From: a virus
Lineage: Duplodnaviria; Caudoviricetes
IMG/VR virus record: IMGVR_UViG_3300020045_005153
Span: 1-38,095 of that record
Reading direction: 5' to 3' (one strand)
DNA: 38,095 nucleotides
The position numbers and the translations under genes are program-made. Each line of letters begins with the position of its first letter. Positions within the stretch are counted from its first letter, which is position 1. Under the pieces are notes generated by a model. It was not told the origin of the DNA. It was given only the letters and a program-made list of their open reading frames with translations, and searched no databases. This document shows, in pieces, positions 1 through 38,095 of the stretch.

Positions 1-651
1 GAAGTGTTGCAAGCGCGTCAGGCGAAGACGGAAGAAGCCTTAGCTGCCGCCACGAAGGCACTGGAAGAGATTGAACTGAAGAACTCTGTCGCGACACAGA
101 AGGCCGTGGAGCGCGCGAAGGCAGAAGTGAAGGCGTCGCTCCGGGCGGCTAGTGAAGCCGGGGATCATGAGGCGGTCGCGGAACTGACGGAACAGATGGT
201 GGAATTGAATGCTGCGCCGGCCGCCGAAGAGACGAAGGAAGTCGCGAAGGAGGCGCCAAAGACTTGGACGCCGCCACAGGACCTAATCGACTGGGCGAAG
301 GACCATGAGTGGTTCGGGAAGAATAAACGAGCGACTTCCTATGCGTTAGGGGTGGCGGAAGAGTTGCGTGCTGCGGGTGACCTGCGCAAGGGTGTCGAGT
401 TCTATGAAGCTGTCCAGGCGGAGTCGGAGAAAGACTTGGGACTGAAGAAATCCCCCGGAGGGAGTAGAGTGGAAGAAACTCGACAGAGTGGCGGCAGTGG
501 AGGAGCGAGGGGGAAATCTTATGAGTCCCTTCCTGCGGATGCGAAGGCGGCGTGTAAGGCTGACGCGCGTAACTTTGTCGGTCCGAATAAGTTGTACAAG
601 ACGGAGGCTGAGTGGAATAAAGCCTACGCAGACCTTTATTATCAGGAGTAG
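1..651 (+). CDS. Capsid scaffolding protein, 5'-truncated
   Basis: Open from the window edge. Ala/Glu/Lys-rich coiled coil, W..(x)WF motif and low-complexity GS linker; two genes upstream of the major capsid gene. Confidence 0.65.
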   Translation, partial: EVLQARQAKTEEALAAATKALEEIELKNSVATQKAVERAKAEVKASLRAASEAGDHEAVAELTEQMVELNAAPAAEETKEVAKEAPKTWTPPQDLIDWAKDHEWFGKNKRATSYALGVAEELRAAGDLRKGVEFYEAVQAESEKDLGLKKSPGGSRVEETRQSGGSGGARGKSYESLPADAKAACKADARNFVGPNKLYKTEAEWNKAYADLYYQE

Positions 652-654
652 AAA

Positions 655-1179
655 ATGGCCATTCAACCTTTAAGTCCCGCAACAAAGAGTGCCTCTTCCG
701 CCGAGCGTAAGCGCATACCTATGAGTGTGCCGGTTCAGCAGCTCGAGGTCCCCCCGATCCCTGGTTATCACCTCCATTGGTTCCGGGGAGATGCAGAACG
801 GATACAGCGTGCCATCAGTGGCGGCTACGAATTTGTGAATCAGCGGGATGTGCGACTGAACGCAACGAGTCTCGGCGGCGATTCCGCGGAGTCTGGCAAC
901 ACAGATATGGGAAGTCAAGTTAGTAAGGTTTCTGGGGAAGAGATAGGAAAGGATGGGCAACCAGTTCGGTTGATCCTTATGAAGATAAAGCAAGAGTGGT
1001 ACGAGGAAGATCAGAAACTGGTGGATGCGCGGAATGAGCAGGTTGCCGCGGCGCTGCGTGGAGGACTCATGGGAGCGGAGAAAGACGCTGCCGGGGACAC
1101 TCAACATCGCTACGTTGATCCGAAAAAGACGAGTATCCCTGACCTATTTAATCCAAACAAGAAGCGAAGAGCTTCTTAA
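655..1179 (+). CDS. Conserved head-module hypothetical protein
   Basis: 174 aa, RBS AGGAG. The PPIPGYHLHWFR...GYEFV...LILMKI pattern is typical of the gene between scaffold and capsid in this podovirus type. Confidence 0.75.
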   Translation: MAIQPLSPATKSASSAERKRIPMSVPVQQLEVPPIPGYHLHWFRGDAERIQRAISGGYEFVNQRDVRLNATSLGGDSAESGNTDMGSQVSKVSGEEIGKDGQPVRLILMKIKQEWYEEDQKLVDARNEQVAAALRGGLMGAEKDAAGDTQHRYVDPKKTSIPDLFNPNKKRRAS

Positions 1180-1194
1180 TCGAACGGAGACGTT

Positions 1195-1830
1195 ATGGCT
1201 AATGCAAATCGGCCTTCTGGGTTCTCCCCTGTCAAATACTTGAACGGGGCGGCTTGGAATGGCCAAGCAAACTTGTATTCAATTGCTGCAGCTTACGGGA
1301 CCGCCCTTTATATCGGTGATCCTGTGATTAGCAGCGGGACCTCGGATGCCTTTGGTATTCAGGGGATTGCGCGGGGGGCAACTACCGGCGCGCTGAGGGG
1401 TGTAATTGTAGGCCTCTTTGACAGTGGGAGTGCTAATGCAACGCCGGGTGGAGTGTCGGTGGGGAATATCAACAGCCCTAATCTGGTCTATCGTCCGGCT
1501 TCCCACGCGAATGTGTGGTATGCTGCGGTAGTGGATGATCCGAACGTGATCTTCGAAATTCAAGAGAACGCGAACGGGACGGCCCTTGCGGCCGCCGACA
1601 TTGGCCTCAACACTATTGGTGTGAGCGGGACAGGTAACGGTTATCTTTCCGGCTGGTTGCTGGCGAGTGCAACTGACGCGATCCCGAATACTACCGCAAC
1701 CCTGCAACTCCGCCTGATGGGCCTGGCCCAGAAACCCGGCGGGACAAACGTGTTTGGAGCTTACGCCAAACATCTTGTTCAGATCAACGTGCATGAACTC
1801 GGCCACGGCACTGGTGCCGCAGGCGTATAA
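1195..1830 (+). CDS. Virion structural protein (capsid cement/decoration-like)
   Basis: 211 aa, RBS GGAG, Gly/Ala-rich beta-type composition, MAN..P.GF.PV start and VVDDPNVIFEIQ motif; immediately before the major capsid gene. Confidence 0.7.
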   Translation: MANANRPSGFSPVKYLNGAAWNGQANLYSIAAAYGTALYIGDPVISSGTSDAFGIQGIARGATTGALRGVIVGLFDSGSANATPGGVSVGNINSPNLVYRPASHANVWYAAVVDDPNVIFEIQENANGTALAAADIGLNTIGVSGTGNGYLSGWLLASATDAIPNTTATLQLRLMGLAQKPGGTNVFGAYAKHLVQINVHELGHGTGAAGV

Positions 1831-1842
1831 AGGAGAAATGAG

Positions 1843-2763
1843 ATGCCTGCTGGCGTAATCAATACTGGTAGTCACCCCAAGCTACTCTGGCCTGGGGTTT
1901 ACACGACGTGGGGGCAAATTTATAACTCCCACGAAAAGGAATACACGGACCTCTATGAGATTCGGAATTCCGACAAGGCGTACGAGCAGGGTGTGCAAAT
2001 CACTCCGTTCGGGTTGGCGCCGGTCAAGCCGCAAGGTTCGCCTGTAACGTATGACTCGGAAGTGCAAGGTGCAGTCTCTACGTATCAGCACATTGCGTAT
2101 GCCCTGGGTTATATCGTCACTTTCGAGGAATTGCGAGATAACCTCTACAAGGAAGTGGCTACGAGACGGGCCGAGGCGAATGCGTTCTCTATGAATCAGA
2201 CAGTGGAGAATGTAGGGGCGTTCCTTTACAACAATGCGTTCAGCACGACCTATTTCACTACGGCGGACGGGGCGGCCCTTTGCTCCACCGCTCACGTGAA
2301 TGCGACAGGAGGGACGTTCAGTAATGCGCTCTCTCCCGCCGCCGACCTGTCCGAGGCCGCGTTGGAAGATCTGACCATCCAGATTATGGGTGCGACGAAC
2401 GACACAGGGCTGCTGATAAACATTATGCCACGCTCGCTGCACATCTCGCGGCAAGAGTGGTACAATGCGAATCGGATACTGAAGTCGGTCCTGCAATCCA
2501 ACACAGCCAACAACAACATCAACGTGTTGAAGGCAACGAATGCGTTCCCCGAAGGGATCAAGATGAATCACTATTTCACCAGTGCTCATCCTTGGTTTGT
2601 GCGGACGAATGCTCCGAACGGTATGACCTTCTTCTGGAGGGACGAGCCGATGTTCGACCAGGACAACGACTTTGATACAAAAAATGCTAAAGCTGCGTCG
2701 TATATGCGGTTTTCAGTAGGTTGTACTGATCCACGTGGGATCTACGGGAGTAATGGACCCTGA
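1843..2763 (+). CDS. Major capsid protein
   Basis: 306 aa, strong RBS AAGGAG. Motifs K.LWPG, FGLAPVK.QG.PV.YD, ADG.AL.STAH, DLSEAALE and DPRGIYGS.G are characteristic of this HK97-fold capsid family. Confidence 0.85.
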   Translation: MPAGVINTGSHPKLLWPGVYTTWGQIYNSHEKEYTDLYEIRNSDKAYEQGVQITPFGLAPVKPQGSPVTYDSEVQGAVSTYQHIAYALGYIVTFEELRDNLYKEVATRRAEANAFSMNQTVENVGAFLYNNAFSTTYFTTADGAALCSTAHVNATGGTFSNALSPAADLSEAALEDLTIQIMGATNDTGLLINIMPRSLHISRQEWYNANRILKSVLQSNTANNNINVLKATNAFPEGIKMNHYFTSAHPWFVRTNAPNGMTFFWRDEPMFDQDNDFDTKNAKAASYMRFSVGCTDPRGIYGSNGP

Positions 2764-2787
2764 TCGTTAGTTAGACTGTTTATCATA

Positions 2788-2817
2788 GGCATCCCTTACG
2801 ACGGTGTAACGGGTGCC
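2788..2817. promoter_or_regulatory. Palindromic operator-like site, copy 1 of 3
   Basis: GGCATCC-CTTACG-ACGG-TGTAAC-GGGTGCC; related 30-mers at 18435-18464 and 31918-31947. Confidence 0.6.
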
Positions 2818-2918
2818 TACATAAGTAGCCTGACGAGTCAGCAAGAGTGTACCGGCACTACCGGTAAGGCAATACGCATTGGCGGGGCTAGAACCCTCGT
2901 CACACTTAGGAGATCTAA

Positions 2919-4145
2919 ATGGGTGGTACACAGATTGGGAGTTTCACTAACTTCCCGCAAGGCTTTGCTAATGGACTCAGTGTCCGAGGCATGCCGCTTA
3001 CGCAAATGCAGCCGGGACAAGTGTTCTATGTCGGCAATGGCCCTGTGCTGAATCCAAACCAAAAAGCCGCAAGTGATGGGAATAGGGGGACATTTCTTGA
3101 TCCCTTCTCCACGCTGAATTACGCGGTTAATACTGCTTGTCAGTCAGGTCGGGGGGATATAGTTTTCGTCCTGCCGGGGCATCGGGAGTCTATTGCAGAC
3201 GCGACGACTCTCTCGCTGAATTGTGGAGGAGTAGCAGTGATTGGACTGGGAGCAGGTGTCCTGCGACCGACCTTCACCTTTACCACTGCGACGACCGCGA
3301 ATATTCCTGTACGAAGTTCCGGTGTAGCGTTGCAGAATTTGTTGTTCGTGAACAACTTCGCAAACATTGCTTCGACCTTCACCGGAATTAGTGCAAGTGT
3401 GACAGCGAGTATTGCCGCGAACACGAACAATCTGGGAACAGGCGGCGGTGGAATTATGACGGTTACTGTCGTAGATTCCGGCACTCTCTACGTCGGTACT
3501 TCCTGCATGGGAACAGGCATCCTTCCTGGCACGACGATTCTGAGTCAGATTAGTGGCACGACCGGCGGCGTGGGAGTTTATCAGGTAAGTGTCTCCCAGA
3601 CCTTCGCTTCCGGTACGATTACGACAGGTCCACATGACTTTGACGTGGAATTATGTGAATTCAGGGACTTGTCCAGCGTGCTTAATGCGTTGAGTGTCAT
3701 CACCAGCAGCAGCACTGACAATGCGATGGATGGGCTTTACTTCGCCAACAATCGCGTTCTGGGACTGGGGACGACGGCAGCAACCGCACCGTTTACACTA
3801 GCGGGGAATATTCAACGCCTGGTTATCCAGGGCAATTTCATCGCCAACCCAATCGCCGCAAACTCCGCCCTGATCCTGCTATCCACCACTACGAAGACTC
3901 TCACGCGGGCGTGGATTGACAGTAATCGCTGCGTGTTTGTTGGAGCGAATGCAGCAACGGGACTGCTGATGATTACCACAGCTACTACAAATACGGGGAT
4001 CATTAGTAACAACTTCGTCAACGGCGCTCGCGCAATTGCTTCTGCGATCCTTGTGACCGCAAGTTCAGGCTTCCAGTTCTACCAGAATTTCTACGAAGTC
4101 ACTGCGGATGCCTCCGGTGTTATTCTCCCCGCTTACAATATTTAA
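2919..4145 (+). CDS. Virion structural protein (head fibre/decoration, beta-helix-like)
   Basis: 408 aa, RBS AGGAG, Thr/Gly/Asn-rich; SDGN.GT...PF.TL.YA and GDIVFVLPGH.E precede beta-helix-type repeats. Confidence 0.65.
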   Translation: MGGTQIGSFTNFPQGFANGLSVRGMPLTQMQPGQVFYVGNGPVLNPNQKAASDGNRGTFLDPFSTLNYAVNTACQSGRGDIVFVLPGHRESIADATTLSLNCGGVAVIGLGAGVLRPTFTFTTATTANIPVRSSGVALQNLLFVNNFANIASTFTGISASVTASIAANTNNLGTGGGGIMTVTVVDSGTLYVGTSCMGTGILPGTTILSQISGTTGGVGVYQVSVSQTFASGTITTGPHDFDVELCEFRDLSSVLNALSVITSSSTDNAMDGLYFANNRVLGLGTTAATAPFTLAGNIQRLVIQGNFIANPIAANSALILLSTTTKTLTRAWIDSNRCVFVGANAATGLLMITTATTNTGIISNNFVNGARAIASAILVTASSGFQFYQNFYEVTADASGVILPAYNI

Positions 4146-4163
4146 TTTGAAAGGAATACTGAA

Positions 4164-4685
4164 ATGGGTCTCGACGTCGCAAGTTATAATCGTTTGGGTC
4201 AAGTCTTCACCGCCGCGAATACTGCTGCGGTTGCGCTAACTGCGGTAGCTACTACCACGACCGGACTGGTCGTTTTCAATCCGGTCGGTTCGGGTAAGAA
4301 GCTTGTAATGGTCGACTGGGGATACGCTTCCTCCGTTGTGGGAACTGGCGTGGGTAATCTGGGCATTGCCTTGATGCCTGCGAACGTGACTGCCGTTACT
4401 AACACTACTCCTATCATTGTGCAAGCTGCGGATGGTACAGGTGCTGGCACGCAATCGGCAGCTCGCGCAGGTTCTGCCGTTACTCTCCCGGCCGCCGCAG
4501 TCGCGGTTAAATGGGTGGGAGGTAACATCTGGGTAACCGGCGGAACAGGCGACCATCCTTACATGTGGTCTGGCGAGTTTAACGGAAGCCTTATTGTGGC
4601 GCCCGGCTCCGCCATCCAGTTCACGATCGTTACAACTGTAATGACCGGTCTGGGTTCATTCACCTGGGTAGAAGTTCCCGTATAA
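4164..4685 (+). CDS. Putative virion structural protein
   Basis: 173 aa, RBS AAGGA, Ala/Thr/Val/Gly-rich, in the structural operon. Confidence 0.65.
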   Translation: MGLDVASYNRLGQVFTAANTAAVALTAVATTTTGLVVFNPVGSGKKLVMVDWGYASSVVGTGVGNLGIALMPANVTAVTNTTPIIVQAADGTGAGTQSAARAGSAVTLPAAAVAVKWVGGNIWVTGGTGDHPYMWSGEFNGSLIVAPGSAIQFTIVTTVMTGLGSFTWVEVPV

Positions 4686-4699
4686 GTTAATTGCCAGAA

Positions 4700-4724
4700 G
4701 GGGAGGAAGAAAACTTCCTCTCCG
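4700..4724 (+). other. Intergenic stem-loop (attenuator or mRNA-stability hairpin)
   Basis: GGGGAGGAAG-AAAAA-CTTCCTCTCC with one G-U pair and no U-tract; it follows the high-copy head genes. Confidence 0.4.
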
Positions 4725-4742
4725 CCTCGATAGGAGTTTGTG

Positions 4743-5180
4743 ATGGCATACGTCGTGCAGAAAATGTTTATCATGGATGGGCCAAGTCATGTGACCCTTC
4801 ATGTAATTTTAGAAAGTGATGGAGCAGGAGGGGAGCTCACGAATTATGTGCTCCTTGATCCGACTACGGAACTGTCTCCTCCTATGCCCGCAAGACAAGA
4901 TTTAATTGTAAAACAGATTTGGCATGAATTGTCGGATATGCGGGTGCAGCTTGCCTTTAACGCCACGACGCCCTGGCCGTTCTGGACCCTTGCCCCCGGT
5001 TCCTCGAATCAGCATGACTGGAGATTCTTCGGCGGCATCCGAGATAATTCTGATGCACCGATGGGGCTGGACTCGGATGGGAAATTACTCATTACTACTA
5101 CCACGGTAGAGGGAGTGATTGGGAGCGCGAGCTTCGTATTGTGGATGGAAAAGCGTGATCGGCCGAATCCGCAATCATGA
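4743..5180 (+). CDS. Hypothetical structural-module protein
   Basis: RBS AGGAG 6 nt before ATG 4743; stop overlaps the next start (ATGA). Confidence 0.7.
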   Translation: MAYVVQKMFIMDGPSHVTLHVILESDGAGGELTNYVLLDPTTELSPPMPARQDLIVKQIWHELSDMRVQLAFNATTPWPFWTLAPGSSNQHDWRFFGGIRDNSDAPMGLDSDGKLLITTTTVEGVIGSASFVLWMEKRDRPNPQS

Positions 5181-5890
5181 CCGCACCTGCTGATAACACT
5201 CCTGCGTCGATTATCAAGGATGCCTACTTTGACGCAGGCCTCTTTCAAGAAGGTCAGTCGCCTAATTCCGAGCAAGTAGTGGACGGGATGCGGCGGCTGA
5301 CTGATGTAATTAATCTGGAGCAGACGCAGGGACTGAAGCTGTGGCTGAATGTGGATACTTCTGTTCCCCTCGTGGCCGGGCAGGGAACTTATACTTTCTC
5401 CCCTACAGGTAATGTGGTGATGCCGAAGCCGCCGAGAGCGATTGAAGCTTACTACTTAGACTCGAGCGGGAACCGGCGTCCCCTCACTCCTCTGGCGTGG
5501 AGCGACTACATCCGTCTTTCCCAGGTCACACAGACTGGTGCCCTCAATTCCTTCTTCGTGAATAAGAAGCAGACGGAGTTGAGTGTATTCTTCTGGCTCA
5601 TTCCTGACGCAACTGCAGCTACGGGAACTGCCCACTTGCTCCTCCAGACGCAGGTGACAAATTTCATCGCGGTCACGGAGACAATTAACTTTCCGGTGGA
5701 ATGGCGGATATTTCTGCGGTGGGCCCTGGCAGCGGAACTTGCAACCGGCCAGCCCCAGGCAGTAATTGATCGCTGTGACGGCCGGGCGCAGGTGTATCGA
5801 GCGATGCTGGAAGACTGGGATGTGGAGGATGCACCTACTCGCTTTGAAGTGGATTCTCGTGGGCAGTACTTTGGAAATAGGTTCCGCTAA
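5177..5890 (+). CDS. Head-tail adaptor (P22 gp4/tail tubular A-like)
   Basis: 237 aa. N-terminal 'IIKDAY..AG....GQ.P..EQ...GM..L' and C-terminal 'FPVEW..FL.W.LA.ELA'; lies just before the gp10-like gene. Confidence 0.7.
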   Translation: MTAPADNTPASIIKDAYFDAGLFQEGQSPNSEQVVDGMRRLTDVINLEQTQGLKLWLNVDTSVPLVAGQGTYTFSPTGNVVMPKPPRAIEAYYLDSSGNRRPLTPLAWSDYIRLSQVTQTGALNSFFVNKKQTELSVFFWLIPDATAATGTAHLLLQTQVTNFIAVTETINFPVEWRIFLRWALAAELATGQPQAVIDRCDGRAQVYRAMLEDWDVEDAPTRFEVDSRGQYFGNRFR

Positions 5891-7308
5891 TGGCACAACA
5901 AGCCGCTCCAGAAGATCTCCCTAAGCGCCTCCCCCTTGTTCTCGAGCCGGAGAATCGGAGCGAGAGTCTGGATAAGGACGCGAAACTGGTTAATGGGTAT
6001 GTGGAGAAGAATGACCAGACAGGGGAAACTTGGATATACAAGCGACCGGGACTGGACCAGACCCTCACTACTATTGCAGGAAATGGGTACGGAGTGTATA
6101 ACTGGCTGGGAGATATTTACCGTATCCAGGGTGCAACGCTGTATAAGAATGACGTGGCGATTGTGGGGGCAGTGGATACGACTAATGGAGTTTACCGTTT
6201 CTCTTCCTGTCTCGGCGCTACCCCGCGATTGCAACTGGGGAATGGAGTCCATGCGTATAACTACGATAGTGGTGCAGGCTTGGTACAGATTGACGGGGGA
6301 GGTAATGTTAATTTTCCTACTCCCTTTCGGAAGGGATGGGCTTATCTGGACGGAACCACTTACGTTCTAGCCCCCGATGCGACGGTAAGGGGGTGTGATG
6401 ATCTTAACACTCCGGAAGATTGGACCGATCTTCTCAATACCATTACAGCTCAGATTGAACCTGATCGAGGAGTGGCGCTGGCGAAACAACTCGTCTACGC
6501 CATTGTATTCAAGCAATGGACGACGGAGGTATTCTACGATGCACAGTTTGCGACTGGAAGCCCCCTGGGTCCGGTGCAAGGAGCGAAGATAGACTACGGG
6601 TGCATTAATCAAGACAGTGTACAGGAGATCGATGGAAAGTTGATCTGGGCTGCCACGAACCGGTCAGCGGCTGTTCAAGTAGTGATTCTGGATAATCTGA
6701 AAGCGACACCAATTTCTACCAAGCCGGTGGAACGGATATTAGGGGAGGCGGATCTTTCCTCCGTCCTTTCCTTCGGTTTCAAGTGGGAGGGCCATCGCTT
6801 CTATGGGCTGACGTTGAAGAACAATAACATCACCCTTGTGTATGATCTGACAGATAAGCATTGGGCACAATGGACTGACACGAATGGAGATTACTTTCCA
6901 ATCGTCTCCACTACCTTCGCGGCAGGGGAGGCACAGATCCTTCAGCATGAGACGAATGGAAAGTTATATCTTATGGATGCTCTCTACTATACAGATGATG
7001 GGGAAGGGATCACGGTAGATCTTTATACTCCTAACTTTGACGGGGGGACCGCCAGGAAAAAGATGCTAGGTAATATGTGGTTTATTGGGGATCAGACTGC
7101 GGGAAGTGTATTGCAGGTAAGGAATAATGATAACGATTACGATCCCAGGAAATGGTCGAACTTCCGCCAAGTGGATATGGGTCAACAGCGGCCTTCCCTT
7201 GTGAATAACGGAACCTTTCGCCGGCGTGCTTATCATATGCGGCACCAGTGCAATACACCTCTGCGTCTCCAAGCTATTGAACTTCAACTTGCCCTGGGGA
7301 CATTGTAA
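5890..7308 (+). CDS. Tail nozzle / DNA stabilization protein (P22 gp10-like)
   Basis: 472 aa beta-propeller-like; KRPGL, FK..TTEVFY, EGHRFY.L and TLVYDL...W.QW motifs. Confidence 0.75.
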   Translation: MAQQAAPEDLPKRLPLVLEPENRSESLDKDAKLVNGYVEKNDQTGETWIYKRPGLDQTLTTIAGNGYGVYNWLGDIYRIQGATLYKNDVAIVGAVDTTNGVYRFSSCLGATPRLQLGNGVHAYNYDSGAGLVQIDGGGNVNFPTPFRKGWAYLDGTTYVLAPDATVRGCDDLNTPEDWTDLLNTITAQIEPDRGVALAKQLVYAIVFKQWTTEVFYDAQFATGSPLGPVQGAKIDYGCINQDSVQEIDGKLIWAATNRSAAVQVVILDNLKATPISTKPVERILGEADLSSVLSFGFKWEGHRFYGLTLKNNNITLVYDLTDKHWAQWTDTNGDYFPIVSTTFAAGEAQILQHETNGKLYLMDALYYTDDGEGITVDLYTPNFDGGTARKKMLGNMWFIGDQTAGSVLQVRNNDNDYDPRKWSNFRQVDMGQQRPSLVNNGTFRRRAYHMRHQCNTPLRLQAIELQLALGTL

Positions 7309-7916
7309 TGTCGAACTTTCAGCCGCCGCCAACTTACGCCTCTCCCGTTCTGGTAGATGAGAAGACAGGGAAGTCGCAATTCAATCCCATTTGGCTGAAG
7401 TGGTTTGTTGACCTGGTGTCGGTCCTGGGGCCGACCGGTGCAGGATCGGTATCAGAAGTTTCGATCGTAACCGCAAATGGGGTATCGGGAAGTGTAGCCG
7501 ATCCTACCACAACCCCTGCAATCACACTGGCACTAGGGGCAATTACCCCTGCAAGTGTGGCGGCGATTGGGACAGTTACAGGAAGTAATCTCAGCGGAAC
7601 TAACACGGGGGATCAGACCAATATTACAGGAAACGCGGGAACCGCTACTGCACTCCAGAACGCCCGGACAATCGGCGGAGTGAGTTTCAACGGAACTGCA
7701 AACATCACAGTAGCCTCCGCAACAGGAGGTTTCACTGTAACCGGCGGCGCGCTCACTGGCCTGGGAGGAGCATCCTTCATTACTACAAGTACTGCCCTGA
7801 CTGATGGAGCGGCCGCCGCCCTGGGTACCCTTACAAATGCACCAGCCGCTGGCGATCCCACAAAGTGGATTGGGATTAACGATAATGGAACGCTGAGGTA
7901 TATTCCAGCATGGTAG
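7308..7916 (+). CDS. Tail needle / short fibre-like protein
   Basis: 202 aa. 'FNPIWLKWF.DL' N-terminus, then Thr/Gly repeats including 'GNA.TATALQ.ARTIGGVSFNGTANI', common in phage fibres. Confidence 0.6.
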   Translation: MSNFQPPPTYASPVLVDEKTGKSQFNPIWLKWFVDLVSVLGPTGAGSVSEVSIVTANGVSGSVADPTTTPAITLALGAITPASVAAIGTVTGSNLSGTNTGDQTNITGNAGTATALQNARTIGGVSFNGTANITVASATGGFTVTGGALTGLGGASFITTSTALTDGAAAALGTLTNAPAAGDPTKWIGINDNGTLRYIPAW

Positions 7917-8236
7917 GTCGCGCGGATCATCTCGAGCTGGGAGATTGGAACGCAGTCTGCTACGAATGCGGCAGGAAGCGGAAGGCATCTACTCTCAAGA
8001 AACATTGGCAAGGTTACTACGTTTGCCCGGAGCATTGGGAGGCGCGGCAACCCCAGGATTTTGTTCGAGCAATCCCGGATGTGCAGACTCCTCCCTGGAC
8101 GCAACCCATGCCCGCGGATACTTTCCTTGCAACTTGCACGCCGAACGGGAGTAGTGCGGTCCCCGGCTTCGCTATGCCGGGTTGTGCAACTCCTGCTTAC
8201 CTGAGTCCTTTTTACAACGCCTCTTCTGACATTTAA
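7910..8236 (+). CDS. Small Cys/Zn-binding tail-module protein
   Basis: 108 aa; CYECG...VCPEHWE..QPQDFV motif. Confidence 0.7.
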   Translation: MVGRADHLELGDWNAVCYECGRKRKASTLKKHWQGYYVCPEHWEARQPQDFVRAIPDVQTPPWTQPMPADTFLATCTPNGSSAVPGFAMPGCATPAYLSPFYNASSDI

Positions 8237-8245
8237 GGAACTGTA

Positions 8246-9883
8246 ATGGCTGATACTACCTTTGTTGACTACGATATTTCTCTTGCGAATAGGATCGTAG
8301 CCGCTTGGTTGAATGACGTTAACAATCTTCGCTACGGTGCAGATAACGCTGCGAGAGGAGCCGCCCTGTTGCAATATCGGCGGGCAGACTCTGGGGCTGC
8401 AACCCGCACTGCACTGGCGAAGATGAATGACGTGATTAGCGTGAAAGACTTCGGTGCGACGGGGGACGGAGTAACGGATGACTATACGGCGATTGCGGCG
8501 GCAATTGCTGTCGCGAGTGTGTTGGGCGGGATAGTATTCTTCCCTGCAGGTACCTACAGGACTTCCGCCACCTTAAGTGTGCTGGCCAGTGGAGTCGTAC
8601 TACAAGGCGTTGGTGTACAGTCAATCATTATCTCCGACCTGGCCGTGACGCCTGCGATTAAGTTTGGAGATGCTCCTTCAGTAACAGGAGTCGTTCATTC
8701 GGGGATTAAGTCCATGAGAGTGACTCGTGCGACCGGCACACCGGACAACGCTAGTATTGGAATTGATTTCCAGTTATTCAACTACGCAATGGACGAAGAT
8801 GTACTGGTTGAACGGAGTGGGATTAACCGAAGGATAACGGGGAATAATCCAGGAATTTCAATCGAGTATGATTGCCTTCGTCCTTCCTCCCGTAATGCTA
8901 AGATCTATCATCTGCAGATTCAACATGTCGCCGGGGTTAAGATTTTCGGAGGCCAGCTCGGAATGAATGGGGGAGAGACTTGGGATTGCACAGCTATGAT
9001 CTGCGTTACCGGGGAAGCGAATGATGTGAACTTTGATTGCTTGAATGTTATTCCTACCGGACCTGATTCGGCGGCCCCTCCCGCCCTCCTGTTCGCCAGC
9101 TACACCAACACGACGGGCGTGTTTAAGTTAAGTAACTTCAATACAGAGAGTACTTCTTACTTCATCTCTTCCGACGCAAGCACACCTGTTATTACAGATC
9201 TGACAGTGGATGGTAGTCGTATTGCTACGGACACAGGCGTGTTTAACTTAAATGCGGCAACTCAGTTGATCCAGTTTTCCTCGTCCTCCACAGGCTACTC
9301 TTCTGCATTCACCCTGACAAATCCTAAGTGGATGACTCTTATGGGTACAGCGCACGGAGCTAATGTCTCCCTGATCGGCGGCGCAACCGCTTCTGCTAAC
9401 ATTACTGGTATTACGATGTTGGCAGGGAATCTTGTTGCCAGTGCCGCGTGGACTTACTTGGGGATTAGTGGAACAACTTACCCAGGTGCGGGTGCCCTGG
9501 CAAATACAGCTACAGGAACTGTATCCGTTTACGAGCACGCATTTCTGGTAACCGCGCCAACCGTTACCGCCAACACTAATGCTTTCACGACAGTAAGCGC
9601 CGCACTTGGGTATCAGCGGCAAGGTAATTTTGCACATTGCAAGGCTACCATTACGATCACGACAAACGGGACTGCAGCAGGATCAATCAAGTTTACATTG
9701 CCTGCTGATCTACCTGCTCCTGTCGGAGAATCTGTCGTTATGGCTCGACACAGCACCGGCGTGCTGATGTTTGGTAGAGTGCTGAACGGTTCACGCTTTG
9801 TGGATAACCTTGTTAAGTACGACGGTACGTACCTGGGTGGCGACGGTACGACAATAACGCTTGATTTCCAGTACCAGGTATGA
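8246..9883 (+). CDS. Tail spike / receptor-binding protein with pectate-lyase-like beta-helix
   Basis: 545 aa. N-terminal anchor 'IVAAWLNDVN', then 'SVKDFGATGDGVTDD..AI.AAI...GG.VFFPAGTY'. Confidence 0.8.
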   Translation: MADTTFVDYDISLANRIVAAWLNDVNNLRYGADNAARGAALLQYRRADSGAATRTALAKMNDVISVKDFGATGDGVTDDYTAIAAAIAVASVLGGIVFFPAGTYRTSATLSVLASGVVLQGVGVQSIIISDLAVTPAIKFGDAPSVTGVVHSGIKSMRVTRATGTPDNASIGIDFQLFNYAMDEDVLVERSGINRRITGNNPGISIEYDCLRPSSRNAKIYHLQIQHVAGVKIFGGQLGMNGGETWDCTAMICVTGEANDVNFDCLNVIPTGPDSAAPPALLFASYTNTTGVFKLSNFNTESTSYFISSDASTPVITDLTVDGSRIATDTGVFNLNAATQLIQFSSSSTGYSSAFTLTNPKWMTLMGTAHGANVSLIGGATASANITGITMLAGNLVASAAWTYLGISGTTYPGAGALANTATGTVSVYEHAFLVTAPTVTANTNAFTTVSAALGYQRQGNFAHCKATITITTNGTAAGSIKFTLPADLPAPVGESVVMARHSTGVLMFGRVLNGSRFVDNLVKYDGTYLGGDGTTITLDFQYQV

Positions 9884-10329
9884 CCGTGCGAGACGCAACT
9901 ACAGCAGATATACTTGCGATTATTCGCGTGCTGCGGAGTATGCATGCGGAAGCACATGTGAGAGTATTTGACTTCTCGGCGGCGAAACTAGCTTCTTTCC
10001 TTCAGTGGCTTCTAGAGGCACCGGGAGGGATCGCTTTAGTTGCAGGCGATCCGATCCATGGAGTCTGCCTGGGGATGGTGCAGGAGATGTGGTTTGGAGC
10101 GGATAAGGAAGCATTCAATCTTCCTCTCTACGTTCTCCCGGAGCATCGCGGGGGCTCTTCCGCTGTCCGCTTGATCGAGGGTTACAAGAAACGCGCTAGT
10201 GAGTTAGGAGCACATCCTGATGCGATTAACTGGGTTAATAATTCCGGGATCGCTATCGACAAGACTAACCGCTTCATTGGGAAGATGGGATTCATCCCCT
10301 TGGGCGGTTACTTCAAAGCAGCTCATTAG
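9880..10329 (+). CDS. GNAT-family acetyltransferase-like protein
   Basis: 'VRDATTADI' start, motif A 'LYVLPEHRGGSSAVRLI', C-terminal 'FIGKMGF'. Confidence 0.75.
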   Translation: MTVRDATTADILAIIRVLRSMHAEAHVRVFDFSAAKLASFLQWLLEAPGGIALVAGDPIHGVCLGMVQEMWFGADKEAFNLPLYVLPEHRGGSSAVRLIEGYKKRASELGAHPDAINWVNNSGIAIDKTNRFIGKMGFIPLGGYFKAAH

Positions 10330-10338
10330 GAGAACAAG

Positions 10339-11223
10339 ATGTGTGGAAATTTCTTCAGTAGTGGTATTGGTTCTTACATTCTCCCTGCGCTCGGGTTCGC
10401 CCTTGGAGGTCCAGTTGGAGCAGGTATCGCAGGAGCTGCGCAAGGAGGGATAGTAGAAGAAGGTGGATGGGGAGGAGCGCTTAAAGGAGGACTTCAAGGT
10501 TATGGGCTGGGGTCAGGTATCTCCAATATGACGGGGTATGGTGGAAATTACTTTGGACTAGGAGGGGCTGCCTCGGGTGCCTCTGGTTGGGGAAGTATGG
10601 TAGGAGATGCAGGACCAAGCGAAGCTTTCTTTGACGGAAACTGGGGAATGCAGACGCCCGGAACAGGAGGAATTGCAGGTGGAGCTGGCGCAGGAGGCAC
10701 CAGTGGTGGAATGTCTGACTGGGTAAAAAATATTTGGAAGAAACAAACTCCGGGCTCTCTTCTCCAGACCGGGATGAGTGTGGGGAGTGGACTCCTTCAA
10801 ATGAGTAATGCCGCCGACCTTAAATCCCAGGCGATGAGTATGCGACCGGGAGGGAATCTTCCGAATGAACAACTTACTGCGCTGCTGAGTAATCCCGGCG
10901 GCATGGCAATGAGTGACCCCGCCTACGCACTCCGACAACGGGCGGCCTCTCGTGCGACAGCGACGATGGGAGCTAATTCCGGAGCGGCCGCCGTAGCTGC
11001 AGCGAATGCTTCGACCGACTGGTACAATCAGCGACTCGCGCAACTCGGGGGACTGGCCGGGCAAGGAGCGGACGTTGGATTGAAAGGCACTATAGCAAGT
11101 AATCAGATGATGGGAAGCGCCTTGGCGAACATTGGCTTTGGAGTTAATCAGTTCACCGGCGGGAGTAATGGGATCAACCCACAACTTCTCCAGCTTCTCC
11201 AGCGCATGAGCGGAGGTGGCTAA
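10339..11223 (+). CDS. Internal virion / DNA ejection protein (gp7-like)
   Basis: 294 aa, Gly/Ala-rich with hydrophobic glycine-zipper segments, MC start; first of three coupled genes. Confidence 0.6.
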   Translation: MCGNFFSSGIGSYILPALGFALGGPVGAGIAGAAQGGIVEEGGWGGALKGGLQGYGLGSGISNMTGYGGNYFGLGGAASGASGWGSMVGDAGPSEAFFDGNWGMQTPGTGGIAGGAGAGGTSGGMSDWVKNIWKKQTPGSLLQTGMSVGSGLLQMSNAADLKSQAMSMRPGGNLPNEQLTALLSNPGGMAMSDPAYALRQRAASRATATMGANSGAAAVAAANASTDWYNQRLAQLGGLAGQGADVGLKGTIASNQMMGSALANIGFGVNQFTGGSNGINPQLLQLLQRMSGGG

Positions 11224-12398
11224 TGTCAGAACTCTGGGGTGCCCCTTCAGGAATCCTCGCGTCGGAGCAATTGCTTCAGAATAATCTGAAGTCGGGGCTA
11301 GATGCGGTTAAGACCCTTGGGGAGATTGAACAGCAGCCAGCACAAAAACGAGTGCTGGAAGCGCAAGCTCAAAGGTGGGAAGCGGAGGCGGATCAGGATA
11401 AGTTGAAGTCGGCGGCCTTTCGACAACAGCAAGCATTGGATACTGAGTTCTCGCAGGAAGAAGCTGCAGCCCGGTTAGCTGAGATTGAAGGGATTGAAGC
11501 GACCGGCCAGCAAGCGACCGTAGCGAATACTTCTCGACCGGGAACTGCGCGAAAGGTGTCGGCGGCGGATAGACTCCTGCGGTATCAAGAATTTTTGGAA
11601 AGACGTGGTGCGCCCATTTCCATGACTGCAGGGATTGCTAAAGGGATTGCGGACATTCGAAAGGATGAAGCACTTGCTTTTGATCATACCTGGAGAGGAC
11701 TTAAAAACGAAGTGCAGGCAGGGAAGGAGCAAGCAGACCAACTCGGCGCGATGGCGACCTACGGGAAACAGGGACCACAGCAGTATGCGATAATGCTCGC
11801 CCAGGCCGCGGAGAAAGGAATGCCTATTGACCATCTTCCCCGGACTTTTGGGCCTGCTGCCGTAGCAGAACTGGATAGCATTATTCAATCCGCTGTGACG
11901 GTGAAGGATCAGATGGAACTGAAATTGAAGGCCGCGACGGAGAAACGCCAGGAGGCGCTGGCGGCCTCTACCCGTGCGGTTAATGCTGCGAATATTAAAC
12001 TGATCGGAGCACGGATTAAGAATCTTGATAGCCTTATCGACGCGCGAATTAAGAACGATGGACCGGACTCTCCCGATGTAGCGAGAGAGAAGGAACGCCG
12101 GGATGCACTGAAAGCTGCACAGGAACGCTACCAGGACATGGAACGCTTCCCGCCGGCTCCCGTTAAGGTAGAGGATTACAAGATTGAACATCACGGACAA
12201 ACCTTCACTCTCGCTAATGGTGCGAGGGTTAGAGCGATTGTTGACGTGAAAAAAGATCCAAAGATTCCTGGTTCTGGCTACGTTATGTTTGAAGAAGTAA
12301 CACCCGCACCCGGCACTCCGGCGGCTAGGAATCTCTCAATGTCCCGGCGTACTTCCACCCGACAACGACAACTGATTGGCACAGAGGAGGATGATTGA
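11223..12398 (+). CDS. Internal virion / DNA ejection protein
   Basis: 391 aa, helical, Ala/Gln/Glu-rich; translationally coupled on both sides. Confidence 0.6.
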   Translation: MSELWGAPSGILASEQLLQNNLKSGLDAVKTLGEIEQQPAQKRVLEAQAQRWEAEADQDKLKSAAFRQQQALDTEFSQEEAAARLAEIEGIEATGQQATVANTSRPGTARKVSAADRLLRYQEFLERRGAPISMTAGIAKGIADIRKDEALAFDHTWRGLKNEVQAGKEQADQLGAMATYGKQGPQQYAIMLAQAAEKGMPIDHLPRTFGPAAVAELDSIIQSAVTVKDQMELKLKAATEKRQEALAASTRAVNAANIKLIGARIKNLDSLIDARIKNDGPDSPDVAREKERRDALKAAQERYQDMERFPPAPVKVEDYKIEHHGQTFTLANGARVRAIVDVKKDPKIPGSGYVMFEEVTPAPGTPAARNLSMSRRTSTRQRQLIGTEEDD

Positions 12399-15300
12399 TG
12401 GCTATTCTTTCTTTTGAAGAGGCGATGGCACCAGCAGCTCCTGCACAGAAATCTACAACAGCCGTTCCTGCGCGTCAAGCAGGGAACAGAATTCTCTCCT
12501 TTGAAGAAGCAATGGGAGCTCCTCCTGTAGATGATCTGGAAGCTGCGGTGAAACGGGATCAATCTGCTTGGGGAGTAATTAAACAAGCGGGGAAAGATGT
12601 AGGAACTCACCTGGAAGGAAATACTCTTGCATGGGGAGATATGATCCTTGGTGGTCCTGCAATGTTCGCTAGTTTCCTTGCTCACGTAACGGGAGGCCGG
12701 GCTGCGGAGCAACAGGCGAAGCGGGAAGGGAAAACTTTAACTTCCGCTGAACGGGCAGCTGCAGGTAAGGCAGCATCGGAAAGAATTCCTGAAACATTCT
12801 TTACTCCTTTGAAGAAACTTGCGGAATCGGAGGGGCCTGAGCTGGTGAGTGCGTATGAAAATTCTGCACTTGGGCGCATCATGCACGCGATTGGGGAAGG
12901 GATTCAAGGCGGCACTGAAGCGATTAGCAAGAAGACTGGATTGCAACAAGCGGATGTAGAAGCGGGCGTTAATGCACTGATGGGTTGGATGGGAGTTAAA
13001 GGGATTAAAGCTATTGGAAAATCTACAATTGCTGATGTGAAGAAACTTGCAGCTACGATTAAAGAAGCGCCGACGGTTCCGGTGGAACGACTGGTTACTC
13101 CACAAGGTCCGGACACTTCTGTCCCCTACGAGATTGGGAAGAAGGTTGATCCGGCGGCGAGGAAGGCTGAGCTGGATGCACAGATCGCCGCCAGGAGGAA
13201 GGCAGATCAGGCGATTGCGAGTAAGATGAAAGAAGTTGAAAAGTACCGTAACCTGGCGAAGAAAGAAAAAGAAGGCGATCCTCTCAAAGTACAACTAGAT
13301 GAACGGGCTAATCTAGCATTGGATGAGGCAATTGCGTTAAAGGCTGCTAAGGAAGCGGAAGGAAAAGCGGCGGTGAAAGAGGCGGCGGAGGCAAAGGCGG
13401 CCGATTTAGATGCACGAATCGGGGAATCTTCTTATGAGCTCGGAAAAGAGGTTCCTAGTAATGTTCCTTCTTCTGCGGAAATTCACCGTATTATAACTAC
13501 TCCTGGACACCTTCGAAGTGCTGAGCAGATCATGGGACTTCGCCGTGCAGTCAATGCAGGCGTGGCGAAAGGCTTTATCGATAAGAATATGCTGAAAGTA
13601 ATGGCGGGGACCGGAATTGCGGGTTTAACTGCTGCTGCACTGTGGAAAAAACTAGATGAAGTTGGTTATATGGAGTGGAGGGATGAGATTCGAAAGGTCT
13701 TAGGTCAGCCGGATGACAGGAATCCAGAACAAAAAGGTTACCCGAATATACGGCAGTATCGTACTCCGGGAGATACGCAGATGCCTTTTCCGGAAGCTCC
13801 GGGAACGCAAGATCAAATGCCAGATGGGCAGGGGCAGCCACGGATGTTTACTGCGAGTAAGGATTTGACGCCGGGGCTGGCGGTGGGGCTGCTGCTAGGG
13901 GGGGCGATTAAAGCGAAGGGAGGGATGTGGCATCCGGAGGCGGTGGAACGACTGTATCCAAACGAAAAATTCCTAACGCAAAAACAAATAGATAAAGCTA
14001 TTACAGCCGCTACTCCTGCTGATATCAAGGCTTACGAAAAAGGTATTCTTAAGGATAGAAACCAGCAAGGTTCCGCCGACCCCCGCCTTCTTGCAGGGAT
14101 TGCTGCAGTTGGTGCTGGTGGCCTGATTGGCTCTGCTCTCTCTGACAAGTCCACCCTTGGCGGTGCAGCCCTGGGAGCACTGGTCGGAGGAATCCTCTTC
14201 GGTTCAAGGGGAACCCGACAATCCCTTGATAACAACATGGGGAACATCAGCACAACCCTGCGAGGATTTGACCCGGCACTAGAACGGAGAGTTCGTGCCG
14301 TCCCCCTTACAATCGGGCAGCGGAGTGAAGCGGCCGCCGAGCAGGTCCGTCCTTTCCTAGAGGGAGCGGGAAAACTTTCCAAAATCGAACAAAATATACT
14401 AGAGGAAGCCCTCCTTAATGGAGACGCTGCGACAGTCAAAGCGCTCCCGGGGATGCGGGAAAGTTACACTGCAGTCGAGCGTCTCCTCGGCGGGATGGAA
14501 AAGGAACTACAAGCCCTTGGCCGTTTCGGAGAAGGCGTGGTGAATTACTTTCCTCGAGTTATAAAAGATTTCGAAGGATTAAAGAACGCACTGGGTCAAG
14601 ATGCAAGGAAAGGTTTTGACAAGGTAATGCTCCTGGCGGAAACGGAGATGCTGCAGAAGAAAAATCGGGGACTGACGGAAATAGAACGCTCCCTTGTGGC
14701 TAACCGTTACTTGTATGCGCCGGAACAATCCTCCTCCCTCCCTGGCTATGCGAAGGGGAGAAAGATCGGGGAGGTGCCGCCGGAACTAATGAAGTTCTAC
14801 GAAGAACCCGGCGCCGCCTTGATGCGTTACGTCTCGGGTGCTGTCTCAGACATTGAAATCGCACGCTTCTTCGGCAGGGACATCAAGGTTACGAAGAGCG
14901 GGAAACATAAGTTTACCGACGTGGATGGCTCCATTGGGAATATAGTGGAACGATTGGCGAAGGAGGGAAAACTTGACACAGAGGGAGCGAAGGCGCTGCG
15001 AGACAATCTTCGTGCATTCTTCGTGGAGGGACAGAAATCTCCTGAGGCTTGGCTGCAAGATATTCGTAATGTGACGAACCTGGGATTACTGGGGGATCTG
15101 AGTTCGGCGGCCACCCAGATCCAGGATTCTTTGATGGTCGTAGCTTACCACGGAGTGCGCCCGACGGTGGAGGCAGCGATTCAGAATATCCGGGGGGCGA
15201 AACTTAAGCCGGAGGATCTAGGGATTGGGAATAAGATTACGGAGGAACTATCAACAGAGCGCCTCTCTGGAAAACTCCTCCATCACGTCCTCCGCCCTGT

Positions 15301-16141
15301 CTTCGGCAGAGTTGATCGAATTGGTAAGATGATGAACATCTCCGCGACGGTTGCTGAGGCTCAGTCATTGGTGAAGACTCCGAAGGGACTGGAGAAACTT
15401 AGAGAGAAATGGGGGGATTATTTCTCCCAGGATTTCCCTGCCCTTGTAGCAGATTTGCAGGCGAAGCGGCAATCTCCCCTCGTACGGGAACTTGCCTACG
15501 GGGACCTGGCTGACCGTCAACCTATCTCCATGCTGGAAATGCCCCTCAATTACGCGAAGAATCCTAATCTCCGGATTGCCTGGCAACTTAAGAGCTGGAT
15601 GATCAAGCAGACTGATATGATTAGGAGAGAGGCGGTGCAGAAGATTGCTTCTGGCGACCCGAAACAAATGCTGCAGGGAGCGAAGGCACTTACTACCTTA
15701 CTAGCCTCTTACGCAGTCTTCGGTGTTCCCTCCGACACGATTAAGGATTGGATGAGCTTCCGGGAAGCCGACCCTTTCAAGGGCTCGAACATGGTGGAGA
15801 ATGTCATGCAAGCCTTCGGTATGAATCGCTACGCCGCGGACCGACTAGCCCAGGGGAATTTGACAGAAGTGGTGAGTGGAATGGTTATGCCGCCGATCTT
15901 GAAGGTGGTCGGGGAACCCGCGCTGAAAGGGAAGCCGGAACTTTATGCTCGTAACATTCCCTTCCTAGGGAGAGAAATCTATAACATCGGGCTGGGAGGG
16001 AATGAAGCGATTGAAGCGAGAGAAGCGACGCAGAAAAGAATTGAGGAAAGAAAAAGAAAAGAGTTAGCTAATCCACTCCTTCAAAAACGCCGCCTGGAGG
16101 CGAAGAAGAAGGCAACAAATAAACCTTCCAATCAACCTTAA
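12398..16141 (+). CDS. Large internal virion / DNA ejection protein
   Basis: About 1247 aa, helical, 'NYFPR' motif, last gene before lysis; start taken at ATG 12398 (TGATG overlap, RBS GAGGAGG). Confidence 0.7.
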   Translation: MAILSFEEAMAPAAPAQKSTTAVPARQAGNRILSFEEAMGAPPVDDLEAAVKRDQSAWGVIKQAGKDVGTHLEGNTLAWGDMILGGPAMFASFLAHVTGGRAAEQQAKREGKTLTSAERAAAGKAASERIPETFFTPLKKLAESEGPELVSAYENSALGRIMHAIGEGIQGGTEAISKKTGLQQADVEAGVNALMGWMGVKGIKAIGKSTIADVKKLAATIKEAPTVPVERLVTPQGPDTSVPYEIGKKVDPAARKAELDAQIAARRKADQAIASKMKEVEKYRNLAKKEKEGDPLKVQLDERANLALDEAIALKAAKEAEGKAAVKEAAEAKAADLDARIGESSYELGKEVPSNVPSSAEIHRIITTPGHLRSAEQIMGLRRAVNAGVAKGFIDKNMLKVMAGTGIAGLTAAALWKKLDEVGYMEWRDEIRKVLGQPDDRNPEQKGYPNIRQYRTPGDTQMPFPEAPGTQDQMPDGQGQPRMFTASKDLTPGLAVGLLLGGAIKAKGGMWHPEAVERLYPNEKFLTQKQIDKAITAATPADIKAYEKGILKDRNQQGSADPRLLAGIAAVGAGGLIGSALSDKSTLGGAALGALVGGILFGSRGTRQSLDNNMGNISTTLRGFDPALERRVRAVPLTIGQRSEAAAEQVRPFLEGAGKLSKIEQNILEEALLNGDAATVKALPGMRESYTAVERLLGGMEKELQALGRFGEGVVNYFPRVIKDFEGLKNALGQDARKGFDKVMLLAETEMLQKKNRGLTEIERSLVANRYLYAPEQSSSLPGYAKGRKIGEVPPELMKFYEEPGAALMRYVSGAVSDIEIARFFGRDIKVTKSGKHKFTDVDGSIGNIVERLAKEGKLDTEGAKALRDNLRAFFVEGQKSPEAWLQDIRNVTNLGLLGDLSSAATQIQDSLMVVAYHGVRPTVEAAIQNIRGAKLKPEDLGIGNKITEELSTERLSGKLLHHVLRPVFGRVDRIGKMMNISATVAEAQSLVKTPKGLEKLREKWGDYFSQDFPALVADLQAKRQSPLVRELAYGDLADRQPISMLEMPLNYAKNPNLRIAWQLKSWMIKQTDMIRREAVQKIASGDPKQMLQGAKALTTLLASYAVFGVPSDTIKDWMSFREADPFKGSNMVENVMQAFGMNRYAADRLAQGNLTEVVSGMVMPPILKVVGEPALKGKPELYARNIPFLGREIYNIGLGGNEAIEAREATQKRIEERKRKELANPLLQKRRLEAKKKATNKPSNQP

Positions 16142-16152
16142 GGAAAGATAGA

Positions 16153-16638
16153 ATGTTTGCATCTCGTTATTTATTACCCGTAGAGATCTTACTAGGTGTA
16201 ATCATGATCGGCTGGGGACTTGCGGGCTGGCTCGGCGCAGGCTCTCTCGTAAGGCAACTGACGGAAGTAGATGCGGCGGTACAGTGGGGCGTATCGCTGA
16301 CGATGGTTGGCGGCTTTCAGTTATGGGTAGCGGGTGTGGAATTCGCCTTCGGGCGGCGATGGAGTAATTCAATACTACTAACCACTACCAGTCTCCGATG
16401 CGTAGCACAATTTTTCAGCATGTGCGTCTGGGTGTATGTGATATCGGTTATCTTATCATTGCAGATGGAACGTACTGCAATCTCGTTACTAACCCAAGTG
16501 CCGATCGCCTTCGTCTTTACCGCGTGGGCGTTCTATGGAAATATGAAAGTCAGGACTCTGCTCGATCCAAAAATACAAACAACCGATTTGCAAAGGACTA
16601 TTATGATGGAGCGTAAAAAACTTGCAGGAATGCTGTAA
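16153..16638 (+). CDS. Multi-pass membrane protein (holin/antiholin candidate)
   Basis: 161 aa with about four hydrophobic segments, at the head of the lysis cassette. Confidence 0.55.
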   Translation: MFASRYLLPVEILLGVIMIGWGLAGWLGAGSLVRQLTEVDAAVQWGVSLTMVGGFQLWVAGVEFAFGRRWSNSILLTTTSLRCVAQFFSMCVWVYVISVILSLQMERTAISLLTQVPIAFVFTAWAFYGNMKVRTLLDPKIQTTDLQRTIMMERKKLAGML

Positions 16639-17039
16639 TGAGGGCCAGTTCTGTATGGCTGCTCCTATTTGCCTTCCCGTACGCCACAGCAGCAGAACAG
16701 ATGTCCAGATCACTGATCGGGGATACCCGATTCTGGGTTGTCGCAGCCGCCGTGCAGGTTCTTGGCGTCATAGGCTATCTGGCGTCAAGTCTCGCGCAAT
16801 GGGCGAAGTGGCCGGATGGCACGCTCATCGAGCGGCTGGCGCTGGTGCAGGGCAGCGTTACGGCGCTCTTGGCGGCGAATATCGCGTTCTACGGCGGGTA
16901 TTATTACGTCGAATGTCCAGAGATTGTTGCGTTCATCGCTGCGGCGGTCGCAAGCTGGGGCGGCGATAAGTTCATCAGTCCAATACTGGTGCGGATCACT
17001 GGGCGGATTCAGGATTCACCTAACTTTCCACTGAAATAA
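16638..17039 (+). CDS. Holin-like membrane protein
   Basis: 133 aa with 3-4 hydrophobic segments, directly upstream of the endolysin. Confidence 0.55.
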   Translation: MRASSVWLLLFAFPYATAAEQMSRSLIGDTRFWVVAAAVQVLGVIGYLASSLAQWAKWPDGTLIERLALVQGSVTALLAANIAFYGGYYYVECPEIVAFIAAAVASWGGDKFISPILVRITGRIQDSPNFPLK

Positions 17040-17054
17040 TACTTAGGAGAAAAA

Positions 17055-17420
17055 ATGCCTTGGACTTATGAGCAGCGATCGGGGAAGCTGGCACACGATG
17101 GACTCATCGCTTGTGTTGGGTACGCAGGGAAGGGGGAAGGGAAGAATAATCCAGACGCGCAGGACCAGCGAAACGTCGGACCACTCCCAAGGGGAACCTA
17201 CACGATTGAAGCGCCAGTAGATACGGTAGCGAATGGTCCTTATGTCCTGCGGCTGCAACCCGCGGCTTACAATAACATGTGCGGAAGATCAGGATTTCTA
17301 ATCCACGGAGATTCCACTCGTGAGCCAGGGACGGCTAGTGAAGGATGTATCATTGCTCCCCGAATGGTTAGGGAAAGAATCTGGAATTCAGGAGACAGGG
17401 AGCTGGAGGTGGTGGAGTGA
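17055..17420 (+). CDS. Endolysin candidate, DUF2778/Tlde1 (L,D-transpeptidase-fold) family
   Basis: 'GY.G.G...NNP.......GPLPRG.Y.I', 'GRSGFLIHGD' and 'ASEGCII' (His/Cys catalytic motifs); between holin-like genes and spanins. Confidence 0.8.
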   Translation: MPWTYEQRSGKLAHDGLIACVGYAGKGEGKNNPDAQDQRNVGPLPRGTYTIEAPVDTVANGPYVLRLQPAAYNNMCGRSGFLIHGDSTREPGTASEGCIIAPRMVRERIWNSGDRELEVVE

Positions 17421-17854
17421 TTTACTGGACCCTGTTGAAGCAATTCTGGTACGTGGGAATTATTCTGATCCTGGGTCTCCTGGTTGCTTACTATCATGGA
17501 GAATATGTGCAAGCAGAGCAGAATCTCGCCGTCTTCGTCAGGACAACGGAAGCGGTGGGAAAACAAGCGGCGGCAAACAATAGAAGGAGAGAAGATGAAT
17601 GGAAGAAGAAAGCAACTAATGCTTGGATTAGCCGCGATGATGCTCGTCGGCGGCTGCGCGACGCAGAAGATTCCAGTCGCAGTAGACCTCCCCTCACTCC
17701 CCGCCTTGCCGCCGGAGCTGCAGAAATCTGTTTTGAGCCGACAGTCTTTGCTGGAGCAATTGAACGCTTTAGAGCAGGAGTTAGGGGACTCGTTAGAGAA
17801 GGCGATGCTGCGCAAATAGATGCGGCAAGCTTGTTGGAAGCGTGGCCAAGGTAA
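17417..17854 (+). CDS. Inner-membrane spanin (Rz-like)
   Basis: One N-terminal TM segment, then charged helical region with a C-terminal Cys; it contains a lipoprotein ORF in another frame. Confidence 0.75.
   Translation: MIYWTLLKQFWYVGIILILGLLVAYYHGEYVQAEQNLAVFVRTTEAVGKQAAANNRRREDEWKKKATNAWISRDDARRRLRDAEDSSRSRPPLTPRLAAGAAEICFEPTVFAGAIERFRAGVRGLVREGDAAQIDAASLLEAWPR
17595..17819 (+). CDS. Outer-membrane spanin lipoprotein (Rz1-like), embedded in the i-spanin gene
   Basis: ATG 17595 with RBS AGGAG; MNGRRKQLMLGLAAMMLVGG-C lipoprotein signal, then Pro-rich LPSLPALPP. Confidence 0.75.
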   Translation: MNGRRKQLMLGLAAMMLVGGCATQKIPVAVDLPSLPALPPELQKSVLSRQSLLEQLNALEQELGDSLEKAMLRK

Positions 17855-17881
17855 AACATGAGCGCAACTTAGGAGTATAGT

Positions 17882-18151
17882 ATGAAATACGCACTTGCAT
17901 TACTGTTCGGATTGATGGCAGGACCGGCGACAGCAGCGGTTAGTATGTCAATTGAGGGACTGGTGGAAGCAGTCATTTACTTGATTGTCGTGGGAGGAGT
18001 ATTCTGGCTCCTTCTGTTCTTGATTGACTATGTGGGGCTGCTGGAACCCTTCGCCAAGGTAGCGAAGATTGTTGTGATGGTAGTGGGAGTGATTCTTCTT
18101 ATCAATCTCCTCCTCGGTTTCGCCGGCCACCCACTCTTCTCCTTCCGCTGA
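17882..18151 (+). CDS. Small membrane protein
   Basis: 89 aa, RBS AGGAG, signal-like N-terminus plus two TM helices. Confidence 0.7.
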   Translation: MKYALALLFGLMAGPATAAVSMSIEGLVEAVIYLIVVGGVFWLLLFLIDYVGLLEPFAKVAKIVVMVVGVILLINLLLGFAGHPLFSFR

Positions 18152-18159
18152 GTAGTCCC

Positions 18160-18200
18160 GCCCACCTCGGCGCAAACATCGCGCCTTTGGTGGGCTTTCT
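18160..18200 (+). terminator. Terminator-like hairpin where the late and early arms converge
   Basis: GCCCACC..GGCGC-loop-GCGCC..GGTGGGC followed by TTTCT. Confidence 0.55.
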
Positions 18201-18203
18201 CAA

Positions 18204-18431
18204 TCAACAATCTTGGGCTGGTTTGGCAGGAAGATGCGTTCGCGCGGCGCAATCTTCACAGCGGGAAAGCTCCCCCGCGCGGAACAATTGCTGACGGCTC
18301 CGCACAGCTCGAGCAGTGACTCCCAGCCGGGCCGCGATGAGGGAGGGACTGCGGTAGAGAGTGTAGAACCGATGCTCGCAACAGTAGCCCATTCCGACGG
18401 TGATTAGATATTGGATAGAGTTTGGTTTCAT
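18204..18431 (-). CDS. Small helix-turn-helix protein with Cys pairs (putative regulator)
   Basis: 75 aa. 'SPSLIAARLGVTARAVRSR' HTH pattern, CCEH and CEDC; last gene of the - strand arm; no clear RBS. Confidence 0.55.
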   Translation of the reverse strand: MKPNSIQYLITVGMGYCCEHRFYTLYRSPSLIAARLGVTARAVRSRQQLFRAGELSRCEDCAARTHLPAKPAQDC

Positions 18432-18434
18432 CCG

Positions 18435-18464
18435 GGTGTCCGTTACATTGGTGTAATAGGTGCC
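18435..18464. promoter_or_regulatory. Palindromic operator-like site, copy 2 of 3
   Basis: GGTGTCC-GTTACA-TTGG-TGTAAT-AGGTGCC fills the gap upstream of the HTH gene. Confidence 0.6.
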
Positions 18465-19699
18465 TAATCAATCGGAGTGTCCGGCGTAATCACCGCCGAA
18501 GTCGGCTGAGGGAGTGGGTTCGCCGCCCGGATGTACATTCCTGTTGCGGTCGCGTCCATGATCAGTTGGCCACTCTGAATCGCCCCCGTCATGATCCCTT
18601 CGAAGTCCCGAAAGTCAGGGAAGTAGACGTGGATCATCTTGTAAGCGTCGGCGTAGGGGATACGGCCCTTCTTTCGTACGTACTCAATGAAGCGTTCCGC
18701 TTGCATACTGTCCTCGCTCCGCCCGATCTTACTGAACACCCGGTGCATGTCCTTCTCCAGGTCTTCCAGCATCGTGTTGGCGAGCTGGAGATCGTCCACA
18801 GTGATGCGAAGGGAGTCACTCTTACTGGCGGAGAGGATCATTGCTACCTTATGCATGTGGGTTTGCTTCCTGGCGGCATAGCCCTCGAGCATCTGATCGT
18901 CCATCCTGCTGGAAGCATCTTTCCAGAACGGCTCGTACCAGCCGCGGAACCAGTCCCGGGCCGCTGGCTCAATAACGAAGGGACCACAGAGCATAGCTAT
19001 CTGCTCAAGGTCGGAGATCAGAGCGAGGCGGTAGGCCTTATCTTCCTTCGTCACTACTTCATCCACGTAGGGGACATACTTATCTTTCATGTCTGCGTAG
19101 ATGAAGATGCAGCGGGAGAACAGTCCTCCTCCAATCATCGCCTGGGGTGCGTTGTCTGCGATCCAGTGGGGAGTAGTGCCCGCTTGGATATTGATCCAGG
19201 GGGCGTCGATCGTATCGTTCCCGCTCATCTTAGTGATCTTCTCATACTTCTTCTTCCCGTCCCAGAGTTCGATCAGGAGGTTTACCATGTCCTTATCTTG
19301 GAGGTTGAGAAGGGAGCCAAGCTCAGAGGCGGTCAGAGTGAGGGGACTCATCGGGTGCCACTCCGCGTTATACTCGAACGATTCCGAGGCTCCTGCAAAC
19401 GCTGTGACGAGGGCTTGCCAGGTAATTGCGTTAGGTCCGAACTTGATTCCGGGGACTTGCTGGAGAAGGTCGGCGGCAATGTCGATTGTAGTGGACTTAG
19501 CAACGATCCCCGGCGGCCCTACGTAGATGATGTAGAACGAGGGAGTCCACTGGAATCGTTTCATATCAATCCAGACCCGCCGCCGAAGACACCCTGCGAT
19601 CGTTCCCACTGCGGCCCAGAAGTGCATTCTCTTCGGGGCTTCGGTGACGGATGCGTATTCAAGGTAGGCGGGTATCCAATCTTTAAATTTCCTCGACAT
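18464..19699 (-). CDS. DUF3987-type P-loop NTPase (putative replicative helicase)
   Basis: 'TEAP..MHFW', Walker A variant 'YVGPPGIVAKST', Walker B-like 'ASELGSLL', 'L.ELWDG', 'GGGLFSRCIFIY'. Confidence 0.7.
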   Translation of the reverse strand: MSRKFKDWIPAYLEYASVTEAPKRMHFWAAVGTIAGCLRRRVWIDMKRFQWTPSFYIIYVGPPGIVAKSTTIDIAADLLQQVPGIKFGPNAITWQALVTAFAGASESFEYNAEWHPMSPLTLTASELGSLLNLQDKDMVNLLIELWDGKKKYEKITKMSGNDTIDAPWINIQAGTTPHWIADNAPQAMIGGGLFSRCIFIYADMKDKYVPYVDEVVTKEDKAYRLALISDLEQIAMLCGPFVIEPAARDWFRGWYEPFWKDASSRMDDQMLEGYAARKQTHMHKVAMILSASKSDSLRITVDDLQLANTMLEDLEKDMHRVFSKIGRSEDSMQAERFIEYVRKKGRIPYADAYKMIHVYFPDFRDFEGIMTGAIQSGQLIMDATATGMYIRAANPLPQPTSAVITPDTPID

Positions 19700-19880
19700 T
19701 TACTTCTTTCAAAGGTCTTGCTTGAAGAGGTCCTTGCAAAGTTTCGTGTGATAGAAGTCCTGTAAAGCGCATTATACGCTGACAACACACAGGAACTTTT
19801 AAAGCTACGGTCATAGGTGTAGGAGACCAGGTAAGATAATTACATTCATCACACTTAAATAGTCCGTATTTCACGTGCAT
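19683..19880 (-). CDS. Small Zn-ribbon-like hypothetical protein
   Basis: CDEC...VCC; AT-rich; overlaps both neighbours; start taken at MHVK. Confidence 0.5.
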   Translation of the reverse strand: MHVKYGLFKCDECNYLTWSPTPMTVALKVPVCCQRIMRFTGLLSHETLQGPLQARPLKEVNVEEI

Positions 19881-22420
19881 TCTCCCCAACTCAGTTCGGA
19901 GGTTTTAATCCCCGTGGGGATCACTAGTGGATCATCGTAAGGGACCACGATGCGAGCAGCCTCCTGCATCCGAGGCAGGAGATAGTCGCGCCGGTGGGTA
20001 GGGAACTGTCCTGCGAGTGAATCATGTACTTGAAGGAGTGTTTGCACTTCGGGCACATCGCGGTGAAAGTTAATCCAGCAGCGGTTGATGACAATCCCCA
20101 CAGTGGACTGGGGGACCCAGGCGACGGCGGCTGGCATGATATCGTCGGTAATGCGGTCAAAGATATACCAGCGATACCCGAACTTGTTTTCGACGAAGCG
20201 GAACTTTGTAACCTGACCAATGATGCGCTTGTGCCACGCTTCAATGCCTGGGTACCGGCTGAAATACTTCTTCTGTGCAAGATCGATTTCATGAACTCCC
20301 TTTCCAGTGTGAGCAGCCATTGTCTTGGCCTTACCGAGATAGTTGGTTCCGTGGCAGAATACCTTGGCGAATTCCCGAAGGTGCTTCCGAGGGCCGCGAT
20401 GGTCCCAGTACTTTGAGTGGGATTCCACCAGTTCTTCAAGGGGAGGCGGCTCCTTCCCTTCAATACCATACACGTTAAGAAGGTGCATATCCGCTCCAAG
20501 CTTCAGCGCGGCCTTCAGTGTAGAATCATCAGCTTCCCAAGCAACCACTTGCAGATCAGCTCGATCCAGGTCCATATCAAAGAAAGTGAAACCAGGGTCA
20601 GGCCCAAACATGCTACGAATATTAGGGAGCTGAAAGTCCATACTTCCCCGAGCAGCCGCCTTGCCAGCTGACTTCGACTTCTCAGAAGGTATGGTCTGCA
20701 AATTTCCTCCCGAACCGAAAGGATTCTTGCTACTGCTAAGTCGGTAAGAGTAGGGGGCGGATTTAACTCCTTCTTTCTCTGCATCTTTATCTCCTGCGTC
20801 ACCAGCTATGTTGAAGGAACAACGCATCCTCCCGTCGAAGTCGAGGGGCATTCCGACGAAGTCCTTTAGATACTTACGGAGGGTGCGTATGTCTGCGATT
20901 GCATTGCAGATAGGGAGGAGGAGAGGCTCCTTTCGGGCAATCTTGGTAAGGGCTTCGTCGTCGCAGGAAGGAGACATCTTCACGAACCCGTTCACGAAGG
21001 AACGCTTGAGGATCGGCGGCTGACGGAGGTCCTCGTAGAAGAGAGTCTGCATCTGCTTCGGAGAGGCGGGATTTATGGAATGGCCGAGGACTTTGAAGAG
21101 GAATGCCTCCCTGTGGGACAACTCCTCCTCGATATCCACCGCCATCTGCGCCTTCCGTTCGGGAAGGACGCGGACTCCCTTCAGCATCGCGCGGAGGACA
21201 GGGAAGAAGAGGGCTTGCTGCGTCGCCTCTACTTCCTTCAGCCCCATCACTTCTATTGACTTCTGTAGAACCTCCCCGACTTCCCGCGTGTAGACACAAT
21301 CTTGGAGATTGTAACGCCAGCGTTGCTCCTCGGGAACTTCGGAGTCGATCTTTCCTTCATCCTTCCAGTAGACGTACCAGTCGGCGTACATGGAGGCGAC
21401 GAAACCGAGGGACTTTTGCTGCGCGGCGAAGAGGGAGTGCTGGCTGATCATCGTGTCCTGGCCGCCGCGAGGAATGAAGTGCCAGTTGTGGTGGACAATC
21501 TGGGAGTCAAACAGGCCGTTATGCCAGCGAACGCGGACATTCTTGTGGGTGAGGAGACGGTAAAGCATGAAGACGATCTGCGCTTCCTCCTCAAGGGACC
21601 AGTATCCTTCCTTATTCTGGCGGCTCATGAAGGGGATGCAGATTGCCTCAGTGCGACTCCAGCCAATGCCGATACAGTCGATGTAAACGTGACCCTTCCC
21701 GCGAGTTTCAATGTCGAAGTCGAGCCATACTGGTTCTACACAATCTCTGCAATTAAATATTAATTTATTAAGTGTATCCCAGACAGTTTCGAAGATAGGA
21801 CGTACTTTAAATTTCCAAGTTGGCCGATTGTCATAGGTGCGAGAAGTCATATGCCGCTTCACCCGACGAAGATCGTTCAGGACAACCGCGCGGAGATTCC
21901 ATTCCTTGACGATGGCGGCGGGAGGGAGAGTGGGGATTACCTTTATTGGACTCTCCCCCCGTACAGACAAGTGTGCAGGTGTCTGTCCCTCGTGTCCTGT
22001 AAGGAGTTGCGACCCTCTCCACTTCGTAACTCCCCACTTACCTGTAAGGGCCCACATTGCGAGATTGCCGAAGGCGATGATGATGTTCGGCTGGACCATC
22101 TCGATTTCGGTCAGGAGTTCCTTGTAACCTTCTATTATTTCCTTGGTTACCCACTTATCCCGCAAGAGAGAGTGTGCTGGTCCCACGTCTTTCTTCTTCA
22201 GCGCCACGAAGGAAGAGATTTGACCAAGCGGCGGCCGAACCTTGCATACCGCCGTAGTGTAACACTCCGAACGCATAATCCCGGCTTCGTGGAGCATCCT
22301 ATTAAGTTCTGCTCCCCGGAAGGCGGCAAAGTAATATCCTTTCTCCGTCTCGTCATCATCAGGAGCTTCAGCGACCAGCATGATGCGAGAAGGGATTGGT
22401 CCGCTACCTTGAACCTTCAT
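19871..22420 (-). CDS. Family A DNA polymerase with N-terminal uracil-DNA-glycosylase-like domain and 3'-5' exonuclease
   Basis: UDG-like 'IMLVAEAP..VCKVRPP..PNIIIAFGNLA'; Exo I DFDIET, Exo II HNGLFD, Exo III YNLQD; RLSSS/NLQTIP; motif A DLDRAD, B REFAKVFCHGTNY, C QVHDS. Confidence 0.92.
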   Translation of the reverse strand: MKVQGSGPIPSRIMLVAEAPDDDETEKGYYFAAFRGAELNRMLHEAGIMRSECYTTAVCKVRPPLGQISSFVALKKKDVGPAHSLLRDKWVTKEIIEGYKELLTEIEMVQPNIIIAFGNLAMWALTGKWGVTKWRGSQLLTGHEGQTPAHLSVRGESPIKVIPTLPPAAIVKEWNLRAVVLNDLRRVKRHMTSRTYDNRPTWKFKVRPIFETVWDTLNKLIFNCRDCVEPVWLDFDIETRGKGHVYIDCIGIGWSRTEAICIPFMSRQNKEGYWSLEEEAQIVFMLYRLLTHKNVRVRWHNGLFDSQIVHHNWHFIPRGGQDTMISQHSLFAAQQKSLGFVASMYADWYVYWKDEGKIDSEVPEEQRWRYNLQDCVYTREVGEVLQKSIEVMGLKEVEATQQALFFPVLRAMLKGVRVLPERKAQMAVDIEEELSHREAFLFKVLGHSINPASPKQMQTLFYEDLRQPPILKRSFVNGFVKMSPSCDDEALTKIARKEPLLLPICNAIADIRTLRKYLKDFVGMPLDFDGRMRCSFNIAGDAGDKDAEKEGVKSAPYSYRLSSSKNPFGSGGNLQTIPSEKSKSAGKAAARGSMDFQLPNIRSMFGPDPGFTFFDMDLDRADLQVVAWEADDSTLKAALKLGADMHLLNVYGIEGKEPPPLEELVESHSKYWDHRGPRKHLREFAKVFCHGTNYLGKAKTMAAHTGKGVHEIDLAQKKYFSRYPGIEAWHKRIIGQVTKFRFVENKFGYRWYIFDRITDDIMPAAVAWVPQSTVGIVINRCWINFHRDVPEVQTLLQVHDSLAGQFPTHRRDYLLPRMQEAARIVVPYDDPLVIPTGIKTSELSWGECT

Positions 22421-22860
22421 TCGGGTAACTCTACTGGCAGAGGACGAGCACCTTGTGCTTTATAACAAGGTAATGTCATTAATTTCTTATTTTTTTCAGA
22501 GTCCCAAAAAGCAATTCGTCCATAAAGACACGCAGGCTCTTCTTTCGTCTCCCGTTCCCACGAAAAATCTTTACGAATAAAGAGTGGGGTAATTGCATCT
22601 ATAAATTCTTCAGGAGAAATAAGAGTCCGTAACCAACTTGCCATTGCTTTACAAGTTTCTTCTTGCCTGCCGCTGAAAGCAAGTGAAAGATAATTTACTC
22701 TATGATGAGTCAAGGCTTGTTGTGTTTCTCCGGAAAAGCCAATGGTAACAGGAAAAGATAAATCAAAATAAGCTCTTGCAGGTCCTGTAAATACTTGGAA
22801 ATGCTGGTAAAGCCAGACATTGAGAAATTCCGCTGTTCTTGGTAAATCTTTTGTATTCAT
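22417..22860 (-). CDS. Hypothetical protein (AT-rich insert)
   Basis: 147 aa with ATGA overlaps on both sides. Confidence 0.7.
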   Translation of the reverse strand: MNTKDLPRTAEFLNVWLYQHFQVFTGPARAYFDLSFPVTIGFSGETQQALTHHRVNYLSLAFSGRQEETCKAMASWLRTLISPEEFIDAITPLFIRKDFSWERETKEEPACLYGRIAFWDSEKNKKLMTLPCYKAQGARPLPVELPE

Positions 22861-24212
22861 TCCGGCAACTCCTGTGGTTTGTCCAATCCCTCAACTCTTT
22901 TCACCGCGATCCCGTAGGAAGCGGTGTCCATCTCAATCCCTGTAGCTGCACATTTCAACGTGTGGGCCGCCGGGAAGATCGGGCCGGTCCCGCAGAAAGG
23001 ATCGAGGACGGTATCCCCTGGGCGGACACTTCGGCTAAGGAGTTCCTGGAAGAGGGCGACCGGTTTTTGCGCAGAATGGCCGAGGTTGCTGTCCGGCGGG
23101 AAGTCCAACACATCCCCGGCGAGCTTCAACGTCTGCCGCTTTCCCTTCACCGCGTAGAGGAGACATTCCCATTTCCGCTGTGGCCCCTCCTTCGGCCAGG
23201 GAGCGCGCATCCCTCCCTTCTTCAGCCAGATAAGGGGGGTGCGAAAGCAGGTCCATTTTGCAAATCTAAATTCATTTCGTAAGAATATGAACCAGTCAGG
23301 GTCGCAAAATAAATATAAATGTGCTTGTGCTTTAGCGACTCTAAAAGTTTCATAAGGAAGCACTTTCATTATTCGATGAAAGTTTTCTTCATCATCTACA
23401 TAAGCATGTCCCCCGACTGCCCCGCCTGCTCCCCCCGAGTCTCCAAACTCATCTGCCCCCATCCCGTAGGGAGGATCAGTAAGGATCACATCGAAGCTTT
23501 CCGCCGGCGCTTCTTGTAACCAGGTGAGGGCATCAGTATTCCTAAGGGTGTGGATTGCAGAGGAGAAAGTTCGTCCCACCCGAAGTCCAAGCTCAGCATT
23601 TCGCTCGGTGGACTCAACACGTTTGAGTATCTTGAAAGCTTCCTCCGCCGACTTAGCGGCGGCGATTTCTGGTCGGCTAAGGTGAGGCGCAAGGAGTAGC
23701 TCCCGTCGCGTCGCTTCGTGATAACTCCCGTCAGCGGAACCTCGGACTTCAGTTGCAATGTCCGCGACCGTCGGAGCGGTCTTTCCACTCTCGGCGGCTT
23801 GTTTATTTCGTAATGATGCGAGCCGAGAAACAGCAGCAGCCCGGTCTTGCCAAGTGAGATCTTCACGATGCGTGTTCTCCTCGAGTTCGGCCTCTTCCGC
23901 CGCGAGGGGGGACAGGTCGGTGAATAGAGTGTAAGGGATATGGCCGAGGGGAACTTCCTGGCCGTCGTGCTGGATGGAAGTGCCGAGGGCGGCAAGGTCT
24001 GTGATGGCGCGAAGGCGACGTTCGCCGGCGACTAAGGTTAACTGTGGAACTTCACCAAGTTCAAGGCAGGCAGAAGTGTGGCGAAGAATAATCGGATGCA
24101 GTAACCCTCGCTTCGATATTCCATCTGCAAACTCTTGGAGGGAAGCGGCAGGAAAGGTACGACGCTGGCGGTCGGGGGAGATTACTATTTTTGAGAGAGG
24201 GATTGTTTTCAC
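22857..24212 (-). CDS. ParB-like N-terminal domain fused to an N6A/N4C DNA methyltransferase
   Basis: 'GLLHPII..LVAGERRLRA..ELEEN..REDL' ParB/Srx motifs; 'ILTDPPY', 'H.AQKP' and 'VLDPFCGTG' in beta-class order. Confidence 0.85.
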   Translation of the reverse strand: MKTIPLSKIVISPDRQRRTFPAASLQEFADGISKRGLLHPIILRHTSACLELGEVPQLTLVAGERRLRAITDLAALGTSIQHDGQEVPLGHIPYTLFTDLSPLAAEEAELEENTHREDLTWQDRAAAVSRLASLRNKQAAESGKTAPTVADIATEVRGSADGSYHEATRRELLLAPHLSRPEIAAAKSAEEAFKILKRVESTERNAELGLRVGRTFSSAIHTLRNTDALTWLQEAPAESFDVILTDPPYGMGADEFGDSGGAGGAVGGHAYVDDEENFHRIMKVLPYETFRVAKAQAHLYLFCDPDWFIFLRNEFRFAKWTCFRTPLIWLKKGGMRAPWPKEGPQRKWECLLYAVKGKRQTLKLAGDVLDFPPDSNLGHSAQKPVALFQELLSRSVRPGDTVLDPFCGTGPIFPAAHTLKCAATGIEMDTASYGIAVKRVEGLDKPQELPE

Positions 24213-24235
24213 TTACTTACTCCAACAGAAAGGGG

Positions 24236-24275
24236 GAAAAGAGGCCGCCAGCTGACATAATAAAAGCTGGCGGCC
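24236..24275 (-). terminator. Rho-independent terminator
   Basis: 11-bp stem GGCCGCCAGCT/AGCTGGCGGCC followed on the - strand by TCTTTTT. Confidence 0.65.
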
Positions 24276-24283
24276 CAGGAAAA

Positions 24284-24493
24284 CTACATCGACTTTTCAC
24301 CTGTAAGGGTGCAATTATTAATACTAGCGTCTGCGGTGAGTCCTTTTGAAATTATAGCAAGGGCCGCCCGGACAGTTTCTTGTTCCATCCGATTCTTAGC
24401 CGCCGACTCAAAAATCCGGGAGATGAGGTCTCCTAGATTCTTTGTCGAGTCCTTCTCGAAATGTCCGCCAATCTGGATAAGAGGTGCATTCAT
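24284..24493 (-). CDS. Hypothetical protein
   Basis: Start taken at MNAPLIQ, just after the SSB stop; 69 aa. Confidence 0.55.
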   Translation of the reverse strand: MNAPLIQIGGHFEKDSTKNLGDLISRIFESAAKNRMEQETVRAALAIISKGLTADASINNCTLTGEKSM

Positions 24494-24495
24494 GA

Positions 24496-24987
24496 TTAAC
24501 TCGGAAGAACCTGTGCAACTTTCTCCACAATATTCCCTTCGTACAGTTCGTGGGCCAGCTTCACCTTCACTGTCCGCCCTTGCAGCATCCTCCACGCGAA
24601 CGGCTCCCCTGGATTATTCATCCCGGTAGCGTCGCGGTAGGCCTTCTGCGCTCGATTCTTCCCCTTGCTGTTATCCAGCCCACCCTGGGGGGTGAGGTCG
24701 AGGAAGGCCCGGTCGGTGAGTTGGAACTCCGGCGGGAGACCGAGGGCTTGCACCTGTGGGGGGAATTGGAGCTTCAACGGAATAACCATGCTGATCCAAG
24801 GCTGGCCTGTACGCTCTCCCTTCCCGATCACGCCGGAGTCAGTCTTGATCTCCCCGATAACAGCGGTGTAAAGGCCGTTCGGGTCGTCAGGATTTTCCAC
24901 CGGGATCAGGGGGCGCTTCTCGTTGACTTCGGTCTGTTGCGCATCCAGGAACTTCTGTGGGTCGAAACCACTCATTGCTTCACTCAT
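24496..24987 (-). CDS. Putative single-stranded DNA-binding protein (DUF669-like OB fold)
   Basis: 'P.G.Y.AVI', 'LQGRTVKVK..H..Y.G' pattern; RBS AAGGAG; beside the Sak4-like ATPase. Confidence 0.6.
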   Translation of the reverse strand: MSEAMSGFDPQKFLDAQQTEVNEKRPLIPVENPDDPNGLYTAVIGEIKTDSGVIGKGERTGQPWISMVIPLKLQFPPQVQALGLPPEFQLTDRAFLDLTPQGGLDNSKGKNRAQKAYRDATGMNNPGEPFAWRMLQGRTVKVKLAHELYEGNIVEKVAQVLPS

Positions 24988-25045
24988 GCTATTACTCCTT
25001 CAGTTGTCGGGCAGATTAACGCTCTGCGCCGGGGGCGTTTGATGC

Positions 25046-25225
25046 TTAGTAATACGTTGTCTCTTTCCCTTCTAGCTTTACTTGAATCTCCGATTTCGCG
25101 TAGGAGGAATTGGGGACTGCGTGGATGTATTTGTCGAGCTCCTCCATCACACGCTTCTGGGTGTAGCCTGCAGGGACAGGGATGCGGACACTTAGGGTTA
25201 AGATGGTACGCTGGCGGCGGCTCAT
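25046..25225 (-). CDS. Hypothetical protein (59 aa, MSRRQRTILT...)
   Basis: Translated by hand; ATGA overlap with the upstream gene and GGAG upstream. Confidence 0.6.
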   Translation of the reverse strand: MSRRQRTILTLSVRIPVPAGYTQKRVMEELDKYIHAVPNSSYAKSEIQVKLEGKETTYY

Positions 25226-25392
25226 TTCTTCTTCTCCGGTTTTGAAAAGTCTACATAAATTTCTGTGACCCCGTTACGGGTAAGAGTAACATCTTCCTCG
25301 TCGAAGTGAAGCATGCAATCTTCACACAAAACCTGTACATCCGAGTCAGAAGGAAAATTTTTCAGGTATTCACGTAGAGCGGAGACTTTCAT
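25222..25392 (-). CDS. Hypothetical protein (56 aa, MKVSALREYL...)
   Basis: Translated by hand; ATGA-coupled to the ATPase gene. Confidence 0.6.
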   Translation of the reverse strand: MKVSALREYLKNFPSDSDVQVLCEDCMLHFDEEDVTLTRNGVTEIYVDFSKPEKKK

Positions 25393-26252
25393 TTCCCCAC
25401 TCCCGCTCTCTTAGCCCACACGTCAAAGATCTGTGCGAAGTCGGGAGCAATCCCCGCCCGGTAGCCGAGACTCCTCGTCTTCACATCCACCCCGTACTCA
25501 GCGGTGTCCCAGGTGAACTTCGCTCCGTCCCGCTTCGCGTAGATGACTTCGGAGAAAAGGGTGGGAATCTCCGTCGCAAGGGCCTTCCCGATCGCCTTAA
25601 TCATGATCTTGGTGGACTGAGTAACCCCGTCGGTCTCCCTGTCCACATGGGCAGTTATCACGAACGGGCAATCGCATCCCTGAGTGACGAGGCGGAGGAA
25701 GTTCATCAAGTTATTCTGTGCCACCCCGTAGTCACCGGGGGAGGCCATCGGGCGGGAGCCGATCTGCATCTTCATAGCGGCGTTGCTGGTCTCGGTGAGG
25801 GAGTCCATCGCAAATACTCGCTTCAGGGGGAACTTGTCCACCGGTCCAAGGGATTTCCCGGTGCGGTCGTCGATGAAATCGGAGCATGATTTGAGTATCT
25901 TCCAAAACGCGTTGTTCTCTCCGCCGCGATTCCCGTCCACTGACTTAGCGAGAGATTCATAGGACAGTTTCCCCACGTTGTCGGCGGCAGTTACTAGGGA
26001 AGCGAGGGAGATCGGCTTCGTCTGCTGCTGGTGCCAGTAGATGTTCGGCGGCGGCTCCACCCCCCTGTCCCGGAAGTATCCGAGGAACGTCTCACTACTA
26101 TTCTCGGTGAAGAGGATGGCGAGTTCGAATCCGTTTTTCATGCACCAGTCTGCGAGCGTGCCAAGGGAGTGGGTTTTCCCTGTGCCGCCGAGCCCCATTA
26201 TGCAGATCTTGGGGCCGACGAGTGTGCGGGTGTCAGTTACTTCAGTAGTCAT
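25389..26252 (-). CDS. AAA_24 / Sak4-like ATPase (recombination)
   Basis: Walker A GLGGTGKT, Walker B FAMDSLT, 'DYG', 'ITAH'; near the SSB and exonuclease genes. Confidence 0.8.
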   Translation of the reverse strand: MTTEVTDTRTLVGPKICIMGLGGTGKTHSLGTLADWCMKNGFELAILFTENSSETFLGYFRDRGVEPPPNIYWHQQQTKPISLASLVTAADNVGKLSYESLAKSVDGNRGGENNAFWKILKSCSDFIDDRTGKSLGPVDKFPLKRVFAMDSLTETSNAAMKMQIGSRPMASPGDYGVAQNNLMNFLRLVTQGCDCPFVITAHVDRETDGVTQSTKIMIKAIGKALATEIPTLFSEVIYAKRDGAKFTWDTAEYGVDVKTRSLGYRAGIAPDFAQIFDVWAKRAGVGK

Positions 26253-26554
26253 TCTGGTCTTCCTTTCTCATTCCAGTTAAGATGCAATTCTAACTCTCTT
26301 TTCAATAGCTCTGGTGGCATCAGGTGAAGCTCATTCCCTCCAAGTATTCCAATTAAACTCCCCGGAGGGGACCATTCAAAGAGCCAATAAGGACATTTTT
26401 CACAGGCGGTTATCTGCACTGCCCAGCGCCGAGGAGGTTGGAAGACGCTCGCCCAGACCTCCCCACAATGGGGGCAAAGGAGTGCGATACTGACGCCGAG
26501 GGAAGGAGCGAGTTGGCCTTCATAACTACGACTTCCCAGGAACCACGTTAACAT
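26249..26554 (-). CDS. Zn-finger hypothetical protein
   Basis: CPHCGEVWA...CEKC; start taken at MLTWF behind GGAG. Confidence 0.65.
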   Translation of the reverse strand: MLTWFLGSRSYEGQLAPSLGVSIALLCPHCGEVWASVFQPPRRWAVQITACEKCPYWLFEWSPPGSLIGILGGNELHLMPPELLKRELELHLNWNEKGRPE

Positions 26555-26783
26555 TATCTTTCTCCGGGCAATAGATGTAAGAAGTACGTTTACGAGTGTT
26601 GAGATTGATAATGCAACTTTGCCATTCAACCTCGGCGGCGTCCTTCGTGGGAAAAAGGATGGTGATGGGGAATACTTTCTTAACTGAACTTCTTTGCTGA
26701 TTTACTTCCCAGGCGCCGCCGAAAGCAAATCCGATACTTACAGATAGGATAGACACAATTAAGATTGTAAAACTGTCTCTCAC
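26526..26783 (-). CDS. Hypothetical protein with N-terminal TM segment
   Basis: 85 aa, GTG start overlapping the upstream stop. Confidence 0.55.
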   Translation of the reverse strand: MRDSFTILIVSILSVSIGFAFGGAWEVNQQRSSVKKVFPITILFPTKDAAEVEWQSCIINLNTRKRTSYIYCPEKDNVNVVPGKS

Positions 26784-27010
26784 TTCGCACTCTCTAAGGT
26801 GCGGATTCTATTCTCAAGATAGTCTGCTGCGTATGACTTCACGTAATCGCCCTCTGCTTTCCAGTCCACGCCGACTTCTGCAATGTGCTTCGCGCATTCC
26901 TCCCGTACAGCAGCGGCGACGGCTTGGAGGGCGAATAACCGTTTATCATCTGCGTTCACCATACCGCATCGGTCAAAATTCAAAGCATAGATTCTCTCAA
27001 CGTCGATCAT
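26780..27010 (-). CDS. Hypothetical protein
   Basis: 76 aa, RBS AAGGA, 'AVREECAK' motif common in small phage proteins. Confidence 0.65.
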   Translation of the reverse strand: MIDVERIYALNFDRCGMVNADDKRLFALQAVAAAVREECAKHIAEVGVDWKAEGDYVKSYAADYLENRIRTLESAK

Positions 27011-27032
27011 GTCAGTCCTTTGTCTGCTTTGG

Positions 27033-27200
27033 TCATTTCTGCGAGTCCTTTAGCGAATCTGTTTTGACCAGTTCCTTAACTGTCTGCTTAACCAAATCTT
27101 CATACCACCAGATGTATGACAAGTTCTTTGCTGCCCAAGATGATCCATAGATAATGGTGGCTATGACACATACAACGAGTAAGCCTCCTAACGCTTTCAT
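27033..27200 (-). CDS. Small membrane protein (55 aa, MKALGGLLVV...)
   Basis: Translated by hand; ATGA overlap, GGAGG RBS, one TM segment. Confidence 0.6.
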   Translation of the reverse strand: MKALGGLLVVCVIATIIYGSSWAAKNLSYIWWYEDLVKQTVKELVKTDSLKDSQK

Positions 27201-27679
27201 TTCCCCTCCCCCTCGATCTGCGCCCGGAGTACGTCGCGTTCTTGACGAAGTTCTGCGACCATTTGAAAGTGTTGATCGAGCAATATGCCCAACCGGTTTG
27301 CTTCTTTGGCTTGGTCCATGAGTCTGTCAATTGCAACTTTGCAGCCAACATTCTTCAACCAGTTTTTAATGTCGTCGATCTGCTCATCACCAAGGGGCGC
27401 AGCCTCCCTGCACGCAACAGCACTGTAGGACGCGCCATCTGCGATAAGATCGTGTGTTCTGCCGCCTTGCTGTCCGTGGGTTGTATTGCGGGTGATAATG
27501 TTCTTCTCTACAGATGAAGCGGCATGCTCAAGAGAGTAAGCGAATGCGAGTCGCTCCGCATCCTTCGCGCAGGCTTCGAGTTCACAGTACGGGCAACTTT
27601 GCGAGTCGCTTAGCCTGAAACCTTTAAGGCATACATTGCATTGGTGCAGATCTCCAGCGTAATTCAATTCTTTATGCAT
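27197..27679 (-). CDS. Hypothetical protein with N-terminal CxxC...CxxC
   Basis: Start taken at MHKELNY, right after the nuclease stop; GGAG RBS. Confidence 0.6.
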   Translation of the reverse strand: MHKELNYAGDLHQCNVCLKGFRLSDSQSCPYCELEACAKDAERLAFAYSLEHAASSVEKNIITRNTTHGQQGGRTHDLIADGASYSAVACREAAPLGDEQIDDIKNWLKNVGCKVAIDRLMDQAKEANRLGILLDQHFQMVAELRQERDVLRAQIEGEGK

Positions 27680-27680
27680 C

Positions 27681-28601
27681 TCACTCTCCATCCAGCGCGG
27701 CGATAATAGTTTCCTTCCTCGACACTGGGTCCCATTTCCTTCGTTCAAAGCGTTGCTTGAGAAGATCTGTCGGGTCCCTCATCTGACACACGTCCCGGAA
27801 GGGGCAGCCGCCATACTCTGCACAAGCGTGATCAAGATTGTAGTCGAAGTAGTCTTCCTCCCAATTCTGAATCATCCTGCGAAGGTCTCGAAGGAGCTGC
27901 TCATACCAGCGATCTATTTGCCAGGTTGGTCGGTAGGTGATGGCTTGGAGGGTGTCGTATTTTGTCTTAAGGATCGAGACTCCCCGAACGAGGAAGCCGT
28001 CGAGCTTGATCCCACCACGCGCTGCGCCCCAGACGTAGGAAGTGAACTGGGAGCGAAGATCCCACTGCCGGGGCCAGGATGCGCCAAGTTGAGAAGCGGT
28101 CTTGTCGTCCTCCCCGAGGTGCATTCCTTCGTAGTCACACATCATGTCAAGGCGACCGGAATAAAGGAGGGGGTCTCCGGTCTCAGGGTGCTTCAGATCA
28201 AGGGGCTCGAGGAAGGAGAATTCAATCCCGAGCTTTCCGCCGGGGAGAGTTAAGGGGACCGCTTTATCCGTCCCGAGAGGGTACCGGTCGAAGTAGAATT
28301 CAAGGGCACCCGCGGTTCGCTCGGCGGACTTGGCAGAATCAGCGGGACATTCGAAGTTTCCATAGGCAGTAAGTAACCGTTGGAGTCCAATGGCAACTGA
28401 ATCTTGAGGATTGGCCCCTTCGACGTAGAATGCAGTCCTAGCGGCCTCGAGACCGGCGGCATAGGCTGCTCCCGCGTGTAAGTGAATTGATTGATTTTGT
28501 AATTTCCAGTGTTCAAAATATTCTAGATATGACTTACGTCCACAACTTTTATACGCAGCCATCATTGACGAATCTATAACAGAAGGAAAGGGCGGTCTCA
28601 T
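27681..28601 (-). CDS. Cas4/RecB-like PD-(D/E)XK exonuclease
   Basis: 'IE', 'GRLD', 'DDKT', 'Q...Y' motifs; one N-terminal Cys plus C-terminal C-x5-C-x5-C (Fe-S ligand arrangement). Confidence 0.82.
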   Translation of the reverse strand: MRPPFPSVIDSSMMAAYKSCGRKSYLEYFEHWKLQNQSIHLHAGAAYAAGLEAARTAFYVEGANPQDSVAIGLQRLLTAYGNFECPADSAKSAERTAGALEFYFDRYPLGTDKAVPLTLPGGKLGIEFSFLEPLDLKHPETGDPLLYSGRLDMMCDYEGMHLGEDDKTASQLGASWPRQWDLRSQFTSYVWGAARGGIKLDGFLVRGVSILKTKYDTLQAITYRPTWQIDRWYEQLLRDLRRMIQNWEEDYFDYNLDHACAEYGGCPFRDVCQMRDPTDLLKQRFERRKWDPVSRKETIIAALDGE

Positions 28602-29065
28602 ACTTCACCTCTATTATACTGAGCTTCCCAGCTTTTTCTTACGCAACAAGCTTCAAAGAAGTCAAACCCTTTATAGAGTTGTTCGTGCCGTCCTTGAGAA
28701 ACACTTGTTGCTACCCATTCTCCAGTATAATGACCTTTATATACTCCTTTGATTCCACTTGTATTATCACTACGTAATCTAGAATTTAAAGTTTGTTGTC
28801 TACGAGTAGCCCATCGACAGTTTTCTTTATAATAGTTCTTATTGTTATCTTTTCTATCAAGAGAGATTGCTTCAACCGTTTCCGGGCATTTTCCAACTTC
28901 TGTTACAAATACAGCAAAGTCATTCCAACGAGGATCGAAAGTTATCCCTCTTGCACCATAGTTTTTATAGCTATTGTTATTAGGATTTGTGCAACGCTCT
29001 TTCATGGAACGCCAAGCATTCCAAGTTTTACTTCCTCGTAATTCTTTTGAAAGCAATTTAGTCAT
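28598..29065 (-). CDS. HNH-type homing endonuclease with C-terminal AP2-like domain
   Basis: 'W..MK.RC.NP....Y..YG.RGI', 'SLDR.DN...Y..ENCRWAT...Q..N', 'NTSG.KGV'; AT-rich. Confidence 0.8.
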   Translation of the reverse strand: MTKLLSKELRGSKTWNAWRSMKERCTNPNNNSYKNYGARGITFDPRWNDFAVFVTEVGKCPETVEAISLDRKDNNKNYYKENCRWATRRQQTLNSRLRSDNTSGIKGVYKGHYTGEWVATSVSQGRHEQLYKGFDFFEACCVRKSWEAQYNRGEV

Positions 29066-29349
29066 AGTATCTCCTTGGAATTATTACTGTGATCCTCCAG
29101 CGCCAGCAGCTCGTTCGCTTGCTCTTGAATCTCGTTCGCCTCCACTTGCGCGTCTGCCAGGACCTGTTGCTTCTTCACAACGAGAAGTTGATACATGGCG
29201 ACGCGGAGTTTCTTGTCGTCGAGTGTCTCGAATTTTACTTGCTGCGTGTCTACAAGGACTTCATCTGTTCTTTCGTAACTGCTAAGGCGATAGTCGAATT
29301 CCTTATGATATGTATTCCAGTTAGCATACACATACACGGTCTTTTCCAT
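29062..29349 (-). CDS. Hypothetical protein
   Basis: 95 aa, preceded by the GGAGTGCTT motif. Confidence 0.75.
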   Translation of the reverse strand: MEKTVYVYANWNTYHKEFDYRLSSYERTDEVLVDTQQVKFETLDDKKLRVAMYQLLVVKKQQVLADAQVEANEIQEQANELLALEDHSNNSKEIL

Positions 29350-29360
29350 TTAAGCACTCC

Positions 29361-29978
29361 TTAAGAATCGAAACCAAAGACAAGCCGAAAATCTCCGTGA
29401 AGATCTTTCAGTCTCTTCACTTCATCGATAAAGTACTGTAACTCATTCTGCGTCTCTTTCCAAAAAATTCGCACATGGGTTGTTTCTTCTGTCACGTCTA
29501 CCGGAGTGGGTGCTCTGATTATCCTTTCCCCGCTTATCTCACCACTCCAGGTCTTCGGAGGAGTATGCCCATCCCAGGTTGTAAAGAAATCTATTGGCAC
29601 TACTCCACAATGCCAGAGTTGCGTGGGCGGCGGAGTTTGAAGTATCTCACTGGCTAGTAGCCAAGAATGTGAATGGTCTCCCATCCATTTAGTGGGATGT
29701 TCTTTATCCTCTTGATACTTTTGTGCGTGTTCGGACAGTGTGATAAGTGTTGTTGGATGCGCTTCATCTAGCATTTCAAAATCTTCCGGCAGCCCGCGCG
29801 GTGGAGTTATTGGTGTTATAGCCTTGTAAGTAGGAACTCCGGCAAAGCTATAACCGTTCCTCACATCAGCAAGCCAGGAGAAGAGTAAGTAATGGCGATT
29901 TTGTTCCCACTCCATTCTTATATCTTCCCATTTTCCGTTCTTTTTTACTTGTGCTATTGCGTGTATATCTGTTCCCAT
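29361..29978 (-). CDS. Conserved phage hypothetical protein
   Basis: 'MGTDIH', 'R.Y.LF..LADVRN', 'PRGLPED', 'HSHSWL', 'RLVFGFDS' signature; GGAGTGCTC RBS. Confidence 0.8.
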   Translation of the reverse strand: MGTDIHAIAQVKKNGKWEDIRMEWEQNRHYLLFSWLADVRNGYSFAGVPTYKAITPITPPRGLPEDFEMLDEAHPTTLITLSEHAQKYQEDKEHPTKWMGDHSHSWLLASEILQTPPPTQLWHCGVVPIDFFTTWDGHTPPKTWSGEISGERIIRAPTPVDVTEETTHVRIFWKETQNELQYFIDEVKRLKDLHGDFRLVFGFDS

Positions 29979-30008
29979 TTTGGAGCACTCCTTCTATCTC
30001 AGGTTAAC

Positions 30009-30224
30009 TTATTCTATCTCATCCAACAGATCTGCTGCATTCGGAATGGCCTTAATCGCCGCCTTGCGCTTCGTTACGGCGGCAGAGGAAGCCGAAGCGA
30101 CCCTTCCCGCGCGGAGGTAACGGACCGCTTCTATCATTTCTTCCTGCGTGATCGTCCCGTCTGCACATCGAATGCGCCACTCGGAGATTTTCTGGGACAG
30201 CTCAGGGGAGATTGGACTGGTCAT
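30009..30224 (-). CDS. Hypothetical protein
   Basis: 71 aa, ATGA-coupled. Confidence 0.7.
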   Translation of the reverse strand: MTSPISPELSQKISEWRIRCADGTITQEEMIEAVRYLRAGRVASASSAAVTKRKAAIKAIPNAADLLDEIE

Positions 30225-30382
30225 ACTGGCTCTCTTTCATCACGAAGAAACTGTTGTATTCCTTTGTCAAATTCGTCTTCTTGTGTGTAAGCGTAAGCTT
30301 CAATTGCTTCCATTGTAAGTCCTTCTATACGAAAGGCGTTTCTTGCCCACTTGTAACCGCGTTCAAAGTCGGGTGTATTCAT
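30221..30382 (-). CDS. Hypothetical protein (53 aa, MNTPDFERGY...)
   Basis: Translated by hand; ATGA overlaps at both ends, GAGG RBS. Confidence 0.65.
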   Translation of the reverse strand: MNTPDFERGYKWARNAFRIEGLTMEAIEAYAYTQEDEFDKGIQQFLRDEREPV

Positions 30383-30663
30383 ACTGGTACCTCACCTTTC
30401 AAAGTTTTAAGCAGCACGGAGATACTCGCCGGCGACCCACTTACCACACAAACTCCCGGTTCCGTCCCTGCGAAAGGGGCGAGATCGAGTTGCTTATTGT
30501 TGAAGAATGCCTGGACGAGTTCCATGTAGAACTGGCGGTATGCGCCCAGGGGAACCCGCCCCTCCGCGGCGGAGAATAGGTGGAGCATAACCCTGCCGTG
30601 AATGTCCTCCGGGAGCTTCAGGTTGAGGTTGACGGAGGGGATTAGATTCTTCGGCTTAGGCAT
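30379..30663 (-). CDS. Putative ribbon-helix-helix (Arc-like) DNA-binding protein
   Basis: 'VNLNLKLPEDIH' alternating strand followed by helices; TAATG coupling. Confidence 0.55.
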   Translation of the reverse strand: MPKPKNLIPSVNLNLKLPEDIHGRVMLHLFSAAEGRVPLGAYRQFYMELVQAFFNNKQLDLAPFAGTEPGVCVVSGSPASISVLLKTLKGEVPV

Positions 30664-30848
30664 TAGGAGTTCCACCAGTCATCAAGTTCGTCAAATTCCC
30701 CTTCCTCGGCGGCGGACTGGAGGATCTCCCACCCGCACTCTTGCATTCTGGCGATGAAGGAATGAGCGACAAGCTCAGAATGCTCCCCGTCGAAGGAGGC
30801 GGTGGTCCAGTCAATTCCCTCGGAAGGGCGGCATCTTAGTGTGATCAC
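30663..30848 (-). CDS. Small acidic hypothetical protein
   Basis: 61 aa, GTGA overlap, acidic C-terminus. Confidence 0.6.
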   Translation of the reverse strand: MITLRCRPSEGIDWTTASFDGEHSELVAHSFIARMQECGWEILQSAAEEGEFDELDDWWNS

Positions 30849-31054
30849 AGTTTTATTGCCCCCTCATCTGCTTCGTTGTCCGCATCAAGAATCCCCTTTG
30901 TGTATCCCGCGAGGAAGCATTCCCACCAGCTTTCCCATTGATGTCGAGTGCCGCCAGAGAGGGAATCGCCAGGGACGTGATGGGCATCTGCCCAGATGTT
31001 GAAGGCTGCCCAAGATTCGCAGGAAGCGTAACCGCGAGGAGGGAAGCGGGTCAT
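30845..31054 (-). CDS. Hypothetical protein
   Basis: 69 aa, GGAGG RBS, ATGA overlap. Confidence 0.65.
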   Translation of the reverse strand: MTRFPPRGYASCESWAAFNIWADAHHVPGDSLSGGTRHQWESWWECFLAGYTKGILDADNEADEGAIKL

Positions 31055-31662
31055 TTCTGTGCCTCCATCTCCACCCGGAGCGCTATCTTGGTATCTTGAT
31101 CCATCACTTCCAGGATGTTCGTTCCGGCGGGAAGCCAGAGGAGTTCCTCGTCCGCTCCTACGAATTGAGTAGGGGCCGCCAGTTCCACCCGCGCAATTGC
31201 TCCCTGGGTCAGTCGCACGTCCAGTTCACAAAGCATTGTGTAGACGCCAAGTTTTGCTAGACGAAGGTCCATCACAACCGTCTGGGTGGAATGCCAGCTC
31301 TGCGGGGAGGCGATCTCTCTGTGCTTCCCCAACCACCAGTCGCCGGAGACTTCCTCCGTCCCTTCGACCGAGGAGGGGGAGTCCACCCGAACCAGCCGCC
31401 TTGCTCCTTCGACCGTGTTATGAACTAACTCGGAGAATGTGCCTAGGACTGTTTGCGTCTCCTTGTGAAGGAGCGCGACGGTCCGAGTAAGCGTCCAGTT
31501 CTTTGGATCAAGAAACAGCTGGTCGGGTGGAGGAAGGGTATCTTTCGGCTTAATTCGCCGGGGTTTCTTCAGCTCTGCGTCCTCGGCGGCACGAGCTGCG
31601 CGAAGCTGCGTCTTTGCGATGGAGAAGAGTTCGTCAAGGGATTCTATATCTTGTAATGACAT
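31051..31662 (-). CDS. Hypothetical protein
   Basis: 203 aa, GGAGTGCTC RBS. Confidence 0.75.
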   Translation of the reverse strand: MSLQDIESLDELFSIAKTQLRAARAAEDAELKKPRRIKPKDTLPPPDQLFLDPKNWTLTRTVALLHKETQTVLGTFSELVHNTVEGARRLVRVDSPSSVEGTEEVSGDWWLGKHREIASPQSWHSTQTVVMDLRLAKLGVYTMLCELDVRLTQGAIARVELAAPTQFVGADEELLWLPAGTNILEVMDQDTKIALRVEMEAQK

Positions 31663-31677
31663 TGGGGAGCACTCCTA

Positions 31678-31896
31678 CTAGATAAAACGAGCAAGGGGAA
31701 TACAATTACAGAGTGTTTCGCATTCTCTGCAATGTGCTGTATCCATTAAATCGTCGAAATGTTTACCAGATGTAACTATGCGTAGCAGCATATGTCCACC
31801 TTTGATAGGCACTTTTATATAATCAAGTTTTTCTTTGCCGGAAAGGCACTGATATTGTTTTTTACGGTAGACTGCGTAAATTAATGCACTAGCCAT
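31678..31896 (-). CDS. Hypothetical Cys-containing protein
   Basis: Start taken at MASALIY, 3 nt after GGAGTGCTC. Confidence 0.65.
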   Translation of the reverse strand: MASALIYAVYRKKQYQCLSGKEKLDYIKVPIKGGHMLLRIVTSGKHFDDLMDTAHCRECETLCNCIPLARFI

Positions 31897-31917
31897 GTTG
31901 AGCACTCCTTGGTTATG

Positions 31918-31947
31918 GGTATCGGTTACACCGTTGTAACGGGCATC
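31918..31947. promoter_or_regulatory. Palindromic operator-like site, copy 3 of 3
   Basis: GGTATCG-GTTACA-CCGT-TGTAAC-GGGCATC, just downstream of the promoter at 31956-31982. Confidence 0.6.
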
Positions 31948-31955
31948 GGTATTAA

Positions 31956-31982
31956 TATGACCGCAACTACGGCGGAAAGTTC
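31956..31982 (-). promoter_or_regulatory. SigmaE/AlgU-type promoter (variant -10)
   Basis: GAACTT-N16-TCATA, intergenic. Confidence 0.5.
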
Positions 31983-31995
31983 ACAAGTCTTTCAT

Positions 31996-32208
31996 TTACT
32001 TGCGGTTGAGGTCGGCGGCCTGTCCGCGCCGGGGATCGTTGTAGCGGTCGTCGGAAGTGTCACGCTCAGTGGTGGGATCACTTCGACGGGTGAAAAGGCC
32101 GGTGAAGAATTTGTCCAGCCGCTGGCGGCGAAGATGGAACCCCTCCCTCGCGTGGAGGACTGCTTCTTCTGGCGTGATAGACTCCCCGCAATGGCGACAA
32201 GTTGGCAT
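31996..32208 (-). CDS. Hypothetical protein (MPTCRHCG...)
   Basis: 70 aa, CxxC...H, GGAGTGCTC RBS. Confidence 0.65.
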   Translation of the reverse strand: MPTCRHCGESITPEEAVLHAREGFHLRRQRLDKFFTGLFTRRSDPTTERDTSDDRYNDPRRGQAADLNRK

Positions 32209-32224
32209 AACTGAGCACTCCTAA

Positions 32225-32553
32225 GATGTGCACTCCGTGGGGGAAACAAAGTCGTGGTCGCCGCAGCGTATCTACAGTCCGTCGGCTTAATAGCGCAAGC
32301 GCCTCGCCTTCTCTGTTAGACCAAGGGCCCTTACGGAATCCCTCGACCACTACCCTTGCCGCCTCTCCGTGGAGTGCTCAAACTTTCCGGGGAGACTCGC
32401 CTCTCGAGATGGCTCGGGGAGGCTGGTTGAGTATCCCAATATTTCAGGGCTTTCTCAGTGCCGCGACCACCTCGAGGGTGGCCTTGGCCTCACTTCATAC
32501 TAAGGGCGAAGTGAGTTGTTTCGTGTGACCAGGGGCCCTGCCCTGGCTGCTGC
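32225..32553 (-). ncRNA. Putative structured non-coding/leader RNA carrying an anti-RBS sequence
   Basis: Largest gene-free gap in this part of the - strand arm. Stems GCCAGGG/CCCUGGU, CUCACUUCG/UGAAGUGAG, GGCCACC/GGUGGUC and nested GCACUCC/GGAGUGC + GUGGUCG/CGACCAC; most G-U pairs favour the - strand. Ends are approximate. Confidence 0.55.
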
Positions 32554-33237
32554 TTACTCTCCTATAGTGTCCAGCTCCGCATTAGCATCTACACGTGCGG
32601 TCTTCGCCAGCTTCGCTTCCTCCAATCTTTTAATTATAATCCCCGTTTCCGTCCCTGCGACCCGGAAGGAATCGTAGAGCGCGCGACGAGTGAGCTCGGG
32701 ATCTTTCTCCAGCTTCCCTTGAATGTAAGCCTTGATCGCCTCGAGTGTGGTCGGCGGCTTGCCCTTCGCAGCATTCCGTGCGTTGGTCGCTTCGAGGATA
32801 GCTTGCACCACGATACTTGCACCACTGACTGACCCACCACCAGAAGCACGACCACGACCCCAGGAACCTTTCTGTATCACCGCATCTAGGTCATCCACCG
32901 CCAGGACCATGTCCTCTTCAGACAGCGGCTTGTCCGCCGTGGTGGCCAGCTCGTCCCCGTATTTCTGCTCACCCCCGTGCCCGAGGAACTGAGCGTAGAG
33001 GGAGAGAGGCGGGTAGAACGTACGAGTATCCCCGTTACGGAAGTCCATCCGAATCCCGACTGCGCCGGCCTGCATCTGAATCGTGTCGCCTTCAATCGCA
33101 ATCTTGCTCTCGTCAATAATCATATTCTTATCGACTTTCCGCTTGCCGGCGAAGCGAACCTCGCGGCCATCCTTCATCTGCACAGCGGTGTATTCCGTCT
33201 TACTCTTCGTTACTGTCTCTGCTTGTGCTTCAGCCAT
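32554..33237 (-). CDS. Conserved hypothetical protein (paralog of 36853-37239)
   Basis: 227 aa, RBS AGGAG; HG...K.GD..A and W...R motifs. Confidence 0.8.
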   Translation of the reverse strand: MAEAQAETVTKSKTEYTAVQMKDGREVRFAGKRKVDKNMIIDESKIAIEGDTIQMQAGAVGIRMDFRNGDTRTFYPPLSLYAQFLGHGGEQKYGDELATTADKPLSEEDMVLAVDDLDAVIQKGSWGRGRASGGGSVSGASIVVQAILEATNARNAAKGKPPTTLEAIKAYIQGKLEKDPELTRRALYDSFRVAGTETGIIIKRLEEAKLAKTARVDANAELDTIGE

Positions 33238-33297
33238 CTTAATACTCCTAGGTGTGTGCAGCCTCTGGATTGAACTGGCGGCTGCGGGATTCCAGTT

Positions 33298-33432
33298 TTA
33301 CTTGAACTTGTAGCGGGCTGCTTCGGCGGCCTGTCGTGTCTCCTTTGTCCATTCAACGGAAGTCCAAAGGCCGGAAGGCAGCTTATACCAGTTACGGAGA
33401 GGAAGTTCGTAACTAAGGGGAATTTTTACCAT
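33298..33432 (-). CDS. Hypothetical protein (44 aa, MVKIPLSYEL...)
   Basis: Translated by hand; ATG 3 nt after GGAGTGCTC. Confidence 0.6.
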   Translation of the reverse strand: MVKIPLSYELPLRNWYKLPSGLWTSVEWTKETRQAAEAARYKFK

Positions 33433-33643
33433 CTTGAGCACTCCGTTTTGTTGGTTGTAATGATTTGACAATCCCGCCGGGGTTGAGTTCCTCAGTCTTT
33501 TGATACTTTTTGAAAGTTTGTGTAGGATATTCCTTCTTACAATGGATGCAGGTTAAGTGAACTTCCAGGAATGTTCCTCCTGCCGGCGGCTCATGAGACT
33601 TCAATAAGTTCTCTGCTTGCCAGAAATGCGGAGGACACTTCAC
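33413..33643 (-). CDS. Small Zn-binding hypothetical protein
   Basis: GTG start behind GGAGG; CPPHFW...CIHC. Confidence 0.55.
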   Translation of the reverse strand: MKCPPHFWQAENLLKSHEPPAGGTFLEVHLTCIHCKKEYPTQTFKKYQKTEELNPGGIVKSLQPTKRSAQDGKNSP

Positions 33644-33819
33644 CTGCACGGTCCTCCGCAGAGCCACCAGTCCAAGCTAGCGACGACGGCGAAGATTCCT
33701 AACACTGCCAATACGAGCAAGAGGCCCATACAGCCTTCCTTCATTGTGTCCCACCTGCGCCGAGCGAGTCGGCGGCGCTCTCTTCGTTCAATTTCCTGCA
33801 TCATCGGGCTTTGTTCCAT
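33640..33819 (-). CDS. Small membrane protein (59 aa, MEQSPMMQEI...)
   Basis: Translated by hand; Arg-rich N-terminus plus one TM segment; GTGA overlap. Confidence 0.55.
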   Translation of the reverse strand: MEQSPMMQEIERRERRRLARRRWDTMKEGCMGLLLVLAVLGIFAVVASLDWWLCGGPCR

Positions 33820-33988
33820 ACCTGTAATCTCCGTTCGGTTGAAGTTCGAGAAGGGGGAGTTGCATGAATCGCTCCGGGGTCTTCGGCGGCCGAGAAAGGA
33901 TTGCGCGGATCTGCGCCATCCAGAACGCAGACACGCGCAAGCGGCGCTCTACCTCGGCGGCACTACGCTTTGGATAATGCTTATTCAT
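33788..33988 (-). CDS. Hypothetical protein
   Basis: 66 aa, ATGA overlap with the upstream gene. Confidence 0.5.
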   Translation of the reverse strand: MNKHYPKRSAAEVERRLRVSAFWMAQIRAILSRPPKTPERFMQLPLLELQPNGDYRYGTKPDDAGN

Positions 33989-34467
33989 ATAGAGCGAAGT
34001 GCTGTGGGATATTTTGCGGCTTTCGGAAATTTCCCGCCTTCAAACACACAGGCGTAGTATTTATCTAGAAATTTCCATAGCGCTTCATCTCCTCCATTCA
34101 CAAGAGTTTGCATTGCAAAATCTGCATTCGTAGTCGAGCCGTCGTAGTAGCAAGGCTGTCCATCACAGTATTCACAAGTATCTATTTGTGGAGTATGCTC
34201 AAAGTAGCGAGGAGTTTTGGAATGATAACCAAGGTCTGCAGGGAGTGGTTTGTGTGCACTATCTTCATGATAACACTGTCGTTGCGGTATCCAGCCAGTG
34301 TAAAGAAGGAACTGCACTGCCCCTTTCTCTCCCTTCGCAACGAAGAGAAGATTCACTCCATGCTTACCATGCGAGCCGCCGAGTCCCGGCTTACAGCGAG
34401 GAGAGTTATACTTACACTCGAAAGCGATACAATCATAGCCTGCAGTGAAACGAATTATATGCTCCAT
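33985..34467 (-). CDS. Cys/His-rich conserved hypothetical protein
   Basis: Start taken at MEHIIRF behind GGAG; 'GAVQF...TGW', 'DLGYHS..P.Y', 'C.Y.DG..CYYDGS'. Confidence 0.75.
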   Translation of the reverse strand: MEHIIRFTAGYDCIAFECKYNSPRCKPGLGGSHGKHGVNLLFVAKGEKGAVQFLLYTGWIPQRQCYHEDSAHKPLPADLGYHSKTPRYFEHTPQIDTCEYCDGQPCYYDGSTTNADFAMQTLVNGGDEALWKFLDKYYACVFEGGKFPKAAKYPTALRSI

Positions 34468-34468
34468 G

Positions 34469-34642
34469 TCAGGACTCCGTTTCGGGTAATTGCGCACGAG
34501 CAATCTGTCGCACTGGCTGCCCTTCCGCCGGCACCTCCCACTTGTGAAGGAGGGAGAAGTGGAAAGGGTAGATGGGCTGAACGGGAAGCCGCGGGTCGAA
34601 GACGGTTGGTTCTGCTGCTGCGGGGAAGGTGTTCGTAGTCAT
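34469..34642 (-). CDS. Hypothetical protein (57 aa, MTTNTFPAAA...)
   Basis: Translated by hand; TAATG overlap, AGGAG RBS. Confidence 0.55.
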   Translation of the reverse strand: MTTNTFPAAAEPTVFDPRLPVQPIYPFHFSLLHKWEVPAEGQPVRQIARAQLPETES

Positions 34643-34821
34643 TAGATTGCTCCTATCAGATCGAAGATGTAATCTGGTTCCAGCCCAAACTCTTCCTCTA
34701 GCACTTCCTCTGGATCGTCCCCTTGCTGTACTCGCACCGCTGCCTCTGCAATCAACTCATCTGCTTCGGCGGCGGAGAGGGAATCCCTGCGCATCAATAC
34801 TTGCTTCAACGATTCGGCCAT
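34642..34821 (-). CDS. Small acidic conserved phage protein
   Basis: MAESLKQVLMRRD...EEVLEEEFGLEPDYIFDL; GGAGTGCTT RBS. Confidence 0.75.
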   Translation of the reverse strand: MAESLKQVLMRRDSLSAAEADELIAEAAVRVQQGDDPEEVLEEEFGLEPDYIFDLIGAI

Positions 34822-34859
34822 GTAAGCACTCCTAGTATCCATGCAATCGCATGTATTGG

Positions 34860-34886
34860 TTAGACAGTTACTGCCGGGACGAGTTC
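34860..34886 (-). promoter_or_regulatory. SigmaE/AlgU-type promoter
   Basis: (G)GAACTC-N16-TCTAA, intergenic. Confidence 0.55.
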
Positions 34887-34898
34887 CGCAGCGTCCCG

Positions 34899-35237
34899 TT
34901 AACTGTCGAGGAGGATCTTCCCGCCCTCTAGCACCACTAGCCGCCCTTCTAGCACAAGTTGCATATCCCGCTCACAGTGTGCAATTTGTTCTTGCGTCCA
35001 TCCTTGCTTTTCCGCATACTCGTGGGAGAGTTCGTTGTAGGACTTACAGAACAAGCGGAGCGCTTTAACCGTTCGTGGACTTTTCTCTACTCCGAGAGAA
35101 AGCTGTTCGGCGATTTGTTTTATCAGCTTTGTATTTATGTAAAGGGCGAACATTTCCCTCCCGTGCTGCTGCGCAATGGAGCGGAATTTGGGAGGGAGAT
35201 CAAGGAATTGTTCCTGTGTTTCGTCGGGCGTGCTCAT
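34899..35237 (-). CDS. Hypothetical protein
   Basis: 112 aa, ATGA overlap. Confidence 0.7.
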   Translation of the reverse strand: MSTPDETQEQFLDLPPKFRSIAQQHGREMFALYINTKLIKQIAEQLSLGVEKSPRTVKALRLFCKSYNELSHEYAEKQGWTQEQIAHCERDMQLVLEGRLVVLEGGKILLDS

Positions 35238-35614
35238 AAGTATCCTAGCTCTTTTGCGAGTTTCCTGTCTGTGAAAGGTGTGTCCTCTATCTCATCTAGC
35301 ATCTTTGCTGGCGTTTCTTTCCTTTCCGTAACTTGTTGCTGCATCTTATCCACCATGTTTCCTTCTGGGAAGAGTTGCGGGTTCATTTCTCTGAAACGTT
35401 TTTCCGAAGCTGCTGCGTCATCATCTGTCTTAAGCGCAGGTATTGCCATATACGCTCCTCTACTCTTAATCGCCCTGTAAACCGTAGTCTCCCCTACTCC
35501 CATAATCTCCGCTATATCCATCATAGTGTGGAGTTGTTTCCCGTTTTCATCGGTAAGGGAATAGAGTCGTTTAATTTCCATCGCTGCGCTTGGTGTTAAA
35601 GTCTTTCTTGTCAT
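35234..35614 (-). CDS. Helix-turn-helix DNA-binding protein
   Basis: 'TMMDIAEIMGVGETTVYRAIK' HTH. Confidence 0.75.
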   Translation of the reverse strand: MTRKTLTPSAAMEIKRLYSLTDENGKQLHTMMDIAEIMGVGETTVYRAIKSRGAYMAIPALKTDDDAAASEKRFREMNPQLFPEGNMVDKMQQQVTERKETPAKMLDEIEDTPFTDRKLAKELGYL

Positions 35615-35663
35615 AGTCGGCTGTCCTGTGTCGGCGGCGAGTCAATTCCCGCACGCATATTAA

Positions 35664-35690
35664 TTAGACAATTAACTGGTGAGAAAGTTC
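35664..35690 (-). promoter_or_regulatory. SigmaE/AlgU-type promoter
   Basis: GAACTT-N16-TCTAA, 50 nt upstream of the HTH gene. Confidence 0.65.
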
Positions 35691-35922
35691 AAAATTCCTT
35701 CCCCTCCTCCTTCTTCCCCCTCCTCCTGCTCCTCTCATCCCGACGGGTTCACAATATCGAGGATACTGGGAAGCCTTGATTTAAAAGGGAGATATTATGA
35801 AAAAAAAATCTTAAAATAAAACCCCTTAATAAATACCCAGTCGTTATTCCCCTCGAACCGGGGTAGGAGGGGAGGAGCAGAAGGAAGAGGAGGAGGAGAA
35901 TTTTCCTCCTTCTCCCCCTCTC
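35691..35922. repeat. Large imperfect inverted repeat with polypyrimidine/polypurine arms and AT-rich centre
   Basis: AAAATTC-(CCT)n-CTGCTCCTC ... GAGGAGCAG-(AGG)n-GAATTTT; inner pairs GGTTC/GAACC, ACTGGG/CCCAGT, AAGGG/CCCTT around an A9 tract. Confidence 0.65.
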
Positions 35923-35937
35923 CGTCAGTCTGTAAAC

Positions 35938-35997
35938 TTATCGCCAGAAAGCCAGGAGCAGAATACTTGCCATCAGTAGCAGGAGCGCACTAATCAT
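35938..35997 (-). CDS. 19-aa hydrophobic peptide MISALLLLMASILLLAFWR
   Basis: AAGGAG 6 nt upstream; overlaps the upstream stop. Confidence 0.4.
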   Translation of the reverse strand: MISALLLLMASILLLAFWR

Positions 35998-36091
35998 CCC
36001 GTTCTCCTTCCTGCAGTTCTTCCAACATCTCTCCCACCGTCGCCCGAAATTCTGGGCAATCTTCCAGTAGATCAAATAGTTCAGTAGTCAT
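35990..36091 (-). CDS. 33-aa acidic peptide (MTTELFDLLEDCPEF...)
   Basis: GGAGG RBS and ATGA overlap; translated by hand. Confidence 0.5.
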   Translation of the reverse strand: MTTELFDLLEDCPEFRATVGEMLEELQEGERDD

Positions 36092-36282
36092 ACTTTCCTC
36101 CAACCGCAAGCAGCCATTGCGTGACTTATTGCTATTACCTTATCTTGTTGTCGGTGCCTCAATCCTTCTTTGTTTATTCCTCCTCGTGCGTAGTCTCGTA
36201 GATCTGTTGTGTCTGCCCAAGAGATAAACCAATTAGGCTGGTATAAATCAAGTTTGTTCATTATTTCCTGTATTTCATCCAT
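36088..36282 (-). CDS. Hypothetical protein
   Basis: Start taken at MDEIQEI, 2 nt after GGAGTGCTC. Confidence 0.65.
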   Translation of the reverse strand: MDEIQEIMNKLDLYQPNWFISWADTTDLRDYARGGINKEGLRHRQQDKVIAISHAMAACGWRKV

Positions 36283-36303
36283 GCGAGCACTCCTTCTTGG
36301 TTC

Positions 36304-36354
36304 CGGCAACATTGCCGACACAGCACACTTGGGGAATGTGCTGTATCTGCAATC
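36304..36354 (-). other. Conserved intergenic RNA hairpin, copy 3
   Basis: 13-bp stem GAUACAGCACAUU/AGUGUGCUGUGUC; same architecture as 37283-37334 and 37594-37646. Confidence 0.6.
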
Positions 36355-36777
36355 TTACACAAACAAATCTTTCAATGCCTCCAGTTTTTTCGCAGTAATG
36401 GGCGTAACTTGCCAAGCATCTATAATCACTGGCTGTCGTTTAATATCCCTATCCCAGTCATGCACAATACCTTCAATTACTGCAAAGGCGTGTCCATCCT
36501 TATGCACAATGTAGCGCCCGTGGGGGTGTAAAGCAATAAATACAGCTAATGTATCGCCTTTTACATCTGATAGTCTGGTCATTCCGAACCATGTTTCCAA
36601 CACTTTCCTCGTATTTTTCAGTGTAGTTCCTTTCTTAAGGATCCGTCCTGCCGCGCTGTAAATCGCACTAGCTTGCTCATACGAGCATCCTGCCGCACAA
36701 GCTAGCGCGCGAATTGAGCAATCATTCTTATCCCAAGCTACACGTGTAGCAGCATACTCATTTGAATTAGTTTGCAT
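36355..36777 (-). CDS. Papain/peptidase C39-like fold protein (putative)
   Basis: 'NDCSIRALA....SYE', 'GRYIV...GHAFAVIEG.VHDW' give a Cys-His-Asp arrangement; GGAGTGCTC RBS. Confidence 0.6.
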   Translation of the reverse strand: MQTNSNEYAATRVAWDKNDCSIRALACAAGCSYEQASAIYSAAGRILKKGTTLKNTRKVLETWFGMTRLSDVKGDTLAVFIALHPHGRYIVHKDGHAFAVIEGIVHDWDRDIKRQPVIIDAWQVTPITAKKLEALKDLFV

Positions 36778-36804
36778 TGAGCACTCCTTCTATTAAGCAC
36801 GCCC

Positions 36805-36853
36805 AAAAGGGGCATACAACAAGGCAGCCTGTCACGCTGCCCAATGTATGTCC
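36805..36853 (-). terminator. Terminator-like hairpin
   Basis: - strand CATACA..GGCAGC-loop-GCTGCC..TGTATG followed by CCCCTTTT, right after the stop at 36853. Confidence 0.4.
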
Positions 36854-37239
36854 TATTCGGACAATTCTGCCAACATGCGCTTCTGAACTTCCGCTTCCGC
36901 TTGTTCATACGTCAGCCCGAGCTTGGCCGCGATTGCGAGGATAGTCGGATTCTGTGGCGCAGCCCGTGTCCCCCCGCGAACGGTCCAGTCCGTGCTGTCC
37001 GATTGGTAATGATTGACCAGTTCAAGGACGGCCTCCCTACGCATTGCCTCCGTGACCGTGACCACATTCCCGTTCTTATCCTTCCTCGCAATTGCCGCGT
37101 TATCCCCAATCCTTGCTTGCCACCCATGCATCTCCGCATACGCGCGATTAGGCGCACTAACTTTAGTTGCATCGAACATTACGCTGTCCAGCCCGTCGAA
37201 AGTGAATGTAACGATTGTCCCGCTGATTTGTTTTTTCAT
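36853..37239 (-). CDS. Hypothetical protein (paralog of 32554-33237)
   Basis: Start taken at MKKQISG, 4 nt after GGAGTGCTC; 'MHGWQARIGDNAA'. Confidence 0.75.
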   Translation of the reverse strand: MKKQISGTIVTFTFDGLDSVMFDATKVSAPNRAYAEMHGWQARIGDNAAIARKDKNGNVVTVTEAMRREAVLELVNHYQSDSTDWTVRGGTRAAPQNPTILAIAAKLGLTYEQAEAEVQKRMLAELSE

Positions 37240-37241
37240 GA

Positions 37242-37334
37242 TTGAGCACTCCATTAGTTAGACCAATATTGGTCTGATGTTGGGAACATTCCCGCATTAC
37301 GCACTGTTAGACAATGCGCAATACGCGAAGTTCA
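37242..37334 (-). repeat. Promoter + hairpin + extended-RBS cassette, copy B
   Basis: ~93 bp similar to 37554-37646; GAACTT-N16-TCTAA at 37307-37333. Confidence 0.75.
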
Positions 37335-37335
37335 T

Positions 37336-37554
37336 TTATTTCCGTCGATGTATCTGCCCTCGTGCGCGCATTAGTGCATTCCTGAAATGCACGAATCGAC
37401 CAATTGTAATGTCGGGATTACGTGGGTCTTGCACATAATACATTCCATCGTCAGGATTGTAGGACAATTGGCATCCGTTACAGATTCCCTGATTTACCGC
37501 GATTAGTCCGTTATCGTGGTAAGTTACCCCATGCCTTAAATGTTTATGTTTCAT
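37336..37554 (-). CDS. Hypothetical protein
   Basis: Start taken at MKHKHLR, 1 nt after GGAGTGCTC. Confidence 0.7.
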   Translation of the reverse strand: MKHKHLRHGVTYHDNGLIAVNQGICNGCQLSYNPDDGMYYVQDPRNPDITIGRFVHFRNALMRARGQIHRRK

Positions 37555-37646
37555 TGAGCACTCCATTTAGTTAGTTCCTGTTGGGACAGGTTGGGAACAT
37601 TCCCACAATACCCACTAGTTAGACAATGGGCATTATGTGAAGTTCA
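37554..37646 (-). repeat. Promoter + hairpin + extended-RBS cassette, copy A
   Basis: ~93 bp similar to 37242-37334; GAACTT-N16-TCTAA at 37619-37645. Confidence 0.75.
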
Positions 37647-37850
37647 CCGATGGATTGATTTATACCGACCGTCAGCTACCCGCACCAATTCCCCCCGTTG
37701 CAGCATCCGATCAATCGCATTATCAACCCGTTTCCCATACGGCAATCGTGCTTTCATTGCCGCGCGTGTAAACACAGCATAATCGGGCTCGTCATGTATA
37801 ATATCCCATATTGCCTCCATCAACCCCGCGGGCGTGTTGATTGATTCCAT
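37644..37850 (-). CDS. Small winged-helix-like protein
   Basis: Start taken at MESINTP behind GGAGG; 'VDNAIDRMLQRGELVRVADGRY' helix plus wing. Confidence 0.6.
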   Translation of the reverse strand: MESINTPAGLMEAIWDIIHDEPDYAVFTRAAMKARLPYGKRVDNAIDRMLQRGELVRVADGRYKSIHR

Positions 37851-38095
37851 ATTGCCTCCATCGTTGCAACGTTGCACAATTGCTGACGTTGTATAGGTAT
37901 GACCACACCCCTGCAGATTGGTTCAATAAATATTCGACAGTTACAATTTGTTACATGTTGCAGTGCAGCATACCTCCCACGTGGCATGGATGCAACAGCC
38001 GCCGATGCAATCCCCAACGATGCCATGCAAGCGACATGGCATGTCGCGCCAATACAACTGTTGCACCAACAAAATCCTGACGTACACCTTTGAAG

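Follow-up and report, generated by a model that had tools for sequence, protein, structure and literature searches.

A conserved hairpin RNA whose loop changes together with a shared ribosome-binding tag of early genes: a candidate multi-target antisense element in a phage family

We describe a hairpin behind a 227-aa gene of a virus genome, which the comparison of related sequences indicates is a real and conserved RNA element with unusually good comparative support for pairing with multiple targets. Its loop is complementary to a tag in the ribosome-binding sites of eleven early genes, loop and tag change together across phages, and tags that deviate from the loop prefer changes that keep a G-U pair. 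On these grounds the hairpin is probably an antisense RNA derived from the 3' end of a transcript, which would pair in trans with the early-gene tags and block translation of the early regulon.

The window, by which we mean the whole stretch of DNA that was analysed, comprises an entire virus record of 38,095 bases (linear, estimated to be 84% complete). Structural genes lie on the + strand, and the - strand carries the genes for a primase, a DNA polymerase, a methyltransferase, a Sak4-like protein and an exonuclease together with many small unnamed early genes. By polymerase the closest annotated records are MW202489 (45%) and Microcystis phage Mel-JY34 (40%), and the only match to the locus search in the genome collection is a contig in a Gammaproteobacteria assembly. 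Among 65 open reading frames (ORFs) scanned in this 84% complete genome no integrase or repressor family was found; the same scan gave no antirepressor family, the tagged genes being unnamed. On the strand opposite the primase gene runs an open frame of 447 aa (18422-19765, +), which has no PHROG match and is probably a shadow frame.

The original prediction of a common motif before eleven early genes is borne out: GGAGTGCT is found directly upstream of the ATG in all eleven, each on the early strand, with a complete GGAG 6-9 nt before the ATG in 11/11 cases. The tags are located at 37553-37564 (72-aa gene, first after a sigma-E-like promoter box at 37645), 37241-37252 (128-aa gene, first after the box at 37333), 36777-36787 (140-aa gene, phrog_3754, unknown function), 36285-36293 (64-aa gene), 34824-34832 (59-aa gene, first after the box at 34886; a C-to-U variant that keeps a G-U pair), 33434-33444 (44-aa gene, first after the 33490 box), 32212-32221 (in the ribosome-binding site of the gene next after the hairpin, 70 aa, ATG at 32208), 31898-31908 (72-aa gene, first after the box at 31982), 31667-31675 (203-aa gene), 29983-29991 (205-aa gene, phrog_17909/10141, unknown function) and 29352-29360 (95-aa gene, C-to-U variant), all on the - strand. 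Recomputed Watson-Crick runs with the loop are, in the same order, 12, 12, 11, 9, 8, 11, 10, 11, 9, 9 and 8 nt, identical to the lengths given in the prediction. Predicted tag-loop duplex energies lie between -17.5 and -21.8 kcal/mol; for 71 untagged SD-ATG sites the mean is -8.1 and the best value -12.2.

The core word GGAGTGCTC occurs nine times on the - strand, always before an ATG, and a single time on the + strand (32371-32379). If the C-to-T variant is allowed (GGAGTGCTY) the counts become 11 reverse and 1 forward, against 0 and 0 for a reversed-pattern control. The claim that only one inverted copy exists thus holds for the 9-mer but not for the 8-mer, whose complement is also present in coding regions at 21434-21441 (inside the polymerase ORF) and 1427-1434 and ties with the loop in an 8-nt genome scan. 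Because of these two further places the window alone would not exclude chance. Complementarity of 9-12 nt is reached in the window only by the hairpin loop.

On the - strand the core hairpin P2 (32361-32396) consists of a GUC/GGC base, a variable stem and a loop that holds the anti-tag seed (32370-32382); the hairpin follows from the fold, the alignment with 38 relatives and stem covariation, the seed from sequence match, fold and alignment. In a fragment that ends at the pyrimidine tail the outer pairs of P2 have a probability of 0.84-0.87, and the best short fold has some pairing inside the loop that involves the 3' half of the seed (unpaired probability 0.08-0.76). Compared with all 38 aligned relatives the loop has a one-base insertion, and the window tags carry the matching extra base. 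Hairpin P1 (32399-32423, -) is linked to P2 by a conserved RA dinucleotide, an order which by eye is the same in relatives. The GGCACTGAG box (32454-32462, -), at whose place many relatives have GCACTAGGA, is possibly the 5' part of the RNA as judged from the contexts of relatives; a loop-independent pattern matched 10 loci. P3, the third helix, which contains a long insert specific to this phage, and a pyrimidine tail (32239-32353, -) would form the 3' end of the active RNA, according to the fold and the tails of relatives. No terminator was called at this tail by a simple scan, and by consensus it would be a weak one.

Folding of the full gap gives z = -2.07 (4/100 shuffles are equally good), which is modest alone. 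The predicted nested domain GUGGUCG/CGACCAC is supported, with a pair probability of 0.99-1.0 in three of the four fragments folded. A second GUGGUCGC at 32463-32470 had been proposed as competing partner and switch; this part is not supported, as its pair probability is 0.0 in the three longer folds, it replaces the nested helix only in the fragment that begins at that very word, and it has no counterpart in the contexts of the relatives inspected. A comparison with Rfam, suggested along with the prediction, returned no family up to E 10 in window 31900-33700 and none at gathering score in 14 related loci, and the gap DNA has no similarity match in annotated phages. The possibility that the gap codes for protein, which had been raised against the RNA, was rejected: hairpin-spanning SD-led ORFs of at least 50 aa are present in 2/66 elements (sense) and 9/66 (antisense), and the lengths of the hairpin cores are distributed over all three frames (32, 18 and 16). 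An HDV-like ribozyme topology was rejected as well, with just 0-2 bases between the seed and the 3' stem.

Relatives were gathered through the upstream 227-aa gene (loci L001-L176), which together with the window gives 177 sequences, 172 with a complete gene end and 127 distinct. A search behind the gene that was blind to the loop sequence yielded 66 distinct hairpin cores; from these L077 and L083 were removed as false structures, and with 13 loops added by eye the set comprises 77 distinct elements. The commonest scaffold reads C-RA-GUC, a variable stem of 4-7 pairs, the loop, the complementary arm, GGC-GG and, after a third hairpin, a pyrimidine tail. In the second type the flanks are CCCTTTAC and GGGGC, and a few elements are a plain long hairpin. 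In the alignment of relatives sequence conservation is seen at the hairpin base but not in the stem.

For the covariation count 59 elements were chosen by their anchors and loop word, without a requirement on the stem. Stem positions 4-8 are paired in 232/295 cells, compared with 127.7 +/- 7.7 for shuffled arms (maximum 162 in 2000); a second anchoring rule gives 227/295 paired cells, and 23 G-U against 10 A-C combinations. At the hairpin base a U-G pair is invariant, but the search pattern required it and it is not counted as evidence. A covariance model built on a MAFFT alignment has 64% of cells paired, and 67% after a slide of one column; the register of this model is poor and we therefore rely on the anchored counts. 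With this model the window scores only 23.4 bits (E 0.036), and elements of the second scaffold type are missed.

The element is closely linked to its upstream gene: given enough upstream DNA, 27/30 pattern matches that form the stem lie behind a homolog of the 227-aa protein, against 1/55 for stem-less matches. One of the three exceptions (L330) has a C-terminal remnant of the homolog upstream, which appears to be interrupted by an insertion. The window-type pattern was also searched, and among the 119 listed of about 270 matches there was neither a relative with the window tag class nor a match that combined stem and tags. No hairpin element was found in the distant homologs L077, L079, L082, L083, L091, L093 and Mel-JY34.

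Between homolog and hairpin L021 (2839-3202, on a contig shared with L001) has a non-coding stretch resembling a group I intron, matching RF00028 at 27.1 bits (E 1e-4, under the gathering score of 50). A tRNA-Met gene takes this place at L160:8810-8884 (L017:6810-6881), one of 21 loci scanned containing a tRNA, and L002 and L009 have an extra ORF there that by eye is HNH endonuclease-like. In the distant relative L082, which lacks the scaffold, a hairpin behind the homolog (8660-8700) has a loop complementary to an A-rich AAAGGAA start motif.

The idea was to be refuted by relatives keeping the tag without its antisense copy; we find the opposite, as loop and tag co-vary. The majority class combines a tag with GGCTCA core and a complementary loop. 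In the window class (GTGCTC) there are 9 own tags and 0 of the majority type, in the L123 class (GTCTCA) 4 and 0, and further variant classes are GACTCA (L071, L176), GACTAA (L020), GGCACC or GGCAAC (L013, L174) and GGCTCG (L065, L067). The class of the loop itself is the top or joint-top tag class in 58/60 loci of at least 5 kb. For loci with a variant loop this is the case in 9/10, a number reached in 0/20000 label permutations (maximum 5), though the loci are related and the permutation and Fisher values consequently overstate independence. The same tag class is kept by 50/60 loci. In a quick tree of 74/77 proteins, whose long branches are unsure (L071 above all), the variant classes are found on different branches, interspersed with majority rows (L123 is next to L114, for instance, and L100 next to L045). 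A first swap test (26 wins, 20 ties and 15 losses of 61) was uninformative because the classes overlapped, and was redone with distinct cores.

A few loci do not fit. L105 combines a changed loop with tags of the majority type, none of the starts in L049 reaches an 8-nt match, L045 and L094 are without an own-class 7-mer tag, and in phages with a GAGCCCC loop the match to the tags is only 7 nt. Window-type tags further occur in 12 start-linked cases in 50 majority-loop loci (L049, L053, L099 and others), where only bulged pairing can be formed; these are possibly an intermediate in which the tag gained its base before the loop did.

The nature of the reader can be approached from tags with a single change. 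At inner positions 5-7 in 58 majority loci, 20/27 such tags are start-linked when a G-U pair is kept, against 15/88 otherwise. If the 250 nt that follow the loop are left out, the figures are 19/25 and 14/83 (Fisher p = 8e-8, for related loci). The pair-breaking transition T>C is start-linked in 0/12 cases, so a transition bias does not explain the preference; C>A is start-linked in 5/15, and a taste for A+T therefore does not fully explain it either. Position 8 lacks a G-U bias (8/19 versus 16/37). Exact start-linked tags lie on both sides of the hairpin, with 70 upstream of it, 33 within 250 nt after it and 32 farther on. Both the G-U bias and this spread are evidence, at the level of sequence, that the tags would be read by RNA pairing in trans.

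Directly downstream of the hairpin the window has a tag copy that precedes no start codon (32230-32236, -), with a 7-nt Watson-Crick run to the loop. This decoy, as it was originally called, is confirmed in the window and conserved in relatives: within 170 nt after the hairpin a tag copy is present in 49/58 elements, two or more in 42 and a start-less one in 37, and upstream controls gave 17 and 3 of 58. The copies mostly lie 47-72 nt past the hairpin. In the long form of the window RNA the loop pairs with the decoy and the hairpin is lost (0.0-0.01), while the form that ends at the tail keeps it (0.84-0.87). Similarly, among 56 elements folded the hairpin is kept in 39 short forms against 19 long forms that include the next tag copy, and the loop is paired downstream in 32/56 long forms; the folding program does not consider pseudoknots, which the loop-tag spacing would allow. 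The seed-decoy fold that had been proposed thus stands as an alternative for RNA that runs past the tail, whereas the conserved fold is the hairpin loop at 32396-32361, which had gone undescribed. Likewise, the idea of two folds is retained in that both are found in prediction, but the switch between them would be the position of the 3' end and not the second GUGGUCGC.

Boxes of the type GAAC(T/C)-N16-17-GTCNAA/GTCATA are found 8 times on the - strand, 7 of these in the early region (37924, 37645, 37333, 35690, 34886, 33490 and 31982), and 2 times on the + strand. They resemble the E. coli sigma-E motifs GGAACTT and GGTCAAAA as given in PMC1312014; for Neisseria TCTAA is given (PMC2893595). 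In five cases out of 11, the tagged gene is the first to follow such a box. In relatives a sigma-E-like box precedes 78/221 tagged starts against 62/1054 other SD starts, by patterns that were shaped after viewing the boxes of the window itself. The boxes suggest that the phage family may use an envelope-stress sigma factor of its host for early transcription.

The box at 33464-33490 (-), matched to the consensus in PMC1312014, would drive the tagged 44-aa gene, the 227-aa gene and the hairpin RNA. Between the stop codon and the hairpin a sigma-E-like box occurs in 0/64 elements; within 900 nt upstream of the gene it is present in 34/64, with a tag next in 25 of them. From this arrangement we infer that a tagged early transcript carries the hairpin RNA as its tail. 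Some relatives have sigma-70-type boxes at a matching place after the hairpin. The first gene after the 35690 box is untagged and codes for a protein of 126 aa (35234-35614, -), a candidate transcription regulator whose N-terminus weakly matches a helix-turn-helix (best E 2.4e-4, below the cut-off).

The 227-aa gene (32554-33237, -) immediately upstream of the hairpin belongs to a large unnamed phage family, with 285 relatives at E <=0.001 in a representative search. Its ribosome-binding site has no tag in the window and in 19 relatives inspected. No named family or fold was found in PHROGs, Pfam, Atlas, Foldseek, VIA-align and a PDB sequence search, which does not imply a new fold. The AlphaFold model is confident (pLDDT 82.8) and has an N-terminal beta region and a helical C-terminal half, in which residues 135-200 weakly match NasR, EutV, Rv1626 and AmiR (Z 3.9-4.5, rmsd 1.8-2.6 A over 50-52 residues), which we take to be ANTAR-type RNA-binding regulators; these matches are no more than a lead. 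Of 39 Pfam families for 132 members, the 25 listed include no ANTAR. The protein family is much wider than the RNA, as Mel-JY34 has the gene without tag or loop. A second homolog is located 3.7-5.2 kb upstream in five relatives, and Mel-JY34 has homologs in two places. The tagged 128-aa protein (36853-37239, -) shows a weak similarity to the central part of the 227-aa family (hhalign probability 14%, E 0.002).

Taken as a mechanism, host RNA polymerase with a sigma-E-type factor would produce several early transcripts whose first genes are tagged, and one of these transcripts would end in the hairpin RNA. Having no promoter box of the sigma-E type of its own, this RNA would build up with a delay. 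Its open loop would then pair over 8-12 nt across the Shine-Dalgarno sequence and the spacer up to the start codon, by which the 30S subunit would be excluded. In known antisense systems pairing over the Shine-Dalgarno sequence and spacer blocks 30S binding, and it is from where the pairing falls that we infer repression rather than activation. Read-through past the tail would add the decoy tag, so that the loop is captured in cis, the molecule becomes inactive and the site of the next gene stays free. The outcome would be a delayed negative-feedback timer on early protein synthesis.

Other readings of the same data have to be weighed against this one. The RNA might serve mainly for superinfection exclusion or immunity: an incoming phage that shares the tag would have its early messages silenced, and tags would diversify as a means of escape. 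Tag classes have indeed switched several times among close relatives, heteroimmunity of P1 and P7 rests on c4 (PMC12197685), and the mycobacteriophage Anaya, discussed below, has an inverted tag in a hairpin loop that TM4 lacks in the 22.8 kb examined. Nonetheless, a single tag class in 50/60 loci is slow for an escape race, neither an integrase nor a repressor family turned up in the 65 ORFs scanned of this 84% complete genome, the single locus from the genome collection gives no indication of a long-lived prophage state, and the visible targets are the phage's own tags; we regard this purpose as unlikely. We are somewhat more sceptical of activation or licensing, in which pairing of the RNA with the tag, perhaps together with a protein, brings ribosomes to the messages or protects them from decay. 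It would explain why the spacer is the best-conserved part of the tag, why the purine run before it is weaker in some phages and why the tagged genes are the first of early units, where strong output is needed. However, a full GGAG 6-9 nt before the ATG in 11/11 window tags needs no helper, the Shine-Dalgarno sequence itself lies inside the duplex, and the RNA would come after its targets.

It might also be argued that the loop acts in cis only, as a pseudoknot-like switch on the next gene through pairing with the adjacent decoy or ribosome-binding site, while a protein reads the other tags and the loop follows the tag solely via local pairing. The frequent repetition of tag copies after the hairpin (two or more in 42/58 elements, mostly 47-72 nt on) and the loop-decoy pairing in read-through folds are as such a reading would expect; yet the G-U bias at distant tags fits RNA pairing and not protein reading, L160, L164, L085, L090 and others have no tag core 25-125 bases after the loop and still combine a loop with 2-5 matching starts, and tag class does not follow the tree of the 227-aa protein. 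All in all we consider it very unlikely. Even less probable in our view is a guide RNA, whose conserved hairpin base is bound by the 227-aa protein as chaperone, blocker or nuclease adaptor. The hairpin base is conserved in sequence and the stem variable, the gene's own ribosome-binding site is free of the tag, the four regulators presumed to be of the ANTAR type are among the best structural matches of residues 135-200, and 27/30 stem-forming matches lie behind the homolog, with a C-terminal remnant before a 28th. Against it, Z scores of 3.9-4.5 over about 50 residues are within background, the protein family is far wider than the RNA, and fixed gene order alone would explain the linkage. Least of all can we credit chance, or a repeat at the level of DNA, for example an operator of which one copy is inverted: the window does hold three copies of the 8-mer complement and the tag is near-palindromic, but stem covariation, loop-tag covariation and the G-U bias all speak against it, and none of the 119 listed of about 270 window-type matches combines a stem with tags. 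Antisense repression of the early regulon in trans therefore remains the reading that we prefer.

The original statement that no described phage system has this layout was too strong. Pope et al. 2011 (PMC3203893) report for Cluster K mycobacteriophages the SAS, a private 13-bp motif that overlaps the Shine-Dalgarno sequence of many non-structural genes and extends past the part pairing with 16S rRNA, with a single inverted copy, not start-linked, in Anaya, Adephagia, Angelica and CrimD. Extended SAS inverted repeats lie upstream of about half the tags (PMC3203893). The passages on SAS in that paper leave open whether RNA or protein binds it, give no mechanism and no covariation, and do not tie the inverted copy to a hairpin. 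In 24.8 kb of Anaya (JF704106) we counted 14 sense SAS and one inverted, intergenic copy (L413:23871-23883, between genes 96 and 97), which is placed at the tip of a long hairpin in the predicted fold, where ten bases fall in the loop. No inverted SAS was found in the 22.8 kb of TM4 examined, and searching the Anaya stretch with our covariance model gave nothing at E <=1. Both systems have a repeated motif at the ribosome-binding position, in one orientation and before ATG starts (here 11/11), plus a single start-less inverted copy; they differ in the word (a 13-bp consensus there, a different one of 8-12 nt here), the host group and the RNA scaffold.

The c4 RNA of P1 and P7 is reported to pair around a ribosome-binding site through sequences that are likely placed in loops, to block translation and to differ in specificity between related phages (PMC12197685). 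Display of a complement of the ribosome-binding region in a loop is likewise predicted here. However, c4 acts on one message (ant) according to that source, whereas here one loop faces 11 start sites in what appear to be at least five transcription units, and RF01695 has no match in window 31900-33700 or the 14 related loci. P22 sar and lambda OOP are also phage RNAs that control phage genes by base pairing, but are described with one target gene each and not as readers of a multi-target tag (PMC12197685). The position of the hairpin, 3' of a coding gene on the same strand and without a promoter box of the scanned type, is that of a small RNA derived from a 3'UTR. Of these CpxQ is a bacterial example; bacterial 3'UTR small RNAs typically use Hfq and unrelated target sites, not a shared tag that co-evolves. 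For PAK_P3 the 3'UTR-derived candidates are presented without assigned targets (PMC10914365). We found no published description of this RNA or of a multi-target anti-RBS phage RNA in the open full-text literature and the openings of abstracts, and the loop words are absent from seven supplementary files of Fremin 2023 (PMC10690425), though the family may be among the candidates elsewhere in that work. The hairpin RNA belongs to neither the c4 nor the SAS family; its mode of action is likely that of c4, and its layout is that of SAS.

Since the inverted SAS of Anaya falls in a predicted hairpin loop, a question open since 2011 becomes testable in a cultured phage. In the present family about seven loop-tag classes provide natural compensatory alleles that can be swapped in a reporter assay, and orthogonal loop-tag pairs could act as translation switches in synthetic biology. 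The furthest-reaching picture is that of an RNA-only, reprogrammable master switch of a lytic phage, with address tags on the first genes of all sigma-E-driven early units, gated by its own decoy, carried by an unnamed neighbour protein, defining exclusion groups and belonging to a class that has arisen repeatedly, is widespread and accounts for the Cluster K SAS as well; as a whole we think this doubtful, if conceivable. In phages without a repressor or a polymerase of their own the shut-off of early genes is mostly unexplained, and the element described here would offer a mechanism for it that is defined in sequence.
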